Assembly (NCBI GenBank): GCA_963755915.1
Contig: CAVWLP010000003.1
Span: forward strand, 1,184,001 to 1,248,000
DNA from: an uncultured Phycisphaerales bacterium
GTDB taxonomy: Bacteria > Planctomycetota > Phycisphaerae > Tepidisphaerales > Tepidisphaeraceae
Reading direction: 5' to 3'
DNA length: 64,000 bases
Positions 1-64,000 of the stretch are shown piece by piece. Each line of letters begins with the position of its first letter. Position 1 is the stretch's first letter. The position numbers and the translations under genes were made by a program. The notes under the pieces were generated by a model. The model worked only from the letters and a program-made list of their open reading frames with translations. It had not been told where the DNA came from and made no database searches.

Positions 1-205
1 TTGCGGGGGAATCGAAGGCGATGCACGCGCCGCTGTTGTGCGATGTATAGGGGATTCGATCGTCGACCAGGAACTGATGTCGCGTGATGCCGAGCAGCTT
101 CGCGCCTCGCTGCTCGATTTCCTGGGCGAGGCGGCGGGCCAACTGTCCGGTGCCGGGACTGGTGTCGTTGTCGGTGTCGTCGATGCCGATGAGATAAGTG
201 GTCAT
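1..205 (-). CDS. TiaS-like (tRNA(Ile2) agmatinylcytidine synthetase N-terminal-like) protein, 3' truncated by window edge
   Basis: Not in the ORF track. Manual translation from ATG 205: MTTYLIGIDDTDNDTSPGTGQLARRLAQEIEQRGAKLLGITRHQFLVDDRIPYTSHNSGACIAF. IGIDDTD and IPYTSHN resemble the TiaS catalytic motifs. Starts 14 bp after the stop of the upstream gene. Confidence 0.7.
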   Translation of the reverse strand, partial: MTTYLIGIDDTDNDTSPGTGQLARRLAQEIEQRGAKLLGITRHQFLVDDRIPYTSHNSGACIAFDSPA

Positions 206-218
206 ATACGTCCGGCGG

Positions 219-2828
219 TCAGTGAAACTGTTGGCGCGGGCTTTCGCCGACAAAACCGACGCTGCCGTCGAGCATCAGGTAGTTGACGCCCTTTTTATAT
301 CCGGGATGAGATGTGGGCAACGCGCTGACCCAGATATCGCTCATGACCCAGGTTTTGGGGTCCATGCGGAGGTTGAGTTTTCTGGGCCACGAGACGCCGC
401 CGCGAAGGAATTTGCTGAGGCTTGGATCGGAGCCGGCGCTCGAAGCGCCGTAATAGTAATAGCCGATGATGCCGGAGCGAAAATTCTGATCGCTATATTC
501 GAGAGCGGGATCGCGCTGGCTTGGGCAGTAATAGGTTTGGGGGTCGCCGGTGACGTGCCCGGCGGTAAGGGCGTCGAGAAGCTCGACATGGGGATTTTCC
601 ACGGTGGGAGAAACCGGCAAGTCGCCTCCGCTGGCGTGGGCGTAGAGAATCAGCTCGGTGCCGAGCTTACGCAGGTTGTCCTTGCAGAGAGCGAGGTTGG
701 CTGCTTCGCGAGCGCGCTCTATCGAGGGGATGAGCATGGCGGTCGCCAGCGCGACGATTGCAATCAAAGCTAAGAGATGAATGTAGGAAAACCCTGGCCG
801 AGACGCCGATTTTCGATCTGGACGCCTTCGCTTGAGAAAAAGCGACGATGAGCAAAGTCCAAGCAGTGCTGCGCTGACAGGTTCCGGCACATCGGCCGTC
901 AGGCCGTTGGCGTTGGCGAAGGCGTCGAGGGCCGCCCAATCGCCGGGGATTACATCGGCATCGGCGTCGTTGTCGCCCTGACCGAAGTTTTCGGCGAGGG
1001 CGCTGAAATCGGAGCCGTTGACGGAGGAGGTGAAGAGGAAATTGCCCTGGTCCCAGTTGGTGACGCCGAGGCCAAAGTTGGCGGCAAGGATGCTGAAGTC
1101 AGAGCCGTTGACGGCGCCGTCGAGATTGGCGTCGCCGAGAAGCGTATATTTCAGCTCGATCTGGCCGGAGGATAATCCGGCGACGATGCTGTCCTTGCCA
1201 TCGGCGTAGCCTAAACCGTAGGCGTGATTGGCAGCGGCGGAGGAGATGATCCCCGTGCCGTTCCAGGCGCCGCCGTTATAGCCCGATTTGAGCAGCGCGG
1301 CGATTGAAGCGATGGGATCGGAGCCGCTGCCGTAATTGATATAAATGTGATTGTTGTTGATGTCGAGCGTGCCGCTGCCGGTGATAGCCAGGGAGTCAAC
1401 CTGGGCGAGGCCGGTTCCGGCTCCAAGTTTGAGCGTGCCACCGGAGATAGAGACGTTGCTATCGGTGGGAAGAGCGCCGTTGGCTGCTACGATGAGCGTG
1501 CCGGCGGTGACATCGGTGCCGCCGGAATAGGTATCAGCTCCGGCCAATTCGGTGACGCCGCTGCCGGCGATCGTCAGGCTAAATCCCGCGCCATCGTCGC
1601 CGACACTCGATTGAATGGTCAGGGGATTCGAAGAGTTATTGGTCCACGTTTGGCTCGCGCCCAGCAGAACGCCCGGCGTGCCGGCGATGGTGTCGCCGGT
1701 TACGTTGATCGTGTGGGCTCCCGATCCGGATTGAACGGTGATACCGCCGGAAAGAAGGGTCAGGGTATTCGCGCCGCCGACGATGACCGAATTGGTGCGG
1801 GCGGAAGTGAAGGTCAGGCTGTTGATGCTGAAGTCGGCGCCGAGCGTGGTGCTGAGAGTTCCCGCGCTGTTGCCGGTCGAGCCGAAGATGACATTGGTGA
1901 CCCTCCCGCCGGGAATTGCATGAAGGTCGGCGCCGCCGTCGGTGGCGCTCCAATTGGTGCCGGGGCTGGAGGAGGAACCGAGTTCGGTGGACCAGACCAG
2001 TCCGGCCGCGCCGGACTGAGCGCCGGACCAGTAAGCGGTCGCCGGTGGTGCGGCGGTGTAGGTGACGGTTAATTCCGGCGCGAGGGCGGGATCGTCATTT
2101 GCAGCCGCGCCTTGGGCCGACCAGAAAGCGCGGAAGGTTCTGATGTCCGTCTCATCGGCGTTCTTGATAACCCAGCCGAAATTGTTGGACGGATCATTCA
2201 GCCAGTTTTGCACATCCGTCACCATCGCGGCCGACGACCAGGTGAAACTCGCCAAGGTTCCGGTGACGCTGGCGTCGGCAATATCGGTTAATGATGAGGA
2301 CCAGTCTCCGCCGGCGATCGTCCAGGGCGTCGTGCTGTAGAAGGCGTAGTTCCAGGTGGCATCGCCCGGATCGGGCGCCGCGCCGTGCCCGGTGCCGCCG
2401 AAGGTGGTTGCGCCGGGGAAGTTGGTCGGCTGGCCCCACGCCTGCGATTCATCGAAAAGGCTGATGGTTTCCGGGCCGCTGGTTCCGCCGGAGCCACCCC
2501 CCCCGCTGCCGGCAACCTGGCCGACGGTCATTTGAAGGGTTACCCCGGTAATGGTTGCGCCGGACGGGATCGATCCGGCGATGTTGAATTCGATCAGGCC
2601 TCGTTTGGGATTGCCCTCGCCGTCGGTGCCGACAAAGATGCCCGGATCGGCGAGGCTGTTGTTGGTGGTCGCGTCCGAGCCGCCGAGGAGGGTGGCGTCT
2701 TGGGCGGCGCCGAGTTCAATCTGATCCCCTCGAGCCGATGGGGCGCGCAGCGAGAATGCGGCTATTTCCACAAGGCCAAGCGCGGCGGCGGTCACTGCGG
2801 ATTTTCCTGACCTGATACGCATTTGCAT
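219..2828 (-). CDS. Secreted DNRLRE-like domain + autotransporter-associated beta-strand repeat + dockerin-like + internal PEP-CTERM, fused to a C-terminal prepilin-like/H-X9-DG (DUF1559-like) domain
   Basis: Signal peptide; [73 protein letters not shown]; then PG|FSYIHLLALIAIVA..AREAA..C..NLRKLG..YYCPS..HPGYKKGVNYLMLDGSV. Confidence 0.85.
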   Translation of the reverse strand: MQMRIRSGKSAVTAAALGLVEIAAFSLRAPSARGDQIELGAAQDATLLGGSDATTNNSLADPGIFVGTDGEGNPKRGLIEFNIAGSIPSGATITGVTLQMTVGQVAGSGGGGSGGTSGPETISLFDESQAWGQPTNFPGATTFGGTGHGAAPDPGDATWNYAFYSTTPWTIAGGDWSSSLTDIADASVTGTLASFTWSSAAMVTDVQNWLNDPSNNFGWVIKNADETDIRTFRAFWSAQGAAANDDPALAPELTVTYTAAPPATAYWSGAQSGAAGLVWSTELGSSSSPGTNWSATDGGADLHAIPGGRVTNVIFGSTGNSAGTLSTTLGADFSINSLTFTSARTNSVIVGGANTLTLLSGGITVQSGSGAHTINVTGDTIAGTPGVLLGASQTWTNNSSNPLTIQSSVGDDGAGFSLTIAGSGVTELAGADTYSGGTDVTAGTLIVAANGALPTDSNVSISGGTLKLGAGTGLAQVDSLAITGSGTLDINNNHIYINYGSGSDPIASIAALLKSGYNGGAWNGTGIISSAAANHAYGLGYADGKDSIVAGLSSGQIELKYTLLGDANLDGAVNGSDFSILAANFGLGVTNWDQGNFLFTSSVNGSDFSALAENFGQGDNDADADVIPGDWAALDAFANANGLTADVPEPVSAALLGLCSSSLFLKRRRPDRKSASRPGFSYIHLLALIAIVALATAMLIPSIERAREAANLALCKDNLRKLGTELILYAHASGGDLPVSPTVENPHVELLDALTAGHVTGDPQTYYCPSQRDPALEYSDQNFRSGIIGYYYYGASSAGSDPSLSKFLRGGVSWPRKLNLRMDPKTWVMSDIWVSALPTSHPGYKKGVNYLMLDGSVGFVGESPRQQFH

Positions 2829-2831
2829 GCG

Positions 2832-3680
2832 TCAGTTTGCCATTCGTCGCTGCCGGCGGCAAAGCAAAATCGGAGCAACCGCGCCGAGCAGCGAAAGACT
2901 GACCGGCTCCGGGACGGTATAGGTGATGGCCAGGTCCGGCTCAAATCCGTTATTGGCGTTTGTCGCTCCCTGCGTTCCCCAGAATCCTAAAAAGCTCTGG
3001 GCACTCGACGAATCGGCATTGAGGATAGCCAACCCATTGTTGGAAGATGGCGTGTTAACCCATCCCTGCACTTCCGCAATCAGCGCCGACGACGACCACT
3101 GAACTTCCGCACTGTCTGTTCCCTCGATGCCCGAGGTGGTCGCGAGCGCGACTGAGGTTCCGGTTATGTTGGCGGGCATTCCGCTGCTCCAGGCCGTCGC
3201 GAGAGAGGGCATTGAGTTGTAAGCAGCGTCGTTCCAGGTGGCGTCGCCCGGATCAGCCCCAAAGCCCTGCCCATGGCCGCCGAATGTGGTGGAACCCACT
3301 TCGTTGGTCGAAGCGCCCCACGCCTGAGATTCATCATAAAGACTGATTGTTCGCGTAGGCCCGGAATCCACGACATTGCTCCCACCGCTTCCGGCGACCA
3401 TGCCGATGTAGAGATCGAGCGTTGCCCCCGTGATGGTGGCGTACGATGGAATTGACGAGATATTGAAGGCCATCAAACCGATTTTGAATGAAGTATTTGA
3501 ATCGGTGCCCACAAAAATTCCCGGATCGCCCAGACTATTCGTCAGGTCGCCTTGAAAAAGCGTGTCGTCGCCCGTCGAAGGGGCGTTGTCGAGAATATCC
3601 GCCCGCGCCGATGAGACGCAGATCGCGGAGACATTGACGCAAACAGCGACAAATAAAATTTTCGTCAGGTTCATTCTCAT
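2832..3680 (-). CDS. DNRLRE-like domain PEP-CTERM protein
   Basis: Signal peptide; paralogous to the N-terminus of 219..2828 (DPGIFVGTD, TISLYDESQAWG); C-terminal VPEPVSLSLLGAVAPILLCRRQRR. Start chosen from AGGAG RBS at 3688-3692. Confidence 0.85.
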   Translation of the reverse strand: MRMNLTKILFVAVCVNVSAICVSSARADILDNAPSTGDDTLFQGDLTNSLGDPGIFVGTDSNTSFKIGLMAFNISSIPSYATITGATLDLYIGMVAGSGGSNVVDSGPTRTISLYDESQAWGASTNEVGSTTFGGHGQGFGADPGDATWNDAAYNSMPSLATAWSSGMPANITGTSVALATTSGIEGTDSAEVQWSSSALIAEVQGWVNTPSSNNGLAILNADSSSAQSFLGFWGTQGATNANNGFEPDLAITYTVPEPVSLSLLGAVAPILLCRRQRRMAN

Positions 3681-3725
3681 GTGCATTCTCCTTTTCCTTA
3701 AAAGCTCCAATTGGAGGGTTGGTGT

Positions 3726-4475
3726 TTACTGAGCGCTGTTCCAGGTACTTCCTGGCGGCAGCCAGCGAACGTCGGCATGCTCGATGACGCCCGTGCCGCA
3801 ACCGATATAGGCGGCGGGAATCGCGGCGACATGTCCGTCGAGAAAACAGATGTTTACGGAATTGTTGTTGTGGCGCGGGACGGGGTTGTATCCGCCGGCC
3901 GTTTTTGACGGATAGACCGAACAGTAATTCCCAGGCCCATCCGCGAACAGCACCATGGTGGCGGTGCTGCCTACGGCGGTGATCTTGTTGGGTTGCCCGT
4001 TGTTCTGATTTGCTTCCCAGACGGAAAGCGCCATGTTCATCCCGAACGACCAGTAGTATGTGCCGGGCATGTCCACGGCCTGAGGGCAGATCCAGACGGA
4101 ACGATCCGGCGGACGCGGAATTGCGTTTGTCGACGCCAGCGTTTTCACCGTTGGGTCGGCGTCTCCATACTCCGGCAGCTTCATCAGCGGAGGCAGCGCG
4201 TTAAACCAATCCGTCGGCCGATTGATGATGCCGGTCGGACCAACCCCCTGGCCGCGGCGGGGAAGAAACCCATTGTTTTCGTTGGCGTACAGCGCCGTTG
4301 CGATGGCCCACTGGCGGAAATTCGACTGGCACGTGATCCCCCCCACGCTTCGCCGGGCCAGTGTCAGCGTCGGCAGCAGCAGACCCATGAGGATCGCCAC
4401 GATGCCGATTACCACCAGCAACTCGACGAGCGTAAAACCCGCGGAGCGATTGTTGTTACCGTGGATAGGATCCAT
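3726..4475 (-). CDS. DUF1559-like prepilin-type N-terminal cleavage/methylation protein with H-X9-DG motif
   Basis: [51 protein letters not shown]. Confidence 0.9.
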   Translation of the reverse strand: MDPIHGNNNRSAGFTLVELLVVIGIVAILMGLLLPTLTLARRSVGGITCQSNFRQWAIATALYANENNGFLPRRGQGVGPTGIINRPTDWFNALPPLMKLPEYGDADPTVKTLASTNAIPRPPDRSVWICPQAVDMPGTYYWSFGMNMALSVWEANQNNGQPNKITAVGSTATMVLFADGPGNYCSVYPSKTAGGYNPVPRHNNNSVNICFLDGHVAAIPAAYIGCGTGVIEHADVRWLPPGSTWNSAQ

Positions 4476-4545
4476 GCAATATCTCCGAGCCTCGCAAAGC
4501 GTTTACCAAGGAGGCTATGTATACGGAGGTATATAACGGGTCAAG

Positions 4546-4582
4546 AAAAAAAACGCCTCCGCCGCCGGCAAATGGAGGCGTT
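4546..4582 (-). terminator. Intrinsic terminator (possibly conditional) between xylR-like gene and DUF1559 operon
   Basis: Minus strand AACGCCTCC-N13-GGAGGCGTT followed by a T-run (plus-strand A-run 4546-4553). Confidence 0.75.
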
Positions 4583-4701
4583 GTTGCTATCTGCACACAC
4601 AATGTTCGGTAAGCAAATACGCCTACGCGATGCTCTGCCTCGTCGCGGCCGGAGGGATCATGTTGCAAGAGATTAGGCTGTCGGGCCGGAGGCCCACCTC
4701 G

Positions 4702-6090
4702 TCAGTTAGGGGGAAGCTGCTGCCAACGAGGCCTTGGCGTGAATTGCCGGCGGTAGGCGGTAGGGGTGGTGCCGGTGGACTGGAGGAAGCTGGTGGCCAT
4801 GTATTCGGGGGTGGCGAAGCCGCTTTGGCGGGCGACTTCGTAGACGGGTAAATCGGTCTGGAGGAGGACCTTGGCGCGCTCCAGGCGGATGCGGCGGATT
4901 TCTTCGAGGGGGGTGTGGCCCAGGACGCTCACGAACCGCCGCTCGAGGGTGCGGCGGTTGACGGGGACTTCATCTAATAGCTGTTTCACCGATAGTCCTT
5001 CGACCGCGTGGCGGCGGATGTGGCGCAGGGCGGCGGCTACGTCGGGGTCGTCTACGGCTAATACGTCCGTGGATTGGCGGGTGACGACTTCGATCGGGGG
5101 GACGCGCTTGATGGTCGCGGGGACTTTGCGGCGCATGATCATTTGATCCAGCAGGTGGACGGCGATCCGGCCGATCTGCTCGGCGCCGATGCGGATGCTG
5201 GAGAGGGGCGGATGGGCGATTTCGCAGAGGAGAGCTTCGTCGTCTACGCCGAGGATGGCGATGTCTTCGGGAACCTGGAGGCCGACTTCGCGGGCGGCCT
5301 GGAGGAGCTCGAAGCCCCAGGTGTCGCTGGTGGAGAAGAGAGCGAGGGGACGGGGCAGGGAGAGGAGCCAGTTGCCCATGGCGGCGGCGCGGCGCTGGTT
5401 GGGGGCGTCGAGGGCGGCGCTGGCGGCGTCGGGGGCGGAGCCGTAGCTGGAGAAGGTGAAAGGTTTGGGGTTGTCGTCGTGATTGACGTCGGCGCGATTG
5501 GTTTGGGCGCGATTGGTCTCCGCGCGGGCGCGGAAGGTTTTTTCGATTTCGGTGCGGAATCCGGTTTCGCGTTCGCGGGACCAGAGCATTCCGGGTGCAC
5601 CGAAGTAGGCGAAGTGGCGGAAGCCGCGCTCGAGGAAATGGCGGGCGGCGAGCTGGCCGGTGGCGACGTCGTCGGGAAGGATGCGGGGGAATTCGGATTT
5701 GGCGCGGCTTTCGAAAACTTCGACGACGGGTTTCTTGGTTTCGCGGTAAACCTTGGCGAGGCGGTCGTCGTAGATCTGGCAGATGATTCCGTCGGGGTTC
5801 CAGTCTTTAAACCATCGGGCGAGGTACTTGCTGGAGTGGCCGTAGATTCCGCGGTAAACGCGGAAGAGCCAGGGATTGTCGCGGCGTTTTTTGGGAGTGG
5901 GCGCGGTGGCGGGCGCGGCGGCGGCGGTGGCGGAATACATGTTTCGTTCGCGGGTGGCGGCGATGATTCCGCGGAGGACGCCCCGGGCGTAGGCGTATTC
6001 GGTGGGGAGGACGACGGCGATATGGACGAATTTGGGTGGGGTGGGGCCGGGCACGAAGGGGGATTTTACCTTGAGGATGACTTGTCGCAA
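4702..6090 (-). CDS. XylR-family transcriptional regulator (periplasmic-binding-like sensor + AraC HTH)
   Basis: YARGVLRGI, DGII, ERGFRHFAY, VPEDIAILGVDD, PPLSSI, VTRQSTD, RRTLERRF..RIRLERAKVLL..SGF..TPTAYR. TTG start uncertain. Confidence 0.9.
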   Translation of the reverse strand: MRQVILKVKSPFVPGPTPPKFVHIAVVLPTEYAYARGVLRGIIAATRERNMYSATAAAAPATAPTPKKRRDNPWLFRVYRGIYGHSSKYLARWFKDWNPDGIICQIYDDRLAKVYRETKKPVVEVFESRAKSEFPRILPDDVATGQLAARHFLERGFRHFAYFGAPGMLWSRERETGFRTEIEKTFRARAETNRAQTNRADVNHDDNPKPFTFSSYGSAPDAASAALDAPNQRRAAAMGNWLLSLPRPLALFSTSDTWGFELLQAAREVGLQVPEDIAILGVDDEALLCEIAHPPLSSIRIGAEQIGRIAVHLLDQMIMRRKVPATIKRVPPIEVVTRQSTDVLAVDDPDVAAALRHIRRHAVEGLSVKQLLDEVPVNRRTLERRFVSVLGHTPLEEIRRIRLERAKVLLQTDLPVYEVARQSGFATPEYMATSFLQSTGTTPTAYRRQFTPRPRWQQLPPN

Positions 6091-6242
6091 ATACGAAGTT
6101 TTGATTTGGTTGAAGGGGAGCTTTGTGAGTACGGCCCCCTCCCCAGCCCTACCCTGGAATACGAGGTGTGGGGAAAATGCTAGTGAATAACCAGCTTAAA
6201 ACGACTGTGTGGACTAAAGGCGAAAATGCAGGACAGGAGCAT

Positions 6243-6307
6243 TTGTCGCAAAATCAGAGCTTTAATTCGCAAATATTGAGAGACGATTTTTGGGAAGGGT
6301 GTAGATT
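6243..6307 (+). promoter_or_regulatory. Candidate XylR-type activator site and -10 box
   Basis: TTGTCGCAAAATCAGAGCTTTAATTCGCAAATATTGAG; TCGCAAA at 6246 and 6267 (21 bp apart); TAGATT at 6302. Confidence 0.65.
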
Positions 6308-6366
6308 GTGGGTGTGGTCAGCAAGCGAGGGCTTGCCCGACTTACACACACTTCGGAGGGCTCTAT

Positions 6367-7119
6367 ATGAATCGTTTGCTATCTGGAATGGCGGCAGTTG
6401 CGTTTGCGGCGGGGCTGTGGTGGACGGCGGGCGCGGCGTGGGCAACCGTCTACGCGGGTCCGGGAACGGGGGACGGGACTGTCGCCAATGACGGTGGCGC
6501 GATCAGCAGCGTGGATGTCACCAACGACGCGAATAACATCAGCTTTACGATCAATTCGACACAGAACATGCAGTCGTATATTTTCTTTGAGGTCGAGCTT
6601 CAGATCACGGGGCAGGCGGGTAGTGGGGATAAGAGTCTGACCAACAATCCCTATACGGCGCCGAATGTGGGTATCAGCACGGGCGTTAACTCTTTGATCG
6701 ATACGTATGGGTCGGGATTTGACACCTATACGTGGAGCGGCGCCTGGAACCATACGGATGATGCTGCGTTTGCGGCGGGGGGTACGGGGAATACGTTTGC
6801 CACGATCACGGTTCCGCTAAGTTACCTGGATCTGAGCGTGGGGAACAGTTTTCTGTTCGACGTGGTTTCGTCCTACACGAATCCAACCGGGCAGTCGGCG
6901 TATAGCGCTTTGGACAGCACGGGATATCCGGCGGAGACGGATAATTCCTATAAGCCGTACCTGGGGACGAACGATTATGACTCTGCAACGGATGCCAGTT
7001 CGACTTTTAATTCTGCAGCGAGCCTTTATATCGTGACGGCGGTTCCGGAGCCGGCGACGATCGGGTTGGTTGCGCTGTCGAGCCTGGGGCTGATGGCGCG
7101 GCGGAATAAGAAGAACTGA
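6367..7119 (+). CDS. PEP-CTERM sorting-domain protein with uncharacterised domain
   Basis: GGAGGG RBS, signal peptide, C-terminal VPEPATIGLVALSSLGLMARRNKKN. Confidence 0.9.
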   Translation: MNRLLSGMAAVAFAAGLWWTAGAAWATVYAGPGTGDGTVANDGGAISSVDVTNDANNISFTINSTQNMQSYIFFEVELQITGQAGSGDKSLTNNPYTAPNVGISTGVNSLIDTYGSGFDTYTWSGAWNHTDDAAFAAGGTGNTFATITVPLSYLDLSVGNSFLFDVVSSYTNPTGQSAYSALDSTGYPAETDNSYKPYLGTNDYDSATDASSTFNSAASLYIVTAVPEPATIGLVALSSLGLMARRNKKN

Positions 7120-7225
7120 ATCCGGGCAAATAATTTCACCTGGCACAGACTGCGTGTCCGATCGGAAATATCTGGGTCGGACACGCAGTGTTTTTTGATG
7201 GAAAAGACGTTCTAACGCCGAGGCG

Positions 7226-9198
7226 GTAGAGTAGAGAACTGAACGACCCGATTGCCGCTCAGCTCTCCCTCTTCGAACCGGACGAGCGGGTTTCCCGCAT
7301 CCGGCTCTCACGGTATTGTTCTTCTCAAGCATTCACGGTCGGAACAGGTCGCAGGCTGATGAGGCCCAGACGCTGCAACTGTTCGTACCAGCTCCTCGCT
7401 CCGCGCACACGGAACGGACGCTGGCTGCGACGTTTAAGGTGTCGTTCCAGTCGCTCCTGCACAAATCGGTTGATCTGACGGAACGCCTTGCGCGGATAGC
7501 CTTTGCCGAAGTAGTTGGCCCATCCTCTCAGGTGCTCGTTGATCTGTACGATCAACGCCGGGATGGGCACAAAGCCTGCTTCGGGTCCGGTCATCTCCCG
7601 CAATTTGTCCCGCTCACGCTGCATCGACTTGCTCGAAGGACAGAGGTTCAGATAACGCCCCGGCCCGCCTTGCAGGCTCCGGTCGTACCGGAACCTGTAC
7701 CCGAGAAAGTTCAGACTTTCGCCCGGCTCTTTCAACTTCACCGTGCGGGTCTTGTCGGTGTTGATCGTCAGATCAAACCGGCCTTGCAGCGTGCGTTCCA
7801 CGAACTGCTTGATCTGAGGGCCTATATACCTTGCCATGATGACAAAGTCGTCGGCGTACCGGATCAGCCGGGCGTTCGCCCAGCGATGCGGGCCATCGGA
7901 TCGGTGGAACAATTTATCAAACCAGTGCAGATATAGGTTGGCCAGCAGCGGCGAGATCACTCCGCCCTGCGGCGTTCCCTGTTTGCTCCGGGTGACTTTC
8001 GGTGGATCGCCGGGCTTCTCGCCTTCTTCGACGATCACCGCCTTCAGCCACATCCGGATCAGCTTCAGCACGCTTCCGTCCGTGATCCGCTTCTGGACAC
8101 ACGCCATCAGTTTCTCATGGGGAATCGTGTCGAAGTACGACTGCAAATCCGCGTCATACACTTCCCTTCGGCCCTGCTGGAGGTTTTGCTTGATCGCCTC
8201 CAGCGCATCGTGAGCCGAGCGACCGGGACGGAATCCATACGAACAGTCCAGGAAATCCGCCTCGAAGATCGGCTCGATGAGCAGCAGCACCGCCATCTGC
8301 ACCACGCGATCTCGGATCGTGGGGATGCCCAATGGACGCCGCTTGCCGTTGGCTTTGGGAATGTACACGCGCTTCACCGGCTGCGGGCGGTAGGTGCGGG
8401 TCTTGAGCGATTCTTCGATCTCGCTCAGGAATCCACTGACGCCGTGCTCGGAGTTTTGCACCTTCTCGATGCTCACCCCGTCCAAGCCGGGCGCCCCGCC
8501 GTTGGCGGACACCCGGTCCCACGCCGCTTCCAGAACATCGCGCCGGCAGATCCGGTCGTACAAGGTGTAAAACCGAAACCCCGGTTCCCGCTTGGCTTTG
8601 AGGTATAGCTTCTGTCTCAGAAGAAAGACTTTCCCCGGCAGACCCCTGGAGTTCACCCTCAGGTGCTCCGGCAAGTCTGTCGGATCATCCGTACTGTCAG
8701 GTTGTCCCTGCAAGCGGGCCTCTCTTCTTCTTACTTCCGCTCGATACCGTCAGGGCTCCTTGGCTCGCGGCAGGCTTCGCCTCCGCTCACGGGCATTACC
8801 CCGCTTCTCAGCTACTATGAGCCCATCCGACTCCCCACGCTTCCCGTCCCTTGGTTATGTCTTTCCAACGAGCCGCACAACGATGCGTGGGGTCTCTCAG
8901 TTCCCGATCTTGTCTGTCGGCACGCGCCGTCCCCATCGACCCCGAGGAGCCGGACGATTGCTCGCACCCGCTGCTTCATCGTCCGCGCCGGCTTGGCCCT
9001 CTCTGACGGGTTGGCCACTCCCATTGGCGTAACGAGGCTGGTTTGGGTTCGCTTAACGCTACGGCTCGCGCCTTCGCCTTCCGGGGCTTCGCGCGACCGA
9101 TTGCTCCGTCGTCACGCCCGGGCGGCTACACGGCTAACGGGTCATTCCATGGTGAACTCCTTTCAGTTCACAAGACAAAACCGGTTTCACTGACGCAC
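7226..9198 (-). mobile_element. Group II intron (full length, ~1973 nt)
   Basis: Minus-strand 5' end GTGCG at 9198; domain V GAGCCGGATGCGGGAAACCCGCTCGTCCGGTTC (AGC triad); domain VI ending CTCTACTCTAC at 7226; encodes RT/maturase. Confidence 0.9.
7325..8713 (-). CDS. ltrA: Group II intron reverse transcriptase/maturase lacking endonuclease domain
   Basis: [75 protein letters not shown]; no C-terminal HNH. Confidence 0.95.
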
Positions 9199-9276
9199 CA
9201 GAGGCGCTGAGAAAGACGAAAACAGGTATCCTTTCTGTGCGACTCTGCGCCTCTGCGTGATCATTTTCGGGGTGTT

Positions 9277-10434
9277 ATGCGTGTAAGATTGGGCTTCGTA
9301 TTGGTGGGACTATTGGTGTTGGGATGTGGTGATTCATTGTGCGCGGATTCGAGCTTGCCGGCGGGCGGGTTTTTGCTGGGGGCGGATATTTCGGCGCTGG
9401 GGCAGTTGGAGGGACGCGGGACGGTGTTCAGCGACGGGGGGAAAAATGAGGATGCCATCGCGATCTTCCGGCGGCATGGGTGGAACTGCTTTCGACTGAG
9501 ACTGTTTGTGAATCCGAACGGGCGCGGGGGGACGGTGAATACGCTGGAATATACGCGGGCACTGGCAAAGAGGATTCGGGGGGTGGGGGCGACGTTTATC
9601 CTGGATATTCATTATTCGGATACCTGGGCCGACCCGCAGCACCAGGTGAAGCCGGCGGCGTGGAAGAATTTGAGCTTTGAGGAGCTGCAGGGGGCGGTGG
9701 AGAAATATACGGCGGATGTGCTGGGGGATTTGAAGAAGAATGATGCGCTGCCGCAGATCGTTCAGGTTGGGAATGAGATTACCGGGGGAACGCTTTGGCC
9801 GGATGGGCAGGTGAGGGTGCCGGTTTCGACGGTGAAGGTGTATGACGCGACGGTAAAGCCGGTGAAGGTGACGGAGCCTTATGATGATGCGGCGCAGTGG
9901 GACCGGTTTTGCAGAATACTTCGCGCGGGGATTCGAGGGGTGAGGGAAGCGACAGTTTCGGCGGATGGGGTGAGGGTGATGATTCATATCGACTGCGGAG
10001 GGGATTGGCCGGTGACGAAATGGTTCTTCGATCATCTGCGCGAGCACCAGGTTGATTATGACATTATCGGGCAGAGTTATTACCCGTACTGGCATGGGAC
10101 GCTGGAAAATGTGCGGGAGAATTTGCGGGAGACGGCGCTGCGGTATCAGAAGGATATCGTGATCGTGGAGACGGCTTATCCGTGGAAGGATGCGGGGAGA
10201 TGGGCGTCGCGGAAGAATATGGCTTGGGGGATTTCGGCGCAGGGGCAGATGCAATTTATGCATGATCTTATTTCAGCGGTGCGGGAGACGCCGGGGGGAC
10301 ATGGGACGGGGGTGATTTACTGGCATCCGGAATCGATGGCAATTCCGAATAGGACGGGGGTGCAGTGGAATGGGGGGGATATGGCTTTGTTTGATGAGAA
10401 GGGGGTTGCGTTGCCGGCGTTGGTTGATGAATAG
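9277..10434 (+). CDS. GH53 endo-beta-1,4-galactanase (secreted)
   Basis: GADIS, RLRLFVNP, LDIHYSDTWADP, VQVGNEI, SYYPYW, IVETAYP, YWHPE. Confidence 0.92.
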   Translation: MRVRLGFVLVGLLVLGCGDSLCADSSLPAGGFLLGADISALGQLEGRGTVFSDGGKNEDAIAIFRRHGWNCFRLRLFVNPNGRGGTVNTLEYTRALAKRIRGVGATFILDIHYSDTWADPQHQVKPAAWKNLSFEELQGAVEKYTADVLGDLKKNDALPQIVQVGNEITGGTLWPDGQVRVPVSTVKVYDATVKPVKVTEPYDDAAQWDRFCRILRAGIRGVREATVSADGVRVMIHIDCGGDWPVTKWFFDHLREHQVDYDIIGQSYYPYWHGTLENVRENLRETALRYQKDIVIVETAYPWKDAGRWASRKNMAWGISAQGQMQFMHDLISAVRETPGGHGTGVIYWHPESMAIPNRTGVQWNGGDMALFDEKGVALPALVDE

Positions 10435-10471
10435 CGTGGACCTATTTAACGCGGAGAATTTTTTTACACGG

Positions 10472-10511
10472 CCCTCACCCCGGCCCTCTCCCGGAGTACC
10501 GGGCGAGGGGG
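10472..10511 (+). repeat. REP-like hairpin repeat (CCCTCACCCC..CCCTCTCCC..GGGAGAGGG family), copy 1
   Basis: Near-identical copies at 16071, 28023, 31925, 33538; degenerate copy at 6135. Confidence 0.85.
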
Positions 10512-12961
10512 AAGGAGGGGGAGTGGTTTTCGGTGGTGGGGATTTCGAGGTGGGCGGGGGTTAGGGCGAAGGCGGTGGCTTTGAGGGTGATTTTTCCGGG
10601 GCGTTTGCCGGACTGGAGAAGGATGGTGGCGATGCCGGCTTCGGTGGGTGCGGGGTTGGGGCCGATTAATTTGGCGTCGCCGGTGACGGAGAATTCGACG
10701 GATTCGTCGGAGAGGGGGCAGGGGGTGCCGCGGGCGTCGAGGATGTTGGCGTGGAGGCGGATCCAGTCGGAGCCGTCGGCGGTGAGGGTTTTGCCGCAGA
10801 AATCGGGGCGAAGCTCAAGGGCGCGAGGGCGCCGGGGGGATGGACGACGTGGGAGGCGACGACGATGCCGCCGGTGATTCCTTCGGCGAGGACTTCAAGC
10901 GGGGGGTTTTCTACGCGGGCTACGCCGGTCATATACATGGTGGATTGTTCGTGGGCGAAGCAATCGACGTGGAAGGTGAAAGGGGGATGGGGGATGGACC
11001 AGCCGGGGTCGGGGCGTTTGCGGGCGATTTCGCGGCCGTCGACGCAGAGGCGGACTTCGTCGCAGTTGCTGAAGACGGTGACGGTTGTGGGAGAGAGGAA
11101 AGTGGCGTAGTTGGCGATGAAGACCATGGGGCCGTCGCTGAGGCCGGGGACGTGGATTTCGGGGGCGCTGGCTTTGGAAAAAGTAGTAGCTGAATTTGGG
11201 GAGGCGGAAGAGGTCGAGGACGCCGCCGAAGAAGGGCTGGCGATGGTAGCCGCGCTGGCAGTCGATGCCGGCCCAGAGGTTGGCGCCACCGAGGCGATTG
11301 AAGTCGGCACCGCGGGCGTGGTTGCAGCGGCCGGAGATGATTTCGTCGAGGCGCGAGGCGTGGGAGGTTGCCTGGATGAGGAGCGGGGTTTCGCCCCAGG
11401 CGCGGGGGACTCGGCTGCGGGATTGCTGGTCGGACCAGTTGTCGACGTGGTCGCCCCACTCGCGGATCCAGGTTGGTTTTGTACCGTCGCCGCGAAGGTA
11501 GTCGACGTCCCAGGCTTGGCCGTCTTTTTCGCGATCGCCGGCGGTGAAGCACTGGTCGCCGGGATATTCTTCGTGGATGGCCTGCTGGAGGCGGGGGAGG
11601 ATTGGGCGGTTGTCGGATTCGTTGAGCGCGGCTTCCCAGAGGATGACAGAGGGGTGATTGCGGTCGCGGCGGACCATAAGCCGGGCGTTGGCGACGGCGC
11701 GGTCCTGGAATTTCTCCCCACCGACGAATTGCCAGCCGGGGTTGGAGACGATGGCGAGCATGCCGAGCTCGTCGCAGGCGTCGAGGAAGGAGACGGCCTG
11801 GGGGTAGTGGCTGCGGTAGGAAGTGAAGCCGGCCTCGCGGAGTTTTTTGACGTCGCGGTATTGGGCGCTGTCGGGCATGGCGTAGCCGACAAAGGGATGG
11901 TCCTGGTGACGGTTGGCGCCAATGGAAAAGATTTTTTTGTCGTTGATGAGGAGGCCCTGCTTGGGGTCGAAACAGATTCGGCGGATTCCGATGCGGGTGG
12001 AGATTTCGTCGACGGGAGCGCCGTTGCCGAAGACGCGGGTTTTGAGGGTGTGGAGATGCGGGTGATGCGGGTGCCAGAGGCGCGGGGTCGTGACTTCGAT
12101 GTTGTGGACGAAGGTGGAGTCGGACTGCGGCTCGATGGCGCGGGCGGAGGCGGCGCGGGCGACGAGTCGGCCGGTGGGGTCGAGAAGTTCCTGGACGACG
12201 AGGCAGTGTTTCGATTCCGGGGATTGGTTGCGGACGTCGGTTTTGATTTCGACGGCGGCGGAGTGTTCGGAGACGCGCGGAAAGGTGACGAAGACCCCCC
12301 CACCGGCGACGCGCTGATCGAGGATTGCGTCGGAAATGTGCAGCGGGTCCATGACTTCGAGGCGGACGTTGCGGTAGAGGCCGCCGAAGTAGGTGAAATC
12401 GAGTTCGTGCTGGAGCTTGCCGGGAGGGACGTCGGGGTTGTCGCGATTGTCGAGGCGGACGGCGAGGCGATTGGCGGTGGGACCAAAATCGAGCTCACGC
12501 GTGAGGTCGATGGCGAAGGGGAGGTAGCCGCAGTGGTTGGTGGCGATTTTGCGGCCGTTTAACCAGACATCGGCGACCTGCATGGCGCCTTCGAAATTGA
12601 GATAGATGATGCGGCCTTTCCATTCGGGAGGAATGTTCAGCTCGCGGAAATAGCAGCAGATTCCCTGGAAATTTCGGCCGCCGCTGGCGTTGAGAGGCTC
12701 AATGCGGACGGAATGGGGGAGATTGACCTGCTCCCAATCGGAGGATTGCAAAGAGTCGACGGCGGCGAAATCGTGGGACTGTGCATCGCGCTCGAATCTC
12801 CGGAAGCGCCAATCCTGATTGAGGGAGAAGACGAGGCGCGGGGCGGACGCGTTGGCGACGGCGAGAGCTTCGAGGGTTTTGTCGAGACGACGAACGACGG
12901 GAAGCTTTTTGCGCGGCGCGGCCGGCTTTCGGCGGGAGACATCGCTGAGGGATCTGGCCAA
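10475..12961 (-). CDS. GH2 beta-galactosidase-like glycoside hydrolase (two apparent frameshifts at ~11165 and ~10825)
   Basis: LNFEGAMQ, YFGGLYRNV, GANRHQD, YRSHYP, RNHPSVILWEAALNE; continues in other frames as TVFSNCDEVRL and then LTADGSDWIRL..AGIATILLQS to TGA at 10475. Confidence 0.85.
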
Positions 12962-12964
12962 GGT

Positions 12965-14086
12965 TCAGCTCCCGTTCTGTCCATAGGAATCGAGCGCCGG
13001 GAGCGCGTTGCCCGCCTGGTCGAATAATGCTTCGTAGCCATGTCTCCAGACGTGCGGAAGGCCCGGGGCGGGAATTGCTTCGGGATACCAGTATATAAAT
13101 CCGATGCCGTGGTTTCCAGGCGCGGCTTTGAGGGCGGCGGTCAGATCGTGCAGGTATTGCTTCTGGCCATCGGGGGTCTGGGGCCACTGGAGGGTGGCGA
13201 GGCCAATTTTGTCGGGGAGGGCTTTCCAGGGGTAACTGGTTTCGGCGAGGACCACGTCTTTACCACTAATGGAGACGGCGTCGATGAGGTTCTGCTTCAG
13301 GACGTCGAAGGAATCGTTCCAGGCGGGGTAGAAGCTGAGGCCGAGGATGTCGTAGTCGGCGGGGTCGATTTTGAATTTGCCGAGGAAATATTTGGCCATG
13401 CCTTCCAGGCCACCACCGTGGATGTGGATGACAATACGGATGGGGTGCTCGGGGGTTTGGGCTTCGCGGACGGCTTTGCAGCCGGCGTCGACAAGCTGGG
13501 CAAAATGATTCCAGTGGAGGTCTTCAGTGCCGGGTGGGACATCGAGGACCTGGCCCTGTGGCCAGAGCATGCCGGCGGTGATTTCGTTGCCAACCTGGAC
13601 CCAGTCGGGCGGGGTGCCGGCGGCGGCGAGGGTTTTGAGGACGTTGGCAGTGTAGTCGTGAACTTTCTGGCGGAGGTCGTCGAAATTCAGGTTCTTCCAG
13701 TGCTCGGGGGTAAATTGCTTGCCGGGGTCGGCCCAGGTGTCGGAGTAGTGGATATCGAGGAGGAAAAGGGCGCCGGTGCCCTTGATGCGGCCGGCGAGGC
13801 CGCGGACGTAATTGAGGTCCTGGACGGCGCCGTCGGTTTTGGCGTAGGAGGGGTTGGGGTTGACGAAGAGCCGGACGCGGAAGAGGTTGCAGCCGCCCGA
13901 GCGCATGATCTGGAGGGCGTCGCCGGGATGGTTGTGATCGCGGAAGACAGCGCCGGAGGTTTCGAGGGTGGGGAGCATGGAGATGTCGGCGCCGGTGATG
14001 AAGGATTGGTCGGCGGCGCCGGCGGATTGGGATAGCAGCAAGCCGCAGAGAATTGTCGGGATGACGTGAGCGAGTCTCATGGGCAT
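12965..14086 (-). CDS. GH53 endo-beta-1,4-galactanase (secreted)
   Basis: Signal peptide; GADIS, RVRLFVNP, LDIHYSDTWADPGKQ, VQVGNEI, LAETSYP, YWYPE. Confidence 0.92.
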   Translation of the reverse strand: MPMRLAHVIPTILCGLLLSQSAGAADQSFITGADISMLPTLETSGAVFRDHNHPGDALQIMRSGGCNLFRVRLFVNPNPSYAKTDGAVQDLNYVRGLAGRIKGTGALFLLDIHYSDTWADPGKQFTPEHWKNLNFDDLRQKVHDYTANVLKTLAAAGTPPDWVQVGNEITAGMLWPQGQVLDVPPGTEDLHWNHFAQLVDAGCKAVREAQTPEHPIRIVIHIHGGGLEGMAKYFLGKFKIDPADYDILGLSFYPAWNDSFDVLKQNLIDAVSISGKDVVLAETSYPWKALPDKIGLATLQWPQTPDGQKQYLHDLTAALKAAPGNHGIGFIYWYPEAIPAPGLPHVWRHGYEALFDQAGNALPALDSYGQNGS

Positions 14087-14089
14087 GTC

Positions 14090-14604
14090 TTAGTAAACAA
14101 AAAGCTGGTCGACAACCGACCCATCGGGAGATTTAATCGAGAACACGTCATTTGCGCGGGTCGGCGTATGGCAGCCAATCGTTATTCGGCCGGGGACGCT
14201 TTACCATCATGCCCGATTCGATAAACCATCGCTCGTGGAGCAAACCCACAGTATTGGGCGGTTGTCCTTTGGACTGAGCGTCGGCGAAGGCTGCCTCCAA
14301 CCGTTTTTTTGCGTCTGGGTTGTATTTGGCCAGATAGGCGCAGAATGATTTATCTCCGTTGTCGTAGGTATAGACTTCGGCAATCACGGCGGTTTTACCG
14401 TTATGATCGAATGGCGCGACTTTATAGGTGCTATCCTCGAACCAGGTCTGGCCATCATCATCAGAATAATAGGTCATGGCGATATTTGGTTTTTTCTGAG
14501 GCCAGAATTGAAAGGCGAGAGAGACCGCGGCAACAAGAATCAAGCCGCAGCCGATGGCGACGGACAACCCCTTTCGGACCCCTAAGAGCGCTGCGAATAA
14601 ACAT
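14090..14604 (-). CDS. Small membrane-anchored hypothetical protein downstream of DUF1559 gene (apparent frameshifts near both ends)
   Basis: Core ORF 14148..14567 with N-terminal TM and YYSDDDGQTWF..PFDHNGK. ATG at 14604 (MFIRSALRGPKG) and the tail SPDGSVVDQLFVY* at 14090 lie in other frames. Confidence 0.6.
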
Positions 14605-14614
14605 AAATCGCCGA

Positions 14615-15625
14615 TTACTTTGGATTCAGGCAGATGTCCTGGGCGACCACTGTGCCCAAAGCCCTACTCTCCACATGTCCGTCACCGAAAAGGAAATTGG
14701 CTGAAGTGTTGTTCAGGTGACGAAACCGCATGTTGCAGGTTGCAAAACCGAACTGTCCGTTCCAGGTGTTGTTGGAGTAGTCGGAGTTTGCTAATTGCAG
14801 GTAGGATTTTGTCACGGTTCCAGCGGTGATGCTGCTGGCCTTGGATCCCGGGTACCAGGTGGGGTCGCCGAGGGAAATCGGATTGCTGTAATCGGCGGGC
14901 GTAAATTGAGAGGGAACCGCTGGATTGGGATAGCATAATCCATGCCCGTCTGTCGCCTGATAATTATCGACCGTGCCAGAATAGACGGGGGTGCAACCGA
15001 AATTAGTACCCTGACCCAGATTGCATGCACCACACCACATCACCATCACCTGGGCCGGATGCCGGATAGAGGTGAATTTTCGCACCGGATAGGTGACGAG
15101 GCCTGATGGGGTGCCGACCGCGGCTGAATATCCACCGAAGTAAGGATCCCAGAGTTGCGACTGGTTATTCAATATCCCAAACGCTCTTGCGTTCGCAACG
15201 TAGGCGGTGGCGTGGGCATACCAGGGCTCACCGCCCACATCAAGGTCCTGAAATACGGCTGAGTCCTGTGCGGGCTCAAGCATATAGGCATAGGTCTGGG
15301 ACGTGGCAGTAATCGGCGTGGTTGGCTGTTGCGGAAAGCCCGGAGGCGGCGGATTGGTTTTGTTGTTGAGAAGGGTCAGGGTATCCGCGTAGGTTGTGTA
15401 GTAGTAGCCGTCATATGCTGCTGGACCATATCCCTGATTCTCGTTGACATAAATCAGGAGCATCTGTCCGATGGTTCGCAGATTCGATTGACACTCGAGG
15501 GAATTCGCCTGCTGCCGGGCCTTTTGCAGGGCCGGCAGGAGAACCGAGATCAGCAGGGCAATAATGCCGATGACCACCAGGAGTTCAACCAGTGTGAAAC
15601 CCTCTGCCGACCTCGCTCGCCGCAT
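14615..15625 (-). CDS. DUF1559-like prepilin-type protein with H-X9-DG motif
   Basis: [66 protein letters not shown]. Confidence 0.9.
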
Positions 15626-15675
15626 GGGACGCTCCTGTTCAAGATGGACGAAGTGCCTTACCCTCATTGCGGTTA

Positions 15676-15740
15676 ATTTTACCTCGTCGGAAACCGGGTA
15701 ATATCTATAACTGCGAATAATCTCTTCAACTTTGCGACAG
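15676..15740 (-). promoter_or_regulatory. Candidate XylR-type activator site and -10 box
   Basis: Minus strand CTGTCGCAAAGTTGAAGAGATTATTCGCAG (half-sites 15737/15716); TAAAAT at 15681-15676. Confidence 0.65.
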
Positions 15741-16070
15741 GGGCGGGGGCGGAAATTCGAAACTGGAAACTCGGAGGCCCGGACGCCTCCGGGGCGTACT
15801 CGCCGATTGCGGCGCCAGATGATCCATTGGGCCGTCCGCGGCTCCGACGAATAAAACTTGAAATTCGAAAGAACACCGTGGAACTCCTTTTGATCTTTTC
15901 GTCATTTGGTCGTCCGTATTTGATACGAATTTCGCTCTTTCGAAGTTTTGGTTTCATATTGCGGGGGTGGCGCGGGGAGGGGTTTTGTTCGCAATTGCGG
16001 GCGGTGGTGGAAGAGAATTGATGTCGTGATGATCCGGCAGAATCGCGGGTGGTCCGAGATTTTTTCACGG

Positions 16071-16110
16071 CCCTCACCCCTGCCCTCTCCCGGAGTACCG
16101 GGAGAGGGGG
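16071..16110 (+). repeat. REP-like hairpin repeat, copy 2
   Basis: CCCTCACCCCTGCCCTCTCCCGGAGTACCGGGAGAGGGGG. Confidence 0.85.
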
Positions 16111-16121
16111 TAGGAGGGGGT

Positions 16122-18683
16122 ATGCTCTGGGCCCTCTTGCCAGTCCTTGCTCTTTGGTCATTATTTGCGGCAAGGACGATGGCGGACGACTCACCACGAT
16201 TGCGATCCTCGATGGATTTTGGGTGGAAGTTTTTTGCGGGGGATACTGAAGGGGCGCAGGGGGCTGGGTTTGATGATTCGAAGTGGGAGGGCGTGGATTT
16301 GCCACATGATTGGAGCATCTACGGGGCGTTCGATCAGAATGCGGCGAGCGGGGGTGGCGGGGGTTATTTGCCAACTGGGGTGGGGTGGTATCGGAAGACG
16401 TTTGTGGCGCCGGACAGTTTTCGGGGGCGGCTGGTGCGGGTGGAGTTTGATGGGGTTTATGAGAACAGCGAGGTTGGGATCAATGGGCATTTTCTGGGGA
16501 GACGGCCGTTTGGGTATATCGGGTTTGCGTATGAGGTTGGGACGTATTTGAATTTCGGGGGGCGGGGGAATGTGATCGCGGTGCGGGTGGATAATTCGTT
16601 TCAGCCGAACTCGCGGTGGTATAGCGGGTCGGGGATAGACCGGCATACGTGGCTGAGCGTGACGGATTTTCTGGCGATCGAGCCGGGAGGGATTTTTGTT
16701 GATACGCCGGTGGTGTCGGCGGATTTGGGGGTGATTCAAGTGGCGACGGAAATCGCGAACCGGCGAGGTGAGGGGGCAAAGTTTACACTGATCTCTACCT
16801 TGGTGGATGGGGATGGGAATGAGGTGCAGTCGGCGAGTTCGCAGGATGAGCTGGAGGCGGGGGAATCGGGGAAGATCACGCAGCAGATTCGGGTGGAGAA
16901 CCCGAGGCTCTGGTCGGTCGGGGATCCGTATGTTTATACGCTGCGGAGCGAGGTGCGGGTGGGGGATGAGGTGGTGGACCGGGTGCAGACGCCATTTGGA
17001 ATTCGCTCGGCGGTGTTTGATGTGGGCCGGGGATTTTTGCTGAATGGAATTCCCGTGAAGTTGAACGGGGTGTGTTTGCACGGAGATGGCGGGAGCGTGG
17101 GAGCGGCGGTGCCGGTGGGGGTTTGGCGGAGAAGGCTGGAGCTTTTGAAACAGATGGGGTGCAACGCGATACGGACGAGCCATAATCCGCCGGCGCCGGA
17201 GTTTCTGGATTTGTGCGATCGGATGGGATTTGTGGTGATGGATGAGGCGTTTGACGAATGGACTGCGGGGAAGACGCCGGGGGGATATCACCGATTTTTT
17301 GATGAGTGGTCGCAGCGGGACCTGGTGGATTTCATTCGGCGGGACCGGAATCATCCGTGCGTGGTGCTGTGGAGCGCGGGGAATGAGATTCAGGAGCAGG
17401 TGTTGCCGGGGGGAGCGGATGTGCTGAGGCCGCTGGTGGAGACGTTTCATCGGGAGGATCCGACGCGGCCGGTGACGGCGGCGTGCGACAAGATTTTCGC
17501 GGAGCCGATCAGTGCGCCGCCGGAGTTTGCGGGGCTGCTGGATGTGGTGGGATATAACTATGTGGATCGGTGGCTGGAGCGCGCGGGGACGTATTACAGC
17601 GAGGATCGCGAGCGATTTCCGGAGCGAAGATTTGTGGGGACGGAGAGCGTTTCGATGGGGGGAATTCGGGGGGATTATCGGGGGTGGTTTGCGGGAGCAT
17701 CAACGCAGCCGGCGGCGGAAGTCGTGTTGCCGCCGACAACAATGCCGGGGGGATTGACGGGCGTTGGGCGAAGACGGTTTCGCCCCCCACCGCCGACGAA
17801 TCGGCAGGTGGATGTGGAGCAGCTTTACAAGTTTGTGCGGACGAACGATTACGTTTCCGGGGATTTCATGTGGACGGGGATTGATTACCTGGGGGAGGCG
17901 TTCTGGCCGGCGCAGAGCGCGAGCTTTGGGGTGCTGGACACGTGCGGGTTTAAGAAGGACGGATATTATTTTTATCAGAGCCAGTGGACGACGACGCCGA
18001 TGGTGCATTTGTTTCCGCACTGGAACTGGAGGGGGCATGAAGGGGAGATTATTCCGGTGATCGCGTATACGAATTGCGATACGGTGGAGCTGGTGGTGAA
18101 CGGGAAATCGTTTGGGGTAAAGGGGTATGAATTTCCGCGGCGGGGGATGATGGAGGATTACGGGAATTATCCGCCGCGGGCGCGGGAGGTGAGAACGACG
18201 GCGGATTTGCACCTGGAGTGGGATGTGCCGTATGAGGCGGGGACGGTGCGGGCGATTGGGAAGATCAACGGGAAGGTTGTGGCGACAGAGGAGATTCAGA
18301 CCACGGGGGATGCGGCGGGCGTGGTGATATCGGCGGATAAGAATGTGATGGGCGCGGATGGGCGCGATGTGGTGCATATCACCGCTTCGATCGTGGACGG
18401 CGAGGGGAGGATGGTTCCAACGTCCGATAACGAAGTGACCTTTGACATCCAGGGCCCGGGGAAATTGATCGGGGTGGATAACGGGAATCCGGTAGATCAC
18501 GCGGGGTTTAAGGTGAATCACTGCAAGGCGTTTGGGGGGCTTTGCCTGGCGATTGTGCAGGCGACGCGAGATGGCGGGGTGATCCGGATCAGCGCGTCTT
18601 CGCCGGGGTTGAAGGGGGCGGGGATCGAGATTTTGTCGAAGGCGGTGGAGAGAGATAGGGAGCAAGATTCGTTCATTCCTTAA
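16122..18683 (+). CDS. GH2 beta-galactosidase (secreted)
   Basis: AGGAGG RBS before ATG 16122; DLPHDWSI, GWYRKTF, FDGVY, SRWYSGSGI, NAIRTSHNPP, RDRNHPCVVLWSAGNEI, FMWTGIDYLGE, GVDNGNP. Confidence 0.92.
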   Translation: MLWALLPVLALWSLFAARTMADDSPRLRSSMDFGWKFFAGDTEGAQGAGFDDSKWEGVDLPHDWSIYGAFDQNAASGGGGGYLPTGVGWYRKTFVAPDSFRGRLVRVEFDGVYENSEVGINGHFLGRRPFGYIGFAYEVGTYLNFGGRGNVIAVRVDNSFQPNSRWYSGSGIDRHTWLSVTDFLAIEPGGIFVDTPVVSADLGVIQVATEIANRRGEGAKFTLISTLVDGDGNEVQSASSQDELEAGESGKITQQIRVENPRLWSVGDPYVYTLRSEVRVGDEVVDRVQTPFGIRSAVFDVGRGFLLNGIPVKLNGVCLHGDGGSVGAAVPVGVWRRRLELLKQMGCNAIRTSHNPPAPEFLDLCDRMGFVVMDEAFDEWTAGKTPGGYHRFFDEWSQRDLVDFIRRDRNHPCVVLWSAGNEIQEQVLPGGADVLRPLVETFHREDPTRPVTAACDKIFAEPISAPPEFAGLLDVVGYNYVDRWLERAGTYYSEDRERFPERRFVGTESVSMGGIRGDYRGWFAGASTQPAAEVVLPPTTMPGGLTGVGRRRFRPPPPTNRQVDVEQLYKFVRTNDYVSGDFMWTGIDYLGEAFWPAQSASFGVLDTCGFKKDGYYFYQSQWTTTPMVHLFPHWNWRGHEGEIIPVIAYTNCDTVELVVNGKSFGVKGYEFPRRGMMEDYGNYPPRAREVRTTADLHLEWDVPYEAGTVRAIGKINGKVVATEEIQTTGDAAGVVISADKNVMGADGRDVVHITASIVDGEGRMVPTSDNEVTFDIQGPGKLIGVDNGNPVDHAGFKVNHCKAFGGLCLAIVQATRDGGVIRISASSPGLKGAGIEILSKAVERDREQDSFIP

Positions 18684-18690
18684 TTGGCGA

Positions 18691-18756
18691 TTGTCGCAAA
18701 ATCGAAGTATTTGTTCGCAAGTATTCATGGAGCGGAAGAAATCGGGGGCGTACCCT
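18691..18756 (+). promoter_or_regulatory. Candidate XylR-type activator site and -10 box
   Basis: TTGTCGCAAAATCGAAGTATTTGTTCGCAAGTATTCAT (18694/18715); TACCCT at 18751. Confidence 0.6.
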
Positions 18757-18819
18757 GTGAGCAGCGCGAAATCGGCGCCGGTCTCTCGGCGTATCGACGG
18801 ATACCGTTTCGGAGGGTTT

Positions 18820-20788
18820 ATGAAGAAGTCGCGTCTGGCTTTAAATTCGGCCGTTATTTTTGGCGCCGGGCTTTGCTGGCTGCCTGGTGTGGCGTCGGCG
18901 CAGTCGTTTGTGGGTAGCCCGCAGACGGATGGGGATACGATTTACCTGGGGTCGGGCGGCCAGGGAGTTAATCCCACCGCCGCTACGCCCGTTCCTAACC
19001 GATCCAACGGTAGTGGGGGACAATTCGGGAACAACGGCGACATAATTGCCAGCGTCGTAATTGCGACTGGCTACGAGGACGTACAAAATACTTCGACCAC
19101 CATTCCCACTAACGCGATTACACAGCCGACAATTTTCTTCCAGATTAATGTCTATAACCCCAGCACCGGCACCGCGACCGATATCACCAACAGTTCGCAG
19201 TCCGGCTACTACACCGACTACGACCTCATGCTGGAAACGAGCCCCGGGGCCGGCCTCGTATCCACGCCTGCCACCGTCACAAACCCGTCCAGTTATGGTA
19301 ATCCTTTCGGAATCAGCACCGGCGAGAATTACTTCATCGCCGGCTACAACACCAGATCCGGAAGTCCCAGCACCAGCGGCAACAACGAAGTGTACAACTA
19401 TTCGTCGGGCGCCTGGAGTGAGATCGGCGGGAACAATTCATCGCCCTACAACGCGACCACCACGGTCATCACCACGACCTCGATGACATACGGCATTCCG
19501 ATTAACGAACTCGGTCTCAACATCGGCAATAACTTTACATTTGACGCCTATACGACCTTCGGCGTTCCTGGCGGCCAGTCCGCCTACGACGATCTTGACG
19601 ATCCCTCTTTTGCACCCGCGGATTACTATCCCTATTCCAACGGCGCGGGAACGCCCACGCCTTTCGACAGCGCAACCTATAACAGCGGAACGAATCAGAA
19701 TTCGCTGGCCAGCTATACGGTTCTTTCACCGACGTTGACGTGGAATAACGCCGGTGCGCCGCGGGGACGGCGGACGGAATCACCTGGGTTGCCGCGACGA
19801 ACAGTACAGCGCCGACGAGTCTGAATTACAACTGGAACAACGGGATGTACGCGGACTACTACGTTGATGGGGCCAACGTAGTGTTCAGCGACAGCATTGG
19901 GGGCACGAGCTCAGCGAATGTGACGCTGACGACGACGGTGAGCCCGGGGTCGGTGACCGTGAACAATAATGCCGAAAGTTATGCGATCACGGGCGGTGGG
20001 CTGATCGTCGACACTGGAGCTTTCACCAAGAGCGGAACAAACACGCTTACGCTGGGCGTCGGGCTTACGGCGAGCAGCCTGGCGATTAGCGGGGGAAATG
20101 TGATCCTGGCCAAGGGCGCGACGGCGGGAACGTGGTCGGCTGCTCATCCGAACAGCAACGTCAATATCTCGTCGCTGACGATCGCGGCGAACAGCGTGCT
20201 GGATATTACGAACAACCACGTGATCATCGACTACGGCAGCAGCGACCCGATGGCGATGATTTACGGGTATCTCAAGAGCGGATTCAACAACGGTGGGTGG
20301 AACGGGACATCGGGAATTATCTCGAGCAGGCGCAGAGTCCGACCAACGGCCTTCGCTATGGAATCGGCTGGGCGGACGGGAACGATAAGACCGGAAACGT
20401 TGCGGGACTCACGAGCGGGGAAATCGAATTGAAATACACGCTGCTGGGTGATGCGAATCTGGATCAAACAGTGAATGGATCGGACTTCTCGATCCTGGCG
20501 GCGAACTTCGGGCTGGGCGTGACAAACTGGGACCAGGGGAACTTCCTTTACGGCAGTTCCGTGAACGGCTCGGACTTCAGCGCGCTGGCGGCGAACTTTG
20601 GGCAAGGTGACAGCGGAGCGTCGGTGACGCCGGCGGACATCGCGGCACTGGACGCGTTTGCGGCGGCGAATGGGCTGCCCGCGCCGGACTTCGCATCGGT
20701 GCCGGAGCCGGCGACGCTATCGCTGGCGGCGTTGGCGGGGGTTTCGATCATGGCGCGGCGACGGGGGCGAACTTGCAAATCATCATGA
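18820..20788 (+). CDS. PEP-CTERM protein with dockerin-like cassette (frameshifts at ~19760 and ~20325)
   Basis: Three consecutive ORF pieces join into signal peptide - domain paralogous to 6367..7119 - beta-strand repeat - LLGDANLD cassette - VPEPATLSLAALAGVSIMARRR. Confidence 0.85.
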
Positions 20789-20799
20789 GATGCGGGCGA

Positions 20800-20865
20800 T
20801 TGTCGGAAATTTGCAGATTGTGTTCGCAAATTTGCAGGCGATGCGGCGTTTGCGGGTGATATCCT
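20800..20865 (+). promoter_or_regulatory. Candidate XylR-type activator site and -10 box
   Basis: TTGTCGGAAATTTGCAGATTGTGTTCGCAAATTTGCAG (20803/20824); TATCCT at 20860. Confidence 0.6.
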
Positions 20866-20883
20866 TTTGAAGGTCGTTGGTTA

Positions 20884-23166
20884 GTGGAGTATCAACCAAT
20901 CGGCAGGCGAGGGTTCAACTCGATGGGTCTGGCGGCCGCGGCGGCGGCGCCGGTGGTGTTCGCCGGGGTGGCGTGGGGGCAGCCGTTTTTCATGGGGTCG
21001 GACATATCGCTTGAGACGTTCATGCAACAGCAGGGGGTAACCTTTACCGACAACGGCGTGGCCGCGCCGGCGGATCAGATTCTTTACAACAACGGGGACA
21101 ATCTTTTCCGGCTGCGGCTGTTTGTGAATCCGAATACCAGCTACAGCGCCACGGAGGGGGCGATCCAGACGACGGCGTATGACATCGCGCTGGCGCAGCA
21201 GATCAAGGCGGATGACCCCAGCGCGAAAATCGAGCTGGATCTGCACTACTCCGATACCTGGGCCGATCCGGGAGATCAATATATTCCGGCGGCGTGGGCT
21301 GGGGAGACCAATGCGCAGCTCAATACTTCGCTTTACAATTACACGCTGAATACGCTCGATTCGTTCAAGTCCGCGGGGGTGATGCCGGATATCGTTCAAT
21401 TGGGGAATGAGATCAACAACGGAATGCTGTGGTATCCGCAGGGTTCGAGCACGGCGACGGTGGGATATACGGGAGAAGTCAGCTACACCGGGACGACGAT
21501 GCAGCAGCAGGCGTCGTGGGCGGCGTTTGGGCAACTGATTAATTCTGGCGTCGCCGCGGTGCATGCGGCGCAGGGTGCGGGGCCGAGGACGCAGATTTCG
21601 CTGGTGATCGGGAATGGGGATTCCAGCGGGGAGCCGCAATATTTTTTCGATACGCTCACCAGCCCTTCGTGGGGAAATGTGCCGGCCAGCAGCTTCGACA
21701 TCATGGGGGTGGATTTTTATCCATCGACCAACGATATGTCGACGCTCAGCACGAACATGACGGCGCTGGCGAACACGTTTAACAAGAAGATCATGGTGAT
21801 GGAGACGGCGGCGCCGTGGGAGACGGACAAATCGCTGACGTTTGATCCAGCGTATTCGCCCTATACTGCGGCGAACCAGGCGGCTTATTTGAGCGCGCTG
21901 GCGACGACCGTTGAAGATCTGCCAAACAACGATGGGATGGGGCTGATGTACTGGTATCCGGAATCGGTGCAGATTCCGGGGTATTCGATTTATAACGGGG
22001 GAGCGACGGCGCTTTTCAACAAATCTTACCAGGCGCTGCAGGCGGTGAGCGATTTCAGCATAACGCAGCATCAATGGAACACGTCCGCTTCCGGAACGTG
22101 GAGCACGAGTTCGAACTGGACGAATTCTTCGCCGAGTGGGAGCGATGTGGAGGCGGATTTTCTGGGGGCGATTACAACGGGGCAGACGATTACCGATTCG
22201 TCGACGACGACGCTGGGGATGATTCGGTTTGAGAACGCGAACACTTACACGCTTTCGGGAACGGGATCGCTAACGCTGCTGGCGAGCGTGGGGTGGTCGT
22301 ATATCGTGGTGCAGCAGGGGACGCAGCAGATTAATCTGCCGGTGACGGTGGCGAGCAGTGCGCAGTTCAGCGTGGGGGCGGGATGTACGCTGAATCTTGG
22401 GGGCGCGGTTACGGTGAATTCGGGGCAGGTACTCAGCCCGAGCGAGACGGGGATCATCAATTATCAGTCGTCGGTGACCGTCGATAGCAACGCCAGTATG
22501 TCGTTTGCGAATTCGACGAATACGCCGTCGCTGACGATTGCCGCGGGCGGGTCGGCAGCGATCACCGGGACGGGGGTCGTGCTGCAAACGAGTTCGCTGA
22601 ATAATAACGGGACGCTGGACGTTCAGAACAACGAGCTGCTGATTAATTATGGCAGTTCGGATCCTATCGCGTCGGTGCGGGCGGAGCTGATGGCCGGATT
22701 TAACAACGGCTCGTGGAACGGGTCGAGCGGAATTGTCTCCAGCGTGGCGTCAGTGAATGCGAACTACGGGCTGGGATGGGCGGACGGCGTTGTCGCGGGA
22801 CTTTCCAGCGGGCAGATCGAGGTGAAATATACGCTGCTGGGGGATGCGAACCTCGACGGGGTGGTGAACGGGTCGGACTTCAGCATTCTGGCGGCGAATT
22901 TTGGGACCGGGGCAACGAACTGGGACCAGGGGAATTTTCTGTACGCGAGTTCGGTGAATGGATCGGATTTTTCGGCGCTGGCGGCAAATTTCGGGCTGGG
23001 GGCGAATGTAACGGCGGCGGATGTGGCGGCGCTGGATGCCTTTGCGGCGGCGAATGGGCTGCTGGCCGATGTGCCGGAGCCGGAGATGCTGGGGCTGGTG
23101 GCGGCAGCGGGAATGGCGGGACTTGCGCGGCGGCGGCGGGTGGGCGCACGGTTTGCCGCGAGATAA
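20884..23166 (+). CDS. GH53 galactanase fused to dockerin-like cassette and PEP-CTERM
   Basis: GSDIS, LDLHYSDTWADPG, VQLGNEIN, VMETAAP, YWYPE; then LLGDANLD.. and VPEPEMLGLVAAAGMAGLARRRR. Confidence 0.9.
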   Translation: MEYQPIGRRGFNSMGLAAAAAAPVVFAGVAWGQPFFMGSDISLETFMQQQGVTFTDNGVAAPADQILYNNGDNLFRLRLFVNPNTSYSATEGAIQTTAYDIALAQQIKADDPSAKIELDLHYSDTWADPGDQYIPAAWAGETNAQLNTSLYNYTLNTLDSFKSAGVMPDIVQLGNEINNGMLWYPQGSSTATVGYTGEVSYTGTTMQQQASWAAFGQLINSGVAAVHAAQGAGPRTQISLVIGNGDSSGEPQYFFDTLTSPSWGNVPASSFDIMGVDFYPSTNDMSTLSTNMTALANTFNKKIMVMETAAPWETDKSLTFDPAYSPYTAANQAAYLSALATTVEDLPNNDGMGLMYWYPESVQIPGYSIYNGGATALFNKSYQALQAVSDFSITQHQWNTSASGTWSTSSNWTNSSPSGSDVEADFLGAITTGQTITDSSTTTLGMIRFENANTYTLSGTGSLTLLASVGWSYIVVQQGTQQINLPVTVASSAQFSVGAGCTLNLGGAVTVNSGQVLSPSETGIINYQSSVTVDSNASMSFANSTNTPSLTIAAGGSAAITGTGVVLQTSSLNNNGTLDVQNNELLINYGSSDPIASVRAELMAGFNNGSWNGSSGIVSSVASVNANYGLGWADGVVAGLSSGQIEVKYTLLGDANLDGVVNGSDFSILAANFGTGATNWDQGNFLYASSVNGSDFSALAANFGLGANVTAADVAALDAFAAANGLLADVPEPEMLGLVAAAGMAGLARRRRVGARFAAR

Positions 23167-23254
23167 TTCGCTGCAGGGCTCTCATCGGCGAAACTTTTCC
23201 TCAATTCGCGCGTCAAACTCCCAGTCATCTCGCTTTGTGATGAAGGGTGGATTT

Positions 23255-24526
23255 ATGTCGCGAACGGTCTATTTTCTGACGGCGTCAATCATCTGCGTCC
23301 TGCTTGTCGCATTAAAATTGCACGGATCGATTGCCGGGGATTCGGACTCAGCCGTTTATCCAACCGCCCCGCCGGAGGATGTGAAGGCGGCGGCCGCGAG
23401 CAATAACGCGTTTGCCGTCAATCTTTACGCGAAGCTTTCCTCCTCGCAGGGGAATCTACTCTTTTCGCCTTACAGCATCGACACGGCGCTGGGGATGGCG
23501 TATGGCGGAGCGCGCGGAAATACGGCGGCGCAGATGGCGCAGACGCTGAAATTTTCGATTCCAGATGCGCGGTTGCATCCGGCGCTGGGAGGCGCTGGCA
23601 GGTGCGCTCAGCGGGGAAGCCTGGGCGAATGGCAAGCAGTTGTTCGATCTGTCCGTCGCCGACGCGGTCTGGACGCAGCAGGGATTCCATTTCGATCCGA
23701 CGTATATCAACCTGCTGCAGACGAATTATGCGACGGAGCTGCACCAGTCGGATTTCGCCGGGAATTCGGGGCAGGCGTGCAACGACATTAACCAGTGGGT
23801 GGGGAAGAAAACCAAGGGGATGATTCCCGCTGCGCTGGGCCAGCTCGATCCCGCGACCCGGCTGGTGCTGGTGAACGCGATTTATTTTAAGGGGAAATGG
23901 CAACTTCAGTTCAAGAAGGAGCAGACGTCGGATCAGCCGTTCCATCTGGATGCCGGTAGCAGCGTCTCTTCGCCGCTGATGTTTGAGGAAATCAATTGCC
24001 GTGCGGCGGAAAATAGGGACTTGCAGGCGGTGGAACTGCCGTATCAGGGGGACAAGCTTTCGATGGTGGTGATCCTGCCGAGGACGGTGGATGGATTGGC
24101 GGCGTTGGAGAAGAAACTTTCGCCGGATGTTCTGGATCAATTGATCGGCGAGATGGTGCTTCAGGATGTCAACGTGCATTTGCCGAAGTTCAAGATGTCG
24201 GGGCGATTTGATCTGGTGGGGGTTCTGGGATCGATGGGGATGAGTGATGCTTTCGATCCCGCATTGGCGGATTTTCGGGGATCACCACCCAGGAGCGGCT
24301 GTATATCAACTCGGCGATTCATCTGGCAAAGATGGACTTGAACGAAGAGGGGACGGAAGCGGCGGCGGTGACGGTGATCGGTGTGAGGGCAGGGATTGCA
24401 ATGCCCGCCCCCCCACCGCCGCTGGAGTTCCGGGCGGACCATCCGTTTTTGTTCATGATCCGCGACAACAGCTCTGGGGCGATCTTGTTTATGGGGCGGT
24501 TGGTAAACCCGCAAAACGCGGCGTGA
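23255..24526 (+). CDS. Serpin (serine protease inhibitor), secreted; frameshifts at ~23590 and ~24275
   Basis: NNAFAVNLY, NLLFSPYSI..GARGNTA, LVNAIYFKGKW, LPKFKM, EEGTEAAAVT..FRADHPFLFMIRD..ILFMGRLVNP. Confidence 0.88.
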
Positions 24527-24589
24527 AACGGCAGCAGACTTTCCCTGGCCGGATTAAACCTCATCTCTTAACAGGCCGATCTGGCCTGT

Positions 24590-25966
24590 ATGGGTTCGGG
24601 ACAACTGCGCACATCGTGGCGTCGGCGGCTTTGGATTGGGTGGTCTCTCGTTGCCCTGCTGATCATCACCATAATTGTGGGCAGCTTTGCGGCGTCGAAA
24701 GATAAGGGAATTCCCGCGAAAGGTATCGGGCTGGATTTCGTAGCATTTTATCGGGCGGGGGTGCTAGTCGATCAGGGGCAGGCAAATCAGCTTTATGATC
24801 TGAAGGCCACAGGGGATTTTGATCGTGAGCTGGTGCAGCGGGAAAAGTTGCCGCTGGAGAATAAGATCGGGCTCTTTTATAATCCGCCATTTTTTGCCTG
24901 GGTTTTTGCGCCGCTGGTGGGATTGGGATATTCGGCGGCGCTTGGGGTTTGGCTGGGATTTGGAATCGTGTGCTTTATCGCGGCGGCGTGGCTCATTGCC
25001 CGGATGGTTCCGCCACGGGTGACGCCGGGGAGTTTAAGTGAAGGAATGGGGGGGATGCCGGTGCGGCAGTGGAAGGATTGGGCGCTGGTGCCGGCACTGA
25101 TGTGCGTTTCGCTGCCGTTTATTCAGACAATCATGCATGGGCAGAACACGTTTCTGTCGCTGCTGCTGGCGGCGGGGGTAGTAACGATGTGGCGGCAGGG
25201 GCGGGGATTTGCGACCGGAGCGATGGCGGGGCTGCTGGTCTATAAGCCGCAGTTGGCGGCGGTGATCTTGGCGGCGGTCGTCGTGACCCTGGGGTGGCGG
25301 GCATTTTTGGGGGCGGTTGCGAGCATTGGGGGGTTGCTGCTGATTAATGTGGTGACGTTGCCGGGGAGTCTTCAGGATTACTTCAGGCGACTGGGGCCGG
25401 ATTTCACATGGATGCTGGCGAATCATTCGTATCTGTGGGAAAGGCATGTGACGTTTCGAGGGTTCTGGCAGGTGATTCTTCAGAATGCGTCGCCGGGGGC
25501 GGCGGCTGGACTGGCGCCGAAGCTGGCGATTTTGTGCGCGGCGCCGCTGGGAGTTTGGGTGGCGGCGTGTGTGTGGAGGAACCGCAAGTCGATGGAGCGC
25601 GATCGCATGATCGCGGCGGTGATGATGGCTTCGCCATTGATGATGCCGTATTATGTCGATTACGATCTGCTGCTGCTGGCCTTGCCGGCGGTTTTGTTCG
25701 CGGGGGAAATGATGCAGCGCGATGCGGGGTCACCTATGAATGCGCGGGATAACTGGGTCACTCGGCTTTGGGTCGGGTTGTTTCTTTTGATGCTGGTGAA
25801 TCCGGGGTTGACCAAGACGTTTCATTTTAATCTTTGCGTTCCGGTGCTCTGCATGATTGCAGTGCTGTTGATTTCGCGGGCCTGGGGAAAAGAAGCGGTG
25901 CAGAGGGGGAATGAGACGGCCGTGGTGACGTCGGCGGATCGGACGCCGCTGAGCGCGGCGGCTTAA
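24590..25966 (+). CDS. GT87-like (DUF2029) membrane glycosyltransferase
   Basis: DFVAFYRAG, FYNPPFFA, HGQNTF, YKPQL, YDLLLL; many TM helices. Confidence 0.85.
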   Translation: MGSGQLRTSWRRRLWIGWSLVALLIITIIVGSFAASKDKGIPAKGIGLDFVAFYRAGVLVDQGQANQLYDLKATGDFDRELVQREKLPLENKIGLFYNPPFFAWVFAPLVGLGYSAALGVWLGFGIVCFIAAAWLIARMVPPRVTPGSLSEGMGGMPVRQWKDWALVPALMCVSLPFIQTIMHGQNTFLSLLLAAGVVTMWRQGRGFATGAMAGLLVYKPQLAAVILAAVVVTLGWRAFLGAVASIGGLLLINVVTLPGSLQDYFRRLGPDFTWMLANHSYLWERHVTFRGFWQVILQNASPGAAAGLAPKLAILCAAPLGVWVAACVWRNRKSMERDRMIAAVMMASPLMMPYYVDYDLLLLALPAVLFAGEMMQRDAGSPMNARDNWVTRLWVGLFLLMLVNPGLTKTFHFNLCVPVLCMIAVLLISRAWGKEAVQRGNETAVVTSADRTPLSAAA

Positions 25967-25988
25967 TTTGGGATTGTGAGGAACACAT

Positions 25989-26929
25989 ATGCGGCTTTCG
26001 ATTGTTATTCCACTTTTGAACGAAAAAGAAAGTTTGCGGGAGCTGCATCGGCGGCTGTGTGCCGTCTGCGAGAAGATCGGATGCGAGCGGGACATCATCC
26101 TGGTGGATGATGGGAGCAACGATGGGTCGGCGGACGTGATCCGGGAGCTTTCGGCAGCAGACAAGACGGTGACGGGGCTACGGCTGTCGCGCAATTTCGG
26201 GCACGAGGCGGCGAGCACGGCGGGGATGGATATCGCCCACGGCGATGCGACGATTCTGATGGATGCGGATTTGCAGGATCCGCCGGAGATGATCGAGGAG
26301 ATGGTCAAGCTCTGGAAGGAAGGGCATGAGGTTGTTTACGCGGTGCGGCGGACACGATCCGGGGAATCGCCGGCGAAACAGGCGGCGGCGTGGCTCTTCT
26401 ATCGCGTGCTGAATTGTCTGTCGGATGTTCCGATTCCGCTGGACGTGGGTGATTTTCGGCTGATGGATAGCCGGGTGATGCAGTCGCTGCGGAACTGCCG
26501 CGAGCAGAACCGGTTTGTGCGCGGGCTGGTGGCGTGGACGGGGTATCGATCGGCGGCGATTCATTACGATCGGCCGGCGCGGAGTTCGGGGGAGACGCAT
26601 TATGGGATCTGGAAGCTGATGTTCCTTTCGCTGGACGCGTTTTTTGGGTTTTCGCTATCGCCGCTGCGGTTGGCATCGGTGGCGGGGATTTTCATCGCGG
26701 CCTTCAGCGTAATCTGGCGGTGGGGATCCCGGGGACGATGACGGGAAGTGCGCTGTTTTTCCTGGGGGGCGTGCAACTGATGTGTACGGGGATTCTGGGG
26801 GAATATATCGGGCGGATTTATCGGCAGGGGCAGAATCGGCCGTTGTATCTGGTGGCGGAGGAGATTCCGGCGACGGGGAGCGTGGTGGAGGCGGAGAGGC
26901 AGAGAGAGAAGGTTGTGGCGGCGGCGTGA
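25989..26929 (+). CDS. GT2 polyprenol-phosphate glycosyltransferase (GtrB-like); frameshift/deletion near 26710
   Basis: [48 protein letters not shown]; tail [15 protein letters not shown] in another frame. Confidence 0.85.
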
Positions 26930-26934
26930 GAAGA

Positions 26935-26969
26935 GAATGCCGAATGCCGATTGCCAAATGCCGAATGGA
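26935..26969 (+). repeat. Heptamer tandem repeat (GAATGCC)x5, imperfect
   Basis: GAATGCC GAATGCC GATTGCC AAATGCC GAATGGA. Confidence 0.7.
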
Positions 26970-27309
26970 ATACGTTGAGGGAATTGCGAGTTAAAAATTG
27001 GTGTCGGGGGCATGGGTACAAAAGGTAACAGTCCGCAACAAACTGGGGCGATTGGGTGGTTTGGGGTAGCGTATTGAGATTGATTTGTCGCATTAAGGAA
27101 GTGGAGATTCGGTTTTGCGACTCACGCTCTAATGCAGCGATTTGGTAGATTGATGTAGTTGGATTGTGGTGGAGCGATTGGTACGCGAAATAGCGTAAAC
27201 CGTCGTGACTATGATCGTTGTGGTTTGAGACGGCGCGGAAAGGGGTGTGGGGTATCCAAGGTTTGAACGGGTTTGGAAACGCCGATATTATTTAGAGCGA
27301 GTTTTGGCT

Positions 27310-27519
27310 ATGACGTTGACTCTGGAAGTTGAATTGCCTGATGACCTGGCCCGTCTGCGGCTGCCTAATGCAGTTGCCGCACGGTTGCAGTCATTGCTTG
27401 ATCGTCAGGATGCGGGGACACCGCTTTCGACCGCCGAGCGAGAGGAGGCCGAGGGGCTGGTCAGTCTGGCTGAATTTCTCGCCTTGCTACGCTTGCGCGA
27501 AGAACGAATGACGAAATGA
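27310..27519 (+). CDS. Small hypothetical protein, putative partner/antitoxin of HNH nuclease
   Basis: MTLTLEVELPDDLARLRLP..RLQSLLDRQD..LSTAEREEAEGLV; ATGA overlap with the HNH gene. Confidence 0.7.
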   Translation: MTLTLEVELPDDLARLRLPNAVAARLQSLLDRQDAGTPLSTAEREEAEGLVSLAEFLALLRLREERMTK

Positions 27520-27926
27520 GCGGCGTTCCGACCGCACTTCGACAGACGGTGCTTTTGCGTTCGCAGGGGCGCTGCGAATATTGCCGCCTTTCGCAAGCCG
27601 CTCAAGAAGCCGCTTTTCACATCGATCATATTGTTCCAAGAGCTGCCGGAGGTCCGACCACCGAGGACAATCTTGCCGTGGCGTGTGTTTCCTGCTCGCT
27701 GCGAAAGGCGGCAAAACAATCCGGAATTGACCCTGAATCGGGTGAGGAGACGCCGCTTTATAATCCGCGCGCTCAGAAATGGGTCGAGCATTTTCTGTGG
27801 GACAACGAGGTGATCAAAGGCCTCACACCGGTTGGTCGGGCGACAATTTTGGCGCTGAAATTGAACCGTGCACTGATCGTTGCCATCCGCCGCGAAGAGA
27901 TGATTCGCGGGCGGCATCCGGTTTGA
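27516..27926 (+). CDS. HNH endonuclease
   Basis: CEYC, FHIDHIVP..GG, NLAVACVSC, LYNPR..W..HF, GLTPVGRATI..LKLN. Confidence 0.9.
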   Translation: MSGVPTALRQTVLLRSQGRCEYCRLSQAAQEAAFHIDHIVPRAAGGPTTEDNLAVACVSCSLRKAAKQSGIDPESGEETPLYNPRAQKWVEHFLWDNEVIKGLTPVGRATILALKLNRALIVAIRREEMIRGRHPV

Positions 27927-27971
27927 ATTGGGCGAACTATGGAAGGAGATCGCTCATTGGTGATGTCTGCT

Positions 27972-28066
27972 GTTTGTTTCATGGGCGGGTGAAACGGCGA
28001 GCAAGCTCGCCGGCTACACGAGCCCTCACCCCTGCCCTCTCCCCGGGTACCGGGAGAGGGGGAAGA
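27972..28066 (+). repeat. Composite repeat: GTAG-type REP hairpin + CCCTCACCCC hairpin, copy A
   Basis: CGGCGAGCAAGCTCGCCGGCTAC followed by the REP-like hairpin; directly repeated at 31874-31968. Confidence 0.8.
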
Positions 28067-28087
28067 GCGGGAAAGGGACTAATCTGG

Positions 28088-29576
28088 TAATCCCGTTCGG
28101 CACGGGGTTCGCGCAAGCAGCAAGATATTGAGATTGCGCCTTTGATCTTTTTATGGCATGCTGCCGGACGTGCAGGCAAGACTGAAGGAAAAAGAGATCC
28201 TGTGCCTCGGACATCTGCGGCGCGTCTTGCGCTGCTGCCCACGCTGCGGGATGTGGGCTGTGAGCGGGATCGAGCCGGGAACCGCCAGCTTCACTTCGAC
28301 GATTATTGCAAGCTGGTTTTGCTTTACACCTGGAATCCGCTGATCCAATCCCTGCGGGATCTTCAGGAGGTTGCTGAAATGCCCAAGGTGGCCAAGGCGC
28401 TGGGAATTAAGCGTTTTTCCGTGGGCAGTTTCTCTGAATCGGTTCGGGTGTTCGAGCCGGGGCGTTTGACGCCGCTGATTGAGGAATTGGCGGGGGAACT
28501 GCCCCAGGCGCCCGATCCGCGTCTTGCGGACTTTGGGCAGGCGATCACGCTGGTCGACGGGACGGTGCTGACGGCGCTGAGTCGGCTGGCCAAATCCGCT
28601 TGCGGCATCGATGCGCGCTACAACACCTCCCGGGACGGGAAAGCGGTCTATGGCTGGCGTTTGCACGTTCAATTCGATCTGGAGACGTTCAAAGTCCATC
28701 GCCTCGACCGCACTGGCGCTCGCAACGCGGGGGCCAACCGTGAAAACAACGTCCTGCGGCGCAGCCTGGAAGCAGGACGGTGCTATGTAGGAGACGGCGG
28801 CTACGCCGACCGGAGCCTCTTTGCGGACATCGCCGCGGCGCAAAGCTCCTTTGTGATGCGGGCCGCGGAAAACTCGGTGTTTGAGCTGTTTGAAGAACGA
28901 TTGCTTTCACAGGAAGCATTGGACGGCGGCGTGGTGCGAGACGCGCTGGTGAAACTCGACGGCCTGGAGACGGCGGCGGATAGGGTGGTGCGACGGGTGG
29001 AAGTGCAGGTGAAACCCCATCCGCGCCGCACGCGCAGCGGCAACAAGCCGACGGACCTGATCATCCTGTACACGAACCTGCTGGACCTGCCGGCGGAATT
29101 GATCGCCCTGATTTATCTGTACCGCTACACCGTTGAGTTGTTCTTCCGGATCTTCAAGCAACTGCTGGGCATGCGTCACCTGCTGAGCCAACGCCAGGAG
29201 GGGATCGACATCCAAATCCACTGCGCGCTGATCGTCTGCGTGCTGATTCAGCTGATCAGCGGCAGGAAGCCGAACAAGGCGATGCGGAACATGATCGGCT
29301 GGTATCTGCTGGGGCTGGCCGAGGAACAGGACGTGCTTCGATTCCTGAACAAGCCGGATAACACCGGGATTAAGCTGAGGGCAAGAGCGGAGGCCTTGAA
29401 AAAACTGGGAGTAAACTGAAGGGGAATCCGTCGCCGCGGAGACCTCGCGGTTGATGCTGCGCTCTTGCGGACGCCGGCGTGCAGCAGGGGAAAGTAAAAG
29501 TATCTAAGCTTCAATTGTTTCGCGTCCTCCACAGCTTTGGAATGCTCCGATGAAGCCTGCGTGCCGAACGGGATTA
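28088..29576 (+). mobile_element. IS4-family insertion sequence (1489 bp)
   Basis: 17-bp perfect terminal IR TAATCCCGTTCGGCACG (28088-28104 / 29560-29576); 9-bp target duplication CTAATCTGG (28079-28087 / 29577-29585). Confidence 0.92.
28158..29419 (+). CDS. IS4-family DDE transposase (probable frameshift ~28228)
   Basis: VDGT, VGDGGY, YLYRYTVELFFRIFK (YREK signature); N-terminus MLPDVQARLKEKEILCL in a different frame. Confidence 0.88.
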
Positions 29577-29656
29577 CTAATCTGGCTTGGAAGTTGCGAA
29601 ATCCATTGGCGGGGTGGTACAAGTGCCACTCAATATAAAAGTCAACGGAGGGGTTC

Positions 29657-31775
29657 ATGCGTGTCGAGCGTTTACGGGGTAAGCCGGCTAATCGAATGTC
29701 GGCTGGATACTTTTTGGCTGAAATTCTGGAAACGCGGAGGCTCCTGAGCGCTGCGGCGCCGAGCATTTTCATCGCGTCCGACAAAACCATCGGGCAATAC
29801 ACGAGCTTCGGCACAACCGTCAATGCGGCAATCGCCAGTACCGGAACGATGGAAAGCTTCGCGGTCGCGGGGGACGATGTTTTTTATCCGACCTCGGGCG
29901 GAGTTGCGGCTTATGACTTTGCGACGGAAGCGACAACCGACTCGCTCATCGGCGGGTTAAACGGGGCTGTCGCGGTGGCTGTTTATGGATCTGATCTTTT
30001 TGTCGCGACGTCGAGCGGGACGATCGGCGAGTACACGACATCGGGGAGAACAATCAATTCATCCCTGATCACGGGCCTGGCCTCCGACGGCACGACGCAG
30101 CCGCTGGATCTGGCGGTTTCGGGGTCGGGCATTTTTGTGCTCACGTCGCAATCTGATCCGAATATGTCGAAGGTAGCGCTGGGCACAATCGCGCAGTACA
30201 CAATGTCGGGGGTTTTGGTCAATGCCTCGGTGGTTTCGAATATTGCGATCAAAGGGGGGAGCATCACGGCGCTGGGGGCGGCAATTTTTATCGCCAACGG
30301 CACGGTGGTGAGCGAGTACACCAGCGCGGGGGCGGAGGTGAGCAGCGACCTGACGCGTGGGGCGTACTTTCCGACGGCGGTAGCGATCTATAACAGCGAC
30401 CTGTATATCACGACGAACACGGGGGTGAGCGAATACACCATTTCCGGGCAGCCACTTGCTTTGAATCTCATCAACGGGTTGACGGAGCCGACGTTCCTGG
30501 CGGTGGGGGCGACGCCGGGTCCGGTCGCCCAACTGGTGTTCGATCAGCAGCCGACAGTCGATCAGTTCGCGGGTGTGGCGATCAGCTCGCCTATCACGGT
30601 GGATGTGGAAGACGCAAACGGCAATCTGGTGACGAGCGATTCTTCGACGGTCTCGATTTATATCGCGTCGGGGCCGACGGGGGCGAATCTGACGGGATCG
30701 GTTTCGGCGTCGGCGCAAGTGGTGAACGGGGTTGCGGTGTTTACCGACGTGATCCCCAACCTCGCGGGCAGTTACACGTTTAAGGCGATTGACGGCTCGC
30801 TGACTGCTTACTCCGGCGCGGTTCAGGTGATCTCGGGCTCGGTCGACGTTGCAAACTGGGGAGAGATTTCGGGGTGGGCGTATGATCCGTCAACTCCGTC
30901 GTCGCCGATTAACGTGGAGGTGGTGATTTCCGGCGGCCCGGAGCAGCCGCAGGTGTTTTCCGCGGATCAGACTGCGCACGGATCTGGAATCGGTGCTGGG
31001 ATCGGAGGATCATGGGTTCGATTACTCGCCGCCGTTTTTGAGCGTGGGGAGCCATACCATCAGCGTGTGGGCGATCCAGGACAACGGGGATGGGGTTCTG
31101 ATCGGCACGGGGACGATCGTGAGCCAGAACTCGCTGTTTGATGAAGGGTATTATTTGCGAGAATATCCGAACGTGGCGGCGGCAGTGAGCGCTGGGCAGT
31201 TTGCGACGGGGTACGATCAATATCTCCAGTATTGGCAGTACGAGGGGTTTAGCCCATCGCCCTACTGGGATGAGAGCTGGTATCTGCAGGAGAATCCCGA
31301 TGTGGCGGCCGCGGTGAGGGCGGGGACAGTGAGCTCCGGGTTTATGCAATATTACCAGTACGGGCAATACGAGGGGCGGGGCGGACTTCTTTACTTCAAC
31401 CCGGCGTATTATTTGGAGACTTATCCCGACGTTGCGGCGGCGGTACGGGCGGGGACGATCACGCCGTTTGAGCATTACCTGCTGTATGGTCAGTATGAAG
31501 GGCGGAGCCCGATGCTGTATTTCTCTGCCGCTGTCTGCGATGCGGACAATGCGGAAATTCTTAGCTCCGTCAGCGGGGAGTCACTGACTTCGGATTTTGA
31601 TTGGTTTATCGAATATGGGCAGTATGAGGGGGCGGTTGGGTCGAATTATTTCAACGAACACATTTATTTGGAGAACAATCCGGATGTGGTCGCGGCCGTT
31701 GAGGCTGGGGAATTTGCGGATGGTTTCCAGCATTGGCTGGAGTTTGGGCAGTATGAGGGGCGGACGGCGGTTTGA
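29657..31775 (+). CDS. Planctomycete extracellular protein (LETRRLLS motif) with beta-propeller-like and Ig-like regions and C-terminal Tyr-rich repeats; frameshift ~30975
   Basis: AEILETRRLLS; repeated IGEYTTSG; VEDANGNLVTSD; repeats FDEGYYLREYPNVAAAV..YGQYEGR. Confidence 0.8.
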
Positions 31776-31873
31776 GGGAATTGGCCGGTGAGGGGGCGGG
31801 GGGCAATTGTCGAACTGAATAAGGGGACGTCACTGATTGCGTAATCTGTGATTTTCCCTTTTTCGTTTCCGCG

Positions 31874-31968
31874 GTTTGTTTCCCTGGGTGAGTGGAACGG
31901 CGAGCAAGCTCGCCGGCTACACGGCCCTCACCCCTGCCCTCTCCCAGAGTACTGGGAGAGGGGGAAAG
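31874..31968 (+). repeat. Composite repeat copy B
   Basis: Same arrangement as 27972-28066. Confidence 0.8.
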
Positions 31969-32013
31969 ATAGGGGAGAGGCGGAGCAAGATTCGCCGTAT
32001 ACTTGTCGGGCGG

Positions 32014-33042
32014 ATGCAAGAAGAAGAGGCTATTTCGCGATCGAGGGTGCAGGATCTGGGAGAGCTTCGGCGGTTTTTGGTGGAGGGATTTGGGGCCAAT
32101 GAGTCGGCGGATTGTTTTGATGAGCGGGTACTGCATTGGAAATATTTTTTGCCGATTGGGGGGAGCGGCGAGTCGCGAAGCTTGATCGTGCGGCATGAGG
32201 GGAAGATCGTGGGGCATATCGGGATGTGCCCGCGGGAATTTTATGTGCCGGGGAAGGGGCGGATTTCGACGGTGCATTTTATCGATTGGCTGGCGTCGCG
32301 CGAGCATCCGCTGGTGGGGGTGACGCTGATGATGCAGGGTTGCGAGACGGCGCAGACGCAATATGGGATCGGCGGCAGCGCGCAGGGGCGGGCGATGCTG
32401 AAACAACTGGGGTATGAGCAAGTCGGGTCGGTTGGGGATTATGTTCGGGTGATTTCGCCGGGATATCGATTGCGGAAACGCGGGGGCGTGCGGAAATATG
32501 CGGCTGCGATGCGCGATGCGGGACGTATGCTGCTGCGGCGCGTAGCGGCGCCTTCAACGGAATTTGGACTGGAAAAAGTGGAGCGGTTCACAGAAGCAAT
32601 CGAACCGCTGACCCGTGTCGAATCGGGTTGCATCTACCCAATACGGACGCGGGAGCTGCTGAACTATTATCTTCAGTTTCCGCTGGGCAATATCAGCGGA
32701 TGGACGATCTGCGAGAAGAACCATCCCATCGGCTCTGCGCTGCTGGGAGTATTTATGGATGAAGGCGTGCGCGCGGGGCGGATCATCGAGTGTTTTCCGG
32801 CACCCGCGGCGCGGGAGAACTGGCATGCAGTGGTTTGGGCGCTGGTGCGGGAGCTGAAATCTCGGGATGTGGAGATTATTTCGTGTTACGCGTCTTCGCC
32901 GTGGCTGCGGGAGGGGCTGGAGGAATGCGGGTTTTATTTGCAGAGGGAGCTGCCGCTGGTGGTGCGGGATCCGCAGGGGCTTTTGCCGGGGGGGTTGCCG
33001 TTTCATATGACGCGGCTGGAGGGGGATTATGCGTATCTCTAA
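32014..33042 (+). CDS. GNAT-like (tandem acetyltransferase-fold) protein
   Basis: LHWKY..GKIVGHIG..IDWLA..; RTRELLNYYL; overlaps the deacetylase start. Confidence 0.6.
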   Translation: MQEEEAISRSRVQDLGELRRFLVEGFGANESADCFDERVLHWKYFLPIGGSGESRSLIVRHEGKIVGHIGMCPREFYVPGKGRISTVHFIDWLASREHPLVGVTLMMQGCETAQTQYGIGGSAQGRAMLKQLGYEQVGSVGDYVRVISPGYRLRKRGGVRKYAAAMRDAGRMLLRRVAAPSTEFGLEKVERFTEAIEPLTRVESGCIYPIRTRELLNYYLQFPLGNISGWTICEKNHPIGSALLGVFMDEGVRAGRIIECFPAPAARENWHAVVWALVRELKSRDVEIISCYASSPWLREGLEECGFYLQRELPLVVRDPQGLLPGGLPFHMTRLEGDYAYL

Positions 33043-34104
33043 GCGGCGGCGGCTGGCGAGGATGCTGGCGGCGACGGGGGTTTTGCGCGGGATCGAGCGG
33101 CTCTTACCGCGCAGGGGCGTTGTGATCTGGAATTATCATCGGATTGGATCGGCGGACGGAAATCCATTCGATGATGGGGTTTTTTCGGCGACGGCGGAGG
33201 AACTTGGGAAACATTTGAAATACCTCAAGCAAAACTTTCGCCTGATCACGATGGGGGAATTCTTGCGGAGCGTGGAGACGGGATATCGAGATTGGGGCGG
33301 AGCGGCGGCAATGGTGACGTTTGATGATGGGTATCGGGATAATTTCGAGTTGGCGCTGCCGGTGCTGAGGGAAGCGGGCGTTTCCGCTGCGTTTTTTCTT
33401 CCGACGGAATTTCTTGAAAGCCGGAAATTGCCGTGGTGGGATCGGATTGCGTATGGGATTAAAAAGACTCAGGTGGATCGGATTTCGCTCGATTATCCGG
33501 TGAGAGTGGAGATTGATTTGCGCGCGGAGACAACGCCCCCTCCCCGACCCTCCCCCGGAGTACCGGGGGCGGGGGAAATAATTGGAGCGGCGATTCAGCG
33601 GGTTATTGGGATTTATAAATCGGCGGCGGCGATGGACGATGGGCGATTTTTCGCTTCGTTGGAATCGGCGGCGAAAGTCGAGGTGGATGAGATCGGACTT
33701 GCACGGGGACTTTTTATGGATTGGGAGCAGGCGCGGAAACTGGTGGCGGCGGGGATGAGCATTGGGGCGCATACGCACACGCATCCAATTTTGTGCGGCT
33801 TGGGGAATCGCGGCAGCGATGGGAACTTGTTGAGTCCAAAAGGATTCTGGAGGACCGGCTAAACCTTAAGATCAATGCGTTTGCGTATCCGGTGGGAAGC
33901 ATCGGAGCGTTTTCGGAGACGACCAAAAGGCTGGTACGGGAGTGCGGGTATCGGGCGGCGTTTTCGTTTTACGGCGGGATAAATTTTCCGGGGACAACCG
34001 ACGCGATGGATGTGCGTCGTTGTGCGGTGGATGCGACGGATGAATTCGACGAGCTTCGGGCGCGGGCGGTTTTTCTGAGCGCGTTTGGGAAGTCTGTGGT
34101 GTGA
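33029..34104 (+). CDS. Polysaccharide deacetylase (CE4/NodB); frameshift ~33800
   Basis: NYHRIG, VTFDDGYRDN, IGAHTHTHPIL, then FAYPVG in another frame. Confidence 0.88.
33538..33575 (+). repeat. REP-like hairpin inserted in frame inside deacetylase CDS
   Basis: CCCTCCCCGACCCTCCCCCGGAGTACCGGGGGCGGGGG, translated PPRPSPGVPGAG. Confidence 0.75.
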
Positions 34105-34221
34105 ATTGTGCGGTGGCAAATTGGTGAAGATGGCGTGGTTGTGCGGGGGGGATTGGGGTAATGAAAATCAGTCGGAATATTCGTGATTTGGAAACAATCG
34201 GGTGGTAGATTGCGGGTCACT

Positions 34222-36964
34222 TTGCGGAAAACGAAACGGGCGAAAATTCGAGGAGTTTGCGGGGTGATTGCGCTGGCGGCTGCTGCCGGCGCGGCGGGGA
34301 TTGCGCGGGCAGGAGTGGGATGGGTATGCGGAGAACGCGCAGCACACGGCGTTGTCGGTGATTGGGTCGCAGCCGCTTCAGACGGTGCATTGGAGTGTGC
34401 CGGTGGATTTGGATCCGCAGTATACGAACGGGGTTTTGTATACGCATTACGGGTCGCCGGTGATAACCAATGACGATACGGTGATTGTGCCGGTGAAGAC
34501 GGGGGCCTGGGGCGGTTATGAGCTGAATGCGTATCAGTACAACGGGACGACGGCGAACGAGTTGTGGAGCCAGTCGACGAACTACACGCTGCCGGCGACG
34601 GGGAATTACGATTGGACACCGCCATATTCGCCGTCGCTTTCGGGGAACACTTTGTATTACGCGGGGGATGGGGGGACGGTGTATGAGCGGGGGAATCTGG
34701 ACAGCGCGGGGGCGACGACGCCAACGCAGGTGGCGTTTTACGGGTCGCTGTCGACGTATCAGGCGAATGAGGCGGCGTATAATGCGGACGTTTCGATCTG
34801 TACGCCGATCACGACGGATTCGGCTGGGGATGTTTATTTCGGGTATGAGACGACGAGCAATGCGCCTGGGGGATTGACGAGCGGGATTGCGCGGATCAGC
34901 GCGAGCGGGGTGGGGACATTTTTTCCAGCGGATCAATTGATGTCGGGGGGTGTTAATGCGGGGATGAACCAGGTGGTGATGAACTGCGCGCCGGCGCTGA
35001 GCAACAATGGAAGCAGCGTTTATGTGGCGATGAGCAACGGGAATTTCGGGACGGGGTATCTGGTGGAGTTGAATTCGACGACGCTGGCGCAAGAGGCGAG
35101 CGTGGAGCTGATGGATCCGAAGACGGGGACACCGGCGGAGCTGCCAAACGATGGGACGGCGTCGCCACTGATCGGGCCGGATGGGCAGGTTTATTTGGGG
35201 GTGTACGATGATAAGAATACGAGCCGGGGGTGGATGGAGCATTACAGCGCGAATTTGTCGCAGACGCTCACACCGGGGGGATTTGGGTGGGACGACACGG
35301 CGTCGATCGTGCCGGCGTCGATGGTGCCGTCGTATCACGGGACGTCGAGCTACCTGATCATGACGAAGTACAACAATTACGCGAGCACGGGGGGGAATGG
35401 GGAGAATGAGCTGGCGGTTTTGGATCCGAATGTTGGCGTGACCGATACTCGGTACAACACGACGGGAGCAGGCGGGGCGACGATCATGCAGACGGTGGAG
35501 ACGGTGCTGGGGCCAACGCCGGATACGGCGATTCTCAGCGAGTATCCGAATGCGGTGGATGAATGGTGTGATAACACGGCGGTGGTGGATCCGGCGACGG
35601 ATTCGGTGCTGGTGAACAGCGAGGATGGGAATCTTTACCGGTGGAATTTGCAGACGAATTCGCTGACGCAGGTGGTGAATATCACGAATGGGGTTGGGGA
35701 GGCGTATACGCCGACGGTTGTGGGGCCGGATGGGACGGTGTATGCGATAAACAATGCGACGCTGTGGGCGGTGGGGGCGAGTTCGAGCACGACGGTTTAT
35801 TCGACGTGGTATTCTTCCGTCGGGGGAAGCTGGGGCGGGAGCAACTGGAGCGCGGCTACGCCGGGGAATGCGGGGGATAATGTGACGTTTGATACGTCGA
35901 TTTCGGGGGCGAGCGTGGTGACGCTGGATGGGAACCGGACGGTAGGGGTGATGAATTTTTACGGCCCGGTTTCATATACGATCGCCCAGGGATCGGGGGG
36001 GACGCTGACGTTTAATAATGGGGCGAGCGGGGCACAGATCAATGATTGTTATGGGAATCATACGATTTCCGCGCCGGTGAGCCTGGCGGGGACGACGACG
36101 ATCGCGGTGGAAGAGACAGGGAATGTGCTGACGATATCGGGAAATATTTCGGGGGCGGGGGGAATTGTGCTGGGGAATACTTCCAGCGCGGTGAGCGCGG
36201 GGAGCGTGGTGCTGACGGGGTCGAATAATTATGCGGGAGGGACGACGGTTACCGGAGGAACGCTGATCGTCGGCGCGAACGGGGCGCTGGCGAATGGGAA
36301 TGTGGCGATCAGCGGAGGGATGGTGCAACTGGGGCAGGGGACGGGGCTGGCGAAGATGACTTCGCTGAGCATCAGCGGCAACGGAGTGCTTGGGGGCGTG
36401 CTGGATATCGTGAATAATCATACGATTATTTCGTATGGGGCGAGCGATCCGGTGGCGGCGATCGAGGGGTATATTCAGTCGGGGTATAACAATGGCGGGT
36501 GGAACGGGCCGGGGATTATTTCTTCGGCGGCGCAGACACTGACCAATGGGCTGCAATATGGCGTGGGGTGGGCGGATGGGGCAGATGGGGTTGTGGCGGG
36601 GATTTCTTCGGGGCAGATTGAAGTGAAATATACGCTGCTGGGAGATGCGAACCTGGATGGGGTGGTGAATGGTTCGGACTTCAGCATCGTGGCGGCGAAT
36701 TTTGGGCTGGGACATACGAACTGGGACCAGGGGGATTTTCTGTTCACCAGTTCGGTGAATGGGGCGGATTTCAGTGCGCTGGCGACGAATTTTGGGCAGG
36801 GGGACAATGGGGCGGATGCGGGAGTGACGGCGGCGGACGTGACGGCGCTGGATGCGTTTGCGGCAGCAAATGGGCTGCTGGCGGATGTGCCGGAGCCGGG
36901 GTGCGCGGCGCTGGCGGTTGCCTTGGGGCTGGGGGCGCTGGGGCGGAGAAAGCGGCGAACGTAG
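34222..36964 (+). CDS. PEP-CTERM protein with PQQ-like beta-propeller, beta-strand repeat and dockerin-like cassette (frameshift in signal peptide ~34310)
   Basis: [77 protein letters not shown]. Start approximate. Confidence 0.82.
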
Positions 36965-37070
36965 AATAATTCGCCGACTCTTTTTTTGAGATTCCCGAAT
37001 TTTTTGTGGCTGTGAGATTGAAGCGGCGGTTATAGTGGGCTCCTTAACTAATTCGTGGAAAGGAAGCCTT

Positions 37071-37751
37071 ATGAGCAGGTGGGCAGAGAATTGCGAATTT
37101 GGCGTTATTTTTTCGGATGAAATTGGACGGGCGGGGGGGAAAGTCACTGAGGCGATTGACTGCGAGGGGAAGCTGTTTGCGCGGTCGGTGCTGCGGCGGG
37201 CGGCGGATGTGGGGCCGGGGGATAAAGTCCGCGGGGGAGTGGCGATGATGGCATCGGGGACGGACGTTTTTGTGCATCCTTACGTGTTTCGGAAGGTGTG
37301 CTCGAACGGGGCGATCATGGGGACAGCGATTCAGACGCGGCAGATTTCGCGGGATAATTGGTTTTTGGATCCGCAGTGCGAGGGGGACCTGGAGACGAGC
37401 GTTCGCGGGGCGATCCGTGGGTGCTGCGAGCCGGAGGCTTTCCGGGCGGCGGTGGGCGGGATGCGCTCGGTGCGCGAGACGGCGGCGGATATGGCGCTGA
37501 TGGTGGCGGCACAGTTTGGAGGGCCGCAGAAGAGCCGTGCGAGAGCGCTGCCGAAATCGCTTTGGGGGGAGATCATGCGGAGATATGAGGAAGACAGGGA
37601 TTCATCGGCGTATGGGGTGATGAACGCGGTGACGTCGGTGGCGCGGGATACGGGCGATCCGGAGACAAAGTGGCGGCTGGAGGAGTTGGGGGGAGGGATT
37701 GCAATGATGGTGAGGAAGAACGTGAGAAGGTGCGAAAGTGTGAAGGTGTGA
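37071..37751 (+). CDS. Hypothetical protein, DUF932-like
   Basis: GDKVRGGV..FRKVCSNGAI..SAYGVMNAVT resembles the DUF932 RxxCxNG motif. Confidence 0.5.
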   Translation: MSRWAENCEFGVIFSDEIGRAGGKVTEAIDCEGKLFARSVLRRAADVGPGDKVRGGVAMMASGTDVFVHPYVFRKVCSNGAIMGTAIQTRQISRDNWFLDPQCEGDLETSVRGAIRGCCEPEAFRAAVGGMRSVRETAADMALMVAAQFGGPQKSRARALPKSLWGEIMRRYEEDRDSSAYGVMNAVTSVARDTGDPETKWRLEELGGGIAMMVRKNVRRCESVKV

Positions 37752-37826
37752 AAGGTGAAGAATTCCTCACGGCGGCGCGGTTCGACTAAGCTCACCGAAG
37801 TCCGTGGGCGTTTCCATGCTTGCAAG

Positions 37827-37857
37827 AAAAAGCCCGCCGGGGAGGCGGGCTTTTTTT
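37827..37857. terminator. Bidirectional intrinsic terminator
   Basis: AAAAA-GCCCGCC-GGGGA-GGCGGGC-TTTTTTT between convergent genes. Confidence 0.9.
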
Positions 37858-37883
37858 GTTGGCGTATGTGTGGGGACCGGGGT

Positions 37884-40800
37884 TTAGTTTCGCCGGCGAC
37901 GTGCCAGCAAGCCGGCAGCGCCCATCGCCAGCAGCCCAAGCGTGGCCGGTTCCGGCACGGCGGCGATCGTCGGCGCGGGTAGCCCGTTGGCGGCCGCGAA
38001 GGCGTCGAGCGCCTGCACGTCTGCCGGCGTGACCGTCACGGCAGCGCCGCTGTCTCCCTGGCCGAAGTTGGCCGCCAAGGCGCTGAAGTCCGAACCGTTG
38101 ACCGACGAGCTATACAGGAAGTTCCCCTGGTCCCAGTTGGTGAGGCCGAGGCCGAAGTTGGCGGCCAGGATCGAGAAGTCGGAGCCGTTGACGGTGCCGT
38201 CGAGATTGGCGTCGCCAAGCAGCGTGTACTTCAGTTCGATCTCGCCGCTGCTGAGGCCGGCGACGGCGCCGGTCTTGTCGTTTCCGTCGGCCCAGCCGAT
38301 GCCGTATTTCAAGTTATTGGTGAGCGTCTGGGCAGTGCTGGAAATAATTCCGGTGGTTCCGTTCCAGCCACCGTTGTTGAAGCCGGCCTTGAGGTAGCCA
38401 AGAATCGTGCCGATCGGATCACTGCTGCCGTAGTCGATGAAGAGATGGTTGTTGGTGATGTCCAACACGCTGCCCGAGGCAATCGTCAGCGAGGTGATGT
38501 TGATGTTGCTGAGGTCATGGGTGGCGTTGTTTGCAACCCAGCCACTGCCAGCCGAGGTGTTGCTGGCGAAGACGACGTTGCCGCCGTTGATGGCCAGGCT
38601 GCTGGTGGTGAGGCCGACGCCGAGGGTAAGGGTGCTGGTGTTGCTCTTGGTGAATCCGCCGGTGGCGACAATCAGGCCGCCGCCGGTGATGGAGTAATTG
38701 CCGGAGCTGTTGACCGTGACCGAAGCGGGGCTGACGGTGCTGGCCAGGGTCACGAAGTAGTGACCGGCGTTGGTGTCGTTGAAGGTGACGGCGTCGCCAT
38801 TGGCATAGGTCGTCGCGGCTGAGCCGTTGTTCCAGTTCTTATTATTGTTGATGTCCCAGGTTTGGCCATCATCCGGCGTGCTGGAACCGAGGTTGTCCCA
38901 GAAGACGGGGCCGGTTGAGCTGCCGGCGGAGACGACGAGATCGACGAATCCGTTCTGGGCGGTGGTGCTGAGGGAGTAAGTATATCCGGCCTGGGAGGGG
39001 AGGATGAAGTTGGTGAGAGTGGGAGTTCCAAAGGAGCCTTCGAAGAGCTCGTAATCGCCGACGGTGGTGGGATTGGTTCCGAAGGCGATTTGGGAGCCGG
39101 AGCCGACGGAGAGGGTCCCACCGGCGAGGATGTTGATGAGGTCGCCGGTGTAGTTACCGGCGACGACGGTAGTACCGAGGTCGAAGTCGAAGGTGGTGTT
39201 GCTGCTCGAGGCGATAGCGCCGACGTTGAGGAGGCCGATGGAACCAACACCGCCTGGGGCGATGGTGTGAGCGCCGGAGCCGGCGACGAGGGTTCCGGTG
39301 ATGGTTCCGCCGGTTGCGCCGGCGGGTGTGGCGAGGGTTCCGCCGTTGAGGGTGACGTTGCCGGTTCCGGTGGCGGAGCCGTTGGAGCCGTTGGCGGCGA
39401 TGAAGAGGCCTGAGGTGAGGGTTGTGCCGCCGGAATAGGTGTTAGCGCCGGAGATGGTCCAGGTTCCGGTGTTGTTGACGGCGAGGCCCGGGGTGGTTCC
39501 GTTGGAGATTACGCCGCTGATGGAGTTGCTGGCGGAAGTGCCGCCCAGGGTGAGGGTGGGCGTAGCCCCAGAGGAAGCGCCGGTGACGGGGCCGGCAAGT
39601 TGGACGGCGCCGCTACCCGTGATCGAGCTGTTGGACTGGACTTCGAGTTGATCGATGTTGGCGGTGAGAGTTGGGGCAACGGGAGTGGCGACGGCGGCGG
39701 GGTTGCCGATCCCGAATCCGCCGACGGTGTAGGAGCCGACGGTTGGGGCGGTGGTGTAACCGGAGCCGGGGAGAAGAGCGACGGCGCCGACGGCGGTGAA
39801 GTCGTCCTGGTTGGCGGTGACGGCCACGCCAGAGCCGGAGGAGTCGGTGACGGTGATAGTGGGTATGCCCCAATAACCGACGCCGGGGTTGGTGATGTTG
39901 AAGCCGGTGATGGCGCCACTGGAGACGATAGCGGTTGCGGTAGCGCCGGTACCACCGCCGCCGGAGATGGTGACGGTTGGCGTGGAGGAATAATTGGATC
40001 CGCCGCTGCCGGCGGCGATGGTGAAGGTGTTGTTGGTGAGACCGAGCAGGAGCTTGAGGTTAGCGCCGGTGCCGGTGCCACCGGAGACGGCTTCGAGATC
40101 GTCTGGGATTCCGGAGCCGCCGCTCGTGACGGTGTAGCTCTGGACGCCGGTGGCGATGGAGGCGGCGGTGGAGGTGTTGCTGTTGACGAGGTTTCCGCCG
40201 TTGAGGACGACGATCTTGTTGAGAGATTGACCGTTAAGATCGAGCGTTCCGCCGCTGGTGACGACGGCGTTTCCGCCGCCGCTGCCGACGATTTGGCCAC
40301 CGAAGCCGAGTGCGTTGGCGCTACCGACCTGGAGAGTGCCTGAACCGATGTTGGTAGCGCCGGTATAGGTGTTGGAGCCGGAAAGGTTGACGACGCTGGA
40401 GGCGCCGCCGCTCTGCGAGACAGTTCCCGAGCCGCTGATGACGCTGGAGACGGACGTGTTTCCGCTGAGGTTGAAGATAAGTCCGCCGTTGTTGACGATG
40501 TTTCCGGATCCGATGGAGCCGGTGGATCCGTTACCGACGCGGAGGTTACCGGCGTTGATGATTGTGCCGCCGGAGTAGGAGTTGCTGGAAGAGGTGAGGA
40601 CGAGGTCCCCCGCTCCGACCTTGGTGAGTGAGCCGACGCCACCGATGGCGGAACCGACGGCGATGGTGTTGGTTTCGGTATCGATCGTTCCACCGCCCGA
40701 GTTGATGGTGACGGAGCGGGAAACGGAGGGGGTGAACGCGCCACCGAACTGGAGGGTTCCACCGCCGAAGGTGATGGGGTTGGAGGTTGATCCGAGGTTG

Positions 40801-43380
40801 TCGTCGGCGGTGACGGTGGCGATTCCCTGGTTGAGGTTCAAGCCGCCGGAGAGGCCAGCGTTGTTGCCGCTGAGGGTGAGATCGCCGGGGCCGAAGGTGG
40901 TGAGGCCGCCGGTGCCGGTAATTTTTGCGGAGATGGTTGGGCTTCCGTTGCTGGAGTAGACGACGCCTTCAGCGCCGCCGAAGGCGAGAGCACCGTTGCC
41001 GGCGGAGTCTTCGATGGCCGCGCCATTGAGGATGATTCCGGCCTGTCCGGAGCCGCCGCCGACGGTGAGGGTGTTGCCTTCGAGGTCGATATTGAAACCG
41101 TTGTTTTGGATGGCATAGGCGGATTCAGGGCCGGCGAGAGCGACGGCAGCGGCGGGCTGGTAGACCGAAGTCGCGCCGAAGGAGGAGGTGTAAAGGGAAG
41201 CGGCGGAATTGAGTCCGGTGGTGTTGTTGTAGGTGAGGAAATCGCCGTCGGAGTTGCCCGCATTATCGCCGACGATGGAGGGGTTGACGATTCCGTTGGT
41301 GGTTGAGACACCGCCCTGGACGATGATCTGCATGGTTCCGCTGGTCCCGAGATTGGAGGCGAGGGTTGCGCCGGAGCCGTTGACGTAAAAGACGAGGGTT
41401 CCGTTTCCGGAGCGGCTGAGGACGGAGTTAGATGCTGCGCCCGAGCCGCCGATGGTGACGGTTTCGCTGGGGTTGCTGCCGTTCTTCACGCCGATGACGG
41501 CTCCGCCCGCGTAGGAGAGCTGGGTGGAGGAGGAGGCGTTGGCCAGTGCGTAAGCGATGGCCATCGTCGCGTTGTTGGGATTGAGAAAGAGGGTTGCGCC
41601 GCTGAGGGTGACGGCGCCGCTGCTGAGGGGGCTGCCGCTGGCGGCCATGTTGGCGAGGAGCGTAACGCCGTTGGTGATCGTGGTTCCGCCAGTGTAGGCC
41701 ATGGCGGTGCCGCCGAAAGTGACGGTGCCCGGGTTGGCGACGTAAACGGCGGAGATTCCCGTACCGGAGGTGGCAGCGTTGGTCGAGGGGGTATAGATGG
41801 TGGCGCCGCTTTCGTCGTCAAGACTGTCGTTGACGACAACGGCCGCTCCCGGAGCGGGGGTGAAGGAGAAGCTGGGAGCAAAGAGGTCGTTGGTTTGATT
41901 TCCGGAGGTGATCGTGCCGGAAGTAACAACGACGGCTCCGGTGGAAGCGCTGGAACCATTGAGGTTGAAGGTTCCGCCGTCGACGAGGACGGTGTTCTGG
42001 CCCTGGAGGTTGTCGCCGAGGGAGCCGAGGAGTTTCAGAGCCCTGCTGGACCTCGATGGGACCGGTGAAGGTTTCGTTGTTGGGGGCCGTGCCGTTATCT
42101 TCGAATTTGATGACTCCGGGCCCGGTTTTGATGATACCGCCGGTGCCGGAGATCACGCCTTCGAGCTGAATGTCGGTGGAGGTGGTTCCTGATTGGGTCG
42201 AGTAGAAAGTGCGGTTGACGGAGCCGAGGTCGATGGTTTTCTCATCGGACATGCTGAAGGTGGCGGTGGTGGAGTTGACGAAGAGGAGGCCGTCGGTGCC
42301 CGAGGGGCCGGTGCCTTCGAGGCCGACGCCGCCTTTGAACTTGGGGTCGCCGCTGTCGGAGACGACGCTATCGGAGCCGACGAGGATGAGGCCGAAGCCG
42401 CTCTGGGTGATGAGGTTGATGGAGCTGAGGCTGCTGGACTCGGTGAACATCCCGCCAGGGAGATCGGTGAGGGACTGGATGCTGGGGAAGGTTGAGGCGG
42501 GATAGGGGTTTCCGTTGTAGAACGGCTGAGAGAGGCTGGTGGCGACGCTGTAGTCGAAGTTGGGCGCGTCGGCGTTGTCACCGACGACGACACTGACGTT
42601 GGGCGAAATGCCGGTGGCGGTGGCGATATTGACCGTGCCGTTTTCGACGGTGAGGGTGCCGGTGTTGGTGCTGGCGGTGGCGGATTCGAACTGCCATTCG
42701 CCCGCGCCGGTTTTGATCATGTTGATCGCGGAGGCGGCGCCATTGACGATGGGCGCGAGGAACTGGTTGCTGGTGGAAGTAGAGGACCCGGTGAGATAGA
42801 CGGTCGGGGTCACGGTAGTTCCGGCGGAGATCTGGCCCTGAATCTTGAGGCCGGTGGTGGAGGAGTCGTTTTCGAAGACGAAGTTGGAAGCGCCATTGGC
42901 GGCTTCGAGAACGATGGGGTCGTTGATGGTGATGGAGTTTGCGGCACTCACGCTGGAAGTGACGTAAATGTCTCCGGTGCTGGGGGAAATGGTCCCGGTC
43001 CCGCCGGTGAGTTCGAGATTGTTGCCGGAGTCGGCGACTTGCCCGATGGTAAAGTTGGTGGCGCCGCCGGAGAATTCGACGGTTCCGAGGTCCCAGTTGC
43101 CGACGTCGAGGTTGACGACGTTGGAGCCAGGCGTGCTGTTGAAGATTGCGGTATCGGTGTTGGTGATGGAGCCGGTGTCGTTGCCGGGGACGGCGCTGTT
43201 CCAGTTGCCGACCTGTGACCAGTTGTTGCCGGCGCCGGCGTCAGTCCAGGTGGCGGTGGTGACGGCCAGAGCGTTTTTTGTATGGGTAAAAGAGACGGCG
43301 GCGGCAGCGACGGCGGCGGCGGTTGAGATGGCGCGCGCGCGGCGAGAATGACCTTTTTGCTGAAGATAGAACTTCCGCAT
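37884..43380 (-). CDS. Giant (~1830 aa) autotransporter-associated beta-strand repeat protein with dockerin-like cassette and PEP-CTERM; frameshift ~42035
   Basis: ORFs 41818..43392 and 37884..41702 join; repeated LTKxGxGxLxLxxx[31 protein letters not shown]. Confidence 0.85.
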
Positions 43381-43596
43381 GGAACCCTCCACGTAGATAA
43401 AATTTGCTTAGATAGTTCTCCGACTCACTGACTCGAAATATACCCCTTGTGGGCGGGATCGCCTTGTCAAAAGCTTTGCATAAAAAGAGGGAATTCGTTG
43501 CATTTTTTGGGGGCAACAAAGATTAAAAGGGCCAATAAAAGGGGCGTGCGCTGGAGGATTCGCGCACGCCGGAAAATCAGAGGAGTTTATTGCGGA

Positions 43597-44664
43597 TTAC
43601 GGGAGGCCGGGGAGACCTTTGATCCAACCCTGAGCAAACGGATTATTATCGGCGGGCGGGGGAGGGGGCGTAGACGCGGGCGGATTCAGAGGCCAGGGAG
43701 ATCCGGGCGTCCCGTAGGCTGCGTTCCAGTAATAAGGGAGCTGTGTCGTAGCGGGGGGGCCGATGTAGCAATCGTAGAAATCGCCCCAGCCCGAGTTGCC
43801 GGCGTAGGTGTAGGGCCACTGTCCGCCCACATGGGTGTAAGTATTGCCGGAGCCATTATATCCGGCAGCCACCGTATTTGTCGGAACGAGCATTTGAGTG
43901 TAGGGGTTGATGGTGGAGACATGCCCGTCGGCGGATAGGACGTTGCACATTTTCCCGCCGCCGTGGGGCGCGTACCCGCGATTTGGATCGCCCGTGCCCC
44001 CTGCGATTTGGTTATTGACGACAGTAGCCCAGGACTGGAAGTAGTCTTTATATCCTGCCGGCCAATTTTTGGTTCCGTTGAAGTTGGGTTTGACAGAGTC
44101 GGTGAGCAGAATGACGTTGCCGGGCACCTGGGTGATTTTTGGATTGGAAGCAACAGGGTAGATTCCGGTTGTGATGGCACCTCCAAACTTACTGACCCCC
44201 ATAAAGTAGTTGTAGATGTAGTCGCCGAAATAGAGACCGGCGTCACCAGAGGTTGCGGCGTACTGGGATTGCGGCGGATCCGTGCTGTGATCGGCCGCCG
44301 GATCGCGCAGGAGGCCAGCACAAATCGTCCAGTTTCCGATGTTGTAGCCATTGATTCCACTGGAGGCATTGGGATTTGTGGGAGCGCCGGCCTTGCCGAG
44401 TTCCATGCCAATGAGCTGATATTCCCACCAGTCGATTTCACCGCTGGTGATCTGGTAGTAACAGGGAAGGACGCACTGCTGATTGTCGCCGGCATACATC
44501 GTCCAGACGAGGTAGAACTGGCGTTCGTTGGAAGCGCAGGCGACGGTGTTGGCCTGATCGCGAGCTTTCTGGAGCGCGGGGAGAAGGATGCCAATGAGGA
44601 CGGCGATGATGCCGATCACGACCAGAAGCTCGACGAGAGTGAACGCCCGAATCCGCTTAGTCAT
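43597..44664 (-). CDS. DUF1559-like prepilin-type protein with H-X9-DG motif
   Basis: [57 protein letters not shown]. Confidence 0.9.
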
Positions 44665-44771
44665 AAGAGACCTCCGACAGACCGCGCCGACATGAAAATT
44701 GCGGCACCTCCGTACGCGCCCAACCCTACAACTTATACGTCGGGTAAGCCATCGCGTTTCCTGACAACTTT

Positions 44772-46790
44772 TTATGAAATCGTTGTACTTTTTGATGAAG
44801 AGATTGGGGCTGGATTGTCGGGGGCAATCGTTATGGGGCGAAGATCGGAATTGGAGTATTCGCCCACGCTTCCGTCGTCGCTGGAGTTGCGTTTCATCGT
44901 GGCCAGGCGGGTGAAGAAAAGGCGGAGATCGTTTATTCCGCCAACGCCGAACCAGAGGAGGGTGATGATGACCACCACGACGGGGATGATGATTCCGACG
45001 TAAAGCCAGTAGGAGGCCCAGAGGCTGGTGGGCCAGGGGCGGATGAAGTTCCAGATGGTGCCGACGAGGACGACGGCGAGCCAGAACATGGACCAGAAGA
45101 AGATGCCGCCGGAGACGATTTTGTCCCAGAAGGTGAAGTCTTCGTCGAAGCCGAGGAAGCGGGTCCAGTTGAGATTCATTTTGCGCTGTCGTGCGACGGC
45201 GGGGGTTTCGGCCTGGTCGTCGGCGACGGCGTATTTTCCGCGGTGAAGGAGGCGGTCCATGTCGAAATCTTCGCGGGAGGTGAGCAGAGAGATGAGGATG
45301 TAAACGACGGCGGCGGCGGCGGCGGCGATGAAGCGCGATTGATTCCCGTTGAAATTGAAATAGCGAGAGAGGGAGGGGATATCGTGGTGGATGAGGATGC
45401 TTCCAAGGGTGATGCCGGAGCCGGTGATCAGGGCGGCCCAGGCGGCGGAGGTGGTTCCTTTTTTCCAGTAGAGGCCGCCAACGATGGCAGCCCCCCCACC
45501 GCAGAGGAAGACGCCCTCAGTGACGAGCCACCACATGACGATGTCCATTTTCTGATGGAAGAAGGTGCTGAAGAGGAAAGCAAAGACGGCGACGCCGATG
45601 ACGGCGAGGCGGAGAAGAAGGACGTGGTGAGCGGGCTTCATCGGGGTTTTGCGCAAGGGAAGGACGATGTCCTGGATGAGGATTCCGCCCCAGGTAAGGA
45701 TGTGGCTGGCGTCGCCGGACATGAGGGTCAGGACCATGATGAGGCAGAAGAGCCCTTTGACGCCGACGGGGAGCATATAGCGCAGCGCGATGGGGACCTG
45801 CATCTGGGAGCGGACTTCGGGGTCGGAGATGGCGGCGATGGCATTTTTGCCTGGAAAATGGGGGGATTTCATGAAGGTCATGGCGCCCAGGACCAGGACG
45901 ACGAGCATGACGTTGCGGGCCATCGTGCGCCAGTAGCCGAGGACGAGGCCCATGCGGGATTCATGGGGATTGCGGGCGGCGGAGGCGAAGGAATTGTCCT
46001 TCTGGACGGCGTTGGTGCCGTAGATGAGGGTGAGCAGGACCATGATCGCGTACCAGGCGTTGTAGTCCTTGGTCTTGGTCTGATCGAAGGGATTGACCAG
46101 TGAGTTGCCGGGCGGGGCGCTGGTGATGGTGGCGCGCATTTCCGGCCAACTGATGACGCAGAAGATGGCGGCGATGACGATGACCCAGACGAGGTGGGAG
46201 ACGATGCCTTCGATGCAATCGGTGACCATGAGGGTGATCTGCCCGCCGACGAGCATCATGGTCAGGGTGCAACTGAGATAGGCGGCCATGATGAGGCAGT
46301 TGGTGGGGACGGCGAAGCCGAAGGGGTGGACTTTTTCGGGGAGGTTGAGGAAGTAGACGAAGAAGGTGGAAGAGACGGCGGGGAAGATGCCGTAGTTGAG
46401 GATGCCGGAGAGGAAACCGAGCACGCCGGCGAAGAGGCGGAAGCGGCGGGAATAGCGCATCTCGAAGAACTGGCCGAGGGTCATGGCGCGGGTCTGGCGA
46501 TAGCGATAGACGACGAAGCCGAAGATGGCGACGAGGAGGAGTACGGGAGTGGAAAGAGAATCCCACCAGGAGAGGCAGAAACCGGCGGCGAGAAGAGGCT
46601 GGAACTTGGCGAGGGTATTGGCGATGCCGGTGGAGGCCTGGCCCTTGGAATTGCAAAGGATGTAGCGGCCGGCGGCCCGTCCACCGGCGACGAAGTCGGC
46701 AACGGATTTGACGTAGCGTCGGGTGTAGACCGCGCAGGCGATCACGAAGAGGATGGGCAGGACGGTGAGGATCCAGTCGATCGGATGCAT
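44772..46790 (-). CDS. Sodium:solute symporter (SSS) family transporter
   Basis: [41 protein letters not shown]; many TM helices. Confidence 0.9.
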
Positions 46791-47042
46791 GAAGCAGTCG
46801 CCAAGTGCTTGTCGTTGAAATCGTTGCCGCGCTTGCGGGGATTATCACCTTTCGGGGGCGGGTGAGCCAAGCATTTCAAAATGTACAAAGGATTTGTCAA
46901 TGATTGTCAGCCGGGGGAAGCAAGAGCGGGTTAAGATGAAGCTTGCCATTGGAATAGGTTGGAGTTCACGAGAAGGTTGATTTGGCGCGTTTGATTCGGC
47001 CCGTTTTGTAGCTTGTGCTGAATTTTGCGAGGGAAACAACTT

Positions 47043-50000
47043 ATGTTGCGGAGAAATGCAGGGGGCGAGGCACTGCGCGGTGGGGATTCATCTTCAAAAT
47101 CTGCGAAGCGTCGGCGGATTTATTCGGCGACGCGGATTGAGGCGGTCGAGAGCCGCATCATGCTCTCGCTTCCGCCTCTGCCGGTGATTCCGACAGGCGC
47201 TGGGCACTTGTTTGAGGTGACGTCCTACGGCGCGGTGGGGAACGGATCGACCAACGACACCGCGGACATCCAGGCGGCGATCAACGCGGCTTCGAATGCG
47301 GGTGGGGGAATCGTTGAATTCACCGCGGCGAGCGGCGCATATGAATCCGGCGAGCTCACGATGGCCAGCAACGTGGATCTACAGATCGATTCGGGGGCCG
47401 AATTGCAGGCGGTGAGCTCGCTTGCGTCGTCCAGCACGTTTATTTCATGCAGTCACACCAGCAATTTTGAAATTACCGGTTTGGGAAGCGGGTCGAGCAT
47501 GGGGCGCATTGACGGGAACAACGGGGGCGTGGCGGCCAGCCTGAACATGATTACGCTCAACGACGTGAATATTGGGCTGATCCAGAACGTGCAGATTACG
47601 AACTCTCCGCACGAGCATATCAACGGCAGCGGGGGAAGCGATAACGATGTAACGATCAACGGGGTGGTGATCAATACGGGCTCAGCAGTGGGGCAGACGG
47701 ATGGGATCGATCCGCAGGGAACGAACTGGCTGATTGAGAACTGCACGATTTCCGATGGGGACGATGATATTGCGGTGAAGCCGGAATCGGTTTTCTGCTC
47801 CAATATCATCGTAGAAAATTGCACAATTCTGTCGGGACACGGGATTTCGGTGGGCGGGGAGACGAACGCCGGATTGAACGGATTTTATGTGAACAACGTG
47901 ACGTTCAACGGGACGACGAACGGGCTGAGGCTGAAGGCGGACGTAGGGAACGGGGGCGTGGTGGAGAACGTGGCTTTCTCCAACATCACGATGACGAACG
48001 TGCAGTATCCGATTCTGGTGGACAGCTATTACAACCAGAGCAACGATATCCCGACGAGTCCAACGAGCGTGACGTATTCAGCGTACGTGGCGGAGAGCAC
48101 GCCGCTGTGGGAAAACGTGATTTTCGCGAACGTGACGTCGACGAATACGGCGAGCAATTCGGTGGCGGGGATCATTTACGGGCTGCCCGAGGCGCTGGCG
48201 ACGAATTTTGATTTTGTGAACGTGAAGATTTCGGCGCATGTTGGCATGCAGATCGACTATGCCAGCGGGATGTATTTCGATGCGAACACGAAATTCACGG
48301 CAGCCAGCGGGAGCGATGTTTTCGGGTCGACGACGGGATCGCCGACGTTTCCGAATCCTTATGATTCGGTGGACATGGCGGCGGGGTATGCGAATGCGGA
48401 CATCGGGTCGCCGACGGTGCCGAACGAAACTTCAGAGGCGATTTACGATCCGGGTTCGACGCAGTGGACGATCATGGGGGATGGGGGCGGATTTTCGGGG
48501 TCGAGCGATCAGTTTAATTCGTCGTTTGGGAATGTCATCGGGAACGCGACAGAGGAGGCGGAGCTGACGAGCCTGAGCGCGGTGAGCGGGGCGACGCCGA
48601 TTGCGGGGGTGATGTTCCGGAACAGCAACAGCGCGACGGATCCGTTTGTGGCGATGGTGCAGACACAGGGGGGCATAATTGATTTTGAATACCGGACGAC
48701 GGCGAGCGGCGCTGTGGCGGTGGGCAATACTTTCATTGCGACGGTGGGGACGTATTACCTGGAGATCACGCGGTCGGGGAGCACGTTTACGGGGTCTTAC
48801 AGCACGAACGGGACGAACTGGACAACGCTGGGAACGATATCGATCGCCGGCATCGGGACGGATGCGAAGGCGGGTCTGGCGGTGACCTCCAGCAGCAACG
48901 GGAACGAGACGACGGCGCTGTTTTCACATGTTTCCGTGCTGACGGGGCCGAGCGTTGCGACGGCGGCGTCGGCCAATCCGAACGCGACGAATGGGCTGAC
49001 GACGAGCCTGAGCGTACTGGGATCGGAGAACGGAACCGATAGCGGGTTCACCTATATCTGGCAGTCGGGGACTCCCGGGGCGGCGCAGGTGCTCTACACA
49101 GACAACGATACGAATACGGCGAAGAATAATACGGCCACGTTCCCGGCGACGGGGACGTATCCGATGACGGCACTGATTATCGATCCGCTCGGGCTGAGCA
49201 CGAGCAGCTCATTTTCGCTGGCGGTGGACAGCGTCTATGCGGCGCTCTCGGGGTCGACGCTGGATATCACGCTTAACGGGAACGGCGCGGTTTCGCTGAG
49301 CGGGTCGGGAAGCACGGTGACGGCTTCGCAGAACGGGGGCTCGGTGAATTTCACCGGCGTAACCAATATCGTGGTGACGGATTCGGGGACGGGCGATACG
49401 CTGAATTTCAACGGCGGACTGACGACGCCAATCACGTTTACGGGGATGGGAAGTTCGACGGTGAATGTGAACGGGGGAACGCTGAATTTCGCATCCGCGG
49501 CGACGATTGCGCTGGGGGTGCTGAATATCAATACCGCAGCGCTGGCGGCGGTACCGGTGAATTCCTCGGCACAAACGCAGCTTCTGCTGAATGGGCTTTC
49601 GATCAACGGCGGGACGCTGGATTTAAGCGATAACGAGATGTTTATCACCTACGGCAGCGGAAGCGACCCGATGTCGATGATCTATAGCTATCTCCAGTCG
49701 GGCTATAACAACGGCGATTGGAATGGGACGGGGATTATCTCGACATCGGCGCAGACGCCGACGAATGGATTGAACTATGGGCTGGGGTTCTCGGACGGGA
49801 AAGATGGAGTTGTGAGCGGATTGTCGTCGGGACAGATCGAGGTGAAGTATACGCTGGTGGGAGATACGAACCTGGACGGGACAGTGAACGGGACGGACTT
49901 CAGCATCCTGGCGGGGAATTTTGGGCTGGGGTATACGAACTGGGACCAGGGTAACTTTTTGTTCGGGTCGTCGGTGAATGGGTCGGATTTCTCGGCGTTG

Positions 50001-50258
50001 TCCGCGAACTTTGGGCAGGGAGCGGTGCTGCCTGCGGTGGCAATCGTTGAAGCGCCGGAGGTGCCGGTGATCGTGACGACGACGAGTACAACCGCTGCTG
50101 CGTCGACGAGCACGCCTGCAACGTCAACCGGGACGGGAAAGACGACCGTGGCGGCGGCGACGAGCAGCAATGGAAGCCAGACAACGGATTCGGGGGATTC
50201 GACGACTGGCGATGTGATGCGGCAGGTACTGAAGAAGCAATCGAAGCATAGGGGTTAG
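47043..50258 (+). CDS. GH28 polygalacturonase with planctomycete extracellular motif, beta-sandwich domain and dockerin-like cassette (no PEP-CTERM)
   Basis: [63 protein letters not shown]. Confidence 0.88.
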   Translation: MLRRNAGGEALRGGDSSSKSAKRRRIYSATRIEAVESRIMLSLPPLPVIPTGAGHLFEVTSYGAVGNGSTNDTADIQAAINAASNAGGGIVEFTAASGAYESGELTMASNVDLQIDSGAELQAVSSLASSSTFISCSHTSNFEITGLGSGSSMGRIDGNNGGVAASLNMITLNDVNIGLIQNVQITNSPHEHINGSGGSDNDVTINGVVINTGSAVGQTDGIDPQGTNWLIENCTISDGDDDIAVKPESVFCSNIIVENCTILSGHGISVGGETNAGLNGFYVNNVTFNGTTNGLRLKADVGNGGVVENVAFSNITMTNVQYPILVDSYYNQSNDIPTSPTSVTYSAYVAESTPLWENVIFANVTSTNTASNSVAGIIYGLPEALATNFDFVNVKISAHVGMQIDYASGMYFDANTKFTAASGSDVFGSTTGSPTFPNPYDSVDMAAGYANADIGSPTVPNETSEAIYDPGSTQWTIMGDGGGFSGSSDQFNSSFGNVIGNATEEAELTSLSAVSGATPIAGVMFRNSNSATDPFVAMVQTQGGIIDFEYRTTASGAVAVGNTFIATVGTYYLEITRSGSTFTGSYSTNGTNWTTLGTISIAGIGTDAKAGLAVTSSSNGNETTALFSHVSVLTGPSVATAASANPNATNGLTTSLSVLGSENGTDSGFTYIWQSGTPGAAQVLYTDNDTNTAKNNTATFPATGTYPMTALIIDPLGLSTSSSFSLAVDSVYAALSGSTLDITLNGNGAVSLSGSGSTVTASQNGGSVNFTGVTNIVVTDSGTGDTLNFNGGLTTPITFTGMGSSTVNVNGGTLNFASAATIALGVLNINTAALAAVPVNSSAQTQLLLNGLSINGGTLDLSDNEMFITYGSGSDPMSMIYSYLQSGYNNGDWNGTGIISTSAQTPTNGLNYGLGFSDGKDGVVSGLSSGQIEVKYTLVGDTNLDGTVNGTDFSILAGNFGLGYTNWDQGNFLFGSSVNGSDFSALSANFGQGAVLPAVAIVEAPEVPVIVTTTSTTAAASTSTPATSTGTGKTTVAAATSSNGSQTTDSGDSTTGDVMRQVLKKQSKHRG

Positions 50259-50308
50259 CAGAACGAAGACAGCGAAGTATTGAGCGGGCTGATCTTTGTT
50301 GCGGGCCA

Positions 50309-50345
50309 TTGTCGCAAATTATTCGCCGAAAGTCGTAAAATAGAC
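50309..50345 (+). promoter_or_regulatory. Candidate XylR-type direct repeat
   Basis: TTGTCGCAAATTATTCGCCGAAAGTCGTAAAA (50312/50333, 21 bp apart); no -10 at the usual distance. Confidence 0.4.
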
Positions 50346-50581
50346 GGCCAATAATACCGAGAAAAGCAGGCGTTTCTGCCGGATTTTGGAGCCATTTTGG
50401 CGGATTATGACGGCTGTCCGGGCGGGGTGGCTGACGAAAACAGCCTGAAATCGTGTGCAAAACGTGCAACTTTATTCGCCATTTAATGCAAAGGTTCGCG
50501 GATGCGTTTTTCGCAAATTGGGGTATGTTCATTTTGACCAGTATCAGATCGACATGTCCTATTTACGAGAGGAGCGGGCTA

Positions 50582-51655
50582 ATGCGAGGAATTTCGAAGG
50601 GTAGTCGCGGGTTTCGGGTATTAGCGGGGGCAAGCATTGCGGGATTGGCCGCGATGTACCCTGCGAAGTCGATTGCGTCGCTGTTGCCAGTGTCGGTTAT
50701 GGACGACACTTTCACCAATGGCAGCACGGTTGACAGTGCGTCGCAGTCTTACAACAACACGGCGTCGCCGACTTCGGATTCGACGAACTATGACATTGCC
50801 TCGAGCAAGAGCTCGACAGCATCGACCTCGGGGACGATTCCCAACGGCGGGCCGCTGAAGCTTATCACGGTAAGCAGTACGTCAGGGATCACGCAGGCCG
50901 CGGCGGTGTTTACGAGCACGCCAGTTGTGCTGCAGAACGTTGGGGATGAGATCGAGCTGACGGTTTCGTTCACGAACACAGCGGCGGTTGATACCTCCGC
51001 GTTTTCAAGTGCCGCGGTATATCTGGGACTTTATAGTTCTGGTGGAGCGACCCCCTATAACAACATGGGCAACGGCAGCAGCAGCGTCAATACGATCACA
51101 GGGCTGAATAATACGGAGATCAGCGACAACACCGGCGGCACACAAAACTGGGTGGGTTACGAGACGGACTACTTTGGGGGAAGCAAGCCGAAGATTTATT
51201 CCCGCCCGGCGCAGGCAACCACGACGACTAATGTTGATCAAGCGCTCGTGGGGACGGGCCAGACCGGCGGATATGCGACGGCAGGCACACAGTCGACGTA
51301 TACCAGCGAGAGCTCGACGGAAGCGTATCTCACGACAGGAGACGTGTACACAGACGAGATTACGATCACGCTCAGCGCGGCGGACATCTATACGATCACG
51401 CAGGCCATATATAACGGATCCACCGACACGGGCACGGAAATCGGCACGACGACCTCCGGTCCATTGGCGGCCCTGGGCGCTGGCGCTGGGTTTGACGGCC
51501 TGGCCATCGGCTACCGCGAAACAGCTGGGGGGACAGGCGAGGAAATGGACATCAACGCGGTTGATGTGACGACGACGGTTCCCGAGCCGGCTACGATCGG
51601 GCTCCTGGGGCTGGCCGGCGCGGGGTTGCTGGCCCGGCGGCGGCGAAAGGCCTGA
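50582..51655 (+). CDS. PEP-CTERM protein, Ser/Thr-rich
   Basis: GAGGAG RBS, signal peptide, [25 protein letters not shown]. Confidence 0.9.
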   Translation: MRGISKGSRGFRVLAGASIAGLAAMYPAKSIASLLPVSVMDDTFTNGSTVDSASQSYNNTASPTSDSTNYDIASSKSSTASTSGTIPNGGPLKLITVSSTSGITQAAAVFTSTPVVLQNVGDEIELTVSFTNTAAVDTSAFSSAAVYLGLYSSGGATPYNNMGNGSSSVNTITGLNNTEISDNTGGTQNWVGYETDYFGGSKPKIYSRPAQATTTTNVDQALVGTGQTGGYATAGTQSTYTSESSTEAYLTTGDVYTDEITITLSAADIYTITQAIYNGSTDTGTEIGTTTSGPLAALGAGAGFDGLAIGYRETAGGTGEEMDINAVDVTTTVPEPATIGLLGLAGAGLLARRRRKA

Positions 51656-51693
51656 TTCAGCGGCGTCTGATTCGGGAAATCTGAATTTGCATT

Positions 51694-51725
51694 GAAGAGC
51701 CGGCATTTTCCATGCCGGCTTTTTC
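51694..51725 (+). terminator. Intrinsic terminator
   Basis: GAAGAGCCGGCAT-TTTCC-ATGCCGGCTTTTTC. Confidence 0.8.
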
Positions 51726-51784
51726 ATTTGGCGCGGTGGGACTTTGGGCTATGCTGCCCGTCTGTCCCGCCGGTGACATTTGCG

Positions 51785-53661
51785 ATGGATCATGGACCGT
51801 TGGATATTGCGCTTCAGGAGGGAATTCGGCGGCACCAGGCCGGGGATATGAAAGCAGCGGAGGCTGTTTATCAAAGTATCCTGGCGCAGAAATCCGACCA
51901 CCATCCGTCGCTGCACCTTCTGGGGGTGATCGCGCTCCAGAGAAGGGAGTTCGCCCTGGCGATTTCGACAATTAGCCGGGCGATCGCGATTGAGCCGCAA
52001 GTCTGGCTCTATCACTGCAACGTCGGGAAAGCGCTCTACGAGAGTGGCCAGACGGGGGCAGCCATATTGGCGTTTCAGACCGCACTGCGACTGGGAGGCA
52101 GATCGATTGAGTTGTACAACGACCTTGGCAACGCTTTGTGCCGGGAGGAAAAGTATTGGGAGGCGACACGGATTTACCGGCAGTGCCTGGAAACCAATCC
52201 CAATTCCGCCATCGTGCACAACAACCTGGGGAACGCGCTGGTTGCGATGGGAAGCATGGAAGAGGCAATAGCAACATATCGGCGAGCACTGGAGATCAAT
52301 CCGGAATATTCAGATGCGGCATTTAATCTTGGCAACGCGCTATACAACGCGCGGCAATGGAAAGACGCGGCCGCGGCCTATCGTCGGACGATCGGGCTCG
52401 ATCCACGGGCAACGCAGGCCCACCTGAATTTAGCTAATTCACTGCTGGCGGACGATGCCGTGGAAGAAGCCGTGGCGGCATATCTGGGCGTCATCGAAAT
52501 GGATCCAAACTGTGCCGAAGTTCACAACAACCTGGGCACGGCGCTGAAATCGCTGGGACGACTTAAAGAGGCAATCACAAGGTATCGCGAGGCGATCCGG
52601 ATCGATCCGGCTTATGTAACTGCCCACATGAATCTCGGAATGGCGCTTCTTCTGACCGGCAATCTTGAGGAGGGATGGGAAGCGTATGAATGGCGGTTGA
52701 AAGTGAAAGACCATTTACCACCCTGGACATCGGGGCGCAGAGGTGGGAAGGGAATGCAAAGAAAGGTCAAACGGTTTTGCTGACCGCCGAGCAGGGATTT
52801 GGGGAGACAATTCAGTTTGTGCGATTTGCTGCGATGGCGGCACAGGCAGGCGCGAACGTGATCGTGCAATGCCAGGCGGAGCTGGTTTGCCTGCTGCGAT
52901 CAAATCGGGAGTTCGGGCAGGTGATCTCGCTCACTGAGGGTGCGCCGAAATTTGACGTGCATTGCCCGCTGGTGAGCCTGGGGCGGGTCTTTGCCAGGCG
53001 AAAAGATTCAATCCCGGCGGCCATCCCATATCTATTTGCCGAGAAACAACTGGTTGAATCCTGGAAACAAAAGCTGGGCAGGGATGATGGCAAGTTGACA
53101 GTTGGACTGGTCTGGACGGGGAATCCGCTCTTCAAGGAGAACGCCAGACGGTCGATGAGGCTGGAACAATTGGCGCAGCTGGGGAGCGTGGAGGGTGTTG
53201 AATTTTATAGTCTTCAGAAGGGGAAGGCCGGAGAGCAGGCGAAATATCCGCCGGATGGACTAAAGCTGATAGACCTGGGTCCGGAGCTAAACGATTTCGC
53301 GGAGACGGCGGCAGTGATGTCGAACCTGGATTTGATCATTACCACGGACACATCGATTCCGCATCTGGCCGGGGCCTTGGGGCGGCCGGTGTGGCTCATG
53401 CTGCAATTTGTGCCGGATTTTCGGTGGATGCTGGAGCGGGAAGACAGTCCGTGGTATCCGACGATGCGGCTGTTTCGGCAGAGGGCGCCGGGGGATTGGG
53501 AGGGGGTGATCAGCCGGGTTGCTGCGGCGCTGAAGGATTTGCGGCTGACAGGGCTACGGAACTCGTGTCGAAGCCTCGTTCATCGAGTTCGTGAAAATGT
53601 CGGAAAAGACTGCGTACGAACACGTGAAATCAATGAGCGAATTTCAGATTCGCTTTGTTGA
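51785..53661 (+). CDS. TPR-repeat protein with C-terminal glycosyltransferase-like (GT9-like) domain; frameshift ~52720
   Basis: Repeated HNNLGNAL TPRs; GWEAYEWR; EQGFGETIQFVRF, VGLVWTGNP, FYSLQKG, LDLIITTDT..HLAGALGRP, SPWYPTMRLFRQ. Confidence 0.85.
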
Positions 53662-53905
53662 GGGCGGCAAACTGTTCACCGCGTTTATTATCAGGCCGGA
53701 AGATATTGAGGAAAAGTGCAAACACTTGCCGGTGCTGTCGCTGACGAAAGACGATGTGACGTTCTCAGTTGGCTTAAAGGATACAGGTCTCGGTGATCCA
53801 GACGTGCCTACTGGACGTTTTGAACGTCCTGAAGTCAGTTTTACTAAGTACGTATTCCCGGCGACATGGGTCGCATCGATGCTAAAGATGGCTCATCTGA
53901 CGTAG
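53597..53905 (+). CDS. Small hypothetical protein (lower GC)
   Basis: ORF with plausible composition, no recognised motif. Confidence 0.35.
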   Translation: MSEKTAYEHVKSMSEFQIRFVEGGKLFTAFIIRPEDIEEKCKHLPVLSLTKDDVTFSVGLKDTGLGDPDVPTGRFERPEVSFTKYVFPATWVASMLKMAHLT

Positions 53906-54310
53906 CATTAGAGGTTTGCGATAGCTATGCACGCTTTCCGGATGGAAGCGAATGTCCCAGCGTGCGTATCTGGTTTTTTGGTCAGCGGAATTCGATAGAA
54001 AGAGTATTCCCTTTACTGCTCGGTTTTCTCGCAGCGTTTAGCGCCGAAGACTTTGACGAATTGATACGCGAACTAAACTGACGCGAACCTTTACATCGAT
54101 TTCCCTTATGCCTTCTTGAAACGCATCCATTGGATCGCCACCGCCCTCAAAGCACCGACACTCGTCCCCCATTCCGGCTGAACCAGCGCCACATAAACGC
54201 ATTACTCTCCGAAGGCTTTTGCCTGCATCGCTTTATGTTCGTCGATCCGCTGGGGAGTGCGAGACAGATATCCGTATAGAAGTTAGTATTCACTAATCAA
54301 AATCCCAAAA

Positions 54311-54340
54311 CTGTCAGATTTTGTCAGATTCTGTCAGATC
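54311..54340 (+). repeat. Triple 10-bp direct repeat
   Basis: CTGTCAGATT TTGTCAGATT CTGTCAGATC. Confidence 0.8.
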
Positions 54341-54601
54341 GCCCCCCCCAGGAGCCAATTCCAGCAGCTAAACCCAGGACCCAAACCCAGAAACTAAACC
54401 CGCCGCAACCCCAAAACCCGGTCATTCCCCGCAAGGTCCTCGATACTGCGGAAATCCGAAAAAGCGTGAGCGTTCAACCAACCGCATCTTTCCCGCGCGT
54501 AGCTTGGTCGGTCAGACTCGGCGGGATGAGCAAATCCCATCAGCAGCGGCGTCTGCGCTGGCAGGCGATCGTTTCGTCGCTGGACCTATGCGGGGTACCG
54601 A

Positions 54602-56260
54602 TTACTGATTCGCCAATCCAACTGTCTGCGGCGGGGGATTGACCATCCGCGGCAGGGCTTGGGGGACGGCATCGACGTGTTCCAGCGTGATATTCGTCGC
54701 ATGCTGAAGCTGGAGATCGGGGATGGCGGAGGCGCGGATGGTGACGTTGCGGAGGGTGGTGCCGTCGGCGTCGATGATGGCGCCGCCCTGTTTGGCGGTA
54801 ATGTCGGCGTTTTCGATGGTGACGCTTTGGAGGGGCATCTCGGGCAGGCCGTGAATCTGGATGGCGATGTTTGCGCTGTGGCAGAGGATGTTGCGGATGT
54901 TGATGTTGCGGAAGAGCGGCGTTCCCGGGCCCAGCGGCTCGGGGGCTTCCTGGGTGACGGTGAGGGGCTTGGCGACCAGGGGCTCGGGAGGGGGCGGGGC
55001 ATCGAAATCCGGGGGCGGCGCGGGGCGAGTGGTGGGTTTTTTCACCATGTAATACATGTCGAGATTGATGCAGGCGTTGGTGATGTTCCACATTTCCAGG
55101 TTGTGGATGTCGATGTTTTCGACGATTCCGCCGCGGCCGCGGGTGGACTTGATGCGGATGGCCTCGTCGGTGCCGTTGAGGATGCAGTCGTGAACGTGGA
55201 TGTCGCGGATGTCGCCGGAGGTTTCGCTGCCGATGGCGATGCCACCGTGGCCGTGGCCGAGGATGCAGTTTTCGACGGTGACGTCTTCGGTGGGCCGGTG
55301 CAAGCGGCGGCCTTCCTCGTTGCGGCCGGACTTGAGGCAGACGACGTCGTCGCCGGCGTTGATAGTGCTGCCGTCGACGAGAACGTGGCGGCAGGAATCG
55401 ATGTCGATGCCGTCGCCGTTCTGGGCGTAGTAGGGATTGAAGATGGTGATGGCATGGACGGTCACATCGTCGGTGAGGAGGAGATGGATGTTCCAGGCGG
55501 CGGAATTTTGGAAGGTGACGCCGTCGAGGAGGACGTTATGGCAATTGGAGAGGACGACCAGAGGTGGGCGGAGCATGTCGTGAAAACGCTCAAAATCCTG
55601 GATACGCGGGGTCCGGAGGCTGGCGCGGAGGGCAGCGAGGGCGATTCCGCGGCGCCTGGCGTTGGGCACCGGGTACCAGGTGTCTGAGCGGGTGTCGACG
55701 AAGCCGCCGGAGGCGACGAGGGTGTTCCACTGGTCGGGGGTGAGCTTGGATTTTTTGACCATGCGCCAGACCTGCCCCTGACCGTCGATGGCGCCCTGGC
55801 CGGAGATTTCGACGTCGTGCAGGTTGTCGCCCATGATGGGGGAGGCGCACATATAAGTCTGCTGGCCTTCATAGTTGGTAAGGACGAGGGGGAAATCGGC
55901 GCGATTTCGGCTGAAGACGAGGATTGCGCCTGCGTCGAGGTGAAGGTCGATCTGGCTCTGGAGGCGGATGGGACGGGTGAGGAAGTTACCGGCGGGGATG
56001 ACGACGTGGCCCCCGCCGGCGGCGGAGCAGGTGACGATGGCGCTGGTGATGGCGTTGGTGTTATCGAATTTGCCGTCGCCGATAGCGCCGAAATCGGTGA
56101 TGGTGAAGGAGCGTGAGGGGATATCGGGTGCGGAGATGACCGGTTGCGCCGGCGCGGCGGCGGAGACATCAGGCGCGGGGGCGGACTGGCAGGCGCTCAG
56201 GGCCAGAAGGAAGCAGGCGAGGAGCGCGAAGCGGCAATGGCGATTCATGGGGCGATTCAT
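54602..56260 (-). CDS. GH28 (exo-)polygalacturonase, predicted lipoprotein
   Basis: LALSAC lipobox; QNGDGID, AGDDVVCLKSG, GHGGIAIGSE, IRIKS. Confidence 0.9.
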   Translation of the reverse strand: MNRPMNRHCRFALLACFLLALSACQSAPAPDVSAAAPAQPVISAPDIPSRSFTITDFGAIGDGKFDNTNAITSAIVTCSAAGGGHVVIPAGNFLTRPIRLQSQIDLHLDAGAILVFSRNRADFPLVLTNYEGQQTYMCASPIMGDNLHDVEISGQGAIDGQGQVWRMVKKSKLTPDQWNTLVASGGFVDTRSDTWYPVPNARRRGIALAALRASLRTPRIQDFERFHDMLRPPLVVLSNCHNVLLDGVTFQNSAAWNIHLLLTDDVTVHAITIFNPYYAQNGDGIDIDSCRHVLVDGSTINAGDDVVCLKSGRNEEGRRLHRPTEDVTVENCILGHGHGGIAIGSETSGDIRDIHVHDCILNGTDEAIRIKSTRGRGGIVENIDIHNLEMWNITNACINLDMYYMVKKPTTRPAPPPDFDAPPPPEPLVAKPLTVTQEAPEPLGPGTPLFRNINIRNILCHSANIAIQIHGLPEMPLQSVTIENADITAKQGGAIIDADGTTLRNVTIRASAIPDLQLQHATNITLEHVDAVPQALPRMVNPPPQTVGLANQ

Positions 56261-56262
56261 GG

Positions 56263-57591
56263 TTAGTTGTTTCCTTCCGGCAAATCAGCGAGGCCCTGCA
56301 CGGTGGAGTCGATGATCAGCGGAGCTCCCTTGGTGGAGGTGATGCGGCAATCGATGAACTGGACTCCGTTGGCGTGGAAAATCTGCATTGGCTTTTTGGC
56401 GGAAACGTGGACCCGGGTGAGAATAATATCTTCCAGCGGCATTTCGGGAAGTCCCACGATCTGACCGGCGATCTGGGAACCGGTGGAGGTGAGATCGGTG
56501 ATGCGGATATGGCTGACGCTGGGTGTGCGATCGAGGGCCCGGCCGTGGTCTTGCCGGGGATCGGTGGGGATTTTGGGATAATAGCTGGTGATGAGGATGG
56601 AATTTTTGACGTTGTGCATGGTGAGGTTTTCGTAGGTGACGTTTTCGACGGGGCCGCCGCGGTTGCGCGAGGACTTGATGCGTATGCCGGCCTCGGTGCC
56701 GGTGAAGGAGCAGTTTCGGACGAGCATGTTTCGGAGTCCGCCGCTGGTTTCGCTGCCGACGGACATGCCGTGGCCGTGGAGGAAGGTGCAGTTCTGGATG
56801 AGGAAGTTTTCGCAGGAGGGGTGTGAAGGGTCGAGGATTCCGCCGGCCTTGACGGCGATGCAGTCGTCACCGGTGTCGATGGTGCAGTTTTCGATGAGAA
56901 AGTTTTGGCCGGAGGGGTCGATGCCGTCGGTGTTGGGGGAGATGGCCGGGGCTTTAATGTGGATGCCCTGGATGGTGACGTTTTTGCACTGCATGGGGAG
57001 AAGGTGAAACATCGGGGAGTTGGTGAGGGTAACGCCCTGGACGAGGATATTGGTGCAATTGGTGAGCATGATGAGGGCCGGGCGGTGCGGGAGCCATTGC
57101 CAGATCATGGGGTCGGTGCCTTTGGGGGGGACGAGCTCTTTCCAGAATCGAGCGCCCTGGCCGTCGATGGTACCGGCGCCGGTGATGGCGATATCGTGAC
57201 CGTCTTTGAGGGTGATGGCGCTATCGTATAGGCCGTCGACGAGGTTGTAGTCGTCGGGGTTGGGGGTGAGGCGGAGGGTCGCGCCGGACTCGAGGTGGAG
57301 GTTGAGATTGCTGGCCAGGACGAAGGGGGTCACAAGGTATTGGCCAGGCGGCACATCGACGGTTCCACCGCCGGCTTTTGTGCAGGCGTCGATGGCGGAC
57401 TGGAAGGCGCGGGTGTCGAAGGTTTTGCCGTCGGCCTTGGCGCCGAAATCGGAGATTTTGAAGGTCCGATCGGGAATTTTCGGAAGGGGCACGGAGAAAT
57501 CGCTGGGAAGCGTGGCCTGTGCGGGGCACTTGCACGCCATGACGGGGAGGATGATGGCGGCGATGCAGATGAATTTAAAGATGGGGTTCAT
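56263..57591 (-). CDS. GH28 polygalacturonase, secreted
   Basis: Signal peptide; PNTDGIDP, TGDDCIAVK, GHGMSVGS, IRIKS. Confidence 0.92.
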   Translation of the reverse strand: MNPIFKFICIAAIILPVMACKCPAQATLPSDFSVPLPKIPDRTFKISDFGAKADGKTFDTRAFQSAIDACTKAGGGTVDVPPGQYLVTPFVLASNLNLHLESGATLRLTPNPDDYNLVDGLYDSAITLKDGHDIAITGAGTIDGQGARFWKELVPPKGTDPMIWQWLPHRPALIMLTNCTNILVQGVTLTNSPMFHLLPMQCKNVTIQGIHIKAPAISPNTDGIDPSGQNFLIENCTIDTGDDCIAVKAGGILDPSHPSCENFLIQNCTFLHGHGMSVGSETSGGLRNMLVRNCSFTGTEAGIRIKSSRNRGGPVENVTYENLTMHNVKNSILITSYYPKIPTDPRQDHGRALDRTPSVSHIRITDLTSTGSQIAGQIVGLPEMPLEDIILTRVHVSAKKPMQIFHANGVQFIDCRITSTKGAPLIIDSTVQGLADLPEGNN

Positions 57592-58940
57592 TTGTTTCGG
57601 CCGCTGCGATAGCGTGCGGGCGTTTCCCCCATGGCGGCTCGAAATACGCGGGTCATGTACTGTACGCTGCTGAATCCGGTGGCGCGGGCGACCTGCTTGA
57701 TGGTCATGTCGGGGCTGAGCAGAAGCTCTTTGACCCTGGCAAGGCGGACGCGCTCGATTTCCTCGTGAATGGTGCGGCCGATGACGCGCTTCAGGCGCTG
57801 CTGGAGGGTTGCTCGGGACATGCCCATGTGAGCCAGGACATCGACGACGCGGAGCCCCTGGCAGCCGTTCTCGCGGATGTAGCGGAGGGCGCGGTTAACC
57901 TCGTCGTCGTCGCTGGCGACGGTGTCGGTGGAAAGGCGGGTGAAGATTCCGCGCGGGGCGAGGCGCTGTCCGGTTGGCGTGCTGGATTTGCCGCGCATCA
58001 TTATTTCGTCGAGCAGCGCGGCGGCGGTGTAGCCGATGTGCTCGGCGTTCACGTCCACGCTGGTGAGGGGGGGAATCGATAGATCGCACAGGTGCTCGTC
58101 GTTGTCAGCGCCGATGACGGCAACTTCATCGGGAACAATGGCACCGCAGCGGCGGCAGGCGTCGAGGACCTGGAGCCCCCGTTCGTCGTTGCAGGCCATC
58201 ACGCCCACGGGCTTGGGAAGGGAGTCGAGCCACTTGGAGAGGAGTTCCTGTTCCATCTCCCAGTTGTCGGGGGGGCAGTCGGCGGGGAAGACGTCGCAGG
58301 TTCCACCGGCAGCGCGGACGACTTCAGCAAAGGTGACGCCGCGCTCGTCGAGGCCGGGATGAACACCGGCGGGCTTTCCGCAGAAGGCGAAGTGCTTCAG
58401 GCCGCGCTCAAGAAGATGTTCCGCGGCGAGGCGGGCGATCTGATCGTGATCCGGGCCGACGTATGGGAACTGCAATTCACCGACGGTTCCGCGGAGGTTG
58501 ACGACCGGGACGCCGGAATGGAGGAGGAGATTGGCGATTTCCGGCGTGTCGATGCGGGCGAGGATTCCATCGCCATGCCAGTTGGTAAGCCAGGGGGGCG
58601 GCGGATCGCCCAGGCCATGGGGATGGAAATAGGTCGACCATCCACCGTGCTCGCGGTTGTATTTGGAGACCCCGCGGAGGAGCCCCCGGCCGTAGGAACC
58701 GCTGGTTTCGATAAGGAGAGCCACGTGGCGCATTGGGCCCCTTGGCAACTCGATGGGCCTGGAGTGGGTCTGCTGGCGCATTGCGCTGGTTGGGGAATTG
58801 GGGGAATCTGAAGGGAATTTTCGGACCTGTTTAGCCGGAGATGCAGTCGGTTTAGGCTTTCGGGGCTTAGGAAGCGTTTTCGTTGCGTTTGGTTTCGATG
58901 AAGCGACCAAAACTCCTCCAGACTTATACAAATTTATCAC
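57588..58940 (-). CDS. XylR-family transcriptional regulator
   Basis: VALLIETSGSYGRGLLRGV, DGILAR, VPDEVAVIGADND, RLSTD, AraC HTH. True start uncertain (ATG 58781 possible). Confidence 0.9.
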   Translation of the reverse strand: MINLYKSGGVLVASSKPNATKTLPKPRKPKPTASPAKQVRKFPSDSPNSPTSAMRQQTHSRPIELPRGPMRHVALLIETSGSYGRGLLRGVSKYNREHGGWSTYFHPHGLGDPPPPWLTNWHGDGILARIDTPEIANLLLHSGVPVVNLRGTVGELQFPYVGPDHDQIARLAAEHLLERGLKHFAFCGKPAGVHPGLDERGVTFAEVVRAAGGTCDVFPADCPPDNWEMEQELLSKWLDSLPKPVGVMACNDERGLQVLDACRRCGAIVPDEVAVIGADNDEHLCDLSIPPLTSVDVNAEHIGYTAAALLDEIMMRGKSSTPTGQRLAPRGIFTRLSTDTVASDDDEVNRALRYIRENGCQGLRVVDVLAHMGMSRATLQQRLKRVIGRTIHEEIERVRLARVKELLLSPDMTIKQVARATGFSSVQYMTRVFRAAMGETPARYRSGRNK

Positions 58941-59273
58941 GCGGGAGGGGGGTAAAAAGCGATTATGCAGAAAGTATAAAAGTTTTATAATTTTCTACCA
59001 TACGCGGCGGACACATTATGGGGTTGCGGCAAATGTTTATGTGATTGCGAAAAGTGAAAAAACGCGCAGGCAAAAGTTGTCAGGAGAGAAAGCGATTCCG
59101 TTCGAATAGGTCACGGAAAATGACCAAAGTGAAAATACGGCAGGGTAATAACAGATGAAACCTTTACACAAACTCATACATCTCGGCCGGCGGAGGTTTG
59201 AGTGTGGTAGACTCCAGCGACGAATGATTTCCCCAAATCGCGGGGACAAGTCGATGAAGATTCTGGTGTGGGC

Positions 59274-60937
59274 ATGAGCACGATGGATGCGGTTTCAGTA
59301 AAACAGGCGGGGCAAGTGTCCCAATCGACCCAAATGCAGCCGGCTCCGGGGCCGAAATGCGGGGACTGGCTTAATGTTCGCCAACTGGGGGCGGTGGGGG
59401 ATGGCGTAACCATATCCACCGGCAGCATCCAGCGGGCCATCGATCAATGCGGGAGCAGCGGCGGGGGTACGGTATTTCTTCCGGCGGGGAGATACGTTTC
59501 GGGGACGCTCTGGCTTCGCAATAACGTGACGCTGCATCTCGAATCGGGCGCGGTTCTGATGGGGGACACCGACCCCGCCGCCTATCCGATGTGGGCCGGA
59601 GCGTGGGAAGGACCGGGGGCGCAACGGCGGCACGCGCCGCTGATTGCAGGGGAAGGATTAACCAATATCGCCCTCACCGGACGGGGCACGATTGACGGGC
59701 GCGGAAAGACGTGGTGGGACGCGTTTACGCCAACCCGGGCCCGGACCTGCGGCCGTCAATGGTGCGGTTGGTCGATTGCCGGGACGTCCTCATCGACGGG
59801 CTGCATTTCATCAACTCGGCGCGATGGGCCCTGAACCCTGTGGCGTGCGACAACCTGACGATCCACCAGGTAACGGTCCGAAATCCACCCGATTCGCCGA
59901 ACACCGATGGAATCAATCCGGATTCGTGCAACAATGTTCACATCGCCAATTGCCACATTGACGTCGGCGACGACTGCATTGCGATCAAATCGGGATCGGA
60001 AGAAGACGGGCGGCGGACACTGCGGCCGTGCCAGAACATTACCATCATGAACTGCACCATGCTGCACGGGCATGGCGGGGTGGTGATCGGGAGCGAGATG
60101 TCGGGCGGCGTGCGCAATGTGGCGATTTCCAACTGCGTATTCTGCGGGACAGAACGCGGCATCCGGCTCAAAGCGCGCCGCGGGCGCGGCAGCGCGGTGG
60201 AAGATATCCGCGTGGACAACATCGTCATGGACGATGTTCTGTGCCCGATCGTGCTGAACCTGTTTTATATCTGCGGCGCCGAAACCAACAGCGTGTTGCT
60301 AGATCCACGGCCCCAGCCGGTAACGGCACGGACGCCGCAGTTTCGCAGACTGCGGTTCAGCAACATCACCGCGCGGAAAGTGAAGTACGCCGCTACGTTC
60401 ATGCTTGGTTTGCCGGAAATGTCGGTCGAGGACATCGTGCTGGATGGGGTTTCGGTCTACATGGACACGACCAATTCCCAGGCCGGTTCACCGGCGATGG
60501 CCGCCGGGGTTACTGATATGTGCCGGGCGGGGTTTGTGCTGCATAACGCCCGGAACGTGAAGCTGCGGGGAATCGATCTCTACGATCAGTTCGGCCCGGC
60601 CGTGGTGATGAAGAACTCGCAGGAAGTTTTGATCAGCGACCTGTGCGCCAGCGCCGACAAGGATCCGCTGATCGTGGTGGACGGAAAAGCCGCCACCGTG
60701 AGCGAAGAACGCGACGATGCCGGCGGCGGACTGATGGCGGGCGAAGATGGACAACGGGCGCAGGATTTTTACCCGCGGATGGCGCTATGGGCGGCGGCGC
60801 ACCTCGCGAGCGGGGACGGATGCGGCGCTGTCGAAGCTGGCGGCGGAATCGCCGGACTTGACGTAGTGGGTCAGCGGGTACGCGAGACGAGGATTGCGCC
60901 GGTCTTGGAAAAGTGTTCGGCCTGCGCCTTTGAATAG
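59274..60937 (+). CDS. GH28 polygalacturonase without signal peptide; frameshift ~59730, 3' end uncertain
   Basis: GAVGDG..GGGTVFLPAG..LHLESGA; PNTDGINP, VGDDCIAIKSG, GHGGVVIGSEMSGG, IRLK. Confidence 0.88.
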
Positions 60938-62705
60938 ACTGCGCGGCGTAAATCTACCAGGTAAAGTCAGCGCCTTCCACTTTCGCGCCGCTGAGGTTTG
61001 CACCGACAAGACATGCTTTGCGAATTTCTTCGGGGGATTTGAAATCTTGTTCGTTAAAATCATCGGTGTAGAAGCCGGTGCGCGAGCCTTCGGACGGGAT
61101 GGTGCTGCCGACGAGGCCACTGCGCGTGGAACCGAGATGGAAGCTGGCGTTTGTGAAATCGGCGCCGCGGAGGTCGGCGTTTTCCCATTCGATGTCGGCG
61201 AGGCCTGTTTCCTTAAGGTTGGCGAAGGAGAATTTTCCGCCGGGGATCAGGGTTCCGGTGAGAAGCGATTTCAGGAGAATCGCACCTTCGAAATTTGCGT
61301 AGGGCAGATGTAATCCTTCGAGATTGCAGGCCAAAAGGCGTGCTCTGGGAAAAGCAGCGCCGGTCCATTGAGCATCGGTCATATCAATTCTGTACAACTG
61401 GGCATGTGAAAAGTTCGTTGACAGAAAGTTGGCTCCGGAGACTGTCGTTAGCGCAAGAATCGCGTTGGAAAAGACTGCCCATTGGCAGTTCGTCTCTTCA
61501 AGCACCGCCTGCTCGAACTTCGCCCCCGTCAGTATTGAACGGGAAAGGTTCGCGCCTTTGAGATTGGTGAGGGAGAATTTGGCTTTGACGGCGGAAGCAT
61601 CCGAGAGATCGGCGGACTGGAAGGAGGCGTTTTCAAGGGAGATTTGGTCGAGCCGGGCGTCGCGGAGATTTGCGCGATCGAAATTCGCGGAGTCGGCGAA
61701 GGCGAACATTAGGTTCGCGCCGCTTAGATCTGCTCCCGAGAGATCTGCTCCAGAAAGGACGGCTTCGCTCAAATCGAGGCCTGCCCACCGGGCATTTGGC
61801 AATTCTGCATTCGTCAGGCGCAGTCCATGTCCGGAAGACGGCCGCCAATCGGGATCGAGGCGGAGCAGTATGCTTGCGGCCATCGGAACGGCGGTATGCG
61901 AATACTGATCTTTTGCAAGTTTCTCGAGGCGCTGGACGGCCAGGCGATTGGGCCGAACGGCGGCAGCGATTTCGGGAATCAGTTTCGCAAAGGCAGTGGA
62001 ATTGAGTTGACCGGGAACCGAGCCGCGAGATAGTTCATCGGCAATCTGCCCGGCAGTGTAGATGTCCTTGACGATGTTGTGGCGAAACCATTCGTCATGT
62101 TTCGACATAACTTTCGCATCCATCTCTTTCGGGGATTCTGCGGGCAGTGTTGAAATGTGGATGCACAAGGCCTCGCGTGCGCTGAGAAGAGATGAATCGC
62201 GGGCCATCAAATCCATCACCAGCGTCAAAAGCTGCGGGTTGCCTTTCAATGCCGGTAGTGTTGGGTCGTCCTTCAGGCGTGACAATACAGAGGCGCATTG
62301 GGGGCGGTGGACCGCGACCAAATACTCAAGGCAATCATCAAGAGTCCAGGGGCAAAGCTCAAAAACGGCGAGCTTTTCGCGGTTATCTAAAGCCGCGTTG
62401 CATGCGACAATCTGCGTTGGGGACTCCCCCGACTCAACAGTCTCAGATTTGCTTGGATCGACGAGCCGAATTTGAAAGTTTGGGGGAATTACGGCCCGAA
62501 GATGTTTAAGAGCGGTGGTCTTCCCACCGCCGGGTCCTGCGGCGATTACGATACGGCCTTCCATTTTGGATTGAAGGATTGGAAGGACAAGCTGCTGGAG
62601 AGGTAGCGCGGCGCTGGAGCCGGGGCGGTGGGCGCGGGGGGTAACGGCCGCGACGCGCGGTGCGAGGGGGTCGTCGGGCGCGGGTACCGATTGGTGGCTG
62701 TCCAT
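60871..62705 (-). CDS. Pentapeptide-repeat protein with N-terminal P-loop (NACHT-like) region; frameshift ~60965
   Basis: AGPGGGKTT, GNPQLL, many A(D/N)LxG pentapeptides; tail YLVDLRRAVYS..GAIL..* at 60871 in another frame. Confidence 0.8.
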
Positions 62706-62917
62706 GCAATCATCTTATCCTGCCTAAGTTGGGTGGAAAGAAAAATCGCGGCACGTGGAGGCGGATGCGGCGCTATCCAAACTGGCGGCGGAATCGTCGG
62801 ATTTGACTTGGATCCTCTGACAAGATGCGACGACATCACAATGGACCCCACGGCGGCGATCTCCAGACCTGCATGTAGTCGCTAATTGCAAACTAACTGC
62901 GTCCCCGTTTCGGTTTT

Positions 62918-64000
62918 CTATACCGCCGTCCGGCCTTCGTACTGCCCGTATTCCAGCCAGTGAATGAAACCGTCGGGGAATTCGCCTGCCGTCACGGCGG
63001 CCGCTACGTCGGGATTGTCCGAAAGATAAGTCTGCTCGTTGTAATAGTTGGAGACGACGGCGCCTTCGTACTGGCCGTATTCAATAAACCACTCATAGTC
63101 GGACGTGAATGGCTGGCCCGAGACGAACGGCGATATGTAACCGTTGTCGGCGTCACAAACCGCGGGAGAGAAGTAGAGCATCGGGCTGAGCCCTTCGTAC
63201 TGGCCATACAGGACGTAATGCTCGTAGGCGGAGGTGACATCGCCCGCCTGCACCGCGGCGGCGATGGATGGATAGAGCGAGAGGTAGTAATCGCTGTCAA
63301 AATAAAGCAGCCCACCGCGGTTCTCGTACTGGCCGTACAGGTAATACTGCATGAAACCGGAGCTGACCTTCCCCGCCTGGACCGCGGCGGCGACATCGGG
63401 ATTCTGCTGCAGATACCAGCTTTCATTCCAGAATGGCGAGGGGCTGTAGCCTTCGTACTGCCCGTACGCGACGTAGTGATCGTACCCGGTGGCAAACTCC
63501 CCGTCGGCGACGGCAGCGGCTACGTTGGGGTACTCTTCCAGGTAATAATGCTCATCAAACAGCGAATTCTGGCTGACCAGCGTTTTGGTGGCCAAAAGCA
63601 CTTTGGTGTTGTTGGCTTCCACCACGTAAATGTAGGCCGTGTGGGTTCCGGCACTGAGCATCGGGGTGGAATAGGTAAAGCCGTGGTTTGTCGAGCCGAG
63701 GACCGCCTGTAGATCCGGCCGGGACTGATCGGCGGAGAAAGTCTGCGTAGGTCCGCCGGTGATGGCGACTTCGACGTTGGCGGGGTTGGAAGGTTGCGTG
63801 GGGTCATACGCCCAGCCGCTGATCACGTTCATGTCGGCGGTGTCGATCCAGCCGGGGAGAGCAATCGCGAAGCTGGCGGAAGTCGCGCCAGTGAGGGAGC
63901 CGTCGCTTGCCGTGAGCGTGTAGTTGCCGGGAGTGTCGAGAGCGATGGTGCCGAAAGTCGCCACGCCGTTTGACGCGGTGGCGTGGCCCGACCCGGACTG
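62918..64000 (-). CDS. Extracellular protein with Tyr-rich repeats, paralog of 29657..31775 (5' end outside window)
   Basis: ISGWAYDP, VSQNSLFDEHYYLEEYPNVAAAV..YGQYEGRTAV. Confidence 0.85.
   Translation of the reverse strand, partial: QSGSGHATASNGVATFGTIALDTPGNYTLTASDGSLTGATSASFAIALPGWIDTADMNVISGWAYDPTQPSNPANVEVAITGGPTQTFSADQSRPDLQAVLGSTNHGFTYSTPMLSAGTHTAYIYVVEANNTKVLLATKTLVSQNSLFDEHYYLEEYPNVAAAVADGEFATGYDHYVAYGQYEGYSPSPFWNESWYLQQNPDVAAAVQAGKVSSGFMQYYLYGQYENRGGLLYFDSDYYLSLYPSIAAAVQAGDVTSAYEHYVLYGQYEGLSPMLYFSPAVCDADNGYISPFVSGQPFTSDYEWFIEYGQYEGAVVSNYYNEQTYLSDNPDVAAAVTAGEFPDGFIHWLEYGQYEGRTAV

Follow-up and report, generated by a model that had tools for sequence, protein, structure and literature searches.

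A gene of a planctomycete joins, in frame and without an intervening stop codon, a protein that carries a PEP-CTERM sorting signal to a pilin-like protein. This observation, made in an earlier sequence-only reading, was confirmed: positions 219–2828 on the minus strand of the window (the whole stretch of 64,000 nt that was analysed) form one 869-aa ORF, P0001, which has no internal stop and in which the PEP-CTERM region runs directly into the pilin-like part. On balance, P0001 is probably a genuine fusion, formed recently and in frame between neighbouring genes of a conserved cassette, from which the passenger would be released while the pilin-fold domain would stay anchored in the membrane by a hairpin. 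The parts follow one another in the order signal peptide, DNRLRE domain, PATR repeat, dockerin-like repeats, VPEP with its helix and KRRR, and then G/FSYIH (the slash marks the prepilin-type cleavage site here and below), a second helix and the pilin-fold domain. These features and the neighbouring genes are as follows.

219..2828, minus strand: fused ORF P0001, 869 aa, stop codon at 221–219.
2730..2828, minus strand: predicted Sec signal peptide, about aa 1–33 (hydropathy peak at aa 17–20; homologous N-termini at loci L013 and L027).
2061..2699, minus strand: DNRLRE domain, aa 44–256 (NF033679, 41.5 bits, cut-off 34).
1488..1580, minus strand: PATR or autotransporter-associated beta-strand repeat, aa 417–447 (TIGR02601, 22.6 bits, cut-off 19.85).
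975..1139, minus strand: two dockerin-like Asp/Asn repeats, read by eye (PF00404, only 12 bits).
819..890, minus strand: PEP-CTERM module, aa 647–670, comprising VPEP, hydrophobic helix and KRRR (TIGR02595, hydropathy).
792..833, minus strand: basic linker K666–G679, net charge +6, predicted to be cytoplasmic, which holds the fusion junction (hydropathy and charge, comparison with split loci).
633..791, minus strand: pilin-like N-terminal helix from F680 (FSYIH...), a membrane helix and then the alpha-1 stalk (AF2; hydropathy segment at aa 685–697).
222..632, minus strand: globular pilin-fold domain with two invariant Cys (AF2, VIA-align, invariant alignment columns).
264..308, minus strand: H841-X12-D854-G855, the C-terminal signature of DUF1559 (PF07596, TIGR04294, invariant residues).
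2832..3710, minus strand: upstream cassette gene for a short DNRLRE protein of 292 aa that ends, in the usual way, with its PEP-CTERM (profile search).
3726..4475, minus strand: upstream cassette gene for a canonical prepilin-type H-X9-DG protein with G/FTLVE (PF07963, 32.8 bits).
1..205, minus strand: start only of the downstream cassette gene, which runs off the window and encodes an IGIDDTDN protein, weakly TiaS-TCKD-like (ORF reading).

The host of the fused gene is a soil planctomycete (uncultured Phycisphaerales bacterium, GCA_963755915.1), and the database copy of P0001, P0104, is annotated from a later start. In the passenger, the PATR region gave 25 bits with PF12951 against a cut-off of 27, and PF00404 (dockerin) scored above its cut-off in proteins orthologous to P0001 (those of loci L027 and L031, and P0107). 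The PEP-CTERM module itself has a Pro-Glu-Pro motif within VPEP (aa 647–650, nt 890–879), followed by a hydrophobic segment centred on aa 658 and by KRRR at aa 666–669; TIGR02595 aligned over its whole length (aa 647–670, profile positions 1–24 of 24) with 15.8 bits, the cut-off being 16, and the same profile gave 18.7 bits with the fused orthologue P0107. In 87% of PEP-CTERM proteins fewer than 10 further residues follow the domain, whose PEP is placed at the periplasm–membrane interface and whose basic residues are placed on the cytoplasmic side (Haft 2006, PMC1569441). The module of P0001 is not C-terminal, 199 residues following aa 670. Three exosortase homologues (PF09721 matches above cut-off) are encoded in the genome.

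The sequence-only reading had stated that no usable start codon separates VPEP from the G/F site, and this is so: ATG is absent from all frames over 890–792, and no GTG or TTG stands in frame between the two. The sole in-frame GTG of that interval is the Val codon of VPEP itself (890–888), both TTGs are out of frame, and there is one in-frame CTG at 866. The intact pilin-like part has no independent start downstream of VPEP. We consider it very improbable that a nested gene allows the pilin-like protein also to be made alone from the internal GTG (Val647) or from CTG 866. Both codons are in frame, and in a second fusion of this genome (P0257, discussed below) an ATG stands in frame immediately ahead of the basic loop, but a leader from either start would hold most of a transmembrane helix, the stretch behind VPEP offers no ATG, GTG or TTG, there is no conserved Met at the corresponding place among the fused relatives of P0257, and the upstream ORF reads through anyway.

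Mapping of raw reads over 780–900 had been proposed as a check; here, four runs were compared with the window as Logan short-read contigs. The contig of record 10 in run X2 is identical to the window over 606–914 (0 differences, 0 gaps), run X2 being a different sample of the same study and this one contig, of depth 5, being what supports the junction. Record 1 of run X1 spans 200–818 with 1 difference, and insertions or deletions relative to the window are listed in none of the four runs. An artefact of assembly or sequencing that joined two genes is hardly credible. It could be suspected from the three-contig assembly, with its 8% contamination, and from an apparent frameshift elsewhere (at L057, ORFs 810–1673 and 1565–3403 overlap where G001 has an 854-aa frame), but the short-read contig is independent, the change consists of a substitution and a 28-nt deletion rather than a homopolymer slip, and fused orthologues occur in three other assemblies. 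Assembly error was rejected on the identical X2 contig together with the independent fused homologues. Confusion with a paralogue of the same genome was also rejected, because the C-terminal pilin-like part of about 200 aa, P0002, has no second full-length match there, its other 52 matches covering the N-terminal 60–110 residues only.

How the fusion may have come about is indicated by its orthologues, most of which are split. The C-terminal part has about 91 orthologues that stand alone (164–237 aa, 40–82% identity), each with a leader of its own; these leaders measure 3–28 aa, whereas the prepilin-type site of P0001 lies at aa 679/680 of 869. At 18 of the 24 loci with usable upstream DNA a PEP-CTERM ORF ends 0–75 nt before the pilin-like match, and at two more, L016 and L035, the upstream ORF carries the variant VPQP (L014/L030, L016/L035, L024/L026 and L036/L037 are duplicate loci of one sequence). 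The fused form was seen at none of the 23 loci with a judgeable upstream frame and at none of 26 loci from the genome and metagenome scans, three of which run off the contig. A search of a representative library clustered at 50% gave 24 matches at E <= 1e-30, mostly of 190–240 aa, and PEP-CTERM preceded the pilin-like part in none of the 13 N-terminally extended proteins inspected. The cassette order A-B/C-D-E-F is conserved. The two families had been said otherwise only to co-occur; this proved too weak a statement, since their genes normally lie directly next to each other as a pair, within a cassette that is conserved. Across the genome of the host, six of about 89 pilin-like genes lie within 200 nt after a PEP-CTERM motif, a seventh being a false match to a signal peptide, and 168 PEP-CTERM-like ORF ends were found by a strict count. 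General adjacency is therefore a weak enrichment at best, and the link between PEP-CTERM and pilin-like proteins appears to be specific to certain families.

At L024, L013 and L022 the stop codon and the ATG are 4 nt apart. Compared with the split loci, the window has CGA at the position of the stop TGA and is short of about 28 nt including the ATG, which marks P0001, as judged by this alignment, as a recent deletion fusion. The upstream partner would have been a DNRLRE/PATR/dockerin-like protein exported by Sec and ending in a PEP-CTERM tail, and the downstream partner a bitopic pilin-fold protein of about 200 aa from a His5 subfamily of DUF1559/H-X9-DG-like proteins. Substitution of CGA for TGA would have abolished the stop, and the loss of about 28 nt, comprising the 4-nt spacer, the start codon ATG and the larger part of the leader, would have brought both reading frames into register.

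Independent fusions, for which a search had been suggested, do exist. Three further fused orthologues (P0105, P0106 and P0107) each have another junction, and VPEP is retained in all four fused proteins. When the fused label was placed on a tree of 88 mature domains, three changes were counted, at least two of them forced by well-supported branches, so that fusion within the P0001 family appears to have arisen at least two to three times. The opposing possibility, that orthologues are always split and the present case is a one-off deletion, is correct in that most orthologues are split and the deletion here is recent, but it fails on the three other fusions and the repeated events. Fused members make up 4 of about 95 sequences in the family and all stand at tips of the tree, so that the fusion could be transient or slightly detrimental and not an advantage. 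This rarity, the recent look of the deletion and the fact that long-tailed PEP-CTERM regions have been remarked on (Haft 2006, PMC1569441) all speak for a tolerated or mildly harmful accident, in which the passenger is trapped, or the non-terminal position of the PEP-CTERM prevents recognition by exosortase, and the gene is heading for decay or re-splitting. We nevertheless regard such an accident as decidedly unlikely, since neither half of P0001 carries a disabling change, fusion has recurred, and the same architecture is fixed in the P0257 family, where it is conserved down to about 37% identity.

The favoured explanation, a genuine fusion with a released passenger and a hairpin-anchored pilin-fold domain, is consistent with the out-in-out topology proposed earlier, in that hydropathy and charge give three hydrophobic segments and a loop, K666–G679, of net charge +6, as predicted for such a hairpin. 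In the two AF2 models of the junction the PEP-CTERM helix was predicted with low or moderate confidence (pLDDT about 55), and neither showed a confident packing of the hairpin. The passenger would lie outside, followed by the PEP-CTERM helix, the +6 loop inside, the pilin-like helix and, again outside, the pilin-fold domain. As the basic PEP-CTERM tail and the basic prepilin leader would both be cytoplasmic, the fusion would be tolerated and both native topologies kept. Exosortase would cut at the PEP on the outer face and free the passenger as in the split state, and the hairpin would hold the pilin-fold domain at the inner membrane. A cut by prepilin peptidase at G679/F680 may occur in P0001 but is probably not required in the family.

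Several features of the pilin-like part bear on this last point. Gly(-1) and Phe(+1) are present in P0001 (G679/F680, at 792/791), and position +5 is His684, not Glu. The replacement of the canonical Glu5 by His, pointed out earlier, turned out to be a property of the whole family, position +5 being H in 51, Q in 19 and E in 5 of 78 sequences; position -1 is G in 45, A in 17, R in 14 and S and K in one each (n=78), and one entire clade has R/WRLVH. The prepilin HMMs PF07963 and TIGR02532 gave no match at E <= 1 on P0001 or P0002. Because residue -1 is often Arg or Ala, Glu5 is nearly lost and an N_methyl HMM match is lacking, cleavage by prepilin peptidase in the P0001 family is doubtful, judging from these sequences. 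The motif named earlier as H-X9-DG has a spacing of 12 residues (H841..D854-G855), and the corresponding H172, D185 and G186 of P0002 are invariant in the family. PF07596 (DUF1559) gave 24.8 bits on the last 200 aa (cut-off 23.3; profile positions 245–264 only) and 18.3 bits on the whole ORF, and TIGR04294 (H-X9-DG) gave 16.4 and 12.8 bits, both below its cut-off of 19. Every family-invariant residue is retained in the pilin-like part of P0001. Its AF2 model (pLDDT 89.8, and above 94 over the pilin part; helix at model residues 43–93) shows a long helix at the N-terminus that packs against a small beta-sheet, the fold of type IV pilins and pseudopilins. VIA-align returned pilins or pseudopilins in 21 of the 22 top rows, with modest Z values (PilA4, 6xxd_A, Z 5.8 with 121 of 125 residues aligned; EpsG, 4.9; PulG, 4.3), and Foldseek against the PDB gave no match at E <= 0.001, the best E being 0.15.

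The sequence-only reading had gone further and viewed P0001 as a doubly processed polyprotein, cut by exosortase at the PEP on the outer face and by prepilin peptidase at G679/F680 on the inner face. The PEP-CTERM tail would then be the leader, and the products would be a sorted surface protein and an N-methylated pilin-like subunit in 1:1 ratio, together with a small leftover transmembrane peptide. For P0001 we consider this rather unlikely, and the overall interpretation of the fusion given in that reading is only partly supported. Retention of G/F in P0001 and of VPEP in the four fused orthologues is consistent with it, and both peptidases are encoded in the genome (exosortase, and a prepilin peptidase recognized by PF01478, Peptidase_A24, with 75.5 bits). 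PilD-type cleavage, however, hardly proceeds without Gly(-1), nor assembly without Glu5, and in this family the site is degenerate (-1 other than Gly in 33 of 78; +5 His in 51 and Gln in 19 of 78), to the point of R/WRLVH in one clade, and is not matched by the prepilin HMMs; nor was any publication found on prepilin peptidase acting behind a transmembrane leader.

A further argument for double processing comes from the second, paralogous fusion elsewhere in the same genome, P0257. Members of its family (e.g. P0258–P0276), which are 760–1026 aa long, consist of a passenger, a helix, a basic loop, a canonical prepilin N-terminus and DUF1559; NCBI gives one of them, P0268, the name 'PEP-CTERM sorting domain-containing protein'. 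Among the matches listed, all 19 relatives with at least 49% identity are fused and keep Glu5 and PEP, and fusions of this type are present at the DNA level in G000, G001, G011 and G014. In 72 of the best 120 matches listed, the site is internal and preceded by a helix and a basic loop, and in all 72 position +5 is Glu and position -1 is Gly or Ala. Such conservation would be hard to explain unless the internal site were still recognized and a free N-terminus needed. We therefore offer, as a tentative proposal, that back-to-back sorting signals may define a bacterial membrane polyprotein, in which an internal prepilin-type signal directly succeeds a sorting helix of the C-terminal type (PEP-CTERM or some other helix with a basic anchor), and which is cut by exosortase outside and by prepilin peptidase inside to give two extracytoplasmic proteins with different routes. 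If this is true, an entire secreted protein would serve as a prepilin leader, P0001 would be a fresh example of such a polyprotein, and the P0257 family, given its Glu5 and Gly/Ala(-1) in 72 of the best 120 matches, would be the established form.

Both PEP-CTERM/exosortase sorting and the DUF1559/H-X9-DG proteins of planctomycetes, which number in the hundreds, are abundant and experimentally largely unexplained. Searches of the literature outside subscription journals found no publication that treats PEP-CTERM together with DUF1559, and 'H-X9-DG' only in one unrelated paper; judged from search listings, there was none on such fusions or on the P0257-type architecture. At the gene level the two are linked in three forms, namely abutting genes, a pair split by a single in-frame stop, and true fusions, which together constitute Rosetta-stone-type evidence that they act jointly at the cytoplasmic membrane, and the fusions suggest that it has the PEP-CTERM tail and the prepilin leader on one and the same face. 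As a natural substrate with both signals, P0001 would make it possible to examine if a free C-terminus is necessary for exosortase and if an internal site is accessible to prepilin peptidase. For annotation, long ORFs of this kind ought to be neither divided nor discarded, and a PEP-CTERM in an internal position should not automatically be taken as non-functional.

Compared with known substrates of the PEP-CTERM/exosortase (EpsH) system, P0001 is alike in its signal peptide, Ser/Thr/Asn/Gly-rich passenger, VPEP, helix of about 15 residues and basic cluster, and in the presence of exosortase genes in the same genome; it differs in that the domain is internal and that what follows it is a whole second protein, itself conserved. 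With the prepilin-type H-X9-DG/DUF1559 proteins of Planctomycetota and Verrucomicrobiota (TIGR04294, PF07596, N-terminal PF07963) it shares the G/F site, the long N-terminal hydrophobic helix, the pilin-like fold and the C-terminal His...Asp-Gly, and its orthologues are so named by JGI; unlike them, the P0001 family has His or Gln for Glu5, a variable -1 residue, X12 spacing and no N_methyl HMM match, and the domain in P0001 is short (about 200 aa) and internal rather than N-terminal. The GspK-type minor pseudopilins likewise combine a pilin fold with the lack of Glu5; P0001 would resemble them also in being encoded near a canonical Glu5 pseudopilin-like gene (3726–4475), but no sequence or HMM relation to them was found and neither secretion ATPase nor platform genes were seen in the cassette. 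A further parallel is the P0257 family. Like P0001, its members set a prepilin-type helix back to back with a sorting helix of the C-terminal type. A different DUF1559 paralogue with canonical (A or G)/FTLVE is involved there, and close relatives all have the fusion as a fixed state, whereas the P0001 family is normally split.

The window contains a single open reading frame in which a PEP-CTERM protein runs without interruption into a pilin-like protein (P0001; its last 200 aa, the pilin-like part, are termed P0002). Its parts, up to the basic cluster of the PEP-CTERM region, are as follows.

Parts of the fused protein P0001
219-2828, minus strand: single fused reading frame, 869 aa (ORF reading)
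aa 17-20 (hydropathy peak): N-terminal hydrophobic segment, presumed Sec signal
aa 44-256: DNRLRE domain (NF033679, 41.5 bits)
aa 417-447: autotransporter-type beta-strand repeat (TIGR02601, 22.6 bits)
between the beta-strand repeat and VPEP: two dockerin-like repeats
aa 647-650, nt 890-879, minus strand: VPEP, then a short hydrophobic helix, then KRRR

The full TIGR02595 profile aligned to aa 647-670 with a score of 15.8 bits, 0.2 under the cut-off. Past KRRR the frame stays open via PDRKSASRPG into FSYIHLLALIAIV..., with the candidate prepilin-peptidase site at G679/F680, and continues through a second hydrophobic segment (aa 685-697), stronger than the first by hydropathy, into a 165-aa domain with a C-terminal H841-X12-D854-G855; the sequence-only reading had given this spacing as 9, which has to be corrected to 12. 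The last 200 aa matched PF07596 at 24.8 bits (cut-off 23.3). The prepilin models PF07963 and TIGR02532 gave no match to the fused protein at E <= 1, and the nearby window gene at 3726-4475 matched PF07963 at 32.8 bits. As had been stated from the sequence, nt 890-792 contain no ATG in any frame; the sole in-frame GTG encodes the Val of VPEP, and a single in-frame CTG occurs between VPEP and the G/F site, at 866. Internal initiation at GTG 890 or CTG 866 is regarded as very improbable.

The argument that sequencing error does not explain the fusion was borne out by Logan contigs, used rather than raw reads, from four soil-metagenome runs of one study, aligned to window 200-3000. A 309-nt contig of depth 5 (run X2, record 10), from another sample of the study, matches window 606-914 with zero differences and zero gaps and spans VPEP, the linker and the G/F site; record 1 of run X1 covers window 200-818 with one substitution, and no insertions or deletions are listed in the contigs of the four runs over window 200-3000. 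Being drawn from contigs of a single study, this support for the junction is good, short of the strongest possible, and we consider it extremely unlikely that the fusion is an artefact. In the same alignments window 1046-1139, a dockerin-like repeat that dozens of paralogues share, both in this genome and in G001 of the same genus, had a contig depth of 10.7-58 across the four runs, compared with about 2-8 for most of the other covered bins, and many variant letters among contigs.

Close orthologues, about 91 in number (P0003-P0093; 40-82% identity; E <= 3e-40), came from a search with the last 200 aa. Almost all are 164-237 aa long, and those with complete N-termini carry leaders of their own. 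Genome and metagenome scans returned 39 loci; none of the 26 examined had the fused form, 23 having an in-frame stop shortly upstream and three running off the contig. Where upstream DNA was usable, an ORF with PEP, helix and basic cluster at its end terminates 0-75 nt ahead of the match in 18 of 24 loci, which are not 24 independent cases because L014/L030, L016/L035, L024/L026 and L036/L037 are duplicates. Loci L016 and L035 have a VPQP variant upstream, and L017, L018, L028 and L040 are without an upstream PEP-CTERM ORF end, L017 and L018 being distant relatives with the canonical Glu5. Judged from these sequences, the usual state of the pair is two genes. The surrounding gene order (local tblastn) is kept between window 1-4475, on the minus strand, and loci L013-L041.

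Conserved cassette, in order
A, window 3726-4475: canonical prepilin-type H-X9-DG protein
B/C: DNRLRE PEP-CTERM proteins, one or two in number: a short form of about 290 aa, a long form containing PATR and dockerin-like parts, or both
B in the window, 2832-3710
C in the window, 219-2828, fused to D
D: pilin-like protein, His5 type
E, start only in the window, 205-1: IGIDDTDN protein (about 250 aa; TiaS-TCKD match weak, 16.7 bits)
F: DUF3147-like membrane protein

Genes D-E-F are retained even in the distant loci L017, L018, L019 and L040, and persist even where the PEP-CTERM gene is missing.

Three split loci (L024, L013 and L022) aligned to the junction in the window read ...GAT TGA, 4 nt, ATG, whereas the window has GAT CGA at the same place and is without about 28 nt, corresponding to the spacer, the ATG and the first leader codons. 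As the downstream frame lies one base out of register in the split loci, a loss of 28 nt puts both genes in one frame; the leader end SASRPG is still discernible in P0003, the closest split orthologue. Loss of the stop (TGA to CGA) plus a deletion of about 28 nt would have joined the two genes; we infer the exact order of these events, since the comparison is with relatives and not with the ancestor.

Comparison of the same 200 aa with longer proteins revealed three more fused forms besides the window's own protein, their junctions all different from one another.

Fused orthologues
P0105: 87% identity; junction ...LFLRRRRRRG/FSYVH
P0106: 77% identity; junction ...CRRRRRSA/FTIVH
P0107: 58% identity; full-length (814 aa), carrying PATR and dockerin domains; junction ...RRRRRGRRSTG/FTLVQ

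On a tree of the mature domain only (88 rows; seven fragments of < 170 residues left out), the fused label requires three changes, with well-supported branches forcing at least two of them: P0106 has the split P0016 as its sister, and P0107 lies within a supported clade holding the split P0050, P0053 and P0060. The independent fusions for which the sequence-only reading had proposed a search are thus found, at other junctions, and its concern that the window gene might be a one-off falls away with the recurrence in P0105, P0106 and P0107. Fused forms account for 4 of about 95 sequences, all of them tips of the tree. Within this recurrent architecture the window's gene is a young member, and that the fusion is a harmful or neutral accident seems improbable.

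A whole-genome pattern scan (PEP, helix and basic cluster, then an in-frame pilin-like start) found one further ORF, outside the window.

Second fused gene
contig C2 of the same genome, about 2587064-2588902 (L057:1565-3403), plus strand: P0257, 612 aa

P0257 has a canonical G/FTLVE site and a C-terminal end with a true H-X9-DG. With its pilin-like part as query, proteins of 336-1071 aa were searched, and the best 120 of the listed hits were classified. All 19 listed hits with >= 49% identity (P0258-P0276) share its fusion. An internal prepilin site lies behind PEP, helix and basic loop in 24 of the 120 (-1 residue A in 16, G in 8) and behind a helix and basic loop without PEP in 48 (G in 47, A in 1), several of these 48 carrying the NCBI name Hydrogenedentes; Glu occupies +5 in 72/72 of these sites. 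The rest comprise 21 ordinary N-terminal prepilins, 26 proteins with a helix-less upstream extension, probably miscalled starts, and one without a site. Many of the PEP-less proteins (P0278-P0328) have a [DE][YF]VPVPL-like motif ahead of the helix, possibly another C-terminal-type sorting signal; the seven scanned (P0280, P0284, P0286, P0289, P0306, P0314 and P0324) gave no NCBIfam CTERM-domain match. P0168 (388 aa), with two tandem prepilin-type N-terminal helices at about aa 55 and about aa 140, may represent another kind of internal prepilin site.

At the DNA level this second fusion was found in the window's own genome (G000), in G001 and G011 of the same genus, and in G014, the observations on which (L012 and L061 among them) are duplicated by public records L015 and P0268. 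G026 (C218; L062) has the same gene pair in one frame with a lone TGA between, which is intermediate between the split and fused states, and the DNA of G027 shows a gene standing alone. Ten further relatives (G019, G031, G032, G050, G059, G041, G023, G040, G046 and G043), where matches within open frames of 280-338 aa start close to the prepilin site, are read as having stand-alone genes from the match table alone. The L057 ORFs 810-1673 and 1565-3403 overlap, an apparent frameshift in the N-terminal part relative to an 854-aa frame in G001 that could stem from an indel in the assembly or from a true break; support for the second fusion in G000 therefore comes from its homologues.

An AF2 model of aa 640-869 (101 aligned sequences; pLDDT 89.8) has a helix of 50 residues (model residues 43-93) packed against a small sheet, at pLDDT > 94; pLDDT of the PEP-CTERM part was only about 55. 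Foldseek gave no significant match, its best being the pilin PilA4 (E 0.15), and VIA-align over 48,161 chains placed pilins and pseudopilins at the top (21 of the top 22 rows).

VIA-align matches
PilA4 (6xxd_A): Z 5.8, 121/125 residues aligned
ComP: Z 5.0
ETEC type IVb pilin: Z 5.0
EpsG: Z 4.9
PilE and PilV: Z 4.8
PulG: Z 4.3

Because these Z values are modest, the modelled fold of the D domain is named only pilin-like and no closer relationship is claimed.

Prepilin-type proteins insert with the basic leader inside and the globular part outside. According to Haft et al. (2006; PMC1569441), the PEP motif lies where the periplasm borders the membrane, and the basic cluster is cytoplasmic. Both signals would therefore meet on the cytoplasmic side. 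The fused layout would have the passenger outside, a first helix, a +6 loop inside, a second helix and the pilin-fold domain outside, which the hydropathy and charge of P0001 fit (loop net charge +6). Joining the signals should alter neither topology, and for that reason the fusion could arise repeatedly and become fixed. The genome encodes three exosortase homologues and a prepilin peptidase. Our current working hypothesis, the most likely reading and one held with moderate confidence, is that the fused protein is produced and enters the membrane as a hairpin, that exosortase still frees the passenger at PEP, and that the pilin-fold domain remains membrane-anchored. In the polyprotein proposed by the sequence-only reading, prepilin peptidase would also cut G679/F680. 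The paralogous fused family speaks for this, as a perfect internal site kept in all 72 listed cases is difficult to explain unless it is still used. However, among 78 N-termini in the family of the window protein, the -1 position holds Gly 45 times, Ala 17 times and Arg 14 times, and Glu5 is retained in only 5/78; with such degenerate positions and the failure of both prepilin models on the window protein, many members can hardly be substrates. The pilin-like helix of this family looks like a plain signal-anchor, and cleavage at G679/F680 is rather doubtful.

PEP-CTERM, prepilin signals and DUF1559 are each already known separately, and rare long-tailed PEP-CTERM regions are regarded as possibly non-functional by Haft et al. 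(2006; PMC1569441). A search of the open-access literature returned no paper tying PEP-CTERM to DUF1559 or H-X9-DG proteins and no account of an internal prepilin site behind a sorting helix; the recurrent PEP-CTERM/pilin-like fusion architecture is so far undescribed in that literature. The window's gene is chiefly of value because it links, at the level of genes, two large planctomycete protein classes that are poorly understood, and because it offers a natural substrate for testing both processing enzymes.
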